A DNA stretch of 64,000 nt. Source: an uncultured Planctomycetia bacterium (GTDB taxonomy: Bacteria > Omnitrophota > Gorgyraeia > Tantalellales > Tantalellaceae). The stretch is taken from positions 75,366-139,365 of the forward strand of contig CAZGQR010000003.1 of the NCBI GenBank assembly GCA_964527765.1, in the 5' to 3' direction. The position numbers and the translations under genes were made by a program. Positions 1 through 64,000 of this stretch are shown in pieces; position 1 is the stretch's first letter, and the number at the start of each line of letters is the position of its first letter. The notes beneath the pieces are model-generated. The model saw only the letters and a program-made list of their open reading frames with translations, ran no database searches and was not told the DNA's origin.

Positions 1-430
1 CCTGGAAAAGGCCGGCTATGATTTTTCCCTGGTCTGGTCATACTCGGGGCATGACGGGCATAATGCCAAGCCGGTCATGGATGAGATAGCGCAATATCAG
101 GTGGGAAATTACAAGTTCGCCAAACTGAAAAAAATGCCTCGTGAATATGTCAGGCACGCCTTCCTTTACATCCTTACGGCAAGGGAGCTTTTCATCGCGC
201 AAAGAAATACCAAGGCGGGCTCCGCGGGAAATGACCCCACGGATCCGGATTCCGAATTCTTTTCTTACCTTTCCGGGCGCGCGAAAAACATATCCGATGA
301 AAAGCTGCGTTATGCGGTCGAGGAGATACTTCTGATATCCATGCTCAAAGGCATACCGCTGAACCGCGGAAACATCAAATTCCTCCTGCTGGACGCCGTC
401 AGCGGCAGACAGCCCCGATCGCGCCAGTGA
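1..430 (+). CDS. hypothetical protein, 5'-truncated by the window edge (the frame is open from nt 2 upstream of the M at 77)
   Basis: Reading frame open from the window start to the stop at 430. No motif I recognise. Confidence 0.35.
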   Translation, partial: LEKAGYDFSLVWSYSGHDGHNAKPVMDEIAQYQVGNYKFAKLKKMPREYVRHAFLYILTARELFIAQRNTKAGSAGNDPTDPDSEFFSYLSGRAKNISDEKLRYAVEEILLISMLKGIPLNRGNIKFLLLDAVSGRQPRSRQ

Positions 431-460
431 TCAATAGGGTACGGTTTATCGCGCTAAGCG

Positions 461-871
461 TTATACTTTTGACGGCGGGGTGTTTTTCAGGTATTCCGTG
501 GAGGCTTTCCTGAAAGAAAGGCTTTTGCGGTTGTATAGGTTGCATTCTCTCCGGAACTGCGTGATCTCTCCGATCTCTTTTTCAAGCGTTAGGGGAAAGT
601 CTTTCGGAACATTAAAGAACTTGGCGCCGATGTTATAGATATTCTTCCCGAGCTGCCTGACATAGACGATGATCGCCTTCAGGCGGAACATCTTGTTCTT
701 AAGGAAGACGTGGACATGTACCTTGTCATTTTTGCGCACTTCTTCCGTGGCAGTGAACGCAATGCCCCCTCCGCTTACATCTACCAGATCAAGGGGCCCG
801 TTCACGTGCTTTTCATCCCCTTCGATCGGGTAAGCGGCCATATAACGCTTCCATTTTCTTCTTTCTACCAT
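461..871 (-). CDS. stand-alone PilZ-domain protein (putative c-di-GMP receptor), 137 aa
   Basis: Internal Met of the 263-aa track ORF gives MVERRKWKRY... with an RxxxR motif (RRKWKR) and DxSxxG (DVSGGG), which is the canonical PilZ c-di-GMP-binding signature. The longer N-extension overlaps the upstream membrane-protein gene, so I reject it. Confidence 0.65.
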   Translation of the reverse strand: MVERRKWKRYMAAYPIEGDEKHVNGPLDLVDVSGGGIAFTATEEVRKNDKVHVHVFLKNKMFRLKAIIVYVRQLGKNIYNIGAKFFNVPKDFPLTLEKEIGEITQFRRECNLYNRKSLSFRKASTEYLKNTPPSKV

Positions 872-975
872 AGCGTTTACAAGTATATCACAACAATTAA
901 AGCAAGTAAAGGTTAGTATATCAAAAAGTCGGATAGGCCGGAAAAATGCTGCTTTTTGCTTGCGGGACGCGAAAT

Positions 976-1608
976 TCAGCGGGCGGCATCGCCGTTTTCC
1001 GCTTCTTTGCCGACAAAAAGAAGAGGAAATATGATATCGCTTACGCAGCAGGGCACCCAAACGGCGAGAAATAAAAATAAAAAGACAGCCGCGTAGGAAA
1101 AGAAATTTAACGCTTTCCCTGCCGCCATGATAACATGAAAAAGCGACGCCCATGTGCTTACCAGAACATGTCCCGCGTGCGGAAACCGGGTCCTGGGCCA
1201 GAAATACGCAATGGTTATGCCGGCCACAGCGAGAGGGTTCACAAGCCACCATTCCTCGATAAAACCTATATGCGGTTCGGCGTGCGGCATCCCCAGGAGA
1301 AGTTCCCCGAGATAGGGTATGACCGAATCACTTAATGTCGCTATGCCGATCGATCCAACGTAGCCGACAATAAGCAGCGCCGCAATACTGCATCGTCCCC
1401 TGTCGGCCCTGCACTTATAATTTTTGTACATGGCGGCAGTAACCAGCGCGCTCAGGACAACGTGTATCGGATGAAGCGTGTAAAAAACATCGTAGGCGGT
1501 CCTGTAGGGCAGCTTGCAGAAAAACAGCATGATGACCACTCCTGTCAACGCGCCAAAAGCGGTAAACGGGGCATGCCTTCTCAGCTCGTACAGGATTGTG
1601 CTTTTCAT
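976..1608 (-). CDS. polytopic integral membrane protein, His-rich, function unknown
   Basis: 210 aa with about 6 hydrophobic spans and several His clusters (HPIHV, HAEPH, HAGH). Co-directional with the EPS genes. Confidence 0.45.
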   Translation of the reverse strand: MKSTILYELRRHAPFTAFGALTGVVIMLFFCKLPYRTAYDVFYTLHPIHVVLSALVTAAMYKNYKCRADRGRCSIAALLIVGYVGSIGIATLSDSVIPYLGELLLGMPHAEPHIGFIEEWWLVNPLAVAGITIAYFWPRTRFPHAGHVLVSTWASLFHVIMAAGKALNFFSYAAVFLFLFLAVWVPCCVSDIIFPLLFVGKEAENGDAAR

Positions 1609-1621
1609 GTGCGGAAAGCTC

Positions 1622-2662
1622 TTACTCGCTCAGTAATCTCTCAAACAGGTCTATATACCGCCTGGCTATTCTTTTCGGTGAATGCGCTTCCACGAATTTA
1701 TCCGCGTCTTCTATAAGGTGTTTCCGCTTCTTCTCGCTGCCAAGCAGGTCGATGAGTCTCTTGTTCAGGGCGGTAATGTCCCTGTAGTGGATCACTTCGC
1801 TTGTCCAGTCATGAAAAAAATCCGACTGACTGGGGACGAATATCGGACAGCCGGCGCCCATCGCCTGATAGACGGTCGACGAGACAACAGCGTGGAACCG
1901 GCTCTGGAATTTATGAAGGATGACCGCGTCCGAGGCAAAAAGGTAATCATCGAATTCTTTCGTCGACAAAGCATTGCATTTTCGCACTATCCGCCAATCG
2001 GTGGGGGTCAGCTCCTCAAGCATCTGGTAATCTTTGGCAACAAGATGCAAAAGGACCGCCTTTCTTTTGAGCTTCGGGGGCAGATCCCTGTAATAGGAAT
2101 GATACCCGCGCATGCCGAACGAATAGATGATCTTCTTGTCCAGCGGAAGTTTCAGCCTTTTTCTGGCCGCGGTTTTTTTGCACCTCCTCAGCTCCCAGGC
2201 GGGAAACGGGATATATTCCGCATCCGGGTAGATCTTCCGCAGGAAGTCCTGCCTGTGATCGAAATAAACGATCTTATCCCAGTCTATCTCATAAAACCAC
2301 GAATGGTCGCATATCCTGTTCTCGTGGACAACGTGCACCAGTTTTGCCTTCTTCCTCAGCACGGGGATTATATTGGACAATTTTTCCACCGGCAGCATTC
2401 CCAGGTCTTCGACAAGAAGCACGTCAAAATCGGTTTCCAGGAACGGGCGGGCATCCAGAGCATAAGTCCCTGTCCTTGTCCCGAAACATCTTTTCACGTA
2501 ACTTTCGTCCTTGGCGGTGATACCCTCCCCGTGATAATCATGCCTCGAAAAGGTGAACACCGTTACCTTGTGCCCCATCTCCCTGAAGGCCCTGCCTATG
2601 GGCTCCGCGTGCATCGCGACTCCGCTATTTGTATTCCATGCAGCCATGATTCCTATTTTCAT
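1622..2662 (-). CDS. GT4-like (GT-B fold) glycosyltransferase-like protein
   Basis: Start placed at MKIGIMAAW, which has a GAAGGAGGA RBS 7 nt upstream. The C-terminal SSTVYQAMGAGCPIFV resembles the GT4 'E..AMA.G.PVI' motif but has Q in place of the usual E. Confidence 0.55.
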   Translation of the reverse strand: MKIGIMAAWNTNSGVAMHAEPIGRAFREMGHKVTVFTFSRHDYHGEGITAKDESYVKRCFGTRTGTYALDARPFLETDFDVLLVEDLGMLPVEKLSNIIPVLRKKAKLVHVVHENRICDHSWFYEIDWDKIVYFDHRQDFLRKIYPDAEYIPFPAWELRRCKKTAARKRLKLPLDKKIIYSFGMRGYHSYYRDLPPKLKRKAVLLHLVAKDYQMLEELTPTDWRIVRKCNALSTKEFDDYLFASDAVILHKFQSRFHAVVSSTVYQAMGAGCPIFVPSQSDFFHDWTSEVIHYRDITALNKRLIDLLGSEKKRKHLIEDADKFVEAHSPKRIARRYIDLFERLLSE

Positions 2663-2710
2663 TCCGTATCCTCCTTCTGGCAGAACGTTTCTGCAGTCGC
2701 CCAAATATTA

Positions 2711-3778
2711 TCATGTAAACGGAACTTTTGCAAGGCGGTCCTCTTTTAAGATGTCCGAAACCGTTCCCTGCCACTCCGTGTCCCCGTAACGTATCTTCCG
2801 GAAATGCCAGTATTCGGCCCCCCAGAGCAAGATGGCGTCAACTCCAAGCTCCCGGAATTCCCTGAAAAGTTCCGCCATCATCTCGGGCGCACTCGTCAAT
2901 ACCGCCCCTTCCCCTTTATGGACCAGCTGGCCGGGCTCCCAGGGTTCCGCTTGAAGCTCCGCGATCCAGGCCTTTTTTCCCTTACTTTGCGCGAGCGCCA
3001 GGACTTTTGAAAAATATCTCTCCCGCTCCTTCCGGCTGGTGCGGAAATATAGATCCGCGTTCCAGAACTCTTTTCCTACGACCGGATAGACATTAAGCCC
3101 CAGGATATCGCCTATGGCCAGGCATTCCCTGACGGGGTCATGCCGGCTAAGAAGGCGGTTGAGAAAGCGAAGGATCCTGTTGGGATATGTTGCCGTCGTC
3201 AAAAGGATCGGGCGCTTTCTCCCGTCGAGGCTCCTTACAAGCTCCACTTCCTGCTCTAAAAAAGCCCTGCCTATAAACCAGTATTGCCTCCCGGTGCGGT
3301 TCAGCGGCTCGTTCTCAACCTGCCACCAATGTATGATGGAATCGTCCTTATAGCGATCTACGACTTTTCTTATGAATTGAAGCGTGCGTTTTCGCAGATA
3401 TTCGTCTCTTGAGACATCCGTGCCGAAGGAAAGAGAAGTTCTTTTCAAGACCCAGTCGGGGATAAAATATTCGGGCCACCGGGGAGCCTTCATGCCTACC
3501 GTCAGCGCAACAGGGACCTTCTTTTTCGCGGCTTCATGTATCTGCCAGTCAAGAGCGGAAAAGTCATAGACATTTTCTTCTTTCTCTATTTCGTCCCAGT
3601 AGGCTCCCAGGCGAATAAGGTCGAACCCGGCCTCGAGTATGGAAAGATAGGTTTTTTCCCGGTCCATCCCCAGGTATTCGCTCTGGCGCGGACTGTAGGT
3701 CGTTCCTATTTGCACCGGTCCCGCATACAGCGCCGAGCACTGGAAAACAAATAATACCGCGAGGGCAAGCGCCTTCAT
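2711..3778 (-). CDS. secreted clan GH-A (TIM-barrel) glycoside hydrolase, GH5/GH39/GH42-like
   Basis: N-terminal signal peptide (MKALALAVLFVFQCSALYA). IIHWWQVENEP matches the conserved NEP acid/base motif of clan GH-A. Positioned like PslG or BcsZ in synthase-dependent EPS loci. Confidence 0.55.
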   Translation of the reverse strand: MKALALAVLFVFQCSALYAGPVQIGTTYSPRQSEYLGMDREKTYLSILEAGFDLIRLGAYWDEIEKEENVYDFSALDWQIHEAAKKKVPVALTVGMKAPRWPEYFIPDWVLKRTSLSFGTDVSRDEYLRKRTLQFIRKVVDRYKDDSIIHWWQVENEPLNRTGRQYWFIGRAFLEQEVELVRSLDGRKRPILLTTATYPNRILRFLNRLLSRHDPVRECLAIGDILGLNVYPVVGKEFWNADLYFRTSRKERERYFSKVLALAQSKGKKAWIAELQAEPWEPGQLVHKGEGAVLTSAPEMMAELFREFRELGVDAILLWGAEYWHFRKIRYGDTEWQGTVSDILKEDRLAKVPFT

Positions 3779-3785
3779 AGACTTG

Positions 3786-5423
3786 TTATTTCCGTTTTTT
3801 GTCGGTGACCCAGAACGTCATATACCTGCCGAACATGAGCCGCGTCTGGGCATCCAGCGCAGGCAATGCGCTCAAAAAGATGATCGTCAGCGGGACCAGC
3901 AGCCACTGCAAGGCGAACCCTATCCTTTTAAAAATAGGATGTTTTTCTTTCTTTTCGGGCAGCAGCAGCAGGCTCAGTATGATGCTTGTGATCAGCGAGA
4001 GTGTCGCGAGGTGAAATATGGTTCCTGTGATGCGCGGCGCGCTGTAATAAAAGACGGAGTGCGAAAAATCCCTTCCGGCGAAAATAGCCGGCAGCCACCC
4101 GATGATCGTAAGCAGAAAAGCCCAGGTCGTCCAGGAAATATGGCCTTCGAACAATTTATACCCGCACTTTATCCTGCTCATGAGGGGTATGCCGCTCTTT
4201 TTCAAAAAGGCCCTCATCACTATGGGAAAATTTTCCACTCCCCAGGCCCATCGTCTTTTCTGCTTGTAGACATTGACGACCGTCTGCCACCATGTATCTG
4301 CGACCACCGCATCCATGGAAAGCGTGGTATACATCGGGACCACATGATATTTTCCGTCATAATGGACAAATGCTTTCCAGAATATAGCCGAGTCGTCCGA
4401 GATCATATCCACCGGCCAGTACCCTACTTCGACCAACGCTTTAAAACTCATGCTGTGGCTTGAAAACGTGACCAGCGTCTGGGGGTTGGTCGCCTCGATG
4501 AGCTGAAAAAAGGAAGACCCCGCCTCAAGGACCCTGGTGATCCCCGGCGCATCCCAGATATTATTGTTGTACACCGGTACGGGCTGAAAGCTTGCGCGGG
4601 TCCTCCACGGACATATCAAGAAATAATAAGTAAGGCTTGCGAAATACATGGGGCTCACCACTGTATCCGCGTCAAAACAGGATGAGATCACATTATCAAA
4701 ATGGATCTTTCGCTCCGCGAAATATTCCGCTGCTCTCTTCGCCGCAAAGGTCGTGTTGGCTCCCTTGGCCCGGGCCTCGCCGACAATACCGTCGGGGTGA
4801 ACGACTATCAGTATATCGAAAAAAGAGTCCCGGTAAACGTCCCTGATCTGTTCTGCCCCCTTTTTGACTTCCCCGCTCGCTCTTTCTTCCAGGGCCAGGA
4901 TCACCACGATCTGCTTCGGGGGAAATGTTCCTGCGGCAAGGCTTGCGATGCCCGGCTCGACGACTTCACGCGTCTCCTTGGCTACCGGGATAATGACCAG
5001 ATGATAAATATCCGCTGAAAGCGGCTGGTCGCCCCCGGCCCCTTTCAGGGATTCGACCTCCCTGCGATGGCATAACAGCGAGACCTTCTCCCTCGCATCC
5101 CCCGTTAAGGGCCGTTTCTTGAGCTGCCCAAGATATTCATCAAGCCGGTCCAGGCCGCGCACTCTTTCCATCCAGTCGGTCTTCTTCTCGACAGAAAGCC
5201 TGAGATAGGAAAGAATAAGGAAAAGGGTCATGTATAACAACTTTAAAAGCCAGTAAAAATAAAAAGCGATTATTATCACGGCGGCGGCGAGGGGATGCAC
5301 AAAAGCCAGGATGGCCAGCCCTATGATGATGGTCCAGCTCGTTGCGCCGGGGACGATCTCAAAAAAACGCTGAAGTGTTCTTTCCCGTCCGGTCAGCTTA
5401 TTGCCGGTGAAGTCGAACCTCAT
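3786..5423 (-). CDS. processive family-2 glycosyltransferase (polysaccharide synthase), membrane embedded
   Basis: 2 N-terminal and about 4 C-terminal TM segments around a GT-A domain carrying DxD (FDADT) and QxxRW (QKRRWAWG). This is the architecture of cellulose, chitin, PNAG and hyaluronan synthases. 4-nt overlap with the upstream PEGA gene. Confidence 0.7.
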   Translation of the reverse strand: MRFDFTGNKLTGRERTLQRFFEIVPGATSWTIIIGLAILAFVHPLAAAVIIIAFYFYWLLKLLYMTLFLILSYLRLSVEKKTDWMERVRGLDRLDEYLGQLKKRPLTGDAREKVSLLCHRREVESLKGAGGDQPLSADIYHLVIIPVAKETREVVEPGIASLAAGTFPPKQIVVILALEERASGEVKKGAEQIRDVYRDSFFDILIVVHPDGIVGEARAKGANTTFAAKRAAEYFAERKIHFDNVISSCFDADTVVSPMYFASLTYYFLICPWRTRASFQPVPVYNNNIWDAPGITRVLEAGSSFFQLIEATNPQTLVTFSSHSMSFKALVEVGYWPVDMISDDSAIFWKAFVHYDGKYHVVPMYTTLSMDAVVADTWWQTVVNVYKQKRRWAWGVENFPIVMRAFLKKSGIPLMSRIKCGYKLFEGHISWTTWAFLLTIIGWLPAIFAGRDFSHSVFYYSAPRITGTIFHLATLSLITSIILSLLLLPEKKEKHPIFKRIGFALQWLLVPLTIIFLSALPALDAQTRLMFGRYMTFWVTDKKRK

Positions 5424-6886
5424 GATCCTCCTGTTTGTTCGGTTTTATTTTCTTCCGTTGCTGCGGGAAAAGGCGTCGGGACCATGCCCTTGCTGGGCAC
5501 TATCTCGACCGAAAGAAGGTTCTCCGTCCCGGGTTCAAGAAAATACATTTTCCCCGTCTGTTCCGCATAATAGACCGCGCTTTTATCTTTCACATGAAAA
5601 AGATGATCCAGCGTGAACTCGCCATATTCCTCTATCTCTATCAGGAAAACGTCATTACCGTCCCGAAACAGTATGTGCGACCCCTCGTATACCCAGAAAC
5701 ACTGTTCGATGTCCTTGCCCTCCCTGTAGGCCCACGAAAGGGTAGGGCCTTTTTCGAACTGCACATCCTGTGTTTCCTCGGTCGAGAAGTCCAGTATCCC
5801 GATCCTGTCTTTCTGCCATACAAGCGCGCGCTCGAGTTTCGGATCGAATTCGACTCCCCTTACGCCTTTTTCGATAAACCGGTACGGGAGGCGGTTCGCC
5901 AGAAGCTTTCCGTCCTCACCCAGAAAAAGCATATAATCTTCGGAAAGAACCCTTACGTGAAAAAACCCCTTTTGTCCGAAGATAGAGGCGCCCAGCGCCT
6001 GATCGTCCATCAGCACTTTTTTGCTTTTTGTGTCATAGCTCATTTTCAAAAAAATATTATCACCGTGCAGAACGTATACTTCGCCGTTGAGCAGGCCGTA
6101 CCCCCGGACGTTCGGAACGCACCTTGGGTAGACCGCGCCGGAATCTACCTCCACCCGGCTCAGATAGTCTTCCTGAAAGGCAAAAAGAGTTTTTTCCTGC
6201 CCGGGCAGCCATTTGACCGCGCTGGGCACAACAGGGAAAAGCCCCGTAATATCTTCAACTGCATCCTTGTCTTCTCCGAGCTCTACCCATAGAAATCTCT
6301 CCCCGCCCCGGGAAGCAAGGCGCAAAATGACAACACAACTTTCCCTCACCGTAAAATATGACGCCAGTTCAGCGCCCGCAAAAGGAGAGTCTTTTTCAAA
6401 CAGCGCATGCGCTTTTTCGTTATTGTAATCGTATACCAGGATATCCCCCGCCGCCGGCCCGCCTGCAGCGAGAAAAAAGCCGCTTCCGGGAACGGGGAGC
6501 AGGTCCTGTATCCTATCGGGAAGAAGGGTGCTGGTTTTCCACTGAAGCGGCAGCAGCAGGATCTTGTCCAAAACCGTTGCTTTTTCAACTTCTACGGGGA
6601 CCGTCTGAGACCAGGGTTTATGATCATCCAGGGTCAGCTTGACGGGATAATCGCCCGGGACGAGCCCGCGGACCACAGTCGGGGTATTCTCCGCGTACTG
6701 ACTGTCCTTCAGGTAAATGGCGGCACCGGTCGGAGCGGTCGATAAATAGATCACCCCTGTTTGCACAACGCTCTCCTCCGCCCCGGGCCTGTAAATGTAC
6801 CCGAACGCATACAGAAGAATAAGCGGGCACAAGATTATGTATATGGCGGCAAAAATGTAAAAGAAGATCCTTCTTAAAAGCTGCAT
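5420..6886 (-). CDS. PEGA-domain membrane protein with a large beta-rich C-terminal domain
   Basis: N-terminal TM helix followed by a clear PEGA domain (VIYLSTAPTGAAIYLKDSQYAENTPTVVRGLVPGDYPVKLTL). Translationally coupled to the GT2 synthase. Confidence 0.6.
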   Translation of the reverse strand: MQLLRRIFFYIFAAIYIILCPLILLYAFGYIYRPGAEESVVQTGVIYLSTAPTGAAIYLKDSQYAENTPTVVRGLVPGDYPVKLTLDDHKPWSQTVPVEVEKATVLDKILLLPLQWKTSTLLPDRIQDLLPVPGSGFFLAAGGPAAGDILVYDYNNEKAHALFEKDSPFAGAELASYFTVRESCVVILRLASRGGERFLWVELGEDKDAVEDITGLFPVVPSAVKWLPGQEKTLFAFQEDYLSRVEVDSGAVYPRCVPNVRGYGLLNGEVYVLHGDNIFLKMSYDTKSKKVLMDDQALGASIFGQKGFFHVRVLSEDYMLFLGEDGKLLANRLPYRFIEKGVRGVEFDPKLERALVWQKDRIGILDFSTEETQDVQFEKGPTLSWAYREGKDIEQCFWVYEGSHILFRDGNDVFLIEIEEYGEFTLDHLFHVKDKSAVYYAEQTGKMYFLEPGTENLLSVEIVPSKGMVPTPFPAATEENKTEQTGGS

Positions 6887-6895
6887 ATCTTCTCT

Positions 6896-8323
6896 CTACC
6901 TTTCCAGTCCTTCCCAGATAACTTCGAAACGCTTCTTAAGATCATCGGTGGAGAACGGCCAGACCGTGCGCCCGTAAAGAGCCTGGGTTACTTCCTTGTA
7001 GGAAAGCTTGTTCATCCTGAACTTAGGTATTTTATTGTCGATCTCAAGACAGTAGCGCATGAGCAGGAGCTGTTTCTGGACCATGTGGGGAAGCAAAAAG
7101 TGCTGCTGCACGGTCTCCCGGGCATGCTTGCTGAGAGTTTCCCGCAGCAGTTTATCTTCCAGGATAGACCTTATTGCCCGGAATATTTCGGCGCGCTCAT
7201 AAGGCTCGACCAGAAAACCGTTATGCCCGTTCACGACCTGCTTCTTTATCCCCCCGACCTTACTGCCTACCACGGGAGTCCCCTGCCACATCGCCTCAGA
7301 GACCACAAGACCGAACCCTTCCTTTGTGGAAACATGGACAAAGCAATCGGCGATCGTCAGAAGCGAGCCGATGATCTCGTCGTTATTTTCCACATTGAGC
7401 AAAAGGTGGATGTCCTCTTCTCCCTCGGCGGCTTTTTTCATCTCTTCGTACATCTTCATGCCCTCGGGGTCGTCGGTGGCGGAATTGCCGACCAGGATAA
7501 GGAGCGGGTGGGCCCCTTTTATGGGATTTTTTTTCAGAAGTTTAAACGCTTCTATGATAGCCCTCTGGTTCTTATGAATATCGTACCGTGATACCGCTGC
7601 CACTATCGGCCGTTCCGGATCTATATTATGCTTGTTGAACAATTGTTCCAGGGTCTTCAGGGCCTCCTTCCTGGAGCGGGGTTTATTCTTCGCCCGCAGG
7701 GGGTCGATCGAGGGGGTTATTTCGTAAGCGGGGATCTGTATGTTGTCCCTCATAAATTCCTTCGCCGTAAAGATAGCCCCTTCGTATTGGTTGATATAAG
7801 GAAGCAGAAAACGCCAGATCCTGCGGCTGGCGCTTGAAGTATCTATATGGCACCGCCAGAATATGTGGCCGTATACATTGCCGTTCATGATTATAGCGGC
7901 GGGCTGCGGGTCGTGGATAGTGACCATGTGCCCCACGACTTCTACCCCGCGGGTATTTTCATCGATCGTGTCAAGATAGGCGTGGAAGATCTCCCTGAGC
8001 GTGATGGTCTGGTCGACCCCCTGAAGCAGGTTGTGGAATTTCTTCGTCACCGTGAAAAATTCTTCGCTGCCCTCTATGACGAACCACCTTGCGTCGATGC
8101 CGAGCCCTCTCGCGAACGGTACCACGCTCTGGAGCATCTCCGCGACGCCGCCGCCGATAAAAGTGGAGTTTACGTTCGCCCATACTTTCTTCTCCAGGTC
8201 CCCGGCCAGGAACTTGATATTGTCCATCAATTCCTTCCCGACAAAAGGCTCATACAGATCGACATTAACGGGCTCAAGCGGAACATATTCGTTCCCGTAT
8301 TTTCTGCTCTTATCATCAAACAT
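6896..8323 (-). CDS. GT4-family glycosyltransferase, trehalose synthase (TreT)-like
   Basis: GT-B fold with a C-terminal EGFGLVVSEAMWQGTPVV motif (GT4 E-x7-E region). Overlaps otsB by 8 nt. The TreT assignment comes from overall similarity and context only. Confidence 0.5.
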   Translation of the reverse strand: MFDDKSRKYGNEYVPLEPVNVDLYEPFVGKELMDNIKFLAGDLEKKVWANVNSTFIGGGVAEMLQSVVPFARGLGIDARWFVIEGSEEFFTVTKKFHNLLQGVDQTITLREIFHAYLDTIDENTRGVEVVGHMVTIHDPQPAAIIMNGNVYGHIFWRCHIDTSSASRRIWRFLLPYINQYEGAIFTAKEFMRDNIQIPAYEITPSIDPLRAKNKPRSRKEALKTLEQLFNKHNIDPERPIVAAVSRYDIHKNQRAIIEAFKLLKKNPIKGAHPLLILVGNSATDDPEGMKMYEEMKKAAEGEEDIHLLLNVENNDEIIGSLLTIADCFVHVSTKEGFGLVVSEAMWQGTPVVGSKVGGIKKQVVNGHNGFLVEPYERAEIFRAIRSILEDKLLRETLSKHARETVQQHFLLPHMVQKQLLLMRYCLEIDNKIPKFRMNKLSYKEVTQALYGRTVWPFSTDDLKKRFEVIWEGLER

Positions 8324-9131
8324 GTCCTTCTAACCCCCTTTTCAGCGTAAAAAGCAACCCGAGGAATCTTCTTACTTCTCCCGTGTCGCTCAAATAATAA
8401 TCGGCAAAGCTGGACCGGCCGCCGCCCTTTCCTACTTTTATGGTATACCCGCGGCGCTTTAAAAGGCGGAACGCATCTTCATCCGTCCTGTCGTCGCCGA
8501 TATAGAATGGGACTATCCTGCCTTTTATTTGTTTCTGTTTTTCTCCAAGCAAATGCAGGGCTGTCTTCCCCTTGTCCCATTTTACCGGAGGCCGGATCTC
8601 CCACACCTTTTTGCCTTTCGTTATAACGACCCTTCCCCGGGCACTATACGGTCCCGCGATGCTCTTGAAGATGTTTTCGGCTTGTTTTACCCTGCGCTTA
8701 TCGACCATCCGGAAATGAACGCTCAAGGTCAAGGTCTTGTCCTCTATATAGATACCCCTGAAGGAACGGTACCTTTTTTTTAATTCTCTGCCTATCTTGC
8801 TGATCGTTCTCTTTGCCTTCAGGGCCTCCGGCACGACATGCCGCAGACCCGGGCCCCTGGCTTCCAGGCCGTGATTGCCGGCATAAACGATGCCTGAGAC
8901 GCCGACGCGCCTCCGGACATCCCGGAGCGCCCGGCCGCTTATGACCGCTACCGATATATTTTCCCGGGAAAGGAGTTTTTTCAATGCTTTCGCGGTGGCA
9001 CCGCTCAGTCTGACCTTTTTCGGGTGCCTCCTGATCAGGGTAAGAGTCCCGTCAAAATCAAGAAAAAGATAAAGATATTTATTCCTGACTTCATCCGCTA
9101 TTTCCGGCCACTTTTTAATCAAGTGTTCCAT
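8316..9131 (-). CDS. otsB: trehalose-6-phosphate phosphatase
   Basis: HAD motif I (LFLDFDGTL) plus overall similarity to OtsB. Immediately downstream of otsA. Confidence 0.75.
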   Translation of the reverse strand: MEHLIKKWPEIADEVRNKYLYLFLDFDGTLTLIRRHPKKVRLSGATAKALKKLLSRENISVAVISGRALRDVRRRVGVSGIVYAGNHGLEARGPGLRHVVPEALKAKRTISKIGRELKKRYRSFRGIYIEDKTLTLSVHFRMVDKRRVKQAENIFKSIAGPYSARGRVVITKGKKVWEIRPPVKWDKGKTALHLLGEKQKQIKGRIVPFYIGDDRTDEDAFRLLKRRGYTIKVGKGGGRSSFADYYLSDTGEVRRFLGLLFTLKRGLEGHV

Positions 9132-9137
9132 TCTCTT

Positions 9138-10622
9138 TTATTCTTCTCTGATCATGAAGGGCTTTTTTGCCTGCTCGAAATACCGCAGGCAGTTCTGAAG
9201 CCAGATCCCAATATTGTTGAATTTGATGTTTCTGCGCATCCTGCCCATCCTCCGCCTTCTTTCCTCCACCGGCATATGGAGAGCCTGATATATGGCATTG
9301 GCGATGTCTTCGATGCTGTACGGATTGACGGGAAGACAGTTCTTTATCTCGGCTATGGCCCCGGCGAACTTGGAAAGGACCAGAACGCCGTCATTGTCGG
9401 AATGGGCGGCAACGTATTCCTTGCACACAAGGTTCATCCCGTCCCTCAACGGGGTCACCAGGGCCACGTCCGACGCCAGATAAAGGGCTACCAGCTCCTC
9501 AAACGGGATCGTCCCGTAATTGTAATGGATGGGCGCCCACAGGCCTGTCGAGAACTTCCCGTTGACCCGCCCGATTATTTCATCGATCTCTTTCTTCAGC
9601 GTTTTGTAAGTCTCCACGTCTTCCCTGCTGGGGATCACCAGCTGATAATAAAAGAATTTTTCTGCCAGCTCGGGATGTTCGTTAAGAAGCTGCTCCAGGC
9701 CGAGCAGTCTTTCCTTTATGCCCTTGGAATAATCGATGCGGTCAATGCCGAGTATCAGTTTCGGGCACGCGGCCTGCTGAAGTATCTCCTCTTTTCTCGC
9801 GATCACTTCCGGCTTGCGCGATGTTCTGTCCAGCAGCTCGAAATCTATGCTTATGGGGTTGGCGAAAAAACGTGTTTTGATATTCTCCTCGATGGTTTTA
9901 TCCTTCGGGATGCTTTTTTCTTTAAGATAGACATCGACCGCTCCCAGGAAATTTTTCAAATACTGCCGGTGCTGAAAACCGACCGTATTGCAGCAAAGAA
10001 GGGACCTTAGTATCTGTCGCTGCCACGGCAAGATCGAAAAGATATCCATGTGCGGGAATGGTATGTGCAGGAAAAAGTGTATTTCCTGTTCCGGCCGCAG
10101 CTGCCTGAGGTAATAGGGCGCCAGGAACAGGTGGAAGTCCTGGATCCATACGATATCGTTTTCCGCGGCGACCCTGTCGATGCAGGCGGCAAAACGTTTA
10201 TTGACCGCAGCGTATGTTTCCCAGGCGGAATAATCAAGAAAGGATTTTTCGAAAAAATAATGAAAAAGCGCCCACAGGGTGCCGTTCGAAAAACGGTTAT
10301 AATATTCGTCCAGCTCGTTGTGGTTTATAGGCACGCAGCCGATGCGGTAGGATTTGCCCCGTTTCCGCCTGAGCTCCTCTTTGGATTCTACTTTCCCGAT
10401 GTCTATAAGTTTCAGTTTCTCTTTTTGCGGGCTTTCAGCGGGGTATCCGTCCCAGCCCAGCCATACCCCGTCGGCATCGAGCAGGATCGGCTCCATGGCG
10501 GTAATAAGCCCGCCCGCGGCTTTCCCCCAGGCAAAGTTGCCTTTTTCGTCCTTATACCTGTAAAAAGGAAGCCTGTTAGACACGACAACGAGGCCCCTGT
10601 CTTTGCCCTTAAAGCGGATCAT
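9138..10622 (-). CDS. otsA: alpha,alpha-trehalose-phosphate synthase (GT20)
   Basis: N-terminal LVVVSNRLP...GGL and overall OtsA-like sequence. RBS AAGGA lies upstream. Confidence 0.85.
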   Translation of the reverse strand: MIRFKGKDRGLVVVSNRLPFYRYKDEKGNFAWGKAAGGLITAMEPILLDADGVWLGWDGYPAESPQKEKLKLIDIGKVESKEELRRKRGKSYRIGCVPINHNELDEYYNRFSNGTLWALFHYFFEKSFLDYSAWETYAAVNKRFAACIDRVAAENDIVWIQDFHLFLAPYYLRQLRPEQEIHFFLHIPFPHMDIFSILPWQRQILRSLLCCNTVGFQHRQYLKNFLGAVDVYLKEKSIPKDKTIEENIKTRFFANPISIDFELLDRTSRKPEVIARKEEILQQAACPKLILGIDRIDYSKGIKERLLGLEQLLNEHPELAEKFFYYQLVIPSREDVETYKTLKKEIDEIIGRVNGKFSTGLWAPIHYNYGTIPFEELVALYLASDVALVTPLRDGMNLVCKEYVAAHSDNDGVLVLSKFAGAIAEIKNCLPVNPYSIEDIANAIYQALHMPVEERRRRMGRMRRNIKFNNIGIWLQNCLRYFEQAKKPFMIREE

Positions 10623-10751
10623 TTCCCCGTCCTTTTGCCTTCCGTATGAATATAGGTAGTATTATTATAATTTTTTATTATAACAATTAAGAAAGCTTAT
10701 TTCCAATGATTTCCTGTTCGAGTGATGTCGCGCGGGAAAACGGATATCAGA

Positions 10752-11795
10752 TCATTTTCGGCTGTAAGTCTCGGTGAATTTAATGATCATGTCCATCATC
10801 TTTACCGCCTCGACGGGATACCGACCGGCCGCCGATTCTTCCGAAAGCATCACGAAATCAGTGCCGTCGAGTATTGCATTGGCGACATCGGTGGTCTCGG
10901 CGCGCGTGGGCCGGCTGTGCTCGGTCATGTGCTCCAGCATCTGTGTCGCGGTGATCACGAACTTTTTCTTCTGGTTGCATTTTTTTATGATCATCTTCTG
11001 TATGATGGGGATCTCATAGATGGGCACCGCTACCCCCATGTCTCCTCTGGCCACCATTATGCCGTCCGAGGCATCAATGATCTCATCTATGTTCCTTATG
11101 GCCTCCCTGCTTTCTATCTTGGCCACGACAAGGCATTGAAAAGATCTCTGTTTTATGTGCTTCCTGATCGTATCGATGTCTTCCTTGCTGCGGACAAAAG
11201 ATTGAGAGACATAATCCACCTTGTGTTTTATCCCGAAATCAAGATCCTTTTTGTCTTTCGGCGTGACTCCGGCAAAGGGAATATGGACACCCGGCATGTT
11301 AATGCCCTTGCGCTCCTTCAGGATGCCCCCTTCGATCACTTCCGCTTTCACTTTCTTTTCTGATGTGCCCTTTGCTTTAAGGATTATATTGCCGTCATCT
11401 ATGTATATGAGCTGTCCCGCTTTTATCCCCTTCAGGTTTCCTTTGTAATCAAAGGGGATCACTCGCTCCTCCCCCGTATCCGGCTCTGCCGTAAGCCAGA
11501 CCGTTGCTTTTTTATCGAGCGTTTTGGTCTTTTTGCCCTTGAACCTGCATACCCGGATGCGAAATCCTTCCAGGTCCTGCATGATGCGGATATGCCGCCT
11601 GTATTTTTTGTTGATCTTTCTTATCAGTTCTATCCGCCCGAGGTGCTCTTTATGGCTCCCGTGTGAAAAATTGAGCCGGGCGACATTCAGCCCGGCCATG
11701 ACCATCTTGCGCAGCACGGTATAGCTGCTGCTGGCCGGTCCTATTGTCGCGATGATCTTTGTTCTGGCAAGTCTTTCCATTTTTTTTCTGGCCAT
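10752..11795 (-). CDS. pyk: pyruvate kinase, short form lacking the C-terminal regulatory domain
   Basis: [15 protein letters not shown] and [10 protein letters not shown] motifs. 347 aa. Confidence 0.8.
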
Positions 11796-11816
11796 GATTT
11801 GTCCTCCGCGTAGTTA

Positions 11817-12239
11817 TTATGAAATATCGTGCTTGCAGACCCGAAAGACCTGGATGTCGGGGGCATACCGCTTGAACATCTCAACGACATGCTCGTCGTC
11901 ATCGAAAAACATGCCCACATCGCTCTCCTTGCAGTACCTTACCTTCTGCCAGACGAATTTCTCATAGTCGCTGAGCCCGGCATGCGGGCAATCTTCCACC
12001 TCGCCTTCCTGTTTCGGAAGATGATATATTGTGTCATATGCGATGCTGCCCGCGCTTAGATCCCTCAGCGTTCTTTCCCTGTCCGCGTTCCGATCGGGCC
12101 TGGTAGTGACAACGTGCACTTCCCAGCCCTCTTTCCTGGCTGCATTTGAAAGAAGGCTGAAAAAATCGGGCTGTCTCATTATTGTGTCATCGACATCCAG
12201 CCCTATCTTTATTTTTTTCTTTTTTCCTTTTCGCGTCAT
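11817..12239 (-). CDS. HAD-superfamily phosphatase-like small protein
   Basis: DxDxT motif (LDVDDTI), 140 aa. Confidence 0.4.
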   Translation of the reverse strand: MTRKGKKKKIKIGLDVDDTIMRQPDFFSLLSNAARKEGWEVHVVTTRPDRNADRERTLRDLSAGSIAYDTIYHLPKQEGEVEDCPHAGLSDYEKFVWQKVRYCKESDVGMFFDDDEHVVEMFKRYAPDIQVFRVCKHDIS

Positions 12240-12248
12240 CTCTCCAGA

Positions 12249-12824
12249 TCATTTTTTCACGGCCGGCACTATTATTTTCCCTTCTTCGTCGTCCCCGTAA
12301 GCCGTGAAGTCTCCCTTCCTGTAATAATACGCCGTTACTGCGGCGCATACCGCGTCTAAAAGGTCCTGCCCGCCCTTCTTTGAAACGAAATGGATCGGCA
12401 GGTTAAAAAACAGCTTGCTGTCCTTGAAACAATTATACGAAGCTGTGGGGAAAACTTCTATCACGTTCGGCCGCCGGATCCCAAAAGCGTCGAATAAATA
12501 GAACCCCACCTGGAACCAATCATGTTTTTCGGAATCGAACGTCTCTCTTGTCGGGGTGAACTGCGGGTTTGCGAGCTTCCGGGATCTTATCTCTCTCTCG
12601 CACTGTCTGCCGTTTTTCGGCCCCTTAGAAAGATACCTCGAGGCGTCTATCGCGATGACGGAATCCTTTCCATACTTGTCATAGATCTTTCTGGCCAGCT
12701 TGATCGCGTCTTCCTTCGAAGAGACCTTCTCGGCCAGGATCTTCTCGATCTCAAGCCGATCGTTCAACACGGCGATAACCTGGTTTCTCTTGCTGCCCGC
12801 GACATCGATCCCTATATATCTCAC
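12249..12824 (-). CDS. RNase H-like fold protein (DUF429-like)
   Basis: N-terminal MRYIGIDVAG motif typical of RNase-H-fold DUF429/YqgF-like proteins. Confidence 0.3.
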   Translation of the reverse strand: MRYIGIDVAGSKRNQVIAVLNDRLEIEKILAEKVSSKEDAIKLARKIYDKYGKDSVIAIDASRYLSKGPKNGRQCEREIRSRKLANPQFTPTRETFDSEKHDWFQVGFYLFDAFGIRRPNVIEVFPTASYNCFKDSKLFFNLPIHFVSKKGGQDLLDAVCAAVTAYYYRKGDFTAYGDDEEGKIIVPAVKK

Positions 12825-12842
12825 GCCTGCTCTCCCGGATCC

Positions 12843-13103
12843 TTACTCCTCTTCGGTCTCTATTAATCTTTTCCGCTGTATATATTCTGTCTTTGTCAGT
12901 CCTCCGCGCTGATACTCCCGGTCAAGATCCCTCATCAGCCTGTCATGCCGCGGCCGGGGTCCGGATCCCGCCAGCGGCTCCGGAGGCGGATCCGCTTCAG
13001 AGCCTATCCGCTCCCCGGGTTCCGCCTTGTCCTCTCCGGCAAAAGCTGAGGCGGCAGTGCCGGACCCTTTCGGCGCTGCCGTCAAAAGAGCAATGATCGC
13101 CAT
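12843..13103 (-). CDS. small secreted or lipoprotein with a SHOCT-like C-terminus
   Basis: Internal Met start gives the signal peptide MAIIALLTAAPKGSG. The C-terminus GGLTKTEYIQRKRLI resembles a SHOCT motif. Low-complexity Pro/Glu-rich middle. Confidence 0.3.
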   Translation of the reverse strand: MAIIALLTAAPKGSGTAASAFAGEDKAEPGERIGSEADPPPEPLAGSGPRPRHDRLMRDLDREYQRGGLTKTEYIQRKRLIETEEE

Positions 13104-13252
13104 ACACAGAAAAAATTTTATCTTCACGCGGGTCCCTCTCGTTATCCTGCTCCAAAGATACGCCTTTCCATCCTCTGTAATTATAGCGTATCTTGAATAA
13201 GGCGGGAAGAAATAAAAAGCCCGGCTTAAGATCAGCCGGGCTCCTAACATCT

Positions 13253-13329
13253 GGCGGGGCGGACGGGGCTCGAACCCGCGACCTTCGGATCGACAGTCCG
13301 ACGTTCTAAACCAACTGAACTACCGCCCC
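13253..13329 (-). tRNA. tRNA-Asp (GTC)
   Basis: Cloverleaf folded by hand. Anticodon loop cuGUCga, T-loop TTCGAGC, encoded CCA. Confidence 0.8.
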
Positions 13330-13415
13330 TTTGAGCGTGTGTTTATTTATAACACAGAACACCTGGCGCGTCAATCGCTCCGTAACGCATCGGCCGAGAG
13401 TCCGAATTTCAATAG

Positions 13416-13493
13416 TGGTGGGCGATGTAGGATTCGAACCTACGACATCTACCTTGTAAGGGTAGCGCTCTAAACCAGCTGAGCTAATCGCCC
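13416..13493 (-). tRNA. tRNA-Val (TAC)
   Basis: Cloverleaf folded by hand. Anticodon loop cuUACaa, T-loop TTCGAAT, encoded CCA. Confidence 0.8.
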
Positions 13494-13554
13494 GCGCCCG
13501 ATTCCCTGAAAAACGTATTATATATTGGCCCCGAAAATATGTCAAACCCGACCG

Positions 13555-15411
13555 CTATTCCACCGTGACCGATTTGGCGAGATTGCGCGGCTGATCTATA
13601 TCATACCCGAAGTCCTCAGCCACATGATACGCCAAGAGCTGCAGCGGGATGGCGACAAGGATCGGCGAGAACGTTTCCTTGATCCGCGGGATCTCGATAA
13701 TATCGTCTATACGGCCGTCCCGCAGCACCTTGTCGCCCTCAGAGATAATGGCGATAACGATGCCGCCTCTGGCCTTGATCTCCTGAATGTTCGATATCAT
13801 CTTGTCGTAGGTATCAGCCTGCGGCGCGATGCAGACCACCCACGGGTTTTCGTCTATAAGGGCGATCGGGCCGTGTTTCATCTCTCCCGCGGGATACCCT
13901 TCCGCGCTGATATAAGAGATCTCCTTGAGCTTTAATGCCCCTTCAAGCGCGTTGGGATAGTTTATGTTTCTCCCCAGATAAAGAAAACAGCTTTTGTTGT
14001 TTCGGGCCAGGTAATATTCATGGAAGTCCGCGGCGTATTTCGCAAGAACATTTCCCCGCGAACGGTATTTATCCAGCAGCCTGTCGGCGAGAGCCGGTAT
14101 CTTCTTGAGGTCTTTGAGAAATTGCGCCCTCTCCCTTGCGGGGCGTTTTTTTACCCGGGCAAGATAATAAGTTAAAAGATACAGCACGGCAAGCTGCGCA
14201 GTATATGCCTTGGTGGATGCCACGGCTATTTCCGGGCCGGCGTGCGTGTATATCACCCCGTCGGACTCCCTGGCGATGGAGCTGCCCAGAACGTTGCATA
14301 TGGCCAGGACGAGCGCGCCTCTTTTTTTTGCTTCCCGCAGCGCCGCCAGGGTGTCGGCCGTTTCGCCGGATTGCGATATGACGATCACCAGCGTATCCTT
14401 GCCCACCAGAGGGGCCCGATAGCGGAACTCGCTTGAGAAATCCACCCATACCGGGATCTTCGCATATCTTTCGATCATGTATTTACCGGTGACCCCTGCG
14501 TGATATGCCGTTCCGCAGGCAACGACCGCGATCCTTTGCGCTTTTCTGAACTGCGTTTCGGAAATCGCGAGTTCTTCGAATCTCACCCTGCCCGTCTTTA
14601 TTCTTTCCTTGAAAATATTGCGCAGCACTTCGGGCTGTTCAAAGATCTCCTTCAGCATAAAATGTTTGTATCCCGATTTCTCGGCCTGTGATATGTCCCA
14701 TTTTACCGCTGTCGGCCTTCTGCGGACCTTTTTTCCTTTTGCGCCCCAAATAACGCATCCCTTCGCCGAAAGATCCGCCACTTCGCCGCTTTCAAGATAA
14801 ATCGCCTTTTTAGTGTACTCGAGCACGGCAGGTATATCGCTGGCGATAAAATTCTCTTCCTCCCCCAGGCCGACGATCAGCGGGCTGTCCCTGCGCGCTC
14901 CGACGATCCTTCCCGGCTCCCCCTTGTGCACTACCGCTACCGCGAAAGAGCCTTTCAGTTTCTTTATCGCCGTCCTGACGGCCATGCAAAGATCCCCTTT
15001 ATAGTGCTGTGCGATCAGATGCGCGATGACCTCGCTGTCGGTGTCGGAAGAGAATGCATATCCTTTGTTCTGCAGTTTTTTCTTCAGTTCGAGGTAGTTC
15101 TCGATAATGCCGTTATGAACGATTGCGATATGCGTTCTGGGGTCGACGTGAGGGTGCGCGTTTATATCGTTGGGGGCTCCGTGCGTCGCCCATCGCGTGT
15201 GGCCTATGCCCGTCTTTCCCCTGAGCGGTGCGCGTTTAAGCTCGTCTATCAGAACGGACAGTTTGCCCTGTTTTTTCCTCACATGCAGTTCTCCCCCCCT
15301 TAAAACAGCGACTCCCGCTGAGTCGTACCCGCGGTATTCAAGGCGGGAAAGTCCCTTGATGAGAATTTTTGACGCGTCCTGATTTCCTGTGTATCCTATG
15401 ATCCCGCACAT
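13555..15411 (-). CDS. glmS: glutamine--fructose-6-phosphate aminotransferase
   Basis: MCGIIGY N-terminal nucleophile and SIS domains, full length (618 aa). Confidence 0.95.
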   Translation of the reverse strand: MCGIIGYTGNQDASKILIKGLSRLEYRGYDSAGVAVLRGGELHVRKKQGKLSVLIDELKRAPLRGKTGIGHTRWATHGAPNDINAHPHVDPRTHIAIVHNGIIENYLELKKKLQNKGYAFSSDTDSEVIAHLIAQHYKGDLCMAVRTAIKKLKGSFAVAVVHKGEPGRIVGARRDSPLIVGLGEEENFIASDIPAVLEYTKKAIYLESGEVADLSAKGCVIWGAKGKKVRRRPTAVKWDISQAEKSGYKHFMLKEIFEQPEVLRNIFKERIKTGRVRFEELAISETQFRKAQRIAVVACGTAYHAGVTGKYMIERYAKIPVWVDFSSEFRYRAPLVGKDTLVIVISQSGETADTLAALREAKKRGALVLAICNVLGSSIARESDGVIYTHAGPEIAVASTKAYTAQLAVLYLLTYYLARVKKRPARERAQFLKDLKKIPALADRLLDKYRSRGNVLAKYAADFHEYYLARNNKSCFLYLGRNINYPNALEGALKLKEISYISAEGYPAGEMKHGPIALIDENPWVVCIAPQADTYDKMISNIQEIKARGGIVIAIISEGDKVLRDGRIDDIIEIPRIKETFSPILVAIPLQLLAYHVAEDFGYDIDQPRNLAKSVTVE

Positions 15412-15454
15412 GGTATGGCCGTTCTCCTAATGCCTCTTTTTGCACGCTCCGCGA

Positions 15455-15982
15455 TTATCGTTCCCGGAACTTTTCCATGAGATTCATAATGTCGTTCCTC
15501 GCACAGCGCCCTACCAGGGAAGCCATGTAAAGAAGAATGGACAGCTGCCAGCAATCTTCAGGGCCGAGGATAAGCGCCGTGTTAACGTTTTCCTCGCGCT
15601 CCAGTTCCTTTTTGTATTTTTCTACGCCTTTTGCCAGGGACAGTTCCTCAAGTTCCAGTTTCTCCACGGTGTTATTGTACTTAAGCGACGGAAACCTTAT
15701 CCCTCTCATCAGGAGAAACATCTGCATGGCGCCCTGTTCTATCTCGAGGTCCTGTTCAAAATCAAATCCCTCGAACTGCGGCAGATCTTCCGGAAGGAGT
15801 ATCATGGGTTTTTCTATGATTATCTTTCCTTTTCTTACTATTGTATGCCCTTCGTTCACGACGGACTCCGCCAGAAACATGTACGGCACCGCCGTGCTTG
15901 CGAACGTCGAGAGCCCTTTGGCGCGGCCTCTTATCACTTCGGTCTTTTCCTGTGCTTTCTCCCAAAGCTGTTCAATGTCCAT
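15455..15982 (-). CDS. hypothetical protein
   Basis: 175-aa ORF, co-directional and just downstream of tRNA-Glu. No recognisable motif. Confidence 0.35.
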   Translation of the reverse strand: MDIEQLWEKAQEKTEVIRGRAKGLSTFASTAVPYMFLAESVVNEGHTIVRKGKIIIEKPMILLPEDLPQFEGFDFEQDLEIEQGAMQMFLLMRGIRFPSLKYNNTVEKLELEELSLAKGVEKYKKELEREENVNTALILGPEDCWQLSILLYMASLVGRCARNDIMNLMEKFRER

Positions 15983-16097
15983 GCTCTCTCCTCAAAAATA
16001 CCCCCTCCCCATAAAGGAAGGGGAACAGCCGGGCCGGACCGGCCCTTTTCCCCGCTATTCGCTCGGCGCAAATCTCCCTTCGAATCCTTCAATAAGA

Positions 16098-16175
16098 TGG
16101 CGTCCCCAAGGGGATTCGAACCCCTGTCGACAGATCGAAAATCTGTTGTCCTAGGCCAGGCTAGACGATGGGGAC
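16098..16175 (-). tRNA. tRNA-Glu (TTC)
   Basis: Cloverleaf folded by hand. Anticodon loop uuUUCga, T-loop TTCGAAT, CCA encoded. A hairpin plus T-tract lies downstream on the minus strand (~15990-16050). Confidence 0.8.
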
Positions 16176-16224
16176 GCAAACGCGGTTTATTGTACAAAAG
16201 CCTTTCTTTATTTGCAACTCTTTT

Positions 16225-18687
16225 TTACTCTTCGCTCTTACCTTCTTCCGCCGCCTCTTCCTCTTCTTTCGCCACAACGCTCGCGACGGAGGTCAGCCTG
16301 TCCGGAGACTTCAGGCTTATGACCCTTACCCCCTGTGTCGCTCTTCCGACCTTGCTTATTCCTTTAACGGCCGCCCTGACGACCATTCCCTTCTTTGAGA
16401 TCAGCATGATCTCATTTTCCTCCCGGACGGCCTTGACCCCCACGACCGAACCGTTCTTTGCGACAACCTTGAGGTTAATTATCCCGCTGCCGCCTCTTGA
16501 CTGCCGGCGATAAGCATCAAACTCGGTTCGCTTGCCGAATCCTCCTTCGGTCACGGTCAGAAGCGCCCCGGAGGGGTCCACTTTCGTCATGCCGACGACC
16601 CTGTCCTTCTTCTTCAGCGATATGCCCTTGACCCCTTGCGCGCCGCGCCCCATGGGTCTTATATCTTTTTCAGAAAATCGTATCGCTTTTCCGTTCGCGG
16701 TCGCCAGGCAGATCTCATCCTTGCCGCCGGAAAGAACCGATTCTATAAGCTGGTCTCCCTTCCCGAGGGTAACGGCAATGATGCCCCCCTTTCGGGGGTT
16801 GCTGAAAGCGGTCAGCGGTGTTTTCTTTATTTTGCCCTGCTCCGTGGCCATAACAACAAACTCGCCTTCGGTGAATTCCCGGACAGGGACAACGGATGTT
16901 ATCTTCTCGTCGCCGGAGACCCCGATAAGGTTGACGATGGGCCGCCCCTTGGTCCTGCGCCCGGCCTGGGGGATCTCGTGCACCTTGAGCCAGTGCAGTT
17001 TGCCCGCGCTGGTAAAAATGAGCATGTAGTCATGCGTCGAGGCGACGAAAAGGTGTTCGACGAAATCCTCTTCCCTGGTCTCGGCCCCCGTCACGCCTTT
17101 TCCTCCGCGCCGCTGTTTCTTGTAAGCGCTCACGGGGAACCTCTTTATATATCCCGCATGGCTCAGGGTGATCACCATGTCTTCTTCCGCGATAAGGTCT
17201 TCTATGTCTATGTCCTCCGCGGCCGCGGTAACCTCCGTCCTGCGGGGGTCTCCGAATTTTTCCTTGACCTCCAACGACTCTTCCTTGATAATGCCCAGGA
17301 CTTTTTTCTCGCTTGCCAGTATCCCCTTCAGTTTTTCTATGGTCTTCAAAAGCTCCAGGTATTCGTTCTGTATCTTTTCTGTCTCAAGGTTGGTCAGTTG
17401 CTGCAGCCTCATGGCCAGTATCGCCAGCGCCTGTTTCTCGGAAAGGCTGAATTTTTTCATGAGCCCCACTTTTGCCGCTTCCGGATCTTTTGACTTCTTG
17501 ATGAGCTTTATGACTTCATCCAGGTTCTTGATGGCGATCTTCAGGCCCTCGAGGATATGGGCCCTTTCCTCTGCCCTGGCAAGATCGAACCTTGTCCGTT
17601 TTATGATCACATCTTTGCGGTGCTTGACAAAAAGCTCCAGCATCTCCTTCAGGTTAAGGATCCTGGGCTGCATATCGACTATGGCGAGCATTATGACCCC
17701 GAAGGTGTCCCGCATCTGGGTGTGTTTATAAAGCTGGTTCATGAGGACTTCCGAGTTATACCCGCGCCGGACATCTATCACCACTCTCATGCCGTCCCGG
17801 TCGGATTCGTCCCTGATATCCGCGATGCCTTCGACTTTCTTGTTTTTGACAAGGCTGGCGATCGAAGTAATAAGGCGCGTCTTGTTGACCTGATAGGGGA
17901 TCTCCGTGATCACTATGCTCTCTTTCCCCTGTTTTTTCTGCTCCACATGCACCTTCGCGTGCAGGGTGAGGGACCCTCTGCCTGTCCGGTAAGCCCTGCG
18001 GATCTCGTCCTTCCCGCAGATAAGCGCCCCCGTCGGAAAATCCGGGCCCTTGACGATCTTCGCCAGGTCATCGACCGAACAATCCGGATTATCTATGAGA
18101 TAGCATGTCGCGTCCACGATCTCCGTGAGATTGTGCGGAGGTATGTTCGTGGCCATCCCGACGGCGATCCCGCTGGAACCGTTGAGCAGGAGGTTGGGCA
18201 ATACCGCCGGAAGGACTTCCGGCTCTGAAAGCGACCCGTCAAAATTGGGCTGGAAACCCACCGTCTCTTTTTCTATGTCCTTGAGCATCCATTCGGTTAT
18301 CTGCTGCAGTCTTGCTTCTGTATACCGCATCGCAGCTGCCGGGTCTCCGTCAACGGACCCGAAATTGCCCTGACCGTCGATGAGGGGATACCTGAGAGAG
18401 AAGTCCTGCACCATGCGCACGAGCGTGTCATAAACCGCCGCGTCCCCGTGCGGGTGGTATTTTCCAAGAACCTCGCCGACGATCCTCGCGCTTTTTTTGA
18501 ACGACTTGCTGTACACAAGTCCCATATCCTTCATCGCGTAAAGTATGCGTCGATGAACGGGCTTAAGCCCGTCCCGCACATCCGGCAGTGCGCGTCCGAC
18601 GATCACGCTCATGGCGTAATTTATGTACGAGTCCTTCATCTCTTCTTCGATATAGACCGGAATGATCTTCTCGTTTCTTGTATACAT
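16225..18687 (-). CDS. gyrA: DNA gyrase subunit A
   Basis: Active-site region AAMRYTE, 820 aa, C-terminal beta-pinwheel repeats. Confidence 0.95.
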
Positions 18688-18726
18688 TTTTTCTCCCGTT
18701 TATTCGCTCTTGCCTTTTGGTCCGCC

Positions 18727-21663
<2,937 letters not shown>

Positions 21664-21667
<4 letters not shown>

Positions 21668-22767
21668 GCCGCCAGCTGCATAGGCAGCACCACGTAGGTG
21701 TATTCCTCTCCGTGCCGCACTACTCCCGGCTTGTTGGAATCGTTGACCTCAAAAACAATTTTCTCGTCCGACAGGTTTTTCAGGACATCTATAAGGTATC
21801 GGGGGTTAAACCCTATTTCTACGTCCGGCCCCCCTTTATATTCCACGTCTATCTCCTCTTTTGCCTCTCCGAGATAAGGGGTGTTTTTGGAAATGGTCAT
21901 TTTCTTTTTCTTTATATTAAGCTTGATCGCCATGGAGTCCTGGTCCGTGAAAATACTGGCTCTTCGCGCGGCGGATAAGAACTCTTCTCTGGGTATTTGT
22001 ACTTCCTTCGGCGACCTTTCGGGGATGACGTTCCTGTAGTTGGGGTATTCCCCTTCTATCAGCCTGGACAGGACGAAGCTGTTCTCAAAAGAGAACAGGA
22101 CCTGGTTGTCGCTGAACTTGATCTGCACTTCACCTTCATCCCGCAGCATCCTTTTTACTTCCTGAACTGTTTTGGTCGGGATAATGGCGTCCCTGTCCAC
22201 AAGCGTCTTTTTTGAAAGACGTTTCTTGACCAGCGCCAGCCTTCTGCCGTCTGTCGCCACCACGGATATTTGATCTCCCTTTACGCTGAGCAGTACGCCG
22301 TTCAACACAAACCGGGTGTCGTCTTTACTGATGGCGAAATCCGTGAGGTTCAGCATTTCCCTTAAGATGCTCTGTTTGATGGTAATGGAATCTTTGTCTT
22401 TGAAGGCCGGTAGTTGGGGAAATTCCTCTTGAGGCAGGCCGATTATCTTGAAAAGGGCTTTTCCGCTTTTTATTATCACAAAGTTGTTTTTTTTCATAGA
22501 AAGGTCCACGTCGCTTCCGTCCGGAAGGGCTTTGATGATGTCAAAGAATTTTCTTGCCGGTATCGTTGTCGCTCCCGCCTGTTGGGTTGTAATAGGTATC
22601 GTCGCGCATATCCCTATATCAAGGTCCGTGGCCGTTAATTTTAGATTGTTGCCTTCCACCTCAAGCAAGACATTGTTTAAAATAGGAAGGCTGCTTTTGG
22701 GGGATATTGCGTTTTGGACGATCTGGATACCTTCCATTAAGGTGTCTTTTGTTGTTTTTATTTCCAT
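21664..22767 (-). CDS. dnaN: DNA polymerase III beta sliding clamp
   Basis: 367 aa with three clamp-domain repeats, immediately downstream of dnaA. Confidence 0.9.
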
Positions 22768-22931
22768 TTCTTCCTCCTATGTAACCACTGTTTTACTACA
22801 AGTAAGAATATATTAAATATTGTAGTCGTATTAGTAAAAGAGCCTGTAAGTTGTGTGATTTTACGATAACCCCCCGCCAGAAAAGAACTTGCATTATTAA
22901 CAACCTGTGGATAAGTACGGGATAACTTTAA
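22768..22931. promoter_or_regulatory. putative oriC core: AT-rich unwinding region plus a perfect DnaA box
   Basis: dnaA-dnaN intergenic region. AT-rich stretch 22801-22845 and TGTGGATAA (reverse complement of TTATCCACA) at 22906-22914. Confidence 0.5.
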
Positions 22932-24341
22932 TTATTTTCTTATAAGCGCAGTAAGCTTTTCTATAACGCTTTTTGTTTTTTTGTTTTCTTCGATCTCCCT
23001 GCTTATTTTATCACAAGCATGGAGCACCGTTGTGTGGTCTCTCCCCCCGAAGAAACCACCGATATCCGGCAGGGAATAATCCGTCATTTCCCGCGAAAGG
23101 TACATGGCAAGCTGCCGGGGGTATACTATGGCGCGCGTCCTCTTTTTTGTTTTCATGTCAGGTTCTTTGATGTCAAAAAAGCCCGCGACGACCTTTTGTA
23201 TCAGATCAACGGTTATCTTCTTCTCCTCGGCCGCCAACATGCCCCGGAGGACCTCTTTAGCAAGGGCGACCGTTATTTCCTGTCCTGTAAGTTTTGCGTA
23301 CGCGACGACACGGATAAGGGCCCCCTCCATTTCCCGGATGTTTGTCCGTATGTTCTCCGCGAGAAAATACAGGACCTCCTTGGGAACCTTTACAGATTCA
23401 TTCTCGCTCTTTTTTTCCATGATGGCTATCCGCGTTTCAAAGTCAGGCAGCTGTATATCGGCGATCAGGCCCCAGGCGAACCTGGACACCAGGCGCTCCT
23501 CGAGACCCTGTATTTCCTGGGGGGACCGGTCGCTGGAAAGGACGATCTGTTTGTGCGCGTCATGCAGCGCGTTGAACGTATGAAAGAACTCCTCCTGCGT
23601 GGACTCCTTTCCGGCAATGAACTGGATATCGTCTATAAGAAGGATATCGACGTTTCTGTATCTGGCGCGGAACTTCGGCGTGGCCTTGGTCCGTATGGCG
23701 TGTATCAGCTGGTTGGTAAATTCCTCGCTTGACATGTACAAGACCCGGGCCTTTGGATGCCCTTTCAGGATCTCCTGTCCCATGGCCTGCATCAGGTGGG
23801 TCTTGCCCAGGCCGACCCCGCCGTACAGGAACAGCGGATTGTAAACCTTGGAAAGCTTTTCACAGACAGCCAGCGCCGCAGCGTGCGCGAAGCGGTTGCT
23901 CCCCCCGACAACAAAATTGTCGAAAGTGTAGTTGGGGTTGAGCCCCAGTTCCCGGTGGCGGCTTTCCGGCACCTGCCGCGTGCTGCTGAACACGGACTTC
24001 AACCATCCGACCGACTGTTCTTTATCCTTGGCTTCCGCGGGAACGGCCGGGGAGGAAGCGCGCCTTTCCCCGCCGCCGTCTTTTGCGTCGCTCTCGGAGG
24101 GCTCTTCAACGATCTCGAACTTTACCAGCAGACTTTTCCCGGAAGCCTGCTGAAGTGCCGTCTTTACCAGGCTTATATATTTTTCCCGGATCCAGCTCTC
24201 AAAGAATTTATTAGGGACTCCGAGGGTGATGGACTTGCTGTCCAGAGAAACCTGTGTTATAGGAAGGAACCAGGCATTAAAAATCTGGTCGTTCACTTCA
24301 GACTGAAGAATGGATAAGGCCTTTTTCCAGATATTTTCCAT
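22932..24341 (-). CDS. dnaA: chromosomal replication initiator DnaA
   Basis: AAA+ motif GGVGLGKTHL and the C-terminal DNA-binding helix. 469 aa. Confidence 0.95.
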   Translation of the reverse strand: MENIWKKALSILQSEVNDQIFNAWFLPITQVSLDSKSITLGVPNKFFESWIREKYISLVKTALQQASGKSLLVKFEIVEEPSESDAKDGGGERRASSPAVPAEAKDKEQSVGWLKSVFSSTRQVPESRHRELGLNPNYTFDNFVVGGSNRFAHAAALAVCEKLSKVYNPLFLYGGVGLGKTHLMQAMGQEILKGHPKARVLYMSSEEFTNQLIHAIRTKATPKFRARYRNVDILLIDDIQFIAGKESTQEEFFHTFNALHDAHKQIVLSSDRSPQEIQGLEERLVSRFAWGLIADIQLPDFETRIAIMEKKSENESVKVPKEVLYFLAENIRTNIREMEGALIRVVAYAKLTGQEITVALAKEVLRGMLAAEEKKITVDLIQKVVAGFFDIKEPDMKTKKRTRAIVYPRQLAMYLSREMTDYSLPDIGGFFGGRDHTTVLHACDKISREIEENKKTKSVIEKLTALIRK

Positions 24342-24386
24342 TGCTGCGGGGCAAATCTATAATAAATTGATCAACAGAACGCCGAA

Positions 24387-24428
24387 ATTTTCCACAAAAA
24401 AGAAACGGGATATCAACAGGTTATCCAC
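24387..24428. promoter_or_regulatory. DnaA boxes upstream of dnaA
   Basis: TTTTCCACA (24387-24395) and a perfect TTATCCACA (24420-24428) in the dnaA-rpmH divergent region. Confidence 0.55.
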
Positions 24429-24550
24429 AGGCTGTGTGCAAGTGTTTTTCGAGATCCGGCAAACATTGAGATTCATTATATACGGTAGGCCCGCCCATTG
24501 CAAGCATTTTTTTTGAAAGAAAAAAGAGAATTTAAGCTCCCCAAAAAAAC

Positions 24551-24578
24551 TTGACTTAGCATTGGGTTGTGCTATAAT
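24551..24578 (+). promoter_or_regulatory. sigma70-type promoter for rpmH-rnpA-yidD-yidC
   Basis: TTGACT, 16-nt spacer, TATAAT. Confidence 0.5.
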
Positions 24579-24627
24579 CATAAAACTCATTTTCGGTTGA
24601 TTTATAGGAAGTAAAAGGAGCTTTTCC

Positions 24628-24765
24628 GTGAAGAAAACTCTAAGACCCAAGTCTAATCTGAAGCGTAAAAGGAAACACGGGTTCCGCAAGCGGAGCAAGT
24701 CTAAGGCGGGACGGGCGGTGTTAAGCCGGAGACGGAAAAAAGGCAAGAAAGTCCTGTCTGCGTGA
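24628..24765 (+). CDS. rpmH: 50S ribosomal protein L34 (GTG start; missing from the ORF track)
   Basis: Manual translation gives [56 protein letters not shown] upstream. Confidence 0.85.
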
Positions 24766-25112
24766 AAATAAGGCACATTTTAAAAGCGAAGGATTTTGCT
24801 GATATCGTAAAGAGCGGCGAAAGAGCGCGCGGGCGGACACTCGCTCTGTATGTCAAGCATGGAAGCGGGGAAGAAAAAACATCAGTCGGGGTTGTTGTCT
24901 CCAAAGAGTTCGCGCCCTCGGCCGTGAAAAGGAATTATATAAAACGCCTGGTTTATTCGTACTTTCAGGACCGCGAACAGCCCCTGTCGCAAGGGATCAG
25001 GGTGGTTGTCAGGCTGATCAGGGACGTCAAGGAACTGAGAAGGAAGCCCCTGTCGCAAGGGATCAGGGGAGAGCTCGAGGCCCTGGCAAAGAAAATCGGG
25101 ATAAAAGCATGA
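24762..25112 (+). CDS. rnpA: RNase P protein component
   Basis: GTG start overlapping the rpmH stop (GTGA). Carries the KRNYIKRL motif and an internal in-frame 22-codon-spaced repeat. Confidence 0.85.
24980..25068 (+). repeat. perfect 23-nt direct repeat inside rnpA (GCCCCTGTCGCAAGGGATCAGGG twice, 66 nt apart, in frame)
   Basis: Copies at 24980-25002 and 25046-25068. They encode PLSQGIR twice. Confidence 0.8.
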
Positions 25113-25324
25113 AGAGACTCATGATCGCGGCGATAAAAGGATACAAAAAATTCATAAGCCCTTACATTATAAGGAGTTGCAGATACGCGCCCACCTGTTC
25201 CGAATACGCCGTAGAGGCCCTGGAAAAATTTGGTTTTTTCCGGGGGATCATGATGGCCGCCTGGAGGATCCTGCGGTGTAATCCTTTCTCTCGCGGGGGT
25301 TTTGATCCCGTGACCAAGGAGTAG
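25109..25324 (+). CDS. yidD: membrane protein insertion efficiency factor
   Basis: 71 aa, CRYAPTCSEYA motif, overlaps the rnpA stop. Confidence 0.85.
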   Translation: MKRLMIAAIKGYKKFISPYIIRSCRYAPTCSEYAVEALEKFGFFRGIMMAAWRILRCNPFSRGGFDPVTKE

Positions 25325-25341
25325 CAAGAAGGAATTATTCG

Positions 25342-26964
25342 ATGGAAAAAAGGATGATCATAGCGATAGCGTTATCTTTGTTGGTCCTGCTGGGCTTTCA
25401 AGGGCTGGTCGCCAAAAGACACGCGCGTGTCCAGGTCGCGACCCCGGCTCCCTCCATGGGGGCGCCTGCCGGAACGGCTGAGAGGCCTCCCGCCGGCGAG
25501 ACCGCGATCCCGGCGGCAAAGTCCCGACAGGTTCCTGCCGGGGAAACCCTGGAAGAAAACATTACGGAGATCCGAACGGAGCTCTATGCGCTCGCCTTTT
25601 CCGATATGGGCGGGAGCCTGAGGAAACTGTCCTTGAACGAATATCGGAAACAGGACGAGGAAGAAGTTCTTTATGATGAGGAGAACCCGGCGGAAAGGCT
25701 CTTTGCCATGCGGAGCGAGCTTTCCCCGGGGTTAGAAAACAGGAAATTCGAATTGTTCAAAACAAGCGGGACGCTGGAATACAAGCTAACTGATCCGGGC
25801 TGGCTAGAGATAACGAAACGGTACACTTTTCACAAGTCTTTTGGTTATATCGACTTAGAGGTTTTCGCCAAAAACCTTTCGCCACGCAGAATCGTTTTTT
25901 CATATCAGATCGTAGGCCCTTCCGGGCTGGAAAGATCGGATCACATCGCCGGGAGAAGCTTTTTACAGGCGGATACGATGATAGACGGCAAGCTCTGGAA
26001 AATAAAATCTGTGAAGGGAGTGCAGGAGAGAACCGGGGACATATCCTGGACAGCGCTTAAGAACAGATACTTTGCGCTGATGCTCAAGCCATTCAACGCG
26101 CCCAGATCCGTGGCAATAACACAAACCGGGGACAAAAACTTTTTAATCGCCCTGAACAGCCGGACCTGCGAGCTGGAACCCGGGACGGAAACTGAAGACC
26201 GGTACCTGCTGTATGCGGGGCCTTTGGATGAGGAAAGAATCGCGGCAGCCGGCTATGATATGCAGAAGGTAGTGGATTACGGCTTTTTCGGGGGGGTCAG
26301 CAAGGCGCTGCTCTCTGTGTTACGCTTTTTCCACAAGTGGGCGCACAACTGGGGGGTGGCGATAATCCTTCTTACCATCCTGATCAATGCCGTCTTGTTC
26401 CCGCTCACGGTCAAGAGTTTTTCTTCGATGCAGCAAATGAAAACAATTCAGCCGCACATACAAAAACTGAAGGAGCTCCACAAAGATAACCCGCAGAAAC
26501 TCAACAAGGAGATGATGGAGCTATATAAGAAATACAACGTAAACCCTCTTGGCGGATGCCTGCCGCTGCTTTTGCAGATGCCCATATTTATAGCTCTTTA
26601 CCAGGGCCTCATGCGGTCCGTTGAGCTGAAAGGGGCGCAGTTTCTGTGGATAAAGGATCTGGCGAAGCCGGATGCGGTCCCCCTCCCGTTTTCTTTGCCG
26701 GTTATCGGCACGAATATAAACATTTTGCCGCTTCTTATGGTAGGCGTTATGATGTTACAGCAGAAGATCTCTCAGGGGGCTGCAGCCGGGACGATGACAA
26801 GCGAACAAGCCAGTCAGCAGAAAATGATGATGATGGCCATGCCTCTGCTTTTCGGCGTCCTTTTTTACAAGATGCCGGCGGGGTTGGTTCTTTACTGGCT
26901 GACGAACACGATCCTGATGACTGCGGAACAGAGTCTTATCAGCAAGCGCATAAGCAGAAATTAA
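25342..26964 (+). CDS. yidC: membrane protein insertase YidC
   Basis: 540 aa. N-terminal TM plus periplasmic domain, and a C-terminal 60 kDa-IMP core (NPLGGCLPLLLQMPIF). Confidence 0.9.
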   Translation: MEKRMIIAIALSLLVLLGFQGLVAKRHARVQVATPAPSMGAPAGTAERPPAGETAIPAAKSRQVPAGETLEENITEIRTELYALAFSDMGGSLRKLSLNEYRKQDEEEVLYDEENPAERLFAMRSELSPGLENRKFELFKTSGTLEYKLTDPGWLEITKRYTFHKSFGYIDLEVFAKNLSPRRIVFSYQIVGPSGLERSDHIAGRSFLQADTMIDGKLWKIKSVKGVQERTGDISWTALKNRYFALMLKPFNAPRSVAITQTGDKNFLIALNSRTCELEPGTETEDRYLLYAGPLDEERIAAAGYDMQKVVDYGFFGGVSKALLSVLRFFHKWAHNWGVAIILLTILINAVLFPLTVKSFSSMQQMKTIQPHIQKLKELHKDNPQKLNKEMMELYKKYNVNPLGGCLPLLLQMPIFIALYQGLMRSVELKGAQFLWIKDLAKPDAVPLPFSLPVIGTNINILPLLMVGVMMLQQKISQGAAAGTMTSEQASQQKMMMMAMPLLFGVLFYKMPAGLVLYWLTNTILMTAEQSLISKRISRN

Positions 26965-26971
26965 GGCCGCC

Positions 26972-27172
26972 ATGAAAAAAGCAAAGCTCACTAAAACCAT
27001 AGAAGTAGAAGCTACCACCAGAGAAGAAGCTATTCGAAAAGCGCTCAAGACATTAGATGCCCACAGAGAAGATGTGACCATAAGGGTTATCCAGGAAGAA
27101 AGTAAAGGCCTTTTTGGCATGGAAGGCGCCAAACCCGCCAAAGTAAAAGTCACCCTCAAATCCCACAAATAA
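26972..27172 (+). CDS. Jag_N-domain-only protein (KhpB/Jag N-terminal domain; KH and R3H domains absent)
   Basis: 66 aa. ...EEAIRKALKTLDAHREDVTIRVIQEESKGLFGMEGAKPAKVKV matches the Jag N-terminal domain. Sits at the usual jag position after yidC. Confidence 0.55.
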   Translation: MKKAKLTKTIEVEATTREEAIRKALKTLDAHREDVTIRVIQEESKGLFGMEGAKPAKVKVTLKSHK

Positions 27173-27215
27173 GCAGATTCCAGGCAACCATTCAAGCGCT
27201 CAAAGTGCGACGCAA

Positions 27216-27292
27216 GGACCGTTTGTCATGCTCCTACCAGGGCCCCTCCGCCCGGTGTGGATCCTCCCTGTACGGAGCATGACAAACGGTCC
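27216..27292. repeat. perfect 19-bp inverted repeat (GGACCGTTTGTCATGCTCC / GGAGCATGACAAACGGTCC) with a 39-nt loop
   Basis: Arms at 27216-27234 and 27274-27292. No T-tract follows. Confidence 0.8.
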
Positions 27293-27301
27293 AACCGCTG
27301 G

Positions 27302-27325
27302 CTACCTTGGTTTCCACGTGGAAAC
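27302..27325. promoter_or_regulatory. parS-like 16-bp palindrome GTTTCCACGTGGAAAC (copy 1, 5' flank CCTTGG)
   Basis: Perfect palindrome. It equals the parS consensus tGTTTCACGTGAAACa with one extra base in each half-site. Confidence 0.5.
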
Positions 27326-27385
27326 TTTTACTTTAATGCACCATTATTCCGGACCGGAAAAACATCAACTATTTTGCCCCTGCCC

Positions 27386-27414
27386 TTGACTTTGTGAAAA
27401 TCATGTGCTATATT
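27386..27414 (+). promoter_or_regulatory. sigma70-type promoter for parAB
   Basis: TTGACT, 17-nt spacer, TATATT. Confidence 0.5.
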
Positions 27415-27457
27415 TTTTGCAAATAAAAAGTTTCACCCGCACAGTTGATCAAAGATA

Positions 27458-27478
27458 TTTCCACGTGGAAACCAAGAG
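27458..27478. promoter_or_regulatory. parS-like palindrome TTTCCACGTGGAAACC (copy 2, 3' flank CCAAGAGG, inverted relative to copy 1)
   Basis: Same 16-bp core with the mirrored flank. Lies between the promoter and the parA start. Confidence 0.5.
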
Positions 27479-27496
27479 GCGGACAGCGAAAACAGC

Positions 27497-28315
27497 ATGA
27501 AAAAAATAGCTTTCTGTAATCAAAAAGGCGGTGTGGCAAAAACGACGTCGGCCTTAAATATTGCTGCGTACCTCGCCTTGAATGGCAAAAAAACCCTTCT
27601 GATCGACCTGGACCCTCAGGCTAACGCCACCAGCGGACTCGGCATCAATAAAGACGAAATACGACACAGCATTTATAATGTTCTCCATGAACACATCGGG
27701 CTGGATGAGGCCATCAAACCTACCGAGATCGACCTCCTGTCAGTGCTCCCCTCAAACATAAATTTGACCGGGGCGGAAGTTGAATTGGTAAATGTTATGG
27801 GCAGAGAGTACCGTCTCAAAAAAGCCGTGCAGGAGGTGCAAGGGAGTTTCGAGTTTATAATCTTTGACTGCCCGCCCTCCTTGGGCCTTTTGACGATAAA
27901 CGGGCTGACCGCAGCGAATTCGGTGATCATCCCCATTCAGTGCGAATACTACGCGCTCGAGGGGTTGAGCCAATTGATCAAGACAGTAAATCTCGTCCGG
28001 GAGAATCTCAACGGAAAACTGGAGATAGAAGGTGTTTTAATGACGTTGGCGGACTACCGGACAAATTTGACGAAAGAAGTCATAGGTGAAGTCAAACAGT
28101 ATTTTGGCGACAAGGTATATAAGTCTATAATCCCGCGGACAATAAAGCTTACAGAAGCCCCGGGGTTTGGAAAACCGATAGCTCTTTATGCAAAAGATTC
28201 GGTTGGCGCAAAAAAATATGAGGAAGTGACCCGGGAGATCCTCAAGCTCCCACTAAAAACAGAACCCATTGAAAATGAAGGAGTTACAACAAATATGGAG
28301 GAAAGTTATGGATAA
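27497..28315 (+). CDS. parA: chromosome partitioning ATPase ParA/Soj
   Basis: Deviant Walker A (NQKGGVAKTT), 272 aa. Confidence 0.9.
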   Translation: MKKIAFCNQKGGVAKTTSALNIAAYLALNGKKTLLIDLDPQANATSGLGINKDEIRHSIYNVLHEHIGLDEAIKPTEIDLLSVLPSNINLTGAEVELVNVMGREYRLKKAVQEVQGSFEFIIFDCPPSLGLLTINGLTAANSVIIPIQCEYYALEGLSQLIKTVNLVRENLNGKLEIEGVLMTLADYRTNLTKEVIGEVKQYFGDKVYKSIIPRTIKLTEAPGFGKPIALYAKDSVGAKKYEEVTREILKLPLKTEPIENEGVTTNMEESYG

Positions 28316-29141
28316 AAGACTGGGGAAAGGATTAGACGCTCTTATTTCGGAAGATGTCAGTAAAGGCAAAGAAAAGGTTGAAAAAATCAGAACATCAGAG
28401 ATCGCGCCCAATCCCCTTCAACCAAGAAAAAGGTTCAGCGAAGAAAAAATGGACGAACTTATTTGTTCCATACGGGAAAAAGGAGTCATCCAGCCGGTGT
28501 TGCTCAGGCCCACAGGAGGAGGATACGAGCTTGTTGCGGGGGAACGGCGCTGGCGGGCCGCGCAAAAACTGCAGATCGAAGAAGTTCCCGCCATAATAAG
28601 AGACGACATAGACGACGCCAACAGCCTGGAGATCTCGCTTATTGAAAACATCCAGAGAGAAGAGCTGAACCCCATAGAAGAAGCGAATGCTTATCAGGAA
28701 TTGATCGGCCAGTTTGAATATACGCTGGACAAGGTCGGGCAGATGATGGGAAAGGACAAAACAACGGTTTCCAACAGCCTGCGGCTGTTGACCCTCCCGG
28801 AGGAGATACAGAACTATGTTGAAGAGGGGAAGATCTCTGCCGGCCACGCTAAGGCCATCCTGTCCATCACCAGCGAACAGAAGAGGAAAAAAATCGCCAA
28901 AACAATAATGCGAAAAGGAATTTCCGTCCGGGAAACGGAACAGCTGGTGCGTAAGCTTACGGAATCGAAACCGAAGCTGAAAAGAACGAAGGAACCCGAA
29001 ATAGCGCAGATCGAAGAGGCCTTGCAGCACAAACTTGGCACAAAAGTGACCGTTCACAAAGGGCAAAAAAGGGGGCGCATCGAGATCCAGTATTTTTCCA
29101 ATGAAGACCTTCAGCGTTTATTGCGGCTGATCCTTCAGTAG
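28308..29141 (+). CDS. parB: chromosome partitioning protein ParB/Spo0J
   Basis: Start placed at MDKRLGKGLDALI, which has a GGAGG RBS 8 nt upstream. ParB box GERRWRAA. The track ORF's upstream ATG has no RBS. Confidence 0.9.
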   Translation: MDKRLGKGLDALISEDVSKGKEKVEKIRTSEIAPNPLQPRKRFSEEKMDELICSIREKGVIQPVLLRPTGGGYELVAGERRWRAAQKLQIEEVPAIIRDDIDDANSLEISLIENIQREELNPIEEANAYQELIGQFEYTLDKVGQMMGKDKTTVSNSLRLLTLPEEIQNYVEEGKISAGHAKAILSITSEQKRKKIAKTIMRKGISVRETEQLVRKLTESKPKLKRTKEPEIAQIEEALQHKLGTKVTVHKGQKRGRIEIQYFSNEDLQRLLRLILQ

Positions 29142-29156
29142 GGGGGCGAATAGAGA

Positions 29157-29210
29157 GGGGCGGATCCGGCATTATCCAGCAGGAAAGCGGGCCCGCCCCG
29201 TTTTTTATTT
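29157..29210 (+). terminator. probable intrinsic terminator downstream of parB
   Basis: GC-rich stem GGGGCGG...CCGCCCC (inner GCGGGCCCGC) followed by GTTTTTTATTTT. Confidence 0.45.
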
Positions 29211-29224
29211 TCCCGCGAAAACGC

Positions 29225-29365
29225 TTGACATTATACCGCTAAAGTAGTATTATCCTTTGAGAGAAAAGACCTTTTAAACTGGTCCGGAGAGACCTGAAAA
29301 GGAGCAAAGAATGAATAAATTAAAGTTGATAAGCCTGCTTGTCTCGTGACAGGGAGGCTTTTTTT
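29225..29365 (+). promoter_or_regulatory. pyr operon leader: promoter, PyrR-binding loop, 12-aa leader ORF, attenuator terminator
   Basis: TTGACA, 17-nt spacer, TATTAT at 29225-29253. GGUCCGGAGAGACC at 29281-29294 matches the PyrR-binding consensus RUCCnGnGAGG. Leader [15 protein letters not shown] at 29311-29349 has an AAAAGGAG RBS. A hairpin plus TTTTTTT follows at ~29330-29364. Confidence 0.6.
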
Positions 29366-29407
29366 GTGTCTATGGACCGGGCCAGGGGAAAGAGACAGAG
29401 GGACGAG

Positions 29408-29947
29408 ATGGAACTTAAACTAAAGTCAAGGATACTGGATGCAGAGGGCATAAAAAGAACGCTACAGAGGATATCCCATGAAATACTGGAAAAGAACCAG
29501 GGCGGGGTCGAATTGGCCATAATCGGCATACGGTGCAGAGGAGCATATCTGGCCGAAAGAATAGCGGAGAACATAAAGACGATCGAAGGAAAAGAAACCC
29601 CGGTGGGAGCGCTGGACATCACCATGTACAGAGACGACCTTACGGAGATCGCGGAACAACCGGTGGTGCATTCGACGGAAATAGAGTTCGATATAACAGG
29701 CAAAAAGATCATTCTTGTGGATGATGTCCTGTTTTCCGGGCGGACAGTGAGATGCGCCCTGGATGAGCTTATCGATTTCGGCAGGCCGGCGAATATCCAG
29801 CTGGCGGTTCTTATAGACCGCGGGCACAGGGAATTGCCGATAAGGCCGGATTTTGTCGGGAAGAACATTCCGACGGCAAAGGAAGAAAGCGTCGAAGTGA
29901 GACTGAAAAATGTGGATGGAGTGGAGGAAGTGGTTGTCTTAGCATAA
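29408..29947 (+). CDS. pyrR: bifunctional pyr operon regulator / uracil phosphoribosyltransferase PyrR
   Basis: Start at [11 protein letters not shown] aligns with the PyrR N-terminus. PRPP-binding [12 protein letters not shown]. Confidence 0.85.
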
Positions 29948-29963
29948 AACGGGGACTGAAGCC

Positions 29964-30962
29964 ATGAGCACGAAAAATACCGTAAAATGGACAAAGAAAC
30001 ATCTTCTGGGGATCGAAGACCTTTCCGCGGAAGAAATACAGCTTATACTTGATCATGCCGTGGGGTTCAAGGAAGTGCTGGAGAGGCCCATACCAAAAGT
30101 CCCCACCTTGAGAGGCAAGACCATCGTTAATATGTTCTGTGAGCCCTCCACAAGGACGCGCTCTTCGTTCGAGCTTGCGGCCAAGAGATTGAGCGCGGAC
30201 ACGCTGAATCTTGCGACGGCATCTTCCAGCTTCCTTAAAGGAGAAACCCTGAAAGATACGGCCAGGAACATCGAGGCGATGAAAGTGGACATGATCGTCA
30301 TGCGCCACGCGTGCCCCGGAGCGCCCCATTTTCTTTCCGGCTGTGTAGGGGCATCGGTGATCAACGCCGGGGACGGAGCCCACGAGCACCCCACCCAGGC
30401 CCTGCTTGACGTGTTCACGATCAGGGAAAAGCTGGGGAAGGTAAAGGGCCTTAAGGTCAGCATAATAGGGGATATTGCCCATTCGAGGGTCGCCCGGAGC
30501 AATATCTGGGCATTAACAAAATTGGGAGCAAAGGTTACGGTGTGCGGTCCCAAGACTTTGATCCCGGTCGAGATAGAAAAAATGGGGGTCAGAGCCACGT
30601 ATGACGTAAAAGAAGCGCTGAGTGGGGCGGATGTCCTGAACATGTTAAGGATACAGCTCGAAAGGCAGAAAAGGCCCCTTTTCCCCAGCATACGGGAGTA
30701 TGTAAGGGAGTTCGGCATAAACTCCCGCCTTTTAGAGAAACACGCTAAAAAAGAGGTGATGATAATGCATCCGGGGCCGATAAATAGAGGCGTTGAGCTC
30801 AGCCAGGATGTTGCGGACGGAGAGTATTCCGTTATACTCAACCAGGTAACGAACGGTGTTGCAGTAAGAATGGCGGTGTTATTTCTGCTGGGACACGTTA
30901 AAAAGGAACAAGTGGGGGAACAGCACAAGAAAATGATGAAAAACAAGCTGACAATCCCATAA
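29964..30962 (+). CDS. pyrB: aspartate carbamoyltransferase catalytic subunit
   Basis: STRTR motif ([11 protein letters not shown]) and HPGP. About 20 aa longer than usual at the C-terminus. Confidence 0.9.
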
Positions 30963-30996
30963 ATATGCTTAAATAAAGGTCAAAAGTGGAGCAAAT

Positions 30997-32280
30997 ATGA
31001 AAATTTTGATAAAAAACGGAAGGATCATAGACCCGTCTCAAGGAATTGATAAGACAGGGGACATATTGGTCGAGAACGGGAAGATCGCACAGGCCGGCGG
31101 GTCCATAAAGGACAAAAACGCTAAAACGATTTTAGCCAAAGACAAGATCGTAGCTCCCGGTTTTGTGGACATGCATACCCATTTGAGGGAGCCCGGCCGG
31201 GAGGAAGTCGAGACGATAGAAACGGCCCTGAGCGCGGCGGTCAGCGGCGGTTTTACGACGGTCAGCGCCATGCCGAATACGGAACCCCCCTGCGACAGCC
31301 AGGCCCATGTGAAGTTTCTGCTTGAGAGGGCGGCTGAGGTCAAGCTGGCAAATATATTACCGGTAGGGACGATCACCAAGAACAGGGAAGGCCTCGAGAT
31401 GTCCGAGATGGGGGAATTAAGACAGGCAGGATGCCTTGCGGTTTCGGATGACGGGGATCCCGTGGCCGATCCGGGGCTTATGAGGATAGCCATGGAATAT
31501 GCGTCCATGGTCGATCTCCTCGTGATATCCCACTGCGAGGATAAGGCCCTTTCTGCCGAAGGCGTCATGCACGAGGGATACTGGTCAACGGTCCTTGGGC
31601 TGAAGCCCATACCGGCAGAGGCGGAGAGCACGATAGTCGAACGCGATATCCGTCTTGCGGGATTGGCCGGGGCCAGGCTGCACATCGCCCATGTCTCCAC
31701 GGCCGAGAGCGTGGAAATCATAAAAAACGCCAAGAAAGAAGGCGTGAAGGTAACCGCGGAAGTTACGCCGCATCATTTCACGCTCAGCGATGAAGCCCTT
31801 AAGACATTCGATACCAACATGAAGGTTTCGCCTCCGCTGCGGTCCGCAAAAGACGTACAGGCCTTAAAGGAGGGGATCAGAGACGGAACGATCGATGTCA
31901 TAGCCACGGATCATGCCCCGCACCTGGCGAACGAGAAAGAAAAGGAATTCGACTACGCGCCTTTCGGGATGATCGGCCTGGAAACGGCGCTCCCGCTGGC
32001 GGTCATGAAACTCGTTGATGAAGGATATCTGGATTGGCCCGGGCTTATCCGGAAACTGTCAACAAGGCCTTCGGAAATATTGAAATACAACAGGGGCTCG
32101 CTGGAAAAGGGAGCCCCTGCCGATATCGTGATAATCGACCCGGCCAAAGAATGGATTTATACCAGGGACAGGATCAGGTCGCGCTCGAGTAATTCTCCGT
32201 TCATCGGCTGGAGGATGAAGTCAGCGGTGACAGATGTCATTGTCGGGGGAAAGATCGTCCTGAAGACGGCGGGAATGTAG
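30997..32280 (+). CDS. pyrC: dihydroorotase
   Basis: Metal-binding DMHTHLREPG, 427 aa. Confidence 0.9.
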   Translation: MKILIKNGRIIDPSQGIDKTGDILVENGKIAQAGGSIKDKNAKTILAKDKIVAPGFVDMHTHLREPGREEVETIETALSAAVSGGFTTVSAMPNTEPPCDSQAHVKFLLERAAEVKLANILPVGTITKNREGLEMSEMGELRQAGCLAVSDDGDPVADPGLMRIAMEYASMVDLLVISHCEDKALSAEGVMHEGYWSTVLGLKPIPAEAESTIVERDIRLAGLAGARLHIAHVSTAESVEIIKNAKKEGVKVTAEVTPHHFTLSDEALKTFDTNMKVSPPLRSAKDVQALKEGIRDGTIDVIATDHAPHLANEKEKEFDYAPFGMIGLETALPLAVMKLVDEGYLDWPGLIRKLSTRPSEILKYNRGSLEKGAPADIVIIDPAKEWIYTRDRIRSRSSNSPFIGWRMKSAVTDVIVGGKIVLKTAGM

Positions 32281-32297
32281 TTTGGCTGCGGGCTGAC

Positions 32298-32765
32298 ATG
32301 CATAAAGAGAGATTCATAGTTACCAAGGAGCTCGGGAAGCTGGCAAAGTGGCTGCGGATACTGGGGTATGACAGCGTGTATTATGACGGGAAAGAGACCG
32401 CCGGGCTTGTGATACAGGCGCTGAGGGACAAGAGGGTCCTCATCACGCGCAGTTCCGCGCTGACAAAATATACGGGGGTGCAGGTAGTGGTCGTAAGATC
32501 TGACCATGTGGAAGAACAGCTGGAGCAGGTCACGCGCGAACTCGGCCTGCTGCTGGATGAAGAGCTCCTGTTCCAGCGGTGCGTCGAATGCAATGCCCCG
32601 CTGGAAGATATCAGCAAAAAAAAGGTCGAAGGAAAGGTGCCGGAATATGTATTTGAGACGCAGGAGCGCTTCAAGCGGTGCCCGCAGTGCGACAAAGTAT
32701 TCTGGAAAGGGACACATTGGGACATGGTGAAAAAATGGCTGGCAAAAAAGCGTCAAAAAAAGTAA
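32298..32765 (+). CDS. Mut7-C RNase-domain protein (PIN-like nuclease plus zinc ribbon, DUF82)
   Basis: LGKLAKWLRILGYDSVY matches the Mut7-C signature. C-terminal CxxC...CxxC (CVECNAPL...CPQCDKVF). Confidence 0.7.
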   Translation: MHKERFIVTKELGKLAKWLRILGYDSVYYDGKETAGLVIQALRDKRVLITRSSALTKYTGVQVVVVRSDHVEEQLEQVTRELGLLLDEELLFQRCVECNAPLEDISKKKVEGKVPEYVFETQERFKRCPQCDKVFWKGTHWDMVKKWLAKKRQKK

Positions 32766-33547
32766 TAAAAGCGAAAATATGCCTCAATAAAAGCATCGCC
32801 CCGGATTATTTTGTGATGCGGATCGAATCGGGATGGCTGGCCCGAAACTCTTCTCCCGGCCAGTTCGTCACGGTCAAGATCCAGGAAAATGTGAAGGACC
32901 CCCTGCTCAGGATCCCTCTTGGCGTGCACGCGATCCGCGGAAAGGGGATCGACCTGCTGTACAAAGTCGTCGGGCCCGGGACCCGCTGCTTGAGCTCAAG
33001 GAACAAGGGCGAGAAGATCGATGTGCTGGGGCCGTTGGGAAACGGATTCGATCTTGCCCCGCTTGCACGCGGGCAAGACCCCAGGGTTGTCGTGGTCGCA
33101 GGCGGGCACGGCATCGCGCCGCTTTATGCTCTGGCCGAAGCCATTACGACAAAACGGAAAAAAGTAGATTTTTTCAACGGCGTATATACCAGAAAAAATA
33201 TCGTCTGCTCAAAAGAACTTAAGAAGCTCGGCGCAAGAGTTCGTATAGCGACAGAAGACGGGACGCAGGGGCACAAGGGATACGTGACGGATCTTCTGGA
33301 GAAGAAACTTAAAGCCGGCGCGTATGACCCGAAGAACACGGTCATATATGCCTGCGGCCCCAGGCCGATGCTTGCCGCTCTTGCAAAAATAGCCGAACGT
33401 TTCGGGGTGCCTGCCCAGGTCTCGCTTGATGCATACATGGCTTGCGGGATCGGCGCCTGCCTCGGCTGCTCTGTCATGACGACAGACGGGTATCGGCTCG
33501 TGTGCAAGGACGGCCCCGTGTTTGACGCCCGGGAGATCGTATGGTAA
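32735..33547 (+). CDS. pyrK: dihydroorotate dehydrogenase electron-transfer subunit
   Basis: Start at MAGKKASKK aligns with the PyrK N-terminus. FAD/NAD-binding fold and a C-terminal 2Fe-2S Cys cluster (CGIGACLGC). Overlaps the Mut7-C gene by 31 nt. Confidence 0.8.
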   Translation: MAGKKASKKVIKAKICLNKSIAPDYFVMRIESGWLARNSSPGQFVTVKIQENVKDPLLRIPLGVHAIRGKGIDLLYKVVGPGTRCLSSRNKGEKIDVLGPLGNGFDLAPLARGQDPRVVVVAGGHGIAPLYALAEAITTKRKKVDFFNGVYTRKNIVCSKELKKLGARVRIATEDGTQGHKGYVTDLLEKKLKAGAYDPKNTVIYACGPRPMLAALAKIAERFGVPAQVSLDAYMACGIGACLGCSVMTTDGYRLVCKDGPVFDAREIVW

Positions 33548-33581
33548 AACATTATAACATAGGCGGGACAGGTCTGAAAAT

Positions 33582-34499
33582 ATGGACTTACAGGTAACAA
33601 TAGGGAAAATAAGGTTCAAGAACCCGATATGGGTGGCTTCGGGGACCTTTGGGTACGGAGAAGAGTTCCTGGATTTTGTTGACCTCGATAATATAGGCGC
33701 GATAGTCACAAAGACCCTGACGCCGGAGGCGCGGGAAGGCAACCCCCCGCCCAGGCTCGTGGAAACGCCCTCGGGGCTGCTTAACTCCATAGGGCTTGAG
33801 AATGAAGGCGTCGATCATTTTAAAGCGGAGCATTACCCATTCCTGAAAAAACTTAAGACAAGAATAATAGTAAGCATCGGGGGCCTGAGAAAAGAAGAAT
33901 TCGAAAGATGCGCGGAAAAACTTTCCGCGGAGGACCCTCCGGACGCTATTGAGATCAATCTTTCCTGTCCAAATGTCACCCATGCCGGGACGCGGCACGC
34001 CTATATATCCCAGGATCCCCGCGCAACGGAGAGAATAGTTTCAGCCTGCCGGAGGAAGGCCGGGTGCGCCGTCATAGCAAAACTTACGCCGGATGTAACG
34101 GATATCGCTGTCATAGCCGGGGCGGCAGAGGCCGGCGGCGCCGATGCCGTGTCCTTGATCAATACCTGCCCGGGGATAGCGGTGGATGCGGAAGAAATGA
34201 AGCCGGTACTCGGCAACATTGTCGGGGGCCTGAGCGGGCCGGCGATAAAGCCGATCGCCCTGAAAGCGGTCCGGGATGTGTACGGGAAGGTAAAGATCCC
34301 GGTGATAGGAATAGGCGGCGTGATGACGGGTATTGACGTTGCAGAGTTCATGTTGTGCGGTGCCTGTGCGGTACAGGTGGGAACGGCGAACCTTGCGGAC
34401 CCCGTCGCGTATGACAGGATCCTTGGAGAGTTCGAGACATATCTGAGACAAAAGAAAATAGAGAAAGCAAGCTCGCTGGTGGGCAGACTCAAAACTTAG
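33582..34499 (+). CDS. pyrD: dihydroorotate dehydrogenase catalytic subunit (class 1B)
   Basis: TIM-barrel DHODH motifs (NLSCPN, GIGGV). Confidence 0.9.
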   Translation: MDLQVTIGKIRFKNPIWVASGTFGYGEEFLDFVDLDNIGAIVTKTLTPEAREGNPPPRLVETPSGLLNSIGLENEGVDHFKAEHYPFLKKLKTRIIVSIGGLRKEEFERCAEKLSAEDPPDAIEINLSCPNVTHAGTRHAYISQDPRATERIVSACRRKAGCAVIAKLTPDVTDIAVIAGAAEAGGADAVSLINTCPGIAVDAEEMKPVLGNIVGGLSGPAIKPIALKAVRDVYGKVKIPVIGIGGVMTGIDVAEFMLCGACAVQVGTANLADPVAYDRILGEFETYLRQKKIEKASSLVGRLKT

Positions 34500-34526
34500 A
34501 ATCTTTGACTTGCAGGCGGGAGGAAT

Positions 34527-35228
34527 ATGGCGGCGAAAGAAAAACTAATAGTGGCATTGGACGCGGAAAGCCCGGGCCAGGCCCTCAAGCTTATAGACAT
34601 TCTCTCCGATGAGGTCGAGATCTTCAAGGTAGGGATCGCACCGTTTACCGGGTTTGGGCAGAAAGTGCTGGAAAAGCTGCATTCGGCCGGGAAGAAAGTT
34701 TTTCTGGACCTTAAGTTCCATGATATCCCAAATACGGTCGCCGGCGCGGCGCGGGCCGCCGCGGAGAAAGGCGTGTTCATGATGAATTTTCACTGTCTTG
34801 GAGGCCGCAGCATGCTGGAAGCGGCGGCGAAAGGCGCAAGGGAAGCGAAAAGCGGGGGAAAGCCGATCCTGCTGGGCGTCACGATACTCACCAGCATGAA
34901 CAATGAGGATATGCGCTCCATAGGGATCGCGGGAGATCTGCAGGAGAAAGTGATCGAACTCGCCCGGCTTGCCGCTGACAGCGGGCTTGACGGCGTGGTA
35001 GCTTCGGCGAAGGAAGCTCGCGCCATCAAGGAGAAAATAGGAAAAGATTTTCTGGTCGTGACCCCGGGGGTCCGCCCGGAGTGGGCCGCCCGGGGCGATC
35101 AAAAAAGGATACTGACCCCGAAACAGGCGATGTCCGAAGGGGCGGACTATATCGTTGTCGGCAGGCCGATAATCCAGGCGGAGGATCCGGCTGCCGCGGC
35201 GAAAAAAATAATAGAGGAAATGGGTTAA
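34527..35228 (+). CDS. pyrF: orotidine-5'-phosphate decarboxylase
   Basis: LIVALD...DLKFHDIPNT motifs. Confidence 0.9.
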   Translation: MAAKEKLIVALDAESPGQALKLIDILSDEVEIFKVGIAPFTGFGQKVLEKLHSAGKKVFLDLKFHDIPNTVAGAARAAAEKGVFMMNFHCLGGRSMLEAAAKGAREAKSGGKPILLGVTILTSMNNEDMRSIGIAGDLQEKVIELARLAADSGLDGVVASAKEARAIKEKIGKDFLVVTPGVRPEWAARGDQKRILTPKQAMSEGADYIVVGRPIIQAEDPAAAAKKIIEEMG

Positions 35229-35265
35229 GGTATTAGTAAGGTCGCTTGTTAAAGGAGACGCGATT

Positions 35266-35841
35266 ATGCAAGAGATGGAAATAATGGATATTTTTACCAA
35301 GACGGGAGCTTACCAGCAGGGGCACTTTTTGCTGTCCAGCGGGTTACATTCGGGAGCGTATCTGCAATGCGCGCTGGTCCTGCAGGACCCGATCCTTGCT
35401 GCGAGACTATGCGGCGTCCTGGCGGCAAAATTCCGGACGGATGAACCCGATATCGTGATCGGACCGGCCATGGGCGGCATAGTCCTGGCCTATGAACTGG
35501 CCAGGAACTTGAATGCCCGGGCGATCTTTGCGGAAAGGGACAAAGAGGGGAAGATGGCGCTTCGCAGAGGGTTCAGGATCGTGCCGGGAAGCAAAGTGCT
35601 GGTCGCTGAAGACGTGCTTACGACCGGAGGCTCGGTCAAAGAGGTAGTATCCCTTATAGAGAAAGACGGCATAGCCCCGATAGGAATAGCATGCCTGGTG
35701 GACAGGAGCGCGAAGAAAATCGATTTTGGTGGAATAAAGCACGAAAGCCTGATAAAATTGGATATTCCCACTTTCACCAAAGAAACATGCCCTCTTTGCC
35801 AGGAAGGCATACCTGTCGTGAAGCCGGGATCCAGGGGCTGA
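35266..35841 (+). CDS. pyrE: orotate phosphoribosyltransferase
   Basis: PRPP-binding VLVAEDVLTTGGS. Confidence 0.9.
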   Translation: MQEMEIMDIFTKTGAYQQGHFLLSSGLHSGAYLQCALVLQDPILAARLCGVLAAKFRTDEPDIVIGPAMGGIVLAYELARNLNARAIFAERDKEGKMALRRGFRIVPGSKVLVAEDVLTTGGSVKEVVSLIEKDGIAPIGIACLVDRSAKKIDFGGIKHESLIKLDIPTFTKETCPLCQEGIPVVKPGSRG

Positions 35842-35856
35842 CAAAAGGAGAAGATC

Positions 35857-36474
35857 ATGGAAATGGAACTGAAAAGCATAATCGAAAAAATAAAAGAGGA
35901 AGGCGTCGAGGAAGGGCAGAAAAAAGCCACCGATATAATCGGCCAGGCCGAAAATAAGGCCAAGGAAACCATAGAAGCGGCCGAAAAGGAAAAGGAAGAT
36001 ACAGTAAAGAATGCCGCAAAAGAGGCCGAGAGGCTGCGGAAGAACGGGGAAGAAGCCTTGCGCCAGGCCTCGCGCGATGTTTTGCTTGGGCTGAAAGAAG
36101 AGATCACCGCGCTTTTTGACAGCGTGATAAAAGAGGAGGTGGCGAAGCAGCTCTCGCCGGAGGTTCTTAAAGATATGATAATTACCCTTGTGCAGAAGTT
36201 CAAAAGGGACGAAGAACCTGATATAGAGATCCTGCTGAGCGACAAGGATAAAAAAGCCCTGGAAAAGGTCCTTTTGGCCAGGTTCAAGGAAAAGATGGCA
36301 AAAGGCGTGACCTTAAAGGCGTCTCCCAAAGTGGAAAAGGGATTCCTGATGGGAGGCAAAGGAAAAGGGGCTTATTACGACTTCACGGACGAAGCGATAG
36401 CAGAAGTGTTTAAAGCGTTTCTGAACCCCAAAATAGCGGATCTCTTAAATCCCGGAAAAAAAGATGTCAAATAA
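35857..36474 (+). CDS. V-type ATP synthase subunit E
   Basis: Lys/Glu-rich coiled-coil N-terminus and a C-terminal globular part. First gene of the V-ATPase cluster. Confidence 0.7.
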   Translation: MEMELKSIIEKIKEEGVEEGQKKATDIIGQAENKAKETIEAAEKEKEDTVKNAAKEAERLRKNGEEALRQASRDVLLGLKEEITALFDSVIKEEVAKQLSPEVLKDMIITLVQKFKRDEEPDIEILLSDKDKKALEKVLLARFKEKMAKGVTLKASPKVEKGFLMGGKGKGAYYDFTDEAIAEVFKAFLNPKIADLLNPGKKDVK

Positions 36475-36967
36475 GTATTATTATCTTGGGGCGTCGCTCC
36501 CGTACGTCAGTTTCGGGGACGACCCTCCTTTCAGCAGGGAAGGGTTTATCGCGGAATGCGAAAAGTGGCTCTCGCCGGCCGACATGCAAGCGCTGCTCTC
36601 GGCGGACCTGCACTGCCGGGAGGAAAAATGCGAGGGCATTCCGCTCTTAAGAAGATGGAAGAGCTTTGACGCGGCCTTGAAGGCGGAGCTGGCGCGTATC
36701 AGGGCGGCGGCAAAAAAGGGCGAAGGATACAAGACCTCCGACATACTTAAGAACATCATGGGCAAGGAGACCCCTCTTCTCATGGAACGGGCTTTGGAAA
36801 AACTCAGGTGGATATTCATCGAAGAATGCAGCAAACAATATTTTTACGATATAAACGCGCTGGCCTCCTATTTTTTAAAGGTGCAGATCCTTGAAAGGCT
36901 GGCAACATTCAACAAAGACGAAGGCGAAAAATTCTTTTACAGTTTGTGCGAGGTAAAATATGAGTAA
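36464..36967 (+). CDS. DUF2764-like protein conserved between V-ATPase E and A in chlamydial and spirochaetal operons
   Basis: 167 aa. Its position matches the uncharacterised ORF between atpE and atpA in those operons. Overlaps both neighbours. Confidence 0.5.
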   Translation: MSNKYYYLGASLPYVSFGDDPPFSREGFIAECEKWLSPADMQALLSADLHCREEKCEGIPLLRRWKSFDAALKAELARIRAAAKKGEGYKTSDILKNIMGKETPLLMERALEKLRWIFIEECSKQYFYDINALASYFLKVQILERLATFNKDEGEKFFYSLCEVKYE

Positions 36968-38690
36968 ACAGTTGGGCAGAATAGCGGGCATTAACGGGAA
37001 CATGATAACGGTGAAATTCCCGAGCGATATCATCCAGAACGAGGTCGCGTACGTGCTGAGCCGGGGGAAAAGGCTGAAGGCTGAAGTCGTGAAGATCAGA
37101 GGCAATGACGCGTTCCTCCAGGTGTTCGAATACACGAAAGGCATAAAGGTCGGGGACGAAGTCGAATTTTCGGGAAAGATGCTTTCGGTGCAGCTGGGGC
37201 CGGGGCTCCTGACCCAGATCTATGACGGATTACAGAACCCGCTTCCGGAACTTGCCGAAAAATTCGGTTTTTTCCTGCCGGTGGGAGAAGAGCTTAACGC
37301 TCTTTCGTCCGAGAAGGAATGGAAATTTACCCCGATCGCCAAAAAGGGAGACAAGGTCACGAGAGGCTGTTTTCTCGGGGAAGTGCCGGAGGGGATCTTC
37401 AAGCATAAGATAATGGTGCCTTTCGATCTGCGGGAAGAGTATACGGTCGAGAAAATGGCGCCCCCGGGGGATTATACGATAGACAAGAAAATCGCGGAGC
37501 TGAAGGACTCGAAAGGAAACGCGATCGACGTGACCATGACATTCGACTGGCCGGTAAAAATACCCGTAAGGGCGTATGAAGATAAGATACAGCCCAAAGG
37601 TTCCCTTATAACGAAGGTCAGGATCATCGATACGCTCTTTCCGGTTGCCAGGGGCGGGACATACTGCATCCCCGGGCCCTTCGGTGCGGGCAAGACCGTG
37701 CTTCAGCAGCTGACCAGCCGTTATGCGGACGTCGACATCGTTATCATAGCGGCCTGCGGGGAAAGAGCCGGTGAAGTAGTCGAAACATTGAAAAATTTCC
37801 CCAAGCTTACGGATCCGCGGACGGGCAGATCCCTGATGGAAAGGACCGTAATTATCTGCAACACCTCCTCGATGCCGGTAGCCGCGAGAGAATCTTCCGT
37901 ATATACCGCCTCCGCGCTGGGGGAATATTACCGGCAGATGGGGCTCAACGTGCTGCTTCTGGCCGATTCGACTTCACGCTGGGCTCAGGCGATGAGGGAG
38001 ATCTCCGGAAGGCTTGAGGAGATCCCCGGCGAGGAAGCATATCCGGCTTATCTGGAATCCCGCATAGCCAGTTTTTATGAAAGGGCCGGCCTGGTGAAGC
38101 TTCATAACGGGGGGCTGGGAAGTCTTACCATAGGGGGCACGGTAAGCCCGGCGGGGGGCAATTTTGAAGAGCCGGTCACGCAGGGGACCCTTAAGGTCGT
38201 GGGGGCCTTTCACGGCCTGTCCCGGGAAAGGGCCGAAGCAAGAAAATATCCTTCGGTCGATCCTCTCGCGAGCTGGAGCAAGTACAAAAGCATCATACCG
38301 CAGGATCAGATCGATACGGCAAGGGAAGTGCTGTTCAAGGGCGAGCAGGTCAGCCAGATGATGAAAGTCGTGGGAGAGGAAGGGACGTCCCTGGAAGACT
38401 TCGTCGTCTATCTCAAGAGCGAATTCCTTGATAACGTGTATCTCCAGCAGAACGGTTTTGACGAGGTAGATGCCTCCACATCGGCCGACCGGCAGAAATA
38501 CGTTTTTGCGAAAGTGATCGGGGTGCTGAGACGCGAGTTTCCGTTTAAGGACAAGGGGCAGGCAAGGGATTTCTTCTACAATCTGCGGCACAAGTTCATA
38601 GACTGGAATTATAAGCAGTGGGGATCCGACGAGTTTAAGGATCAGGAAAAGGAAATAAACGATTTACTGGAAGGTGAGAAACAGCCATGA
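36960..38690 (+). CDS. V-type ATP synthase catalytic subunit A
   Basis: Walker A GPFGAGKT plus the V-type non-homologous region. 576 aa. Confidence 0.9.
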
Positions 38691-39979
38691 GGAAAGTTTG
38701 TACCAGGATATTGAATATCGCGGGAAACGTCGTGACCGTCAAAACGGACGGCGTGGCGAACGAAGAACTTGCGGACATTTCGACTTCAAGAGGAACCTCG
38801 TTCGCCCAGGTAATACGCCTTGACGGGGATATGGTCCATCTTCAGGTATTCGCCGGCGCGGGAGGCGTGTCCACGGGGGACGAGGTGCGGTTCCTCGGAC
38901 ACCCGATGCAGGTGGGGTTTTCCGACAATATGCTGGGGAGGATATTCAACGGAAGCGGCGAACCCAGGGATAACGGCCCGGCGATCACGGAAAACATGAT
39001 AGAGATAGCCGGCCCTGCCGCGAATCCGGCGAAGAGAATAATCCCCAAGAGAATGGTCAGGACAAATGTCCCGATGATAGACCTGTTCAATTCGCTGGTC
39101 GAATCCCAGAAGCTCCCGATATTTTCCGTTTCCGGCGAACCCTATAACGAGCTTCTGGCCAGGATAGCCCTTCAGGCCGAGGTGGATATCATCATCCTGG
39201 GGGGCATCGGGCTAAAGTATGACCAGTACATGTACTTTAAGGATACCCTTGAAGAGGGCGGGGCCTTAAGCAGGACGATATTTTTCATACATACGGCGGC
39301 AGACCCGACGGTCGAGGGGCTCATGATCCCGGACCTCGCCCTGGCGGTGGCCGAGAAGTTCGCTCTCGGGGGGAAAAGAGTCCTGGCGCTTCTTACGGAT
39401 ATGACGAATTTCGCCGATGCCTTGAAAGAAATAGCCATAACAATGGAACAAGTTCCCTCTAACAGGGGATATCCGGGCGATCTTTACAGCCAGCTTGCCT
39501 CGAGGTACGAAAAAGCGGTCGATTTTGAAGGAGCCGGGTCCATAACGATCCTGGCTGTCACCACCATGCCGGGGGACGATATCACCCATCCCATTCCCGA
39601 CAATACCGGTTATATCACCGAAGGACAATTTTATCTCAGGAACGGCAGGATAGAACCGTTCGGTTCCCTGAGCAGGCTCAAGCAGCAGGTCAACAAGGAT
39701 ACGCGGGAAGACCACAGGGCCGTCATGGACAACATGATACAGCTCTATGCGAAATACGGCGAAACGGAAGAGAAAAGGTCCATGGGGTTCAGGATGAGCG
39801 ATTGGGATAAAAAACTCCTGAAGTACGGCGATCTTTTTGAGAGCCAGATGATGGACCTGAAGGTGAACGTTCCCCTGGAAGAGGCGCTTGACAACGGCTG
39901 GAGGATCCTGGCGGAATGCTTTAAGCCCGAAGAAACCAATTTCCGGACGGAACTTATAGAGAAGTTCTGGCCGAAATAA
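38687..39979 (+). CDS. V-type ATP synthase subunit B
   Basis: 430 aa, A/B-family fold without a functional P-loop. Confidence 0.9.
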
Positions 39980-39993
39980 GACCGGCAAACCAT

Positions 39994-40608
39994 ATGGCAA
40001 AGATAAGACTGACCAAGAATGAGCTGAAAAAACAGAAAGACGCGCTGAAAAGGTACCGGCAGTATCTTCCCACCCTGATCCTGAAAAAACAACAGTTGCA
40101 GATGGAGATACTCAAACTGCACCATGCCATGGAAGACATAAAAAAAGAGAAAGCGTATGTCAAGGCTCAGACATATGAGTGGGCGGATGTTTTTACCGAG
40201 AAAGTGGGCATAGAAAAATTGGTCAGCCTGAAAGAGATCGTGACTACCACGGGGAACATTGCCGGCATCGATATACCCGTCTTCGATAAAGTGATCTTCG
40301 ACGAAAAAGAGTACGACTTTATCACTATGCCGCTGTGGATCGATTATGGCATAGAAGCGCTGAAGCGGGTCATGACGCTGAACGCGAAAATGGAAGTTCT
40401 GGAAAAACAGGATGCCCTTGTAAGGGAAGAGCTGAGGATCACGACCCAGAGAGTGAACCTTTTTGAAAAAGTGATGATCCCCGAAGCGCGCGAGAACATA
40501 AGAAAGATACAGATATATCTGGGCGATCAGGACACGGCGGCCGTTGTGACGGGGAAGATCGCCAAGGAGAAGATACAGAAAAAAGCGCAGGTGCAGGTGG
40601 GCGCATGA
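39994..40608 (+). CDS. V-type ATP synthase subunit D
   Basis: 204 aa coiled-coil central stalk. Confidence 0.8.
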   Translation: MAKIRLTKNELKKQKDALKRYRQYLPTLILKKQQLQMEILKLHHAMEDIKKEKAYVKAQTYEWADVFTEKVGIEKLVSLKEIVTTTGNIAGIDIPVFDKVIFDEKEYDFITMPLWIDYGIEALKRVMTLNAKMEVLEKQDALVREELRITTQRVNLFEKVMIPEARENIRKIQIYLGDQDTAAVVTGKIAKEKIQKKAQVQVGA

Positions 40609-42392
40609 TAGAACGGATGAAAAAAGTCACGGTCCTGGTTTCCGAAAGGGAAAGAGAGAAGTTCATCTCCAGGCTGCGGAAAGCGGGTGTTTTGCATATC
40701 AGGCACGTCAAAGCGCCGGTCCACCATGAAATAAATTTCATCGAAGACAGGATCTCAAGGATCGGGCAGATGATCTCCGCGCTTGCTCCGTACGCGGAGA
40801 AAGAGACCCAGGACGGGAAAGCAAGCAGTCATGAGAGGGATGTGCTGGCCAGGGTGGACGCCGTTATGGAGGCGTGCAGGGAAAAGCAGGACCTGGTAGC
40901 GCATATACGGGAGATGCGCGGGCGGATAGAATGGTTCAAGCCGTGGGGCGAATTTGACCCCGAGGATCTGGAAACGCTGGGGGAAAAGAATGTGCGCATC
41001 AGGCTTTACCGTTTGAGGAAGGACGAATTCAGGAAGCTCGGGAAAGACAGGAAATATCACGTGGTCAAGAAAGAAAAGGGGCTCGTATATATCGCGACCG
41101 TAGCATGGAATTCGGAGGAGAAGTTGCCCTTCGAGGAAGTGGCCGTCCCGCCGCTCGGCCCGGAAAAAATGAGAGGACAGATAGACCAGCTTAACGGCAG
41201 AATAGCCGGAGTGGATGATTTCCTGAAACAGGAGGCCAGGGGCATATACGCGATGAAAAGATGCGAGGAGAAGCTGAAGAAAGAGCATGAGTCCATGGCC
41301 GTCATGTTCGGCATGCAGGAGGAAGGGAAGTTTTCATACCTGCAGGGCTTTTGCCCGATCAAAGCGGTAAAGAAGATCTCCGCGATGGTAAAACAGCACG
41401 GACTGGGCTATTTAGCGGAAGAACCGGATAACCCGGATGAAACGCCTACGCTCATCACAAACCCCAGGTGGGTCAGGATAATCAACCCGGTATTCCAGTT
41501 CATGAACACGCTTCCCGGCTACAATGAGTTCGACATCAGTTTTTATTTTCTGATCTTTTTCAGTTTGTTTTTCGCGATGCTGATAGGTGATGCGGGATAC
41601 GGGACCCTTTTTCTGGCAGTGACGTTCCTGGTCAGGCGCAAGTTGAGGGACCTGCCGTCCGAACCGTTCCTTTTGATGTATATTCTAAGCTGCGGAACGA
41701 TCGTGTGGGGCGCGATCACCGGAACATGGTTCGGAGTCGAAAGAATAGCCCAGCTGCCTTTTTTCAGCAGTCTGGTCATAGAGAAAATAGGCAGTTTCGC
41801 CGATAGCCAGAATTTCCTGATATTCCTGTGCTTCATAATAGGCGCCGTGCAGTTGACGGTTGCGCACGCGCTGAAGGGGATAAAGGTCATAAATTCCGTG
41901 TTGGCCCTGGCGGAGGCGGGATGGATCCTGATCCTGTGGGGCATGTTTTTCGCGGCGGGGAAGTTCGTTATCGCCAGGCCCTTTCCCCCGGCTGCCGGAT
42001 GGCTGCTTGTCGGGGGTATCGGTCTTGTTCTCCTGTTCTCTAATCCGCAGAAAGGTATTTTCAAGGGCATGCTTACCACTTTAGCGAACCTGCCCCTGAG
42101 CGTGATAAGTTCGTTTTCGGATATCATTTCTTATTTAAGGCTGTTCGCCGTGGGATATGCCACGGTCATCGTTGCGGAAAGTTTTAATAACATGGCTCTG
42201 GCAGGCGGGATCGGCAGCGTGATAAAAGGATTGGGCGCGGCGATGATCCTGTTCCTGGGGCATGCGCTGAACATCCTTCTGGGTTTTATGGCAGTTATCG
42301 TCCACGGGATAAGGCTGAACATGCTCGAGTTCTCCAGCCATCTGGGGATGCAATGGTCCGGCAAGAAGTATGAACCTTTTTGTGAAAAGTAG
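40605..42392 (+). CDS. V-type ATP synthase subunit I (a-subunit)
   Basis: Soluble N-terminal half then a multi-TM C-terminal half with the conserved Arg (SYLRLFAVG). Confidence 0.8.
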   Translation: MIERMKKVTVLVSEREREKFISRLRKAGVLHIRHVKAPVHHEINFIEDRISRIGQMISALAPYAEKETQDGKASSHERDVLARVDAVMEACREKQDLVAHIREMRGRIEWFKPWGEFDPEDLETLGEKNVRIRLYRLRKDEFRKLGKDRKYHVVKKEKGLVYIATVAWNSEEKLPFEEVAVPPLGPEKMRGQIDQLNGRIAGVDDFLKQEARGIYAMKRCEEKLKKEHESMAVMFGMQEEGKFSYLQGFCPIKAVKKISAMVKQHGLGYLAEEPDNPDETPTLITNPRWVRIINPVFQFMNTLPGYNEFDISFYFLIFFSLFFAMLIGDAGYGTLFLAVTFLVRRKLRDLPSEPFLLMYILSCGTIVWGAITGTWFGVERIAQLPFFSSLVIEKIGSFADSQNFLIFLCFIIGAVQLTVAHALKGIKVINSVLALAEAGWILILWGMFFAAGKFVIARPFPPAAGWLLVGGIGLVLLFSNPQKGIFKGMLTTLANLPLSVISSFSDIISYLRLFAVGYATVIVAESFNNMALAGGIGSVIKGLGAAMILFLGHALNILLGFMAVIVHGIRLNMLEFSSHLGMQWSGKKYEPFCEK

Positions 42393-42406
42393 TAAGGAGG
42401 TATATC

Positions 42407-42847
42407 ATGGTTTCAGGGTTAGGTGATATGGGGCTTTCGCTCGCTTTCTCCGCGATCGGTTCGGCGCTGGGAACGGGAGTCGCGGGCATGGCCGCTGTTG
42501 GGGCGTGGAAAAGAGCTTTTATGCAGAACAAGGCGGCACCTTTCATTCTTATCGCTTTTGTGGGAGCCCCTTTGTCGCAGACCATTTACGGGATGATCTT
42601 GAGGAACGCTATCCAGGGAGCTAACCTTGACCCCCAGACGTATCCTTTTCAGATGGCTCTGGGTATGGCCGCGGGCCTGGCGATGGGAGCCTCGGCATGG
42701 ATGCAGGGCAAGGCCGGCGCGAGCGCGGCAGACGCCCTGGCCGAGACCGGAAAGGGCTTCGGCAATTACATAATGGTCCTCGGGGTCATCGAAACGGTAG
42801 CCTTGTTTGTGATGGTGTTCGCCCTGACGGCTCTCCCGAAAGGATAA
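42407..42847 (+). CDS. V-type ATP synthase proteolipid subunit K
   Basis: 146-aa Gly/Ala-rich 4-TM proteolipid. Confidence 0.8.
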   Translation: MVSGLGDMGLSLAFSAIGSALGTGVAGMAAVGAWKRAFMQNKAAPFILIAFVGAPLSQTIYGMILRNAIQGANLDPQTYPFQMALGMAAGLAMGASAWMQGKAGASAADALAETGKGFGNYIMVLGVIETVALFVMVFALTALPKG

Positions 42848-42878
42848 GAAGCCGCCGGGCCAAACCGGAAAAGACAGT

Positions 42879-43544
42879 ATGCCAGCCGGAACCCTCTATA
42901 TCGTCAGCACGCCGATAGGGAATCTTGAGGATATCACGCTGCGGGCCATACGGGTCCTGAAGGAAGCGGACCTTGTGGCGGCGGAGGACACCCGCAGGTC
43001 GAAGACCCTGTTTACGGCTTACGGGATAAAAAGCGCGCTCACCAGCTATCATTCATACAACCTGGAGAAGAAGACGCCTCAGCTTGTCAAGGCGCTGCTG
43101 GACGGCAAAAATATTGCGCTCATTTCCGATTCCGGCACACCGGGCATTTCCGATCCCGGTTCCGTGCTGATAAATGAGTGTGTGAAGAACGGCATACCCC
43201 TTACCGCGGTTCCCGGCCCCACGGCGCTTGTGACCGCGCTGGTCCTGTCCGGCAAGCCCACGCATAAATTCGCCTTTGAGGGCTTTCTTTCCAACAAAGC
43301 GGCTCGCAGGCGGAAGCAGCTGGAGGGGCTGAAGGAAGAAAAAAGGACCGTGATAATCTATGAATCCCCCCACAGGATAGTGAGATTCCTTGAGGATTTC
43401 ATAGATGTCGTGGGCGACCGCGAGATCGTCATCGCGCGGGAAATGACCAAGAGGTTCGAGGAGATCAGGAGGGGGAGGGCAAGCCGCCACCTGGAGCACT
43501 TTTCGGAACATAAGCCCCGCGGCGAATTTATAATCGTTTTCTGA
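42879..43544 (+). CDS. rsmI: 16S rRNA (cytidine1402-2'-O)-methyltransferase
   Basis: LYIVSTPIGNLEDIT tetrapyrrole-methylase-fold N-terminus. Confidence 0.85.
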   Translation: MPAGTLYIVSTPIGNLEDITLRAIRVLKEADLVAAEDTRRSKTLFTAYGIKSALTSYHSYNLEKKTPQLVKALLDGKNIALISDSGTPGISDPGSVLINECVKNGIPLTAVPGPTALVTALVLSGKPTHKFAFEGFLSNKAARRRKQLEGLKEEKRTVIIYESPHRIVRFLEDFIDVVGDREIVIAREMTKRFEEIRRGRASRHLEHFSEHKPRGEFIIVF

Positions 43545-43665
43545 CGAAAAAGCGCTCCGAAAGGCCGCAAGTCCGCAGTCCGCGAACTGTAAGTATTGAC
43601 TTTTTCCCGGCAGTTGCTACAATAGTGACCTAAGTATTTCATTATATCTTAATAGCGGGGGCAAT

Positions 43666-44163
43666 ATGGTAGAGCAAACACTCGTGCTGATAAAGCCGGA
43701 CGGCCTGAAAAAATCTTTGACCGGGAACATCCTGACGAGACTCTCCGAGACAAAACTGGACATCGTAGGGGCAAAGATAGTAAGGGTCTCCCGGGAGCTC
43801 GCCAAAGAGCATTACAGGGCGATGGCGGACAAGCCTTTTTTTGAGGAACTCATCAGATATATCATGGGAGAATACCATAAGAAAAAGGTCATGGCCCTTA
43901 TATATTGGGGGGACAACGCCATCAGTAAAGTAAGAGAGATCTGCGGGGAGACCAATCCGGAGAGGGCGGACGCCGTTTCGATAAGAGGGGCCTACGGCAG
44001 GATCACTACGGCGGGAGTATATGAGAACGTCATTCACGCTTCCGAGAGCACCGGGGAAGCCGAAAGAGAAATAAAACTCTGGTTCGAGCCGGATGAAATC
44101 CTGCTCGACATATACCCCGTGACCGAAGTCGAAGTGAAGAAAAAGATCAGAAAATGGGCATGA
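43666..44163 (+). CDS. ndk: nucleoside diphosphate kinase
   Basis: TLVLIKPDG and NVIHASES (active-site His). Promoter TTGACT-16-TACAAT upstream. Confidence 0.9.
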   Translation: MVEQTLVLIKPDGLKKSLTGNILTRLSETKLDIVGAKIVRVSRELAKEHYRAMADKPFFEELIRYIMGEYHKKKVMALIYWGDNAISKVREICGETNPERADAVSIRGAYGRITTAGVYENVIHASESTGEAEREIKLWFEPDEILLDIYPVTEVEVKKKIRKWA

Positions 44164-44203
44164 CCCTTCTCGCCAAGGGCGCAAATAAAGCATAAGGAAG
44201 ACC

Positions 44204-45088
44204 ATGATAAAATCAATGACAGGTTTCGGCAAAAGCACCGAAAAATCCCCGTACGGCACGATAACCGCCGAGATCAAAACACTGAACTACAAAAACCTGA
44301 GCGTCACCTGCAATCCGTTCAACGGGCTCTTCCTGCTGGAAGAGAAAATTAAAAAGCTCTTCGAAGGGAAGATATTCCGGGGAAAGGTCCTTGTCAGGAT
44401 AACGGCCGAAGGGAAGAGCGGGCAGAAAAGTCTCCAGAGGATAGAGGTAAACGAGAGTGTTGCCCGGGAATATCTCAGAAAGATCAGGAAAGCCCAGAAA
44501 AATCTGGGCGTCAAGGGCGAAATACAGATAAGAGATCTGATAGAATTTCCCGGAGTCGTGGAAAGCGGCGTCGATAAAAAGCAGGAGCAGGTCTGGCCGT
44601 ATGTCAGGAAAGCGCTGGAAAAAGCGCTGAATAAACTGATCGCATACCGCAGGAGCGAAGGGATACGGCTTGCCGGGGATTTTAATGGGCGCCTTCGCGA
44701 GATAAAAAAGAAATTGCGCGAGATCAGCGGGTACGGCAAGCAGAGCGTTGCCGGGTACCGCAAAAAACTGGTCCGGTCAATCCGGGACATCGCGGAAAAC
44801 GTGGAGCTGGACAAGAACAGACTGGAGACGGAAGTCGCTTTGTTTTCCAGGAACTGCGATATAGCGGAAGAGATCACGCGCCTGGAGGGGCATCTGGCGG
44901 CGTACAGGGATGCCATGAATAAAGTGAAAACGGATGTGGGCAAGAAGCTGGATTTTATAGCCCAGGAGATGCAAAGGGAAGCCAACACCATAGGGGCGAA
45001 ATCAAGCGATTTCAGGATATCCAAAGCCGTTATTGAGGTAAAGAGCGAAATAGAGAAAATGCGGGAACAGATCAAGAACATCGAATGA
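44204..45088 (+). CDS. yicC: YicC-family stress-induced protein
   Basis: MIKSMTGFGKS N-terminus. Conserved yicC-gmk-rpoZ synteny. Confidence 0.8.
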   Translation: MIKSMTGFGKSTEKSPYGTITAEIKTLNYKNLSVTCNPFNGLFLLEEKIKKLFEGKIFRGKVLVRITAEGKSGQKSLQRIEVNESVAREYLRKIRKAQKNLGVKGEIQIRDLIEFPGVVESGVDKKQEQVWPYVRKALEKALNKLIAYRRSEGIRLAGDFNGRLREIKKKLREISGYGKQSVAGYRKKLVRSIRDIAENVELDKNRLETEVALFSRNCDIAEEITRLEGHLAAYRDAMNKVKTDVGKKLDFIAQEMQREANTIGAKSSDFRISKAVIEVKSEIEKMREQIKNIE

Positions 45089-45687
45089 AAAAGAAAAGAG
45101 AACCTCTCATCATTATCGTTTCCGCGCCGAGCGGCAGCGGCAAGACAACTCTCATAAACCGTTTGCTGGAAAAGATACCCGAGATGCAGAGGTCTATTTC
45201 ATGTACGACGAGACAGCCGAGGGAAGGGGAGAAAGACAAGAGGGATTATTTGTTCATTCCCAGGGAAGAATTCAAGGAGAGGATAGAGAAAGGCGAATTT
45301 CTGGAGTGGGAGGAAAACTTCGGTCATTATTACGGCACCCCGAAAGAACAGTTCCAGGAAGCGGTGGAAAAGGGGGAAGACATAATCTTAAGCATAGACG
45401 TTAAGGGCGCCAGGGCCATCAAGAGAAACTTCCCCGAAAGCGTAAGCGTTTTCATAATGCCTCCATCCGCCGAAGAGCTTGCGACAAGACTTAGGAAGAG
45501 GAACACGGACCGGGAAAAAGACGTTTCTATGCGGCTGGAAGAGGCGCGGCGGGAGATCTCGGCCGCGGATGAGTATGATTACCTGGTCGTCAACAAAGAA
45601 CTGGGAGAAGCGGTAGAGGAGCTGAAATCCATCATAGAGACCGAGAGAAGGAACAGGACGGTCAATACGGAAGAAGACGAGAAATAA
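45085..45687 (+). CDS. gmk: guanylate kinase
   Basis: P-loop SAPSGSGKTTL. Confidence 0.9.
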   Translation: MKKKREPLIIIVSAPSGSGKTTLINRLLEKIPEMQRSISCTTRQPREGEKDKRDYLFIPREEFKERIEKGEFLEWEENFGHYYGTPKEQFQEAVEKGEDIILSIDVKGARAIKRNFPESVSVFIMPPSAEELATRLRKRNTDREKDVSMRLEEARREISAADEYDYLVVNKELGEAVEELKSIIETERRNRTVNTEEDEK

Positions 45688-45887
45688 TGGAAAAAGCGCT
45701 GAGGGAAACATTGATACAAAAAACCGGCAGTATTTACAAACTCTGTAACCTGGCGGCGATGAGGGCCATGGAGCTTAATAGCGGGATGAAAAAGCTGGTC
45801 GAAGCGGAACCCAGCGAAAAAGTCACCACTTTGGCCATTAAAGAGATCGCCGCAGGAAAAGTCAAGCTGAAGGCGACCAAAGGATAA
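45687..45887 (+). CDS. rpoZ: RNA polymerase omega subunit
   Basis: 66 aa, KLCNLAAMRAMEL. Confidence 0.75.
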   Translation: MEKALRETLIQKTGSIYKLCNLAAMRAMELNSGMKKLVEAEPSEKVTTLAIKEIAAGKVKLKATKG

Positions 45888-45891
45888 AAAG

Positions 45892-46431
45892 GTGGGAAAG
45901 AACATTCTTTTGGGCGTGACCGGCAGTATCGCCAGCTTTAAGGCTTGCGATCTTATAGGCCTTCTTCGCAAGAAGGGGCATTCCGTGCGCTGTGTGATGT
46001 CTGCCGACGCCAAATGGTTCGTTACGCCGCTCGCGCTGGAGACGCTTACGGGCAAGAAGGTGATCGATGATATGTTCCGGCTGCCCGAGAGCAGGGACCC
46101 CGCGCATATCTCTCTGGCCGATGAAGCGGATATCATTCTGATAGCGCCCGCGACCGCCGATATGATCGCGAAAATAGCCGCGGGTCTCTGCGACGATATA
46201 CTGGCGTGTACCGTGTGCGCTTCTGATTGCCCGGTAGTTTTTGCTCCCGCCATGAACGATACAATGTTCAATAATCCTATTGTGCGGGAAAATATAGAGT
46301 ACCTTCGCGGGAAGGGATACCATTTCATCGATCCTGTAGTGGGGCACCTGGCGTGTGGACGTGAAGGCATGGGGCATCTGGCGCCGCTGGAGAAAATAGT
46401 CAAAGAAGCGGAAAAGATCTTAGCATTATGA
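45892..46431 (+). CDS. coaC: phosphopantothenoylcysteine decarboxylase (flavoprotein), encoded separately
   Basis: GTG start. ILLGVTGSIA flavoprotein motif. Confidence 0.8.
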   Translation: MGKNILLGVTGSIASFKACDLIGLLRKKGHSVRCVMSADAKWFVTPLALETLTGKKVIDDMFRLPESRDPAHISLADEADIILIAPATADMIAKIAAGLCDDILACTVCASDCPVVFAPAMNDTMFNNPIVRENIEYLRGKGYHFIDPVVGHLACGREGMGHLAPLEKIVKEAEKILAL

Positions 46432-47105
46432 CACAGGCGCGCGCGATGCATAGACCGGACAAAGACCCCGGATCTTCCAGGAGAATACTGGTAACCGCGG
46501 GACCTACCATAGAGCCTCTGGATCCTGTCAGATATATTTCTAATCGGTCCACCGGAACAATGGGCTATGAGATAGCGGCAGAAGGCCGGAGGCGCGGTTT
46601 CAAAGTGTGCCTTATAAGCGGGCCCGTGCATCTGCCGCCGCCGTCCGGCGTGGAAGTGCTGAGCGTGACAACGGCGCGGGAGATGAAGGACAAGGTGGCC
46701 GAACGCATCGGCGGATGCGATTGCGTGATCATGGCGGCGGCGGTCTGTGATTTTCGGCCGGAGAAAAGCGCAAAGCGGAAGATCAAGAAACGGGAAACCC
46801 TGGACATCAAGCTCGTTAAGAACCCTGACATACTTTTGGAAGCAGGGCAAAGAGAGGGTCTTGTAAAGGTGGGGTTCGCTCTTGAGACGGAAAACGCGCT
46901 CGAGAACGCGAAGGGTAAACTTGAGAAGAAAGGGCTGGACCTGATCGTGATCAACACGATAGACGAAAAATCCGATCCGTTCGGTCCGGGCGCGGCACGA
47001 TATATCCTGCTGGACAGAGACGGTAATATCCGGGAAGTCGAAAGCCTTACCAAGAAACAGATGGCGGGGATCATCGTGCGGGAGGTGGAAAGGCTGCTGC
47101 AATGA
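46428..47105 (+). CDS. coaB: phosphopantothenate--cysteine ligase, encoded separately
   Basis: ILVTAGPTIEPLDPVRYISNRSTGTMG. ATGA overlap with coaC in a different frame. Confidence 0.8.
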   Translation: MTQARAMHRPDKDPGSSRRILVTAGPTIEPLDPVRYISNRSTGTMGYEIAAEGRRRGFKVCLISGPVHLPPPSGVEVLSVTTAREMKDKVAERIGGCDCVIMAAAVCDFRPEKSAKRKIKKRETLDIKLVKNPDILLEAGQREGLVKVGFALETENALENAKGKLEKKGLDLIVINTIDEKSDPFGPGAARYILLDRDGNIREVESLTKKQMAGIIVREVERLLQ

Positions 47106-47542
47106 AGAAATGGGATATAGGCAGTAAAGGATTCACGATAAGCGAACTGGTGCTTGTGTTGGTCATAGCGCTTGTTGTGGGAGGGCTGATGCTGCCGTTC
47201 ATCCGGTATAACGCCAGGAGAATGGATAAGACCGCGTGCGCGAACAACCTGCGCCAAGTGGGGCTGGCGCTGTACATTTACGCGAAGGAGCATGAAGGGA
47301 GATTCCCGCCCACTCTCAAGGCCCTTTATGACGAGCGCTATCTGGCCGACAGGCGGCTGATGGATTGTCCCGCGAGCAGGGACACGGGGACACCGGAATC
47401 CCCGGATTATATATACACCGCCGGTTTGTCCGTCAGGGATCCTTCATTGACCGCCCTCGTGCGGGATAAGGCCAGGAACCATCCGCGCGGAGGAAAGAAC
47501 ATACTTTATGTCAACGGCGCAGTGGTCTGGGAGGAAGAATAG
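47102..47542 (+). CDS. prepilin-type N-terminal cleavage/methylation domain protein with a DUF1559-like C-terminus
   Basis: KGFTISELVLVLVIAL prepilin motif. C-terminal GGKNILYVNGAVVW resembles the DUF1559 terminal motif. ATGA overlap with coaB. Confidence 0.6.
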   Translation: MKKWDIGSKGFTISELVLVLVIALVVGGLMLPFIRYNARRMDKTACANNLRQVGLALYIYAKEHEGRFPPTLKALYDERYLADRRLMDCPASRDTGTPESPDYIYTAGLSVRDPSLTALVRDKARNHPRGGKNILYVNGAVVWEEE

Positions 47543-47600
47543 GAAAGGCGGAAGCCGATTGACATTTTTATTTTATTATGATAATTTAACTCACGCTTCG

Positions 47601-47674
47601 GGCGCGGTGGCCGAGCAGATAGGCAGCGGTCTGCAAAACCGCGTACACCGGTGCGAATCCGGTCCGCGCCTCCA
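47601..47674 (+). tRNA. tRNA-Cys (GCA)
   Basis: Cloverleaf folded by hand. Anticodon loop cuGCAaa, CCA encoded. Promoter TTGACA-17-TAATTT upstream. Confidence 0.8.
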
Positions 47675-47743
47675 GATTCTTGCGAAGCAGTGTTTTTCCG
47701 CAGATGCGGCGAATAGGGGCCTCGGAGAGGATGCTTAAAAGGT

Positions 47744-47831
47744 GGGCGAGTGGCGGAATTGGCAGACGCAAAGGACTTAAAATCCTTCGGTTGAATAAAC
47801 CATGAGGGTTCGAGTCCCTCCTTGCCCACCA
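47744..47831 (+). tRNA. tRNA-Leu (TAA)
   Basis: Long variable arm, anticodon loop cuUAAaa, CCA encoded. Confidence 0.8.
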
Positions 47832-47911
47832 TGCCGATACTGGAAGGTTGCATAGGAACACAAAAGGTGTCATAATATAGATTAATATTTTAGCCGGAAG
47901 AATAATACGGT

Positions 47912-47988
47912 GGGCGGTTAGCTCAGATGGTTAGAGCGCCACGTTGACATCGTGGAGGTCACTGGTTCGATCCCAGTATCGCCCACCA
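47912..47988 (+). tRNA. tRNA-Val (GAC)
   Basis: Anticodon loop uuGACau, T-loop TTCGATC, CCA encoded. Confidence 0.8.
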
Positions 47989-47999
47989 CTGCACGGGAT

Positions 48000-49766
48000 A
48001 TGGCAAAGAAAAAAGACGAAAATCTTGAAAAATTAAGGCACAGTGCGGCTCATGTCATGGCCGACGCGGTCAAGAGGCTGTTCCCCGGGGTGAAACTGGG
48101 CATAGGCCCGGCTATCGAGAACGGGTTTTACTATGATTTTGACTTCTCGGGATGCGACATGGGCTCTTCCGGCAGGCCCCAAGGTCATTTTCTGACCCCG
48201 GAAGATCTCCCGAAAATTGAAAAGGAGATGGCCCGGATAGTAAAGCAGAAGCTTCCTTTCGAGAAGAAAGTGGTGACAAAGGCGGAAGCCGTAAAGGCCT
48301 TTGAAGCCGAAGGCGAAGTGTATAAGCTTGAGCTGCTGAACGAATTGAGAGACGAGGAGATAACCCTTTACCGGCACGGCGATTTTACGGATCTTTGCAG
48401 GGGGCCGCATGTTGCCGATACGGGAAAGGTCGGCGTGTTTAAGCTTCTGTCGTTAGCCGGCGCGTACTGGAGGGGCGACGAGGCCAATCCCATGCTGCAG
48501 CGCATATACGGCACCGCGTTCAGCGATGAGAAGGACCTGGAGGAATTCCTGACGTTCAGGGAAGAGGCCCAGAAGAGGGACCACAGAAAGCTGGGCAAAG
48601 AGCTGGATCTTTACAGTTTCGATGAATCGATGGGAGCCGGCCTCGTGCTGTACCATCCCAAAGGGGCGATGCTCAGGCAGATCATCGTCGATTACATAAC
48701 GGAAAAACATATCGAAAAAGGGTATCAGCTGATCTCGAGCCCGCATATCCTTAAAAGCGATATCTGGATACGCTCCGGGCACTATGATTATTATAAGGAA
48801 TATATGTATACGTTTAAAAGCGATAACCAGGAATATGCCGTCAAACCGATGAACTGCCCCGGGCATATACTCGTATATTCGTCCAAAGTGCGCAGCTACA
48901 GGGAATTTCCCATAAGATACTTTGAGCTCGGCAGCGTTTACAGACACGAGAAATCCGGAGTGCTTCATGGCCTTCTGCGCGTGAGAGGTTTTACGCAGGA
49001 CGATGCCCATATATTCTGCCTGCAGGAACAGGCGGCGGAAGAGGTCGTGAATGTCATGGATTTCGTGGAAGAGACGCTGAAAGTGTTCGGGTTTCGGGAA
49101 TTTGAAGTGGAACTGAGCACCCGCCCCGAAAAATTTATAGGGGCAGAAGAAGATTGGAATAAAGCCACGGATGCGCTGAAAGACGCTCTCCGGAAGAAAG
49201 GGCTCGAGTATAAGATAAATGAGGGGGAAGGAGCTTTTTACGGGCCGAAGATAGACATCAAGCTGAAAGATGCCCTGGGGAGAGCCTGGCAGTGCGCGAC
49301 GATACAGTGTGATTTCGCTTTGCCTGAGCGGTTTGATCTGAAATATACCGACCAGAACGGAGCCGAGAAACGCCCCATCGTGCTGCACCGCGTGATCCTG
49401 GGCAGTCTGGAACGCTTTATCGGGGCGCTGGTCGAGCATTACGGAGGAGCGTTCCCGCTGTGGCTGGCTCCCGTCCAGGTAAAGGTCGTTCCCATCACGG
49501 AAGCTCATCTTGGCTACGGGAAGGAGATAGAACAGCAGCTTATGAAGCTCGGATTTCGCGCGGAAACAGACTCTCGGAACGAGAAGATGCAGAAAAAGAT
49601 AAGAGATGCCGAACTGGCAAAGATCCCATATATGGCTGTTGTAGGCAACAGGGAGGCGGAACAGGGGACAGTTGCCGTCAGGAGCAGAAGGCACGGAGAT
49701 ATAGGCGCGCTGGGGCGCGAAGATTTCCTGAAACGCCTGCAGCAAGAGGTCGCAAGCAGGGAATAG
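48000..49766 (+). CDS. thrS: threonine--tRNA ligase, form lacking the N-terminal TGS domain
   Basis: Start at MAKKKDENLEKL just after tRNA-Val. HxxxH editing motif (HSAAHVMA), class II core and anticodon-binding domain. Confidence 0.9.
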   Translation: MAKKKDENLEKLRHSAAHVMADAVKRLFPGVKLGIGPAIENGFYYDFDFSGCDMGSSGRPQGHFLTPEDLPKIEKEMARIVKQKLPFEKKVVTKAEAVKAFEAEGEVYKLELLNELRDEEITLYRHGDFTDLCRGPHVADTGKVGVFKLLSLAGAYWRGDEANPMLQRIYGTAFSDEKDLEEFLTFREEAQKRDHRKLGKELDLYSFDESMGAGLVLYHPKGAMLRQIIVDYITEKHIEKGYQLISSPHILKSDIWIRSGHYDYYKEYMYTFKSDNQEYAVKPMNCPGHILVYSSKVRSYREFPIRYFELGSVYRHEKSGVLHGLLRVRGFTQDDAHIFCLQEQAAEEVVNVMDFVEETLKVFGFREFEVELSTRPEKFIGAEEDWNKATDALKDALRKKGLEYKINEGEGAFYGPKIDIKLKDALGRAWQCATIQCDFALPERFDLKYTDQNGAEKRPIVLHRVILGSLERFIGALVEHYGGAFPLWLAPVQVKVVPITEAHLGYGKEIEQQLMKLGFRAETDSRNEKMQKKIRDAELAKIPYMAVVGNREAEQGTVAVRSRRHGDIGALGREDFLKRLQQEVASRE

Positions 49767-49807
49767 CCCTGCAGCAGCGCGAACCTGTTATTACAAAGGA
49801 GGTCGCC

Positions 49808-50356
49808 ATTTCCTACAGACCAGGATTTCAGAGAAGGGGCAGAAAGGTAACTGATAGCACCCGGGTCAATCAGCGGATACGGGTTCCGCGGGTAAGGTTG
49901 GTGGACGATGAAGGCAATCAGCTGGGGGTCGTGGACACCCGGGCGGCGCTTGAAAAGGCCGTGGAGAAAGGCCTGGACCTTGTGGAGGTAGCGCCCGGCT
50001 CGGATCCGCCTGTATGCCGGATAATGGATTACAGTAAATACAAGTATGAACAGAGGAAAAGGCAGAAACTGGCCAAAAAGAAGCAGCATATGACCCATGT
50101 AAAGGAAGTAAGGTTTAACCCGAAGATAGAAGAGCATGATTACCAGGTCAAACTGAAACATATAAAGGAATTTTTAAGCGACAAAGATAAGGTAAGGGTC
50201 TCGCTGCGTTTCAGGGGACGGGAAATGGCGCATCGGGAATTGGGAATGGAACTTCTGGATAAAATAGCCAAAGATGTGGCCGCTCTGGGGGAGATGGAAG
50301 CGGCGCCTAAGACCATGGGGAAGATCGTGGTGATGACTTTGGTCCCGAAGAGCTGA
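49808..50356 (+). CDS. infC: translation initiation factor IF-3 with an ATT start codon
   Basis: AAAGGAGG RBS 5 nt upstream of an in-frame ATT. From there the ORF aligns with IF-3 (…RIRVPRVRLVDDEGNQLGVV…RFRGREMAH…). Confidence 0.8.
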   Translation: MSYRPGFQRRGRKVTDSTRVNQRIRVPRVRLVDDEGNQLGVVDTRAALEKAVEKGLDLVEVAPGSDPPVCRIMDYSKYKYEQRKRQKLAKKKQHMTHVKEVRFNPKIEEHDYQVKLKHIKEFLSDKDKVRVSLRFRGREMAHRELGMELLDKIAKDVAALGEMEAAPKTMGKIVVMTLVPKS

Positions 50357-50396
50357 CAAAAAGTGATTGCAGATAGAAAGGGGATGAGGATACGCG

Positions 50397-50594
50397 ATGC
50401 CAAAGCTGAAGACGAAAAAAGGAGTAAAAAAACGGTTTAGACTGACCAAGACCGGCAAGATAAAGAGAAGCAAGGCCGGCAAGAGACATATTCTCACGAA
50501 AAAAAGCAGAAAACGCAAACGTAAACTGGCGCAGTCGACAACGGTCAGTAAGACTTTCGAGAGAAAAGTAAAAAGACTGCTGCCCTATGGGTGA
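50397..50594 (+). CDS. rpmI: 50S ribosomal protein L35
   Basis: [24 protein letters not shown]. Confidence 0.9.
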
Positions 50595-50603
50595 GGAGAG
50601 GAC

Positions 50604-50951
50604 ATGACCAGAGTAAAGCATGCAGCGAGTTCGCTGAAACGAAGAAAAAGGACCCTTAAGGCCGTTAAAGGACAGCGCGGAGCAAGGTCCAAGTTGTACA
50701 GGACCGCAAAGGACGCCGCCAGAAGAAGCATGGTCTTCAACTATGCCGACAGGAAGCGCAAGAAAAGCGATTATCGCTCTCTGTGGATCGCCCGCATCAC
50801 GGCGGCATGCAGGGAGGAGGATATTTCCTACAGCAAGTTCATCGCTGGTCTGAAGAAAGCGAAAATAGAGCTTAACCGGAAGGTCCTGGCTTATATCGCG
50901 GCAAATGACAGCCGCGGGTTTAAGACACTTGTGAAAAAAGTTAAAACGTGA
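50604..50951 (+). CDS. rplT: 50S ribosomal protein L20
   Basis: 115 aa, RVKHAASSLKRRKR. Confidence 0.9.
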   Translation: MTRVKHAASSLKRRKRTLKAVKGQRGARSKLYRTAKDAARRSMVFNYADRKRKKSDYRSLWIARITAACREEDISYSKFIAGLKKAKIELNRKVLAYIAANDSRGFKTLVKKVKT

Positions 50952-52306
50952 TCAAATCCATGGGCAGGCTGACTCCTCCACAGCTGGTGATAGTGAGTTT
51001 TCTATGCGCCATAATTCTCGGCACTATCATCCTGTCCCTGCCTTCCGCCACGCGGGATGAGGGCAGGATGTCCGTTGTGGACAGTCTTTTTACCGCGACC
51101 AGCGCCACCTGTGTCACGGGATTGACGGTCAAGGACACCGGGAGCTATTTTTCCACGTTCGGGAGATGGGTCATCTTTGTTTTATTCCAGGCCGGGGGGC
51201 TCGGGATAATGACCTTTTCCACGCTCTTTGCCGTTATGCTGGGCAGGAAGATCGGTTTTCATGAAACGGACGTCATAAGGAACACCCTGGACAAGCATAA
51301 CATCCTGGGGCTTAATAAACTGATCGGGTATATCCTCGGCATCACGGTCGCGGTCGAGGCGGTCGGCGCCTCCTTTTTGTTCTTACGGTGGAGGGCCATA
51401 ACGGACTGGGGCATCATTGAGACGCTTGAGAAGTCCGTCTTTCACGCGGTTTCAGCTTTTTGTAACGCGGGATTCTCGCTGTTCCGCAGCAGTTTCGTGC
51501 GGTTTGAATCCGATCCGTGCATAAATCTGACAATGATATTTCTCATATTTTTCGGGGGCATAGGGTTCATAGTCATCATGGATATCCTCGGGCTGTTTTA
51601 CCGGCGGGGAACGGCCAGGAGATTGAGCCTTCAGGCGAAGATCGCGCTTGCCGTATCGCTCATCCTGATAATAACCGGCGCCGTTTTGATACTTGTTTTC
51701 GAAAAAGATAATGTCATGCGGGCGATGTCCTGGCCCCAGCGCCTGTGGGGGTCGGTCTTTCAGGCGGTGACAGCCAGGACGGCGGGGTTCAATACGCTGC
51801 CGACAGGCAGCCTGGCCGTGCCTTCGCTGCTGTTTATCACATTCTTGATGTTTATAGGCGCATCCCCGGGGTCCACGGGGGGCGGCATTAAGACATGCAC
51901 GTTCGCGGTGATCATCGTGACCGTTATCGGCATGATGAAGAACAGGCGGCGGGCCATGCTTTTCGGCCGTTCGATCCCCCGCGCTGTCATCAGGGAATCC
52001 CTGGTTATTTTTTTCCTGGGCCTGACGTGGATATTTGCCTTTACGGTACTTCTTGCATATCTGGAAGGGCGCTATTCTCCGGGGAACACGTCGCTTGTGG
52101 GATATTTATTTGAAGTGGTATCTGCCTTTGGGACAGTAGGGCTATCGACCGGGATAACGGAAGGTTTAAGCAATGCCGGCAAGCTATGCATAGCTGCGAC
52201 GATGTTCGCCGGCAGGGTGGGGCCGCTGACGCTTGCCCTGGCCGTGGCGTACAGGGAGAGAAAAGACACTTACGTTTTTCCCGAAGAGACCGTCATGGTC
52301 GGGTGA
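50948..52306 (+). CDS. TrkH/KtrB-family potassium transporter membrane subunit
   Basis: 452 aa, four MPM repeats with GLG-type selectivity motifs. GTG start overlaps the rplT stop. An alternative ATG lies at 50960. Confidence 0.85.
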   Translation: MIKSMGRLTPPQLVIVSFLCAIILGTIILSLPSATRDEGRMSVVDSLFTATSATCVTGLTVKDTGSYFSTFGRWVIFVLFQAGGLGIMTFSTLFAVMLGRKIGFHETDVIRNTLDKHNILGLNKLIGYILGITVAVEAVGASFLFLRWRAITDWGIIETLEKSVFHAVSAFCNAGFSLFRSSFVRFESDPCINLTMIFLIFFGGIGFIVIMDILGLFYRRGTARRLSLQAKIALAVSLILIITGAVLILVFEKDNVMRAMSWPQRLWGSVFQAVTARTAGFNTLPTGSLAVPSLLFITFLMFIGASPGSTGGGIKTCTFAVIIVTVIGMMKNRRRAMLFGRSIPRAVIRESLVIFFLGLTWIFAFTVLLAYLEGRYSPGNTSLVGYLFEVVSAFGTVGLSTGITEGLSNAGKLCIAATMFAGRVGPLTLALAVAYRERKDTYVFPEETVMVG

Positions 52307-52376
52307 TCACCCATACGACAGCTCAGGGCCGATCCTGAGCAAGTAAGCGGGCGCGCAGAAGGACGGGAGGATACAG

Positions 52377-53108
52377 ATGAAACAGTTTGCGGTTATAGGC
52401 TTAGGACGGTTCGGATCGAGTGTGGCGGCCTCTCTTGCGGCGAGAGGGCAGCAGGTCATCGCCATAGACAAGAACGAAGAATTTGTGCACGATATCATGG
52501 ATAGCGTCACCAAGGCGGTATGTCTGGATGCTACCGATGAAAAGGCCGTGAAGTCGGTAGGTCTCCAGAATGTCGATGTAGCCATATGCGGCATCGGTAC
52601 GGACGTGGAAGCCAGCATCCTGATCGCTCTTCTTTTGAAGGATCTCGGCGTCCCGGAAATAGTATGCAAGGCGGTCAGTACGGCCCATAAGAAGGTGCTC
52701 GAGAAGATCGGGGCGACGAAAGTGATCCTTCCGGAAAAAGACATGGGAGAGAGGATCGCCGAGACCCTTGTTTCGGTATCGGATACGGTGCTGGATCATA
52801 TCGGCCTGTCGGGGGACTCGAGTATCATCGAGATCATCGCGCCTGAGGACTTTGTCGGGAAAAACCTGAGAGACCTGGACATAAGGACGCGATACCAAGT
52901 GAACGTGATCGCCGTAAAGAAAAAGACCAAAGTCGTGAAGAACGGAGAAACGATCGAGGAAGAAGAGGTCAATGTCACGCCGCAGGCGAACGATGTCGTG
53001 GCCAAGGATGATATACTCGTGGTTTTCGGCGCAAATGACAAGATAAAAGCCCTCAGGGATAAGGGCTGGTCCGTTGAAGGACAGTCCGGGAACAGGACAA
53101 AGGGATGA
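52377..53108 (+). CDS. KtrA/TrkA-family RCK potassium-uptake regulatory subunit
   Basis: GxGxxG Rossmann N-terminus (VIGLGRFG) and a TrkA-C domain. Confidence 0.85.
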   Translation: MKQFAVIGLGRFGSSVAASLAARGQQVIAIDKNEEFVHDIMDSVTKAVCLDATDEKAVKSVGLQNVDVAICGIGTDVEASILIALLLKDLGVPEIVCKAVSTAHKKVLEKIGATKVILPEKDMGERIAETLVSVSDTVLDHIGLSGDSSIIEIIAPEDFVGKNLRDLDIRTRYQVNVIAVKKKTKVVKNGETIEEEEVNVTPQANDVVAKDDILVVFGANDKIKALRDKGWSVEGQSGNRTKG

Positions 53109-54124
53109 GCGTTACAAGCAAACTTGATGAAATAAAAAGAGATTTCGAAAAAGCGCTCGACAAGTGCAAGAACGCCCGGGAAGCGGAAGATGTGAGAGTA
53201 AAATACCTGGGACGAAAAGGCGAATTGACCGCGGTCCTGCGCTCTCTTTCGGGCCTGTCCGCCGACGAAAAGCGCAAAGCCGGGGAAAAGGCGAACGCGC
53301 TCAAGAATGAGTTCACCGCGGGGCTGCAGGCGCTAAAAGGGAAGCTGGAGGCAAAGAGCGCGGAAAAGAAAGACCAACTGGACGTTACCATGCCGGGAAT
53401 ACCGGCCAGGCTTGGGACGGTCCACCCCGTGACACGGACCATGAGGCGCATAAACGAGATATTTGTCTCGCTCGGGTTCAGCATCGCGGAAGGCCCGGAG
53501 ATAGAATCGGAATTCTATAATTTCGAAGCGCTCAATATCCCGCTGGAACATCCTTCCCGCGACGCGTTCGATACGTTCTATATCGACCGAAAAAACCTGC
53601 TCAGAAGCCATACGTCGAACGTGCAGATCCATGTGATGCAAAAACAGCTTCCCCCCATCCAGGTCATAATGCCCGGGAGAGTGTACAGGCCGGATGCGGT
53701 GGACGCGTCGCACTCTTTTATGTTCCATCAGGTCGAAGGGCTCATGGTGGATGAGGATATCAAGTTTTCCGACCTCAAGGGAGCGCTTTCCGTTTTTGCC
53801 AAAAGCATGTTCGGCGAGGACATCAAGATGAGATTCCGACCGCACTTTTTTCCTTTTACCGAGCCCAGCGCCGAAGTGGATATTTCCTGTATAATATGCG
53901 GCGGCCGGGGGTGCAGGGTATGTTCCGGCAACGGCTGGCTGGAAATACTGGGAGCCGGCATGGTGAATCCCAAGGTCTTCGAAGCCGTCGGGTATGACCC
54001 CGGGAAATATACCGGATATGCTTTCGGCATGGGCGTTGAAAGGATAGCTATGCTGCTCTACGGCATAGAGGATATACGCATTTTTTACGAGAATGATATA
54101 AGGTTCCTGAAACAGTTCGTGTAA
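53105..54124 (+). CDS. pheS: phenylalanine--tRNA ligase alpha subunit
   Basis: Class II motifs (FRPHFFPFTEPS, GMGVERIAM). Confidence 0.9.
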   Translation: MSVTSKLDEIKRDFEKALDKCKNAREAEDVRVKYLGRKGELTAVLRSLSGLSADEKRKAGEKANALKNEFTAGLQALKGKLEAKSAEKKDQLDVTMPGIPARLGTVHPVTRTMRRINEIFVSLGFSIAEGPEIESEFYNFEALNIPLEHPSRDAFDTFYIDRKNLLRSHTSNVQIHVMQKQLPPIQVIMPGRVYRPDAVDASHSFMFHQVEGLMVDEDIKFSDLKGALSVFAKSMFGEDIKMRFRPHFFPFTEPSAEVDISCIICGGRGCRVCSGNGWLEILGAGMVNPKVFEAVGYDPGKYTGYAFGMGVERIAMLLYGIEDIRIFYENDIRFLKQFV

Positions 54125-54129
54125 AAGCC

Positions 54130-56175
54130 ATGAAATTAAGCTATAGCTGGTTAAAAGAATACGTGGATATCAATGTTGCTCCCGGGAAACTCGCCGGGGG
54201 GCTGACCATGTCCGGTTCGGAAGTGGAAGCCGTGCATGACGCCGACGGCGACAAGGTCATGGACCTGGAGATAACCGCCAACAGGCCGGATTGTCTGAAT
54301 ATCATAGGCCTTGCCAGAGAGGTCTCCGCGGTGTTCGATAAAGATCTCTCCCTCCCCGCGATGGGGATCCCGGAAAAAGCGCCTCGCGGGAAAGGGCCCG
54401 GGATAGAATGCGCGATAAAGAGCAGGAAGCTATGCCCGCGCTACACGGCCAGGGTCATATCGGATGTTAATGTGAAAGAAACAAGCGGAGGAATAAGGAA
54501 AAAGCTGCTCGCCGAGGGCCTGCGCGCGGTCAACAATGTCGTGGATGTGACGAATTTTTGTCTGATGGAAACGGGACAGCCGTTGCACGCTTTCGATCTG
54601 GATAAGCTGCGCGGAGGAAAAGTGATCATCCGCGAAGCTGCCAAAGGAGAAAAGATAACCACCATTGACGGGGAACAGAGGGAACTTGGACCCGGCATGC
54701 TGGTCATTGCGGATTCGGACCGGCCGGTGGCCATTGCCGGTATCATGGGAGGCAAGGATACGGAAGTCACCGAGAGCACCAGGAACGTGCTCCTGGAAAG
54801 CGCTTATTTTGATCCCATCTCCGTAAGGCGGACGTCCCGGGTCCTGGGGATCTCAAGCGATTCCAGTTACCGCTTCGAACGCGGCGTGGACAAGGGCATG
54901 ATACAGGCGGCGTCCGACCGTGCCGCCGGCCTGATCTCCGCGGAGACCGGCGGAAAGATATGCGAGTTCCATGATGCCGGCACGCTTGTTCCCGATAATG
55001 TGACAATAGAGTTCAACGTGGGGGAAGCAGAGAAAATATTGGGCATCCCCCTGGAAAAGAAAAAGGTGGAACGTATATTCCGGAGACTGGGAATGGCGGT
55101 CTCCTCCGGCAAGGCCGGTAAATTGAAAGTAGGCATCCCGACCTTTCGGGAAGACTTGAGGGAAAGGATAGATCTGGTCGAAGAGGTTGCCAGGATATAC
55201 GGGTATGACAACATCCCCGCGACGATAACAAAATTTATCCCGCAGGTCAAAAGAAAAGAACGCTCCCGCAAGATTCTGGAAGAGCTGTATGAGATACTTC
55301 CCGCGCTGGGCTTGAGCGAGATCATGACATACAGCTTGGTAAGCGAGGAGGCGGCCGGAAAGTTCCCGGTCGTCACCGAGGATACGGTCAAACTCATCAA
55401 TCCTTTATCGGAAGATCACAAGGTGCTGACCCCGCAGCTATTGGACGGGATGTTGCGGGCCATTTCGTGGAACCTGAACAGGAAAAACGCGGATCTCGCT
55501 TTTTTTGAGATAGGGAAGATCTATTGTCGTCCGGGAGGAAAGGACAAATTTCAGGAGACCCCGGCGGTGTGTGTCGGGCTGACCGGGCTTCTGCGGAAAA
55601 ACTGGCGGGAAGGCGAACGCCCCGTGGATCTTTATGACCTCAAAGGGATCCTGGAAACGGTGTTTTCCAGGCTGAGGATCCCGGCGGCATTTCATGGGAC
55701 CAGGATCAGGGGACTGGAGAATTGCGGCGAGGCAAGGCTTCCGGACGGTGACGTGAATATCGGGTTCTTCGGCGAGGTGGGCGCAAAACTTCTGGATGAG
55801 TACGATATTTCGCAGCGCGTTTATGTCTGCCAGATCAAACTAGACGAGATCATAGAAAAAGCGGTCCTGGAAGACCATTATCATGCCGTTCCGCGCTTTC
55901 CTTCATCTTCGAGGGATATTTCCGTTCTTTGCGACCGGCCCCTTACCGCCGGAGAGATCAGCGCCGTCATAGCGGAGACCGGAGAGGAAATAATCCGCGG
56001 GATCGAGCTCACGGATGTTTATGAGGGCAAACAGATCCCGGCGGATAAGAAGAGCCTTTCTTACAGCATCAGATACGGACTGGACACGCGCACCCTGACG
56101 GACGAGGAAGTTGAAGCCGTGCATTCAAAGATCAAAGAGGCTCTTGAAAAGAAATTCGGCGTTACCTTCCGGTAA
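54130..56175 (+). CDS. pheT: phenylalanine--tRNA ligase beta subunit, short form without the N-terminal OB tRNA-binding insert
   Basis: 681 aa. B3/4, B5 and FDX-ACB domains are present. The segment between ...EVEAV and DLEITANRPDC is missing. Confidence 0.9.
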   Translation: MKLSYSWLKEYVDINVAPGKLAGGLTMSGSEVEAVHDADGDKVMDLEITANRPDCLNIIGLAREVSAVFDKDLSLPAMGIPEKAPRGKGPGIECAIKSRKLCPRYTARVISDVNVKETSGGIRKKLLAEGLRAVNNVVDVTNFCLMETGQPLHAFDLDKLRGGKVIIREAAKGEKITTIDGEQRELGPGMLVIADSDRPVAIAGIMGGKDTEVTESTRNVLLESAYFDPISVRRTSRVLGISSDSSYRFERGVDKGMIQAASDRAAGLISAETGGKICEFHDAGTLVPDNVTIEFNVGEAEKILGIPLEKKKVERIFRRLGMAVSSGKAGKLKVGIPTFREDLRERIDLVEEVARIYGYDNIPATITKFIPQVKRKERSRKILEELYEILPALGLSEIMTYSLVSEEAAGKFPVVTEDTVKLINPLSEDHKVLTPQLLDGMLRAISWNLNRKNADLAFFEIGKIYCRPGGKDKFQETPAVCVGLTGLLRKNWREGERPVDLYDLKGILETVFSRLRIPAAFHGTRIRGLENCGEARLPDGDVNIGFFGEVGAKLLDEYDISQRVYVCQIKLDEIIEKAVLEDHYHAVPRFPSSSRDISVLCDRPLTAGEISAVIAETGEEIIRGIELTDVYEGKQIPADKKSLSYSIRYGLDTRTLTDEEVEAVHSKIKEALEKKFGVTFR

Positions 56176-56407
56176 AATTGTTCTTGATCCGGTTTTTATT
56201 GCAATGAATTCCATTGCGCCCGCCCCGCGGGTGGTGATATAATAAATCCGTTACGATCTGTTTGACTCGTGAAGCGGGTTTATCGAATTGGGCCAACACT
56301 ATAGAACTGGGAGCCTAGCTCTGGCATTCTCTCGGGATTGTCAGGAGGGCACCCACCTGGACTACCAGGACACCAATTCTTTTCCTGCGCACGGTCTGAC
56401 GGATTTG

Positions 56408-56439
56408 GGGCCGGATTCATATCCGGCCCTAATTTTTCT
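56408..56439 (+). terminator. strong intrinsic terminator (GGGCCGGAT-tcat-ATCCGGCCC then TAATTTTTCT) about 20 nt upstream of the rarA start
   Basis: Perfect 9-bp GC-rich stem with a 4-nt loop and a T-tract. Confidence 0.65.
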
Positions 56440-56461
56440 CAAGCGGTTCAGAGAGGATAAT

Positions 56462-57790
56462 ATGGACCTGTTCGCAAAAAAGACGCATGAAGAAAAGACA
56501 GCTTCTCTCTCGGTCCGGATGTGCCCCGTGAAGCTTGCGGATTTTCTGGGGCAGGAACATATAGTCGGCGAGGGAAAGCTTCTGCGCAGGGCGATCGAGG
56601 CGGATCGGATAAGTTCCGTGATATTTTACGGCCCTCCCGGAGCGGGGAAGACCGCGCTTGCCATGGTGATATCCAAAAGAACGGGAGCGCGGTTCGTAAG
56701 AAGGAACGCCGTTTCCAGCAACGTGGCGGAGATCCGGAAGATAGTCGAGACCGCGAAAAAACAGAAAGAGCTCGACGGGCAAAGGACCATACTGCTTCTG
56801 GATGAGATACACCGGTTCAATAAAGCCCAGCAGGATGTCCTTTTGCCGGAAGTGGAAACGGGGCATATCATCCTCATAGGCACAACTACCGAGAACCCGT
56901 TTTTCACGGTCATATCCGCGCTCCTGTCACGGAGCCAGATCTTCGAATTCAAGCCTCTCAGCGAAGAGACGGTCCTCACGCTTCTGCGAAAGTCGCTGGA
57001 GGACAGGCACGGGGGCCTTGGAAACGAAAATGTCCGGGCGGATGAGAAAGCCCTGGAACACCTGGCAAGGATCTCTGACGGAGACGCGCGCAAAGCATTG
57101 AATGCCCTGGAAATAGCCGTTCTTACTACCGAACCCGGAAAAGACGGCATTATTCATGTCACGCTGAAAGAAGCGGAAGAGTCCATACAGAAAAAAGCCG
57201 TAGTGTATGATGCCGCCGGCGACGCGCACTATGACACGATAAGCGCTTACATAAAAAGCATGAGGGGTTCGGATCCCGACGCCGCGCTTTACTGGTTGGC
57301 CAAAATGATCATTGCGGGGGAGGATATCAGGTTTATCGCCAGACGCCTTGTGATATGCGCATCTGAAGATGTGGGCAACGCGGATCCCCAGGCGCTGGTA
57401 GTGGCGAATGCCGCGATGCAGGCCGCTGATTTTGTCGGTTTTCCGGAAGCAAAGATACCGCTGGCGCAGGCGACTATCTATGTTGCGTGCGCCCCGAAAA
57501 GCAACGCGTCTTACACGGCGATAGAAAAAGCCACGAGAGACCTGGAACTTGAGAGGACCCAGGAAGTGCCGGATCACCTGAAAGACGCCAGTTATCCGGG
57601 CGCCGAAAAACTCCGGCACGGCCGGGGATATAAATACGCTCATTCCTACAAGGGGCATTATGTGGAGCAGGAGCACATGCGCAAAAAGAGGAGTTACTAT
57701 ATTCCCACGGACCAGGGTTTTGAGAAAAAGATCAGGGAACGGATGGAGCGCTTGAAAAGATCCGAAGGGAAGACCGGGAACGATGAATAG
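56462..57790 (+). CDS. rarA: replication-associated recombination protein A (AAA+)
   Basis: Start at MDLFAKK aligns with the RarA N-terminus. GPPGAGKT Walker A. The upstream in-frame extension would contain the terminator. Confidence 0.85.
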   Translation: MDLFAKKTHEEKTASLSVRMCPVKLADFLGQEHIVGEGKLLRRAIEADRISSVIFYGPPGAGKTALAMVISKRTGARFVRRNAVSSNVAEIRKIVETAKKQKELDGQRTILLLDEIHRFNKAQQDVLLPEVETGHIILIGTTTENPFFTVISALLSRSQIFEFKPLSEETVLTLLRKSLEDRHGGLGNENVRADEKALEHLARISDGDARKALNALEIAVLTTEPGKDGIIHVTLKEAEESIQKKAVVYDAAGDAHYDTISAYIKSMRGSDPDAALYWLAKMIIAGEDIRFIARRLVICASEDVGNADPQALVVANAAMQAADFVGFPEAKIPLAQATIYVACAPKSNASYTAIEKATRDLELERTQEVPDHLKDASYPGAEKLRHGRGYKYAHSYKGHYVEQEHMRKKRSYYIPTDQGFEKKIRERMERLKRSEGKTGNDE

Positions 57791-58778
57791 AAAAGCGATC
57801 GCGCTGATATCCGGGGGGCTTGACAGCCTGCTTGCGGCGAAAGTCATCATGGAACAGGGGATAGAGGTCCTTGGCGTGGCGTTCGTCATGCAGTTCGCTT
57901 CCCGGGACGTGCGCGCTTTCAGGGAACACGTGAATGAAGCTGCCGCCGATGCCGGGATCCCGACCAGGTTCGTCGATATTTCGGAAGAATTTCTGAAGAT
58001 CGTAAAAGACCCGCGGCACGGCTACGGGTCCAATCTCAATCCCTGCATCGATTGCAAGATCCTGATGCTGCGGTTCGCAAAAGATATCATGCGGGAAGAA
58101 AAGGCCGGTTTTGTCATTACCGGGGAAGTGCTGGGAGAGCGCCCCATGTCGCAGAGAAAGGACGCCCTGAACATGATCAGGAAAAGATCATCGCTTGAAG
58201 GGTACCTGCTCCGGCCGCTTTCGGCCAGACTTCTCGAAGAAACCGCTCCCGAAAAGGAAGGCGTTATCGACAGGGAAAAATTGCTTGATATAAGGGGGCG
58301 TTCGCGCGAGGCGCAGCTGGAGCTGGCGAAAAAGTATGATCTGCGCAAATTTTTTACCCCTGCCGGCGGATGCCTTCTGACGGATCCGATATTCGCCCGG
58401 AGATTGAAAGATCTCATTTCAAGGGATGACCTGAACACTGATAACGTGTCATTGCTCAAATGCGGCAGGCATTTCCGGCTGGATGACGAGACCAAGGCCG
58501 TTGTGGGGCGCGACGAAAAGGATAACAGGCGCGTGCGGGACCTTAAAAAAGGCAGCGATGTGATGATGCGGTTGAAAGGGCGCCCCGGTCCGTATGTCCT
58601 GCTCCGGGGGAACACAAGTTCCGAGAACGTGGAAAGGGCCGCATCTCTGGCGATAAGCCATTCCAAGGGCAAGAACGAGGAAAGCGCGGCTGTCGAGTTC
58701 TGGATGGCCGAGGAGAGCAGGAAAACCATAATGGTAGGGCCCATGGACGCGGGGGAAGTTGAACGATTAAGGGTATAA
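57783..58778 (+). CDS. ThiI-like PP-loop ATPase lacking the THUMP domain (putative sulfurtransferase)
   Basis: SGGLDS PP-loop at residues 10-15. CIDCK...VITGEVLGE...LLRPL resembles the ThiI C-terminal domain. Overlaps rarA by 8 nt. Confidence 0.5.
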   Translation: MNRKAIALISGGLDSLLAAKVIMEQGIEVLGVAFVMQFASRDVRAFREHVNEAAADAGIPTRFVDISEEFLKIVKDPRHGYGSNLNPCIDCKILMLRFAKDIMREEKAGFVITGEVLGERPMSQRKDALNMIRKRSSLEGYLLRPLSARLLEETAPEKEGVIDREKLLDIRGRSREAQLELAKKYDLRKFFTPAGGCLLTDPIFARRLKDLISRDDLNTDNVSLLKCGRHFRLDDETKAVVGRDEKDNRRVRDLKKGSDVMMRLKGRPGPYVLLRGNTSSENVERAASLAISHSKGKNEESAAVEFWMAEESRKTIMVGPMDAGEVERLRV

Positions 58779-58815
58779 GATCAAAAGACGAGCAGGCTGA
58801 CTTACAGGATGAAAG

Positions 58816-59226
58816 ATGAAAGAGGAAGGAATAGTAATAACGGTTGAGAACGATGCGGCTGTGGTGGAAATACCGCCGCGAAAAGAATGTACCGGATGCT
58901 GTTCATGCAGGGCTTCCGGTCCGCGCCGTATAACGATCAGCGGAGAGAAAACAGAGCCCCTTAAGCCGGGGGACCATGTGGAGATAGACATAGACACGTC
59001 ATCGATGATGCAGGTGTACCTTCTTCTGTACGGCTTTCCCCTTGCGGCTTTTCTCGGGGGGCTGCTTATCCTGCACACGGTTTTGCGTTCCCCGATCGTA
59101 AGTTTTTTAGGGGCTATTGCGGCTACCATTGTTACTTACGCGCTGGTCGGCCGCTACATAAGAAGGAATCTCCGGTTTTCGCCCGAGGTTTGCGTGAAAA
59201 GAGGCACAGACCTCGACAAGCGGTAG
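58816..59226 (+). CDS. RseC/MucC-family protein
   Basis: N-terminal beta-domain with the Cys cluster CTGCCSC, then two TM helices. Confidence 0.5.
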   Translation: MKEEGIVITVENDAAVVEIPPRKECTGCCSCRASGPRRITISGEKTEPLKPGDHVEIDIDTSSMMQVYLLLYGFPLAAFLGGLLILHTVLRSPIVSFLGAIAATIVTYALVGRYIRRNLRFSPEVCVKRGTDLDKR

Positions 59227-59278
59227 CATCTGTGTTAAAATCTACCGGCTATATGGAAATAATTCGCACGGTTTTGTT

Positions 59279-61111
59279 ATGAAGAATTACATTAGATTCA
59301 TCAAACTCATATTGCCGCATGGCGGCGTTTTTGCCATGGCGGTCCTGTGCATGATCCTGTCGTCAGCTTTCAGCGCGTCCCCGCTGGCGCTCATTATTCC
59401 TCTTGTGGACAGGGTCATATCGGGCAAGCAGATCGCGGTTCCCGCCGGGGTCGAGCTTCCGGAGATACTGGCGCGCATGGTGGATTGGGTCAACGGCCTG
59501 TCGTCCCTGCAGCTCCTTAACGTTATGACCGCGATGATAGTCGGGATCTTCCTGCTCAAGGGGCTTTTTGAATTCCTGAAGCAATATCTGATGAGCGATG
59601 TAAGCCAAAAGGTGGTCCGGGACGTAAAGAATGCGATCTACAAAAAACTCCAGGACCTTTCCATGGAGTTTTACAGTCACAATCCCACCGGGCAGCTGAT
59701 GTCGCGCATCACTTATGACGCGGACGTGATCCGCGACGCCATAAGCACCGGAGTGGCGGATTCGTTCTCCCAGCCCATTGAGCTGGTGTTCTATCTCGGC
59801 GTGCTCATCAGCCTTAAATTGTACGGCGGGATCCCCTGGAACCTGATAATCATAAGTTTCGTGATCTTTCCCCTCGTTCTTTATCCTGTCGTGAGAATAG
59901 GCAAGAGATTACGGAAGATCAGCAAGAGCTCCCAGGAGAAGATCGGTGATATCAATAACATGCTTTTTGAGACGATATCGGCCATCAAGCTCGTCAAGTC
60001 TTTCTGCATGCAGGACTATGAGTGGAAGCGGTTCAGGGAGCAAAACCTGAAATTTTACAAATTGAACATGAAGTCCGTTAAGAGGATGAAGATCGTAAGC
60101 CCCCTGACCGAGGTTATGGCTGTGGCCTGTGTCGCGGTGATATTGTGGTTAGCCGGAAAGAACATAGTCAGCGGAGAGCTCTCCGCCGGGGTATTCACCG
60201 CTTTCCTGGCAGCGGTATTTTCCATGCTGAAACCCGTGAAAAAAATAAGCGGTGTTTACGGCATTAACCAGCACGCGCTCGCTGCCGCGGAACGCATATT
60301 CCAGCTTCTGGACGAACCGGTTACCATAAAAGAGAAGCCGGATGCCGTGGAACTCAGGTCTTTTGAGAAAAACATAACCTTTGAGAACGTTTCTTTCAGG
60401 TATGACAAGGAAGAGATCCTGAATGATATAGACCTTCGGATCAATAAAGGGGAGATAGTGGCGCTTGTCGGACCTTCCGGCGGCGGCAAGAGCACCCTTG
60501 TCAACCTGATCCCCAGATTTTATGATCCCGTCCGGGGTACTGTCCGCATCGACGGAATAGAGGTAAAAGACATATCGATCAGGTCTCTCAGGGAGAAAAT
60601 AGGCCTGGTGACCCAGGAGACGCTTCTGTTCAATGATTCGGTAAAGGTCAATATCAGCTACGGGCATGAGGACATTGACCACGAGCAGCTTGTCCGCGTG
60701 GCCAAGGCGGCCAATGCCCATCGGTTCATCAGGGATTTCCCGGAAGGGTACGATACCGTGATCGGGGAAAGAGGGCTCAGGGTCTCGGGGGGACAGAGGC
60801 AGCGGATAGCCATCGCCCGGGCCGTTTATAAGAATCCGCCTATTCTGATATTTGATGAAGCGACCTCTCAGCTGGACACCGAAAGCGAAAAACTGGTACA
60901 GGAAGCGATCAACAATCTGATGAAGGGAAGGACGGTCATCGTCATCGCTCACAGGTTGAGCACGATCAAGCACGCTGACAAGATCGTGGTCATAGACAGG
61001 GGCAGGATCATAGATAAGGGGTCGCATGAAGAGCTGATCGACCGGAACCCCCTGTATAGAAGGCTTTATGAAATGCAATTCATGGATCAGAGTCCCGTAC
61101 AAAACACTTGA
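59279..61111 (+). CDS. ABC transporter permease/ATPase fusion, MsbA-like exporter
   Basis: 6-TM domain plus an NBD with Walker A GPSGGGKST, signature LSGGQRQR, and Walker B ILIFDEATS. Confidence 0.8.
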   Translation: MKNYIRFIKLILPHGGVFAMAVLCMILSSAFSASPLALIIPLVDRVISGKQIAVPAGVELPEILARMVDWVNGLSSLQLLNVMTAMIVGIFLLKGLFEFLKQYLMSDVSQKVVRDVKNAIYKKLQDLSMEFYSHNPTGQLMSRITYDADVIRDAISTGVADSFSQPIELVFYLGVLISLKLYGGIPWNLIIISFVIFPLVLYPVVRIGKRLRKISKSSQEKIGDINNMLFETISAIKLVKSFCMQDYEWKRFREQNLKFYKLNMKSVKRMKIVSPLTEVMAVACVAVILWLAGKNIVSGELSAGVFTAFLAAVFSMLKPVKKISGVYGINQHALAAAERIFQLLDEPVTIKEKPDAVELRSFEKNITFENVSFRYDKEEILNDIDLRINKGEIVALVGPSGGGKSTLVNLIPRFYDPVRGTVRIDGIEVKDISIRSLREKIGLVTQETLLFNDSVKVNISYGHEDIDHEQLVRVAKAANAHRFIRDFPEGYDTVIGERGLRVSGGQRQRIAIARAVYKNPPILIFDEATSQLDTESEKLVQEAINNLMKGRTVIVIAHRLSTIKHADKIVVIDRGRIIDKGSHEELIDRNPLYRRLYEMQFMDQSPVQNT

Positions 61112-61257
61112 AATTAGGTGCGTTTTCTATATAATAGTCGTTTAGTTGTATGATGTTCGGACATTAAAACAGTTAGGCCCGCAGGGCGCAATGAGTCGCT
61201 GGTAGAGGATTTTATAATTGCGCAATATGCTCGGGATTAGCTGGGAAAGAAGGAGGA

Positions 61258-62115
61258 ATGCAAGCGATGACTTTAGACTCGACGCTTATAAGAGAATTGC
61301 TGGAAAACGGTGTGCATTTTGGGCATCAGACCAATAAGTGGAACCCAAAAATGAAACCGTACATTTTCGGCGAAAAAAGCGGTATCTATATCATTGATCT
61401 GAAAAAAACGGAGGAAGCGCTGACCGAAGCGCTTGATTTTCTCTACGGCCTGGCCGCTTCAGGCAAAACGGTGCTTTTTGTGGGGACAAAAAAACAGGCC
61501 AAGCAGATCATCAGGGAAGAGGCCCAGCGTTGCGAAATGTTCTTTGTGGATGAACGCTGGCTCGGAGGATGCCTTACTAATTTCACAACCATAAGAAAAA
61601 GCGTGGAAAGGCTTAATCACCTTCAGGAGATGAAGGCAAGCGAGATCTACGGGTCTCTTGCCAAAAAGGAAAAAGCCCACATCGACAGGGAAGAGTACAA
61701 GCTGCTCAAGAATCTCGGGGGGATACGGGACATGAAGGAGCTTCCGGATTGCCTTGTCGTTGTCGACGCGGAAGCCGAGCACATAGCTATCAGGGAAGCG
61801 TATAAGATGGGGATACCCGTCATAGCGCTCGTGGACACCAATTGTGATCCCACCATGATCGAGTACACGATCCCGGGTAACGATGACGCCATCCGGTCCA
61901 TCAAGTACATTGTTTCCAAGCTGGCGGACGCCGTAGAAAAAGGGCACAATGAATCTACGGGCAAGAAGACGGTCGAGAAAAAACGGGAAACGGAAGAGGA
62001 AAAGGCGCCGGAGGAGCCGCGGGCCGAAGTCAAAGAGAAAGAAAAGGAACCGGAAGCGGAGAGCGCCGAGGAAGAGATCATAGAAGGCGATATAAAGCTG
62101 GATGACGCGCAATGA
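61258..62115 (+). CDS. rpsB: 30S ribosomal protein S2 with an acidic KE-rich C-terminal tail
   Basis: GVHFGHQTNKWNPKM. An alternative start at 61267 has better RBS spacing. Confidence 0.9.
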   Translation: MQAMTLDSTLIRELLENGVHFGHQTNKWNPKMKPYIFGEKSGIYIIDLKKTEEALTEALDFLYGLAASGKTVLFVGTKKQAKQIIREEAQRCEMFFVDERWLGGCLTNFTTIRKSVERLNHLQEMKASEIYGSLAKKEKAHIDREEYKLLKNLGGIRDMKELPDCLVVVDAEAEHIAIREAYKMGIPVIALVDTNCDPTMIEYTIPGNDDAIRSIKYIVSKLADAVEKGHNESTGKKTVEKKRETEEEKAPEEPRAEVKEKEKEPEAESAEEEIIEGDIKLDDAQ

Positions 62116-62154
62116 TCAAGGCGTGGATCATCATTAATACAGGGGAGAGAAAGA

Positions 62155-63475
<1,321 letters not shown>

Positions 63476-63487
63476 GAGGTGGTTTTT

Positions 63488-64000
63488 ATGATTCAGACAG
63501 AAGGCGAAAGGATCGGCAAGGAAGCTGAATCTAAAATGAGAGCGGCACTGGAAGCCGTGCAGAAACAATTCTCGACGATAAGGACGGGGAGAGCGCATCC
63601 AAGTCTTGTGGAAGGCATCAAGGTGGATTATTACGGCACGAAGACCCCCCTCAAGCAACTGGCCAGTATAGCTACTCCGGAACCGCGCCTTATAGTGATA
63701 CAGCCGTGGGATAAGAATTCCGCCTCTGAGATAGAGAAAGCGATCCTTGCTTCCGATGTCGGGATAACCCCCATGAATGACGGTAAGGTCATCCGCCTAT
63801 CCATGCCTCAGCTGACGCAGGAAAGGCGCGAGGAACTGATCAAGGTCCTTCACAGGATCACCGAGGAAGGGAAAGTCTCGGTCCGTAATGCCCGCCATCA
63901 TGCTAATGAAGAATCCGTCAAGCTCGAAAAAGAGAACAAGATGACGGAAGACGACAAGTTCCAGGCCAAGGAGAGAGTCCAGAAACTGACGGATAACTAC
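63488..64000 (+). CDS. frr: ribosome recycling factor, 3'-truncated by the window edge
   Basis: MIQTEGERIGKEAESKMRAALEAVQKQFSTIRTGRAHPSLV. The ORF is still open at the window end. Confidence 0.85.
   Translation, partial: MIQTEGERIGKEAESKMRAALEAVQKQFSTIRTGRAHPSLVEGIKVDYYGTKTPLKQLASIATPEPRLIVIQPWDKNSASEIEKAILASDVGITPMNDGKVIRLSMPQLTQERREELIKVLHRITEEGKVSVRNARHHANEESVKLEKENKMTEDDKFQAKERVQKLTDNY

What the first reader, a model, noticed from the sequence alone, without database searches (positions are those of the whole stretch)
27302..27478. Pair of inverted parS-like palindromes (GTTTCCACGTGGAAAC) bracketing the parAB promoter
Two copies of a perfect 16-bp palindrome lie about 150 bp apart, one upstream and one downstream of the TTGACT-17-TATATT promoter. 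Their flanks are mirrored (CCTTGG... / ...CCAAGAGG). The sequence equals the canonical parS GTTTCACGTGAAAC with one extra C/G inserted in each half-site, so it is a lineage-specific parS variant. The motif occurs nowhere else in the 64 kb, and no canonical parS is present.
Basis: partly seen in the sequence, partly recalled or inferred. Interest (0 to 1): 0.55.

Follow-up and report, generated by a model that had tools for sequence, protein, structure and literature searches.

The report
Variant 16-bp parS centromere in Omnitrophota
The two palindromes in front of the parAB genes are very probably this bacterium's chromosome-segregation "centromere" sites, in a phylum-wide variant that is one base longer per half than the near-universal bacterial parS and that goes with a change in the ParB residue that normally reads the outer base.

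Summary
Copy 1 (27310-27325) is the perfect palindrome GTTTCCACGTGGAAAC. Copy 2 (27457-27472) is ATTTCCACGTGGAAAC, a 15/16 match. They flank a promoter that is conserved in relatives, lie 3 kb from dnaA, and nothing similar or canonical occurs elsewhere in the 64 kb.

The window is the origin region of a Candidatus Omnitrophota genome. In 10 of 10 genomes chosen only by ParB homology, and about 30 more found by motif, the same 16-mer sits in the jagN-parA spacer in 1-5 copies. Exactly 16 bp are conserved, and no canonical parS is present. The nearest relatives with the same gene order carry canonical parS in that same spacer.

ParB covaries with the site. The residue equivalent to Caulobacter R173, which contacts the outer guanine of parS, is K in 120 of 120 close homologues and in every ParB found next to the 16-mer. 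It is R in 80 of 80 ParBs from the outgroup loci, none of which has the 16-mer. A sister clade with V at this position has CTTTCCACGTGGAAAG instead.

Best reading: a functional parS variant co-evolved with ParB. ParB binding was not tested. It is a new variant of a known kind, and I found no description of it in the searchable literature.

The parts
27310..27325 (.). parS-like site 1: GTTTCCACGTGGAAAC, a perfect 16-bp palindrome, about 60 bp upstream of the -35 hexamer
   Evidence: the same 16-mer is in the same spacer in relatives
27457..27472 (.). parS-like site 2: ATTTCCACGTGGAAAC (15/16; one outer G is A), in the predicted 5'UTR of parA, ending 25 bp before the parA ATG
   Evidence: a 5'UTR copy also exists in L081, L082, L206 and L207
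27386..27414 (+). parAB promoter: TTGACT, 17-bp spacer, TG-extended TATATT
   Evidence: the pattern cTTGACtT-N14-aTrTGyTATAtT is visible in the 10 spacers printed (read by eye; L081's contig starts inside the promoter, so its -35 is not seen)
27497..28315 (+). parA (Soj-type Walker ATPase, 272 aa)
   Evidence: Pfam AAA_31 5.5e-67, CbiA, MipZ
28308..29141 (+). parB (277 aa) with ParB_N, HTH_ParB and ParB_C domains. The GERRWRAA and ENIQRE boxes are intact. The DNA-contact positions are L140 (Caulobacter Q162), K151 (R173) and K182 (R204).
28758..28760 (+). Codon of ParB K151, the position equivalent to Caulobacter R173, which contacts the outer guanine of the parS half-site
   Evidence: alignment to 6T1F, numbering from PMC7383237, translation; K in 120/120 close homologues
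26972..27172 (+). Jag_N-only gene (66 aa), the upstream boundary of the conserved spacer that holds the sites
   Evidence: synteny
27216..27292 (.). Very stable 77-nt hairpin directly upstream of site 1. It is a neighbour of the sites, and I do not show that it is part of the centromere.
   Evidence: -52.8 kcal/mol, z = -7.95; its core is 98-100% identical in L082 and L144; no Rfam family

Best explanation
The two palindromes are the chromosomal centromere (parS) sites of this Omnitrophota genome.

Proposed mechanism:
- Dimers of the adjacent ParB recognise them through the helix-turn-helix domain, load as CTP-dependent clamps and spread. Together with ParA they segregate the origin region, which starts 3 kb away at dnaA.
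- The site is a phylum-wide variant with an 8-nt half-site, GTTTYCAC, in place of the near-universal 7-nt core GTTNCAC. The specificity-determining outer guanine therefore lies one base pair further from the dyad.
- ParB has changed at the residue that reads that guanine in canonical ParB (R173 to K; K151 here).
- One site lies upstream of the conserved parAB promoter and one lies in its 5'UTR, so ParB loading may also dampen parAB transcription. That arrangement is not conserved, so this is probably secondary.

Shown: conservation of the site, its position, its exclusivity in the window, the intact ParB and ParA domains, and the residue-site covariation.
Inferred: ParB binding, clamp loading, and which base K151 contacts.
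For: 1. The site is real and exclusive. There is one exact and one 15/16 copy, with nothing else within 3 mismatches in 64 kb and no canonical parS.
2. The location is origin-proximal. The order is dnaN-dnaA, then rnpA-yidD-yidC-jagN-[sites]-parA-parB, and the GC-skew minimum is at about 24 kb.
3. An unbiased comparison supports it. All 10 genomes chosen by ParB homology alone (66-100% identity) have the motif in the jagN-parA spacer. In 34 half-sites the counts are G32 T33 T34 T34 C33 C34 A34 C34, with unconserved flanks. None has GTTNCACGTGNAAC.
4. The genome-collection scan recovered about 35 more Omnitrophota-type stretches. Wherever parA lies in the fetched stretch, the site is 27-425 bp upstream of its start. 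The remaining stretches end at yidC/jagN, the other edge of the same spacer.
5. Canonical parS takes the same position elsewhere. In 31 of 80 outgroup ParB loci it is often present as a pair just upstream of parA. In the nearest R-type relatives with identical synteny (L002, L003, L004) it lies in the same jagN-parA spacer.
6. ParB covaries with the site. R173 contacts guanine 1 and is invariant in parS-specific ParB variants (PMC7383237). The equivalent residue is K in the window, in 120/120 close homologues and in all 25 ParBs found beside the 16-mer. It is R in 80/80 outgroup loci and in 143 of the next 149 cluster representatives.
7. There is a third state. The Omnitrophota clade around Ca. 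Taenaricola has V or other small residues at this position. Its locus has a single CACGTG palindrome, aCTTTCCACGTGGAAAGt, in which only the outer base is changed.
8. There is a partly independent case. L190, titled Elusimicrobiales, has different synteny and a ParB only 41% identical. It again combines K with GTTTCCACGTGGAAAC and GTTTTCACGTGAAAAC upstream of parA.
9. ParB is otherwise canonical: all three Pfam domains are present and the GERRWRAA box is intact.
Against: - No binding data exist, and the organism is uncultivated.
- The covariation rests on few evolutionary events: one main K clade, L190, and one V-clade locus. The large counts are therefore not independent.
Extra sites elsewhere in these genomes cannot be excluded, and copy number relative to oriC could not be plotted.
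- Lysine is shorter than arginine, so it is not obvious how K151 would reach a guanine one base pair further out. The contact is conjecture.
- Very divergent ParB-like proteins next to the same 16-mer on other elements (L124, L181) have R at the aligned position.
- Site 1 also matches a crude terminator pattern.
Confidence: 0.82

Rival explanations
1. The palindromes are primarily an operator. ParB, or another dimeric regulator that recognises CACGTG-centred palindromes, binds on both sides of the promoter to repress parAB, and the sites have no centromere role.
For: In the window the sites lie about 60 bp upstream of the -35 and in the 5'UTR. A 5'UTR copy recurs in 5 of 10 relatives. Plasmid par operons are commonly autoregulated (PMC7022226).
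Against: The position relative to the promoter is not conserved. Both sites are upstream in L084, L205 and L208. There is a single upstream site in L083 and L209. In L212 the site is inside the end of yidC. Covariation with the ParB DNA-reading residue points to ParB rather than another factor. Chromosomal parS pairs occupy the same place in many phyla. Autoregulation and centromere function are not mutually exclusive.
Confidence: 0.1
2. The palindromes are RNA or DNA hairpins with a structural role. Site 1 would be the intrinsic terminator of yidC-jagN, or the pair would be the terminal inverted repeats of a small mobile cassette that carries the promoter.
For: The terminator scan flags 27309-27326 followed by TTTTACTTT. 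The 19-nt inverted arms bracket a 133-bp segment, as MITE ends would. In a 28% GC genome (SI.B36) the same 16-mer is often flanked by A-runs and T-runs.
Against: The hairpins are weak: -7.7 kcal/mol (z = -1.3) and -3.8 kcal/mol (z = +0.4). Site 2 and most orthologous sites lack a T-run, and the flanks are unconserved. A terminator would not need an invariant 16-nt sequence. Copy number and arrangement differ between genomes while the 16 bp stay identical. This rival also leaves the ParB residue covariation unexplained.
Confidence: 0.04
3. The resemblance to parS is coincidental. The sites serve origin biology through another protein, for example DnaA (the half-site TTTCCAC resembles the DnaA box TTATCCACA) or an unidentified nucleoid protein.
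For: The sites are 3 kb from dnaA. In L190 they are interleaved with TTATCCACA boxes.
Against: The sites track parA rather than the dnaA-rpmH spacer in every genome. In my own hand alignment only 6 of 9 positions match the DnaA box, and the conserved outer G and central CGTG are not DnaA-box features. The covariation is with ParB.
Confidence: 0.03

Closest known systems
Canonical chromosomal ParABS: Spo0J/ParB with parS TGTTNCACGTGAAACA (B. subtilis, Caulobacter, T. thermophilus, M. xanthus)
   Same: The operon is parA-parB and it is origin-proximal. ParB has ParB_N with GERRxRA, an HTH domain and a C-terminal dimerisation domain. It matches solved ParBs at E-values of 4e-56 to 1e-48 and aligns without gaps across the DNA-contact segment (Q162-R204, Caulobacter numbering). 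The sites are CACGTG-centred palindromes in the spacer upstream of parA. The inner bases (T)TYCAC are identical when counted from the dyad.
   Different: The conserved element is 16 bp with an 8-nt half-site, GTTTYCAC. The outer G is one bp further from the dyad, or equivalently one base is inserted per half. The flanking T/A of the canonical 16-mer is not conserved. The ParB contact residues are changed: R173 to K in all members, and Q162 to L and R204 to K in the window's subclade. Only 1-5 sites are seen, all in one spacer.
Noc and its NBS site (ATTTCCCGGGAAAT) in Firmicutes
   Same: It is a precedent for a natural change of specificity within the ParB family. That change maps to residue 173 (R to Q), which reads the outer base of the half-site (G to A), helped by permissive changes at 179 and 184 (PMC7383237). 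Here the same residue changes together with the outer part of the site.
   Different: Noc is a paralogue with a different job (nucleoid occlusion) and many dispersed sites. Here the sole, parA-linked ParB has changed, the central CACGTG is kept, and the half-site length differs.
Replicon-specific parS variants of secondary chromosomes and plasmids (V. cholerae ParB2/parS2; Burkholderia multi-replicon ParB/parS sets). This comparison is from my own knowledge and was not tested here.
   Same: They are diverged ParB/parS pairs with private palindromes that avoid cross-talk.
   Different: Those are extra replicons with distant ParB families. Here it is the primary, dnaA-linked system of a whole phylum, and its ParB is a close orthologue of canonical Spo0J.

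Membership tests
Chromosomal ParABS partition system | ParB with an N-terminal CTPase domain (GERRxRA box), a central HTH and a C-terminal dimerisation domain | tested here: met
   Pfam ParB_N 5.6e-33, HTH_ParB 5.8e-37, ParB_C 2.5e-10. AGERRWRAA and ENIQRE align to solved ParBs.
Chromosomal ParABS partition system | An adjacent Soj/ParA Walker-type ATPase in the same operon | tested here: met
   AAA_31 5.5e-67, CbiA, MipZ. parA overlaps parB by 8 nt.
Chromosomal ParABS partition system | Palindromic sites clustered near oriC or the par operon | tested here: met
   The sites are 3 kb from dnaA at the GC-skew minimum. All Omnitrophota hits lie in the yidC/jagN-parA spacer.
Chromosomal ParABS partition system | The site matches the canonical consensus TGTTNCACGTGAAACA (14-bp core GTTNCACGTGNAAC) | tested here: not met
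   The best canonical match in the window has 3 mismatches. The conserved element is GTTTCCACGTGGAAAC. No canonical core occurs in about 40 Omnitrophota loci.
Chromosomal ParABS partition system | Arginine at the guanine-1 contact (Caulobacter R173), invariant in parS-specific ParB | tested here: not met
   K151 in the window. K in 120/120 close homologues. R in 80/80 outgroup ParBs.
Chromosomal ParABS partition system | ParB binds the sites, loads as a CTP clamp and spreads | not testable with these tools
   This needs EMSA or BLI, CTPase or crosslinking assays, or ChIP-seq.
Noc/NBS nucleoid-occlusion system | A second ParB paralogue with Q173, K179, K184 and R201, an N-terminal membrane-targeting helix, and dispersed ATTTCCCGGGAAAT sites | tested here: not met
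   The residues are K151, S157, T162 and G179. The gene is the parA-linked orthologue. The central CACGTG is retained. There are only two sites in 64 kb.

The most novel reading that the evidence does not exclude
There is a second, widespread chromosomal centromere code: an 8-nt half-site GTTTYCAC read by ParB with lysine in place of the otherwise near-universal R173. It would be used by the main Omnitrophota clade, by at least one Elusimicrobia-labelled lineage, and probably by Kiritimatiellia. In Kiritimatiellia, 2-6 exact copies are hidden in frame (as V-S-T-W-K) inside a variable insertion in mnmG, a few kb from dnaA. A sister Omnitrophota clade has lost the basic residue and changed the outer base again. 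This would give a natural three-state series (R, K, small residue) for studying how a centromere and its reader co-evolve, including a change in half-site length that must alter the geometry of ParB clamp loading.
Probability: 0.4. Interest if true: 0.7.

Novelty: new variant of a known kind. Interest (0 to 1): 0.55.

Why it matters
Chromosomal parS is one of the most conserved cis-elements in bacteria, and ParB R173 is treated as invariant for reading it. A whole phylum in which the primary centromere has moved its key guanine by one base pair, and ParB has changed that same residue, has several uses.

- It is a natural experiment on protein-DNA co-evolution that complements the ParB-to-Noc work.
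- It offers an orthogonal ParB/parS pair for DNA-labelling tools.
- It warns that consensus-based parS or oriC annotation will miss centromeres in uncultivated phyla.
- The low site number (1-5, all in one spacer) suggests how such a switch could happen without losing segregation.

Tried and rejected
- The metagenome scan with a ParB alignment returned only distant ParBs (39-49% identity), because the patterns it chose were the universal ParB boxes. I used these loci as the canonical outgroup instead.
- The genome-collection scan for the 16-mer stopped at 120 rows. Per-genome counts and a plot against oriC were therefore impossible.
- I tried to reach a Kiritimatiellia ParB through mnmG neighbours. 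No parAB lies within 10 kb, so K versus R in that lineage stays unknown.
- Rfam found nothing in the spacer.
- The terminator reading is rejected on weak folding energies and unconserved T-runs.
- The mobile-cassette reading of the 19-nt inverted arms is rejected because the flanks and the arrangement differ between genomes.
- Very divergent ParB-like proteins next to the 16-mer on other elements (L124, L181, L129) gave no consistent residue pattern and were not used.
- Literature searches for the 16-mer, the 14-mer and parS with Omnitrophota found nothing relevant. Livny et al. 2007 was not held.
- My promoter regular expression failed. Promoter conservation was read from the printed sequences.

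Full report
**What is in the window.** Copy 1 (27310-27325) is the perfect palindrome GTTTCCACGTGGAAAC. Copy 2 (27457-27472) is ATTTCCACGTGGAAAC, a 15/16 match whose inner 14 bp are palindromic. The two copies are the cores of 19-nt inverted arms, CTTGGTTTCCACGTGGAAA and TTTCCACGTGGAAACCAAG, which are 100% complementary. Between them lies TTGACT-17-TATATT with a TG extension, at 27386-27414. No other match with up to 3 mismatches exists in the 64 kb, and shuffles give a mean of 0.31 at that tolerance. The best match to canonical TGTTTCACGTGAAACA has 3 mismatches, which is chance level. The observation therefore stands, except that only one copy is a perfect 16-bp palindrome.

**Context.** The window is a chromosomal origin region. 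It contains dnaN (21664-22767, minus strand) and dnaA (22932-24341, minus strand). On the plus strand follow rnpA, yidD, yidC (25342-26964), a 66-aa Jag_N-only gene (26972-27172), the sites, parA (27497-28315), parB (28308-29141), and pyrR, pyrB and pyrC. The cumulative GC-skew minimum is near 24 kb. The ParB homologues that carry a source name are labelled Candidatus Omnitrophota. ParB has the ParB_N, HTH_ParB and ParB_C domains and an intact GERRWRAA box. ParA is a Soj-type ATPase.

**Conservation in an unbiased sample.** I fetched nine loci chosen only because they encode ParB homologues 66-87% identical to the window's.
- All nine share the yidC-jagN-parA-parB synteny.
- All nine carry the motif in the jagN-parA spacer.
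- Together with the window there are 17 sites. The 34 half-sites read G32 T33 T34 T34 C33 C34 A34 C34, and the four flanking positions are unconserved.
- The selected element is therefore exactly 16 bp, including the outer G/C.
- None of these loci has the canonical core GTTNCACGTGNAAC.

The promoter pattern cTTGACtT-N14-aTrTGyTATAtT is visible in the ten spacers (L081's contig starts inside the promoter, so its -35 is not seen). The site arrangement around it varies. One site upstream plus one in the 5'UTR occurs in the window, L082, L206 and L207. Two upstream sites occur in L084, L205 and L208. A single upstream site occurs in L083 and L209. Bracketing the promoter is therefore not the conserved feature.

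- About 35 stretches are Omnitrophota-type. Some are titled 'uncultured Planctomycetia', but their DnaA and DnaN are 50-76% identical to the window's.
- Wherever parA lies in the fetched stretch, the site is 27-425 bp upstream of its start, in 1-5 copies. The other stretches end at yidC/jagN, the opposite edge of the same spacer. No canonical parS occurs in any of these 8-kb stretches.
- A more divergent member, L089, uses GTTTCCACGTGAAAAC and GTTTTCACGTGAAAAC. The half-site is therefore GTTTYCAC.
- No Omnitrophota hit lay outside this spacer. Because the scan was truncated, extra sites elsewhere cannot be excluded.

**Positional orthology with canonical parS.** Eighty outgroup ParB loci, 39-49% identical and obtained from the metagenome scan, contain no TTTCCACGTGGAAA. 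Thirty-one of them contain the canonical core, often as a pair just upstream of parA. The nearest R-type relatives, L002, L003 and L004, have the same yidC-jagN-parA-parB order. They carry GTTTCACGTGAAAC-type sites in the same jagN-parA spacer. The 16-mer thus occupies the slot that canonical parS occupies in sister lineages.

**Covariation with ParB.** Jalal et al. (PMC7383237) showed which Caulobacter ParB residues contact parS: Q162, G170, K171, S172, R173, N178, G201 and R204. R173 reads guanine 1 of the half-site G1TTTCAC, and it is invariant in parS-specific variants. Noc reads adenine there with Q173. Aligning the window ParB to chain 6T1F (chain index plus 10 gives the paper's numbering) yields these equivalences.

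| Window ParB | Caulobacter ParB |
|---|---|
| L140 | Q162 |
| K151 | R173 |
| N156 | N178 |
| G179 | G201 |
| K182 | R204 |

The residue at the R173 position distributes as follows.

| Set of ParBs | Residue at the R173 position |
|---|---|
| 25 ParBs encoded beside a variant site | K in all 25 |
| 80 outgroup ParBs | R in all 80 |
| 120 closest homologues | K in all 120 |
| Next 149 representatives of 50%-identity clusters (from 1.84 billion proteins) | R 143, K 4, H 1, V 1 |

Q162L is confined to the window's subclade and a few others. R204K also occurs in canonical ParBs, so K at the R173 position is the discriminating change.

**A third state.** The V-bearing representative is ParB of Ca. 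Taenaricola geysiri, titled Omnitrophica CG1_02_43_210. Its clade shows V, H, S, P, A, N, T or G at this position. Its locus, L212, has the same synteny. The only CACGTG palindrome in its 12.9 kb is aCTTTCCACGTGGAAAGt, at the 3' end of yidC. The inner 14 bp are identical to the window's site and the outer base has changed from G to C. This is the pattern expected if the residue at position 173 reads the outermost base of the 16-mer.

**A partly independent case.** L190 is titled Elusimicrobiales. It has different synteny (lepB is upstream, and DnaA boxes are interleaved with the sites). Its ParB is 41% identical to the window's and falls outside the main K clade in a rough neighbour-joining tree. 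It again pairs K with GTTTCCACGTGGAAAC and GTTTTCACGTGAAAAC upstream of parA.

**Mechanism.** The most likely reading is that these are functional parS sites at which ParB dimers bind and load as CTP clamps. Two descriptions of the variant are equivalent in sequence.
- Insertion view: one base is inserted per half-site next to the degenerate N position. This would move the two DNA-binding domains 2 bp further apart.
- Dyad-register view: counted from the dyad, only the outer dinucleotide changes, from TG to GT. The domains would then keep their places, and only the outer-base contact would be re-specified.

The data cannot separate these views. Both place the change at the base read by residue 173. 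Because Omnitrophota carry only 1-5 sites in one spacer, a joint switch of site and reader seems evolutionarily feasible. This last point is my inference.

**Rival explanations.**
- A pure operator role is unlikely, because the position relative to the promoter varies. Some autoregulation by ParB bound in the 5'UTR remains possible.
- A terminator or hairpin role is unlikely. The fold energies are -7.7 kcal/mol (z = -1.3) and -3.8 kcal/mol (z = +0.4), T-runs are not conserved, and a hairpin would not need 16 invariant bases.
- A mobile-cassette reading of the mirrored arms is contradicted by the unconserved flanks.
- A DnaA-box reading is contradicted because the sites follow parA rather than the dnaA-rpmH spacer.

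**Limits.**
- There are no binding data.
- The covariation reflects few evolutionary events.
- The genome-wide distribution was not obtained.
- The contact made by K151 is conjecture.
- Literature searches for the motif, and for parS in Omnitrophota, found nothing relevant. The review PMC7022226 describes chromosomal parS as highly conserved, 'mainly TGTTNCACGTGAAACA'.

**Verdict.** This is a real, conserved cis-element. It is very probably the parS of this lineage, in a variant form that co-evolved with the guanine-reading residue of ParB. It is a new variant of a known kind, of moderate to good interest for the ParB field.

Noticed in passing
window 27216-27292; L082 5006-5055 and 1968-2012; L144 654-706: A very stable 77-nt hairpin (-52.8 kcal/mol, z = -7.95) lies just upstream of site 1. 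Its central ~50 nt (CTCCTACCAGGGCCCCTCCGCCCGGTGTGGATCCTCCCTGTACGGAG) are 98-100% identical in two genomes whose ParB is only 78-79% identical. There it appears in either orientation, in the jagN-parA spacer and also in the dnaA-rpmH spacer. The outer stem differs in sequence but stays paired. It matches no Rfam family. It may be a mobile or structured element associated with the origin region.
   Followed up: partly
L177 7299-7896; L146; L149; L151; L210 10796 and 11126; L211 10736-11354: In MAGs titled Kiritimatiellae or Lentisphaerae, 1-6 exact copies of GTTTCCACGTGGAAAC lie inside a variable in-frame insertion in mnmG (gidA), a few kb from dnaA in L149, L151 and L210. The insertion sits between PPYFSLRT and APWPxN. 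MnmG is 705-965 aa in these homologues. Every copy is in frame 0 and is read as V-S-T-W-K, while the surrounding insertion sequence is unconserved. This looks like centromere-like sites embedded in a coding insertion. No parAB lies within 10 kb, so the ParB type is unknown.
   Followed up: partly
L212 4679-4694 (also L213, L214); proteins P0286, P0398-P0417: The Omnitrophota clade around Ca. Taenaricola geysiri has small, variable residues (V, H, S, P, A, N, T, G) at the R173 position of ParB. Its locus has a single aCTTTCCACGTGGAAAGt palindrome inside the 3' end of yidC, and no site in the jagN-parA spacer.
   Followed up: partly
L087, L090, L101, L106, L109, L119, L134, L150, L157, L158, L165-L167, L186, L187, L195, L199 (assembly CASFZN01): An 'uncultured bacterium' genome with 26-30% GC (SI.B36.metabat-bins.38) has at least 18 exact copies of the 50%-GC 16-mer. 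Fourteen of 18 are intergenic, and many are flanked by A-runs and T-runs. On one contig they spread over about 280 kb around a dnaA-like gene. They could be dispersed parS-like or NBS-like sites, or a species-specific bidirectional terminator. This is unresolved.
   Followed up: partly
L129 5971-6277: A Planctomycetota MAG contig has four exact copies of the 16-mer directly upstream of a ParA-like gene and a ParB-like gene, next to a phage-type integrase. This suggests a mobile-element partition locus that uses the same palindrome. Clusters also occur in Burkholderia sp. Ac-20353 (L194, 4 copies) and beside a KfrA-like gene in a Burkholderiales MAG (L154).
   Followed up: partly
L206 1082-1690: The jagN-parA spacer of this relative holds about seven tandem ~75-nt repeats, each starting gtcGGTTTCtctacgc. 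Two units carry the full 16-mer instead, one on each side of the promoter.
   Followed up: no
L094/L184, L096, L114, L170: In several fetched Omnitrophota stretches the site lies within about 30-210 nt of the start of the stretch. For L094, L114 and L184 that start is also the start of the contig, and L094 and L184 come from the same MAG. Assemblies may therefore break between repeated copies of the palindrome. L096 and L170 are internal 8-kb blocks, so their position says nothing about assembly.
   Followed up: no
L001 2690-3160: The closest R-type relative has only degenerate site-like sequences (AGTTCCCCGTGGAAAAGTTTCCACTGGAAC) in the spacer, followed by an inserted open reading frame (translating ...NPWYVTGFCDGES...). 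From memory this looks like a homing-endonuclease gene. It was not tested.
   Followed up: no
L190 (reverse strand) 2700-2900: In the Elusimicrobiales-titled MAG the parS-like sites are interleaved with perfect DnaA boxes (TTATCCACA). oriC and the centromere appear to share one spacer upstream of parA.
   Followed up: no
window 56252-56409; 13255-13493; 16101-16175; 47601-47985: The Rfam gathering-threshold scan finds a 6S RNA (51.8 bits) and six tRNA genes in the window.
   Followed up: no

What the first reader, a model, noticed from the sequence alone, without database searches (positions are those of the whole stretch)
32298..32765. Mut7-C (PIN-like nuclease plus Zn-ribbon) gene embedded in the pyrimidine operon and overlapping pyrK
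A clear Mut7-C/DUF82 RNase-domain protein sits between pyrC and pyrK. Its 3' end overlaps the pyrK start by about 30 nt, so it is almost certainly co-transcribed and translationally linked with the de novo UMP genes. Mut7-C proteins have no assigned function in bacteria. Placing a nuclease inside a nucleotide-biosynthesis operon is unexpected and may point to a role in RNA turnover or nucleotide salvage.
Basis: partly seen in the sequence, partly recalled or inferred. Interest (0 to 1): 0.5.

Follow-up and report, generated by a model that had tools for sequence, protein, structure and literature searches.

The report
Disarmed Mut7-C gene in pyrimidine operon
A small zinc-binding Mut7-C protein really is built into the pyrimidine-synthesis operon of this Omnitrophota bacterium and its relatives, but it belongs to a lineage-specific subfamily that has lost the family's hallmark catalytic aspartate, is missing from many sister genomes, and in most relatives sits next to a uracil/hypoxanthine DNA-repair nuclease, so it is more likely a nucleic-acid-binding helper than a nuclease.

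Summary
ORF 32298-32765 (+), 155 aa, is a full-length Mut7-C protein (PF01927, E=2.7e-44). It starts 17 nt after pyrC and overlaps pyrK by 31 nt, inside pyrR-pyrB-pyrC-X-pyrK-pyrD-pyrF-pyrE, downstream of a promoter-like site and a PyrR attenuator.

The linkage is conserved. Across 87 related loci, every member of a "T-x-E" subfamily with enough upstream flank (25/25) lies directly after pyrC. None of 44 canonical "D-x-M" Mut7-C genes does.

The nuclease reading is weak:
- The only family-wide active-site Asp is Thr here, and the window protein keeps one of four canonical acidic positions.
- The one solved relative (8Q66) is an RNA-binding helper domain.

Other findings:
- The gene is under strong purifying selection and co-diverges with PyrC (r=0.93).
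- It is absent from 7 of 8 inspected sister operons.
- Outside the window's clade it is always followed by an Endonuclease Q gene (27/27).
- Its two nearest canonical relatives overlap PolX genes.

Best reading (about 0.4): a non-hydrolytic nucleic-acid-binding accessory protein, ancestrally paired with EndoQ and co-induced with UMP synthesis. I class it as a new variant of a known family. Its function is untested.

The parts
29225..29253 (+). sigma-70-like promoter (TTGACA-17-TATTAT, 11 of 12 matches) upstream of the operon
   Evidence: This is a consensus match only.
29266..29367 (+). PyrR-binding attenuator leader, containing a terminator-like hairpin plus T-run at 29338-29358
   Evidence: Rfam RF00515 scores 48.4 bits, E=2.5e-4, full model 1-115, just under the gathering score of 54. 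The homologous position in L023 scores 57.9 bits, above gathering.
29366..29947 (+). pyrR (193 aa by public gene calls, GTG start; the mechanical ORF begins at TTG 29339)
   Evidence: Pribosyltran / weak UPRTase domains; gene call; start codon checked.
29964..30962 (+). pyrB (aspartate carbamoyltransferase)
   Evidence: OTCace_N plus OTCace domains.
30997..32280 (+). pyrC (dihydroorotase, 427 aa). It is the invariant upstream neighbour of the T-x-E Mut7-C subfamily.
   Evidence: Amidohydro_1 / DHOase domains. pyrC lies directly upstream in 25 of 25 informative T-x-E loci.
32298..32765 (+). Mut7-C protein of the Omnitrophota 'T-x-E' subfamily (155 aa, pI 9.3): an alpha/beta N-domain plus a Cys4 zinc ribbon
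32322..32330 (+). Codons T9-K10-E11. Thr replaces the family-invariant Asp after strand 1. Glu11 is invariant in the subfamily, where canonical members have Met.
32580..32690 (+). Zinc ribbon, CxxC-(29)-CxxC (C95, C98, C128, C131)
   Evidence: These columns are invariant; translation confirmed.
32735..33547 (+). pyrK (270 aa). Its first 31 nt overlap the 3' end of the Mut7-C gene in another frame.
   Evidence: NAD_binding_1 plus DHODB_Fe-S_bind domains. Same start in public gene calls. L001 PyrK aligns from residue 1.
33582..34499 (+). pyrD
   Evidence: DHO_dh domain.
34527..35228 (+). pyrF
   Evidence: OMPdecase domain.
35266..35841 (+). pyrE
   Evidence: Pribosyltran domain.

Best explanation
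Shown. The ORF encodes a stand-alone MUT7-C-fold protein: a four-stranded alpha/beta domain plus a Cys4 zinc ribbon. It belongs to an Omnitrophota-specific subfamily in which the family's hallmark Asp after strand 1 has become Thr/Ser and an invariant Glu has appeared two residues later. It is a tightly coupled cistron of the pyrimidine operon, immediately 3' of pyrC. It is inherited vertically with pyrC under strong purifying selection, and it has been lost repeatedly.

Inferred. It no longer works as a canonical metal-dependent PIN-type nuclease. It acts as a basic, nucleic-acid-binding accessory protein. The ancestral arrangement in the phylum was pyrC - mut7C* - endoQ. In that arrangement the protein would have served as a substrate-binding helper for a PHP-type nuclease (Endonuclease Q, which nicks DNA at uracil or hypoxanthine). 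This would parallel the way the MUT7-C domain helps the exonuclease domain of animal MUT-7/EXD3, and the way canonical Mut7-C genes are coupled to PolX.

Placing the pair behind the PyrR attenuator would raise nucleic-acid repair or processing capacity together with de novo UMP synthesis when pyrimidine nucleotides run low. In the window's clade the endoQ cistron has been deleted from the operon and only mut7C* remains between pyrC and pyrK. Any partner here must therefore be encoded elsewhere, or the protein acts alone on nucleic acid.
For: Family, fold and zinc ribbon.

Active site:
- Position 9 is T 0.89 / S 0.08 in 151 subfamily members, against D 1.00 in 183 canonical members.
- Position 11 is E 1.00, against M 0.81.
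- Of the four acidic positions 9/34/52/69 the subfamily keeps 0-2 (mode 1), canonical members mostly 3-4. The window has T, T, S, D.

Only experimental properties known for the family:
[quoted passage not shown] The isolated domains bound RNA only weakly and served as negative controls in the ribonuclease assays.
- Rv0579 purifies tightly bound to RNA.
- The window protein has pI 9.3.

Operon membership:
- 17-nt gap to pyrC and 31-nt overlap with pyrK.
- pyrC-stop to mut7C-start spacing is mostly -20..+26 nt, with many 4-nt overlaps, in 27 loci.
- PyrR site plus promoter plus terminator hairpin.

Conserved context: 25/25 against 0/44 for pyrC upstream.

Selection and inheritance:
- dN/dS about 0.11 in the one unsaturated pair. 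dN is 0.13-0.25 with dS saturated in the others.
- Distance correlation with PyrC is r=0.93, slope 0.90.

EndoQ and PolX links:
- EndoQ lies downstream in all 27 T-x-E loci outside the close clade, with overlapping or near-abutting junctions in several (coordinates).
- The EndoQ identity rests on PfuEndoQ, E=1.9e-55.
- L010 has pyrC-mut7C*-endoQ-pyrK-pyrD-pyrF, which is the window order plus endoQ.
- The canonical proteins most similar to the subfamily (P0079, P0115) each overlap the 3' end of a PolX (PHP) gene by 16-19 nt. One of these sits in an EndoQ-EndoV-PolX-Mut7C cluster.
- The literature reports a strong PolX-Mut7-C association in Halobacteria.
Against: - No endoQ, polX or endoV homologue lies in the 64-kb window. 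I could not establish whether this genome has one elsewhere.
- L098 carries pyrC-endoQ with no mut7C*, so EndoQ does not need it.
- The constant neighbour is pyrC, not endoQ.
- Adjacency to both can be explained as an inherited gene order trimmed only by deletions, so it may say little about partnership.
- The subfamily-invariant Glu11 plus D/E69 could form a re-tooled catalytic site, and invariance is not what a simply dead site predicts.
- Fusions of canonical Mut7-C to THUMP and NTPase_1 domains point to RNA rather than DNA.
- No binding, activity or interaction has been measured for any member of this subfamily.
Confidence: 0.4

Rival explanations
1. Active ribonuclease with a remodelled site. 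Glu11, D/E69 and sometimes D52 rebuild a metal site. The enzyme degrades RNA to feed pyrimidine salvage, or processes the long pyr polycistron, when PyrR derepresses the operon.
For: - Glu11 is 100% conserved and D/E69 is 94% conserved in the subfamily. That implies a functional constraint at the old active-site end of the sheet.
- Pfam names the family an RNase domain.
- The gene is co-regulated with UMP synthesis.
- A SLOG/TIGR00725 nucleotide-processing gene shares the cluster in distant relatives.
Against: - The one family-wide catalytic Asp is gone, and the window protein keeps one of four acidic positions.
- Thr/Ser at position 9 is equally well explained as a helix N-cap replacement, since helix 10-21 begins right after it.
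- No Mut7-C domain has been shown to cleave anything. Isolated MUT-7 and EXD3 CTDs served as negative controls in RNase assays.
- Structural similarity to PIN or Toprim nucleases is insignificant: Foldseek E=0.11-0.18, TM about 0.3.
- The gene is dispensable in most sister operons.
Confidence: 0.2
2. Post-transcriptional RNA-binding regulator of the operon itself. The protein binds the pyr mRNA (or a tRNA) without cutting it and tunes translation or stability of the genes downstream of pyrC.
For: - RNA binding is the only demonstrated property of the family.
- The protein is basic, pI 9.3.
- It always sits at the pyrC / distal-gene junction and overlaps the next start codon in the window and in L096.
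- Canonical relatives are fused to THUMP.
Against: - No conserved RNA element was found around the gene. Rfam on 12 loci returned only the PyrR leader and tRNAs.
- The downstream genes differ between clades: pyrK in one, endoQ/fld/carA in the other.
- Sister operons work without it.
Confidence: 0.15
3. Protein partner or regulatory subunit of dihydroorotase or the ATCase-DHOase complex. This would be a functional analogue of PyrI, which also has an N-terminal alpha/beta domain, a C-terminal 4-Cys zinc domain and about 150 aa.
For: - It is always translationally coupled to pyrC.
- It evolves at the same rate as PyrC, r=0.93.
- No pyrI is present in the operon.
- Subfamily-specific conserved hydrophobic residues I39 and L42, and R43, lie on helix 2 where canonical members have charged or variable residues. 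This hints at a new interface.
Against: - There is no sequence or fold similarity to PyrI.
- It is absent from 7 of 8 closely related operons, including one whose PyrC is 78% identical.
- The distance correlation is expected from shared ancestry alone.
- Surface exposure of I39 and L42 could not be checked, because no coordinates are available.
Confidence: 0.12
4. Functionless hitch-hiker: a decaying or selfish remnant that merely persists in the operon.
For: Patchy presence among close relatives and loss of canonical catalytic residues.
Against: - dN/dS is about 0.1.
- 15 columns are invariant across 39 diverse members.
- It diverges no faster than PyrC.
- The reading frame is intact in all 151 T-x-E subfamily sequences collected.
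- No antitoxin-like neighbour is present.
Confidence: 0.04

Closest known systems
Stand-alone prokaryotic Mut7-C proteins (Pfam PF01927 / COG1656), e.g. the Thermococcus eurythermalis protein used as the minimal MUT7-C fold in PMC11347159
   Same: Same length, same domain order (alpha/beta CTD-N plus Cys4 zinc-ribbon CTD-C), same invariant core (G13, W18, L19, R20, G23, R46, Q74, 4 Cys, W136, H140), and a full-length HMM match.
   Different: - D9 becomes T/S, M11 becomes an invariant E, and D34 and D52 are mostly lost.
- The subfamily forms a largely separate clade: 134 of 151 members fall in one NJ clade with only 3 canonical sequences.
- Its gene context (after pyrC) is seen in 0 of 44 canonical loci.
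MUT7-C domain of C. elegans MUT-7 / human EXD3 (PDB 8Q66)
   Different: The animal domain is fused to a DEDDy exonuclease and carries large insertions in the zinc finger. Here the protein stands alone, and the candidate partner nucleases are PHP-type enzymes encoded by neighbouring genes in relatives. None is present in this window.
PolX-linked Mut7-C genes (Halobacteria, per PMC9226535 and PMC5499597; L100 and L101 here)
   Same: A small Mut7-C gene translationally coupled to a DNA-repair nuclease or polymerase with a PHP domain. P0079 and P0115 are the canonical sequences most similar to the subfamily.
   Different: Those proteins keep the canonical D-x-M and TRD motifs and follow polX. The window protein has T-x-E and TRS and follows pyrC.
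Rv0579 of M. tuberculosis (Ubl-Mut7-C fusion)
   Same: A bacterial Mut7-C protein. It is non-essential and purifies tightly bound to RNA.
   Different: [quoted passage not shown] Its acidic residues were not examined here.
PyrI, regulatory chain of class B aspartate carbamoyltransferase
   Same: Resemblance in outline only, recalled from general knowledge: about 150 aa, an N-terminal alpha/beta domain, a C-terminal 4-Cys zinc domain, and a gene inside a pyr operon.
   Different: There is no detectable sequence or fold relationship. The gene follows pyrC rather than pyrB and is dispensable in sister genomes.

Membership tests
Mut7-C / MUT7-C (Pfam PF01927) | Significant, full-length match to the family profile | tested here: met
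   E=2.7e-44, 151.2 bits against a cut-off of 23.3; residues 5-146 on profile positions 2-144 of 146.
Mut7-C / MUT7-C (Pfam PF01927) | Cys4 zinc ribbon at the C-terminal end of the alpha/beta domain | tested here: met
   C95, C98, C128 and C131 are invariant in 39- and 120-sequence alignments. Zinc binding itself was not tested.
Mut7-C / MUT7-C (Pfam PF01927) | Fold equivalent to the solved MUT-7 C-terminal domain (8Q66) | tested here: met
Mut7-C / MUT7-C (Pfam PF01927) | Asp directly after strand 1, the only active-site residue conserved family-wide (PMC5499597) | tested here: not met
   Thr9 in the window protein. The subfamily has T 0.89 / S 0.08; canonical members have D 1.00. The alignment is ungapped around F-I-V-[T/D]-x-[E/M]-L-G-K-L-A-K-W-L-R.
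Catalytically competent PIN-like nuclease | Cluster of three to four acidic residues at the C-terminal ends of the core strands | tested here: not met
   Positions 9/34/52/69 are T, T, S, D. The subfamily keeps 0-2 acids (104 of 151 keep one). Canonical members keep 3-4 in 137 of 183.
Catalytically competent PIN-like nuclease | Structural similarity to solved PIN domains | tested here: inconclusive
Catalytically competent PIN-like nuclease | Metal-dependent nuclease activity | not testable with these tools
   Needs purified protein. No Mut7-C domain has a demonstrated activity in the papers read.
PyrR-controlled pyrimidine biosynthetic operon (as a cistron) | Same transcription unit as the pyr genes | tested here: met
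   17-nt gap after pyrC, 31-nt overlap with pyrK, same strand, and only a weak 5-bp terminator-like match nearby. No transcript data.
PyrR-controlled pyrimidine biosynthetic operon (as a cistron) | PyrR-binding attenuator in the leader | tested here: inconclusive
   RF00515 at 29266-29367 scores 48.4 bits, E=2.5e-4, below the gathering score of 54. An 11-of-12 promoter match and a hairpin plus T-run at the right places support it. The L023 homologue scores 57.9 bits.
PyrR-controlled pyrimidine biosynthetic operon (as a cistron) | Constant component of the operon in related genomes | tested here: not met
   7 of 8 operons found through PyrC (62-78% identity) lack it. The sample was partly chosen for having no matching contig. 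By matching contig length or record, roughly 20 of the 120 closest PyrC clusters appear to sit on contigs that also carry the gene.
Mut7-C-like toxin of a toxin-antitoxin pair (COG4634 / PIN_10 type) | Adjacent small antitoxin gene (e.g. DUF433) | tested here: not met
   The neighbours are pyrC and pyrK (or endoQ in relatives). The Pfam hit is PF01927 itself.
PyrI-type ATCase regulatory subunit | Sequence or fold similarity to PyrI allosteric and zinc domains | tested here: not met
   No PyrI family in Pfam or NCBIfam hits. No PyrI chain in the PDB sequence or fold searches.
mut7C*-endoQ two-gene module of Omnitrophota pyr operons (defined here) | Endonuclease Q gene immediately downstream | tested here: not met
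   The window has pyrK downstream and no EndoQ homologue in 64 kb. All 27 T-x-E loci outside the close clade do have it.

The most novel reading that the evidence does not exclude
Omnitrophota hard-wire a nucleic-acid module into the PyrR-controlled pyrimidine operon. The module is a catalytically disarmed MUT7-C protein plus Endonuclease Q. As a result, repair of uracil or hypoxanthine in DNA rises together with de novo UMP synthesis under pyrimidine shortage. More generally, stand-alone prokaryotic Mut7-C proteins would be substrate-binding helper subunits of PHP-type repair nucleases (EndoQ, PolX). That would give this orphan family its first function and would mirror the helper role of MUT7-C in animal MUT-7/EXD3.
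Probability: 0.2. Interest if true: 0.65.

Novelty: new variant of a known kind. Interest (0 to 1): 0.5.

Why it matters
[quoted passage not shown] This locus defines a clean natural experiment. One clade has swapped the hallmark Asp for Thr, gained an invariant Glu, and become locked to pyrC inside a metabolite-controlled operon. Its nearest canonical relatives are instead locked to PolX.

That gives concrete, cheap tests:
- binding versus cleavage;
- E11 and D69 mutants;
- stimulation of EndoQ or PolX;
- interaction with PyrC.

It also exposes an unreported placement of a uracil/hypoxanthine DNA endonuclease inside pyrimidine biosynthesis operons. If functional, this would link nucleotide-pool sensing to DNA base repair. 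[quoted passage not shown]

Tried and rejected
- PDB sequence search with the protein gave nothing significant; the best hit was E=0.5. The relative 8Q66 was found only by fold search.
- NCBIfam gave no family.
- The PyrI-analogue idea found no sequence or fold support, and the gene is dispensable in sister operons.
- The toxin-antitoxin reading fails because there is no antitoxin neighbour.
- I searched the window for a second Mut7-C and for EndoQ, flavodoxin, SLOG, carA, PolX and EndoV. None was found.
- I tried to learn whether the window's genome has EndoQ elsewhere by matching contig lengths and organism names in the EndoQ hit list. This was inconclusive, because only the top 120 of 8000 hits are shown and none belongs to a close-clade contig.
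- Cluster-member lookup for organism names of P0001, P0079, P0091 and P0115 returned no names, so the taxonomy of L100 and L101 is only inferred from 55-61% EndoQ identity to Omnitrophota EndoQs.
- I prepared paired PyrC+linker+Mut7-C sequences for a pseudo-multimer AF2 run and then dropped it.
- Rfam on 12 related loci, looking for a conserved RNA element next to the gene, found only PyrR leaders and tRNAs.
- PolX, EndoQ and EndoV are not general neighbours of canonical Mut7-C. None occurs in the 54 D-x-M loci from the scans. The DNA-repair link is therefore lineage-specific, not family-wide.
- The first genome-contig scan used the single protein and returned only 7 loci. An alignment query would have been the better use of that capped search.
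Full report
**What is there.**
The ORF at 32298-32765 (+) is real. Its 155-aa product matches Pfam PF01927 (Mut7-C) end to end, with E=2.7e-44. It has 450 homologues at E<=1e-3 in the 90%-identity protein collection, and the named close ones come from Candidatus Omnitrophota. A further 4454 homologues appear among 50%-identity representatives.

The surrounding genes on the same strand are pyrR, pyrB, pyrC, the ORF, pyrK, pyrD, pyrF and pyrE, followed by V-type ATPase genes. pyrC ends 17 nt before the ORF. With the ATG at 32735 as start, pyrK overlaps the ORF's last 31 nt. Independent public gene calls on contigs carrying the identical protein give the same two genes and the same overlap.

Upstream of pyrR there are three regulatory features:
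- an 11-of-12 sigma-70-like promoter at 29225-29253;
- a full-length match to the Rfam PyrR-binding element at 29266-29367 (48.4 bits, E=2.5e-4, just under the gathering score of 54);
- a hairpin plus T-run at 29338-29358 inside that element.

The corresponding leader in a distant relative (L023) scores above the gathering threshold. There is no convincing terminator between pyrR and pyrE.

**The protein is a Mut7-C, but not a canonical one.**

The motif around the first strand reads F-I-V-T-K-E-L-G-K-L-A-K-W-L-R. Canonical members read F-x-x-D-x-M-L-G-R-L-A-K-W-L-R, and the alignment is ungapped.

| Position | 151 'T-x-E' sequences | 183 'D-x-M' sequences |
|---|---|---|
| 9 | T 0.89 / S 0.08 | D 1.00 |
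| 11 | E 1.00 | M 0.81 |
| 34 | variable | D 0.64 |
| 52 | N/S/D | D 0.68 |
| 69 | D/E | D/E |

In the model, positions 9, 34, 52 and 69 all lie just after strands 1-4, at the starts of the following helices. That is the location expected for a PIN- or Toprim-like acidic cluster.

The window protein has T, T, S, D at these positions. The subfamily keeps 0-2 of the four acids (104 of 151 keep one), whereas 137 of 183 canonical proteins keep 3-4. Matelska et al. [quoted passage not shown] That residue is the one missing here.

Thr/Ser at position 9 can be read as a like-for-like helix N-cap replacement. The invariant Glu11, and the subfamily-specific I39, L42 and R43, show that the site was remodelled under selection and has not simply decayed.

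Excluding positions 9 and 11, a neighbour-joining tree puts 134 of the 151 T-x-E sequences in one clade with only 3 canonical sequences.

**How good is the 'PIN-like nuclease' label?**
Busetto et al. (PMC11347159) solved 8Q66. They found no significant similarity to PIN domains (TM about 0.3) and described the prokaryotic minimal unit as Toprim-like plus a zinc finger. They showed that the MUT7-C domain of MUT-7 and EXD3 contributes to RNA binding, and that the isolated domains, used as negative controls in the ribonuclease assays, bound RNA only weakly.

The only bacterial member studied, Rv0579, purifies tightly bound to RNA, and its RNase activity could not be assessed. The window protein is basic, with pI 9.3.

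**The pyr linkage is conserved and subfamily-specific.**
I collected 87 loci encoding relatives, 7 from reference genomes and 80 from metagenomes. I mapped the window's pyr proteins onto them.
- Every T/S-x-E locus with more than 300 nt of upstream sequence (25 of 25, plus L031 whose motif was not parsed) has pyrC directly upstream, normally as pyrR-pyrB-pyrC-mut7C.
- None of 44 D-x-M loci with equivalent flank has any pyr neighbour.
- The pyrC-stop to mut7C-start spacing is mostly -20 to +26 nt, with many 4-nt ATGA-type overlaps. This is typical of translational coupling.
- Mut7C* identity tracks PyrC identity in the same genomes. Over 171 genome pairs, Pearson r=0.93, slope 0.90.
- The one unsaturated pair gives dN/dS of about 0.11. 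The other pairs have dN of 0.13-0.25 with saturated dS.

The gene is therefore vertically inherited with pyrC and under strong purifying selection.

**But it is dispensable.**
I started instead from PyrC homologues with 62-78% identity to the window's PyrC and inspected eight operons.
- Seven go straight from pyrC to pyrK: L091, L092, L093 (Candidatus Tantalella remota), L094, L095 (PyrC 78% identical), L097 and L099.
- Several of these have the same parA-parB ... V-ATPase synteny as the window.
- Only L096 has the gene. It is of the T-x-E type and overlaps pyrK by 44 nt.

This sample was partly chosen from PyrC clusters with no matching Mut7-C contig, so it overstates absence. By matching contig length or record, roughly 20 of the 120 closest PyrC clusters appear to sit on contigs that also carry the gene. 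Together with the co-divergence result, the pattern is one of ancestral presence and repeated loss.

**An unexpected second neighbour.**
In the window's own clade (Mut7-C 67% identical or more) the downstream gene is pyrK. In all 27 T-x-E loci outside that clade the gene immediately downstream is a 412-aa protein. That protein matches Pyrococcus furiosus Endonuclease Q over its full length (5zb8, E=1.9e-55; also TIGR00375). In several loci the two genes overlap or abut (L012, L024, L026, L023, L010).

EndoQ nicks DNA 5' of uracil, hypoxanthine and abasic sites (PMC4357722 and PMC5961232, listed). In those loci the cluster continues with flavodoxin, a tRNA-Arg(CCG), a SLOG/TIGR00725 gene, carA and, where seen, carB.

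L010 has pyrB-pyrC-mut7C*-endoQ-pyrK-pyrD-pyrF, which is the window's order plus endoQ. L098 has pyrC-endoQ with no Mut7-C. All observed states follow from an ancestral pyrC-mut7C*-endoQ array by single-gene deletions.

The canonical D-x-M proteins most similar to the subfamily are P0079, P0091 and P0115. The two I could place each overlap the 3' end of a PolX gene (HHH_8, thumb, PHP) by 16-19 nt. In L100 the cluster reads EndoQ-EndoV-PolX-Mut7-C. L100's EndoQ is 55-61% identical over its full length to the Omnitrophota operon EndoQs.

A strong PolX-Mut7-C association has been noted in Halobacteria (PMC9226535; PMC5499597). Another canonical group sits in nusB-ligA-DUF362-Mut7C-DUF3786-recX.

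The link is not family-wide. None of the 54 D-x-M loci from the scans has PolX, EndoQ or EndoV. Other canonical members are fused to THUMP, NTPase_1 or GNAT domains.

**Interpretation.**

*Shown:*
- The protein has a MUT7-C fold and belongs to an Omnitrophota-specific subfamily.
- It lacks the hallmark Asp.
- It is a coupled, PyrR-leader-controlled cistron after pyrC.
- It is selectively maintained where present, yet frequently lost.

*Inferred (confidence about 0.4):*
- It is a non-hydrolytic nucleic-acid-binding accessory protein, by analogy with the helper role of MUT7-C in MUT-7/EXD3.
- It was ancestrally paired with the PHP-type nuclease EndoQ.
- Its expression is tied to pyrimidine shortage through the operon.

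*Main weaknesses:*
- The window has no EndoQ, and I could not determine whether the genome has one elsewhere.
- EndoQ occurs without the gene (L098).
- Adjacency may be inherited order rather than evidence of partnership.
- The invariant Glu11 leaves room for a re-tooled catalytic site.

*Rivals:*
- an active RNase for salvage or mRNA processing (0.2);
- a non-cleaving RNA-binding regulator of the operon (0.15);
- a PyrC or ATCase partner (0.12);
- a functionless remnant (0.04, contradicted by selection).

**Novelty and verdict.**
[quoted passage not shown] I found no paper among those holding 'Mut7-C' that describes a T-x-E subfamily, a pyrC linkage or an EndoQ linkage. A search for Omnitrophota plus pyrimidine returned no title or abstract that addresses this either.

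I class it as a new variant of a known kind. Its interpretation is partly supported: operon membership and conservation hold, while 'nuclease' and 'RNA turnover/salvage' are not supported by the residues or the wider context. I set interest at 0.5. This is a clean, testable lead on an orphan ancient domain and on a possible link between pyrimidine-pool control and uracil-DNA repair, but there are no functional data and the gene is dispensable in sister genomes.

Noticed in passing
L010 2651-3889; L012 4905-6143; L098 5001-6239; 27 loci in all: A full-length Endonuclease Q homologue (PfuEndoQ E=1.9e-55; TIGR00375) is a resident cistron of many Omnitrophota pyr/car operons. It lies directly after mut7C*, or directly after pyrC in L098. 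I found no report of a DNA uracil/hypoxanthine endonuclease inside a pyrimidine biosynthesis operon in the papers searched.
   Followed up: partly
L025 1242-3722: The EndoQ gene here is 826 aa, and the extra part hits Hint / intein-splicing domains weakly (E about 1e-4). The EndoQ similarity is split in two by the insert. It looks like an intein-containing EndoQ.
   Followed up: no
L012 6616-6687; L013 8195-8267; L014 8473-8544; L023 8185-8256; L024 7472-7543; L030 3132-3204; L025 3843-3916: A tRNA-Arg(CCG) gene is embedded on the coding strand inside the cluster, between the flavodoxin/EndoQ genes and the SLOG (TIGR00725) and carA genes. It is conserved across seven metagenome contigs.
   Followed up: no
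L100 1328-5462; L101 474-2644: The canonical (D-x-M) Mut7-C genes most similar to the window protein overlap the 3' end of a PolX (HHH_8 + thumb + PHP) gene by 16-19 nt. L100 reads EndoQ - Endonuclease V - PolX - Mut7-C - nitroreductase - radical SAM, a compact cluster for repair of deaminated bases.
   Followed up: partly
L050 2479-7885 (same order in L022, L032, L037, L045): Another canonical Mut7-C group sits in a conserved nusB - ligA (NAD-dependent DNA ligase) - DUF362 Fe-S protein - Mut7-C - DUF3786 - recX arrangement.
   Followed up: partly
proteins P0148, P0174, P0247, P0215: Domain fusions of Mut7-C are found among 50%-identity representatives: Mut7-C plus NTPase_1 (THEP1-like), ThiI-ferredoxin/THUMP plus Mut7-C (twice), and GNAT acetyltransferase plus Mut7-C. 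The THUMP fusions suggest RNA or tRNA substrates for some canonical members.
   Followed up: no
window 29225-29367: A textbook-looking PyrR attenuation leader: an 11-of-12 sigma-70-like promoter, then the PyrR-binding element (just below the Rfam gathering score), with a terminator hairpin and T-run at 29338-29358 that overlaps the mechanically listed TTG start of pyrR. The real pyrR start is probably the GTG at 29366.
   Followed up: partly
window 32720-32765: The 31-nt Mut7-C/pyrK overlap is A-rich (AAAAAATGG...CAAAAAAGCGTCAAAAAAAG). It encodes a Lys-rich C-terminal tail in one frame and a Lys-rich N-terminal extension of PyrK in the other. The overlap length varies among relatives: 44 nt in L096, while L001 abuts, with the Mut7-C stop codon ending at the base where the PyrK match begins.
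   Followed up: partly
L095 3266-3501; L097 3298-3501: In operons lacking Mut7-C there is an unannotated 200-235 nt spacer between pyrB and pyrC. The window has only 34 nt there.
   Followed up: no
window 35857-38690 and beyond: V-type ATPase subunit genes (E-like, C-like, A) begin 16 nt after pyrE on the same strand. The parA-parB / pyr operon / V-ATPase synteny is shared by many Omnitrophota contigs.
   Followed up: no
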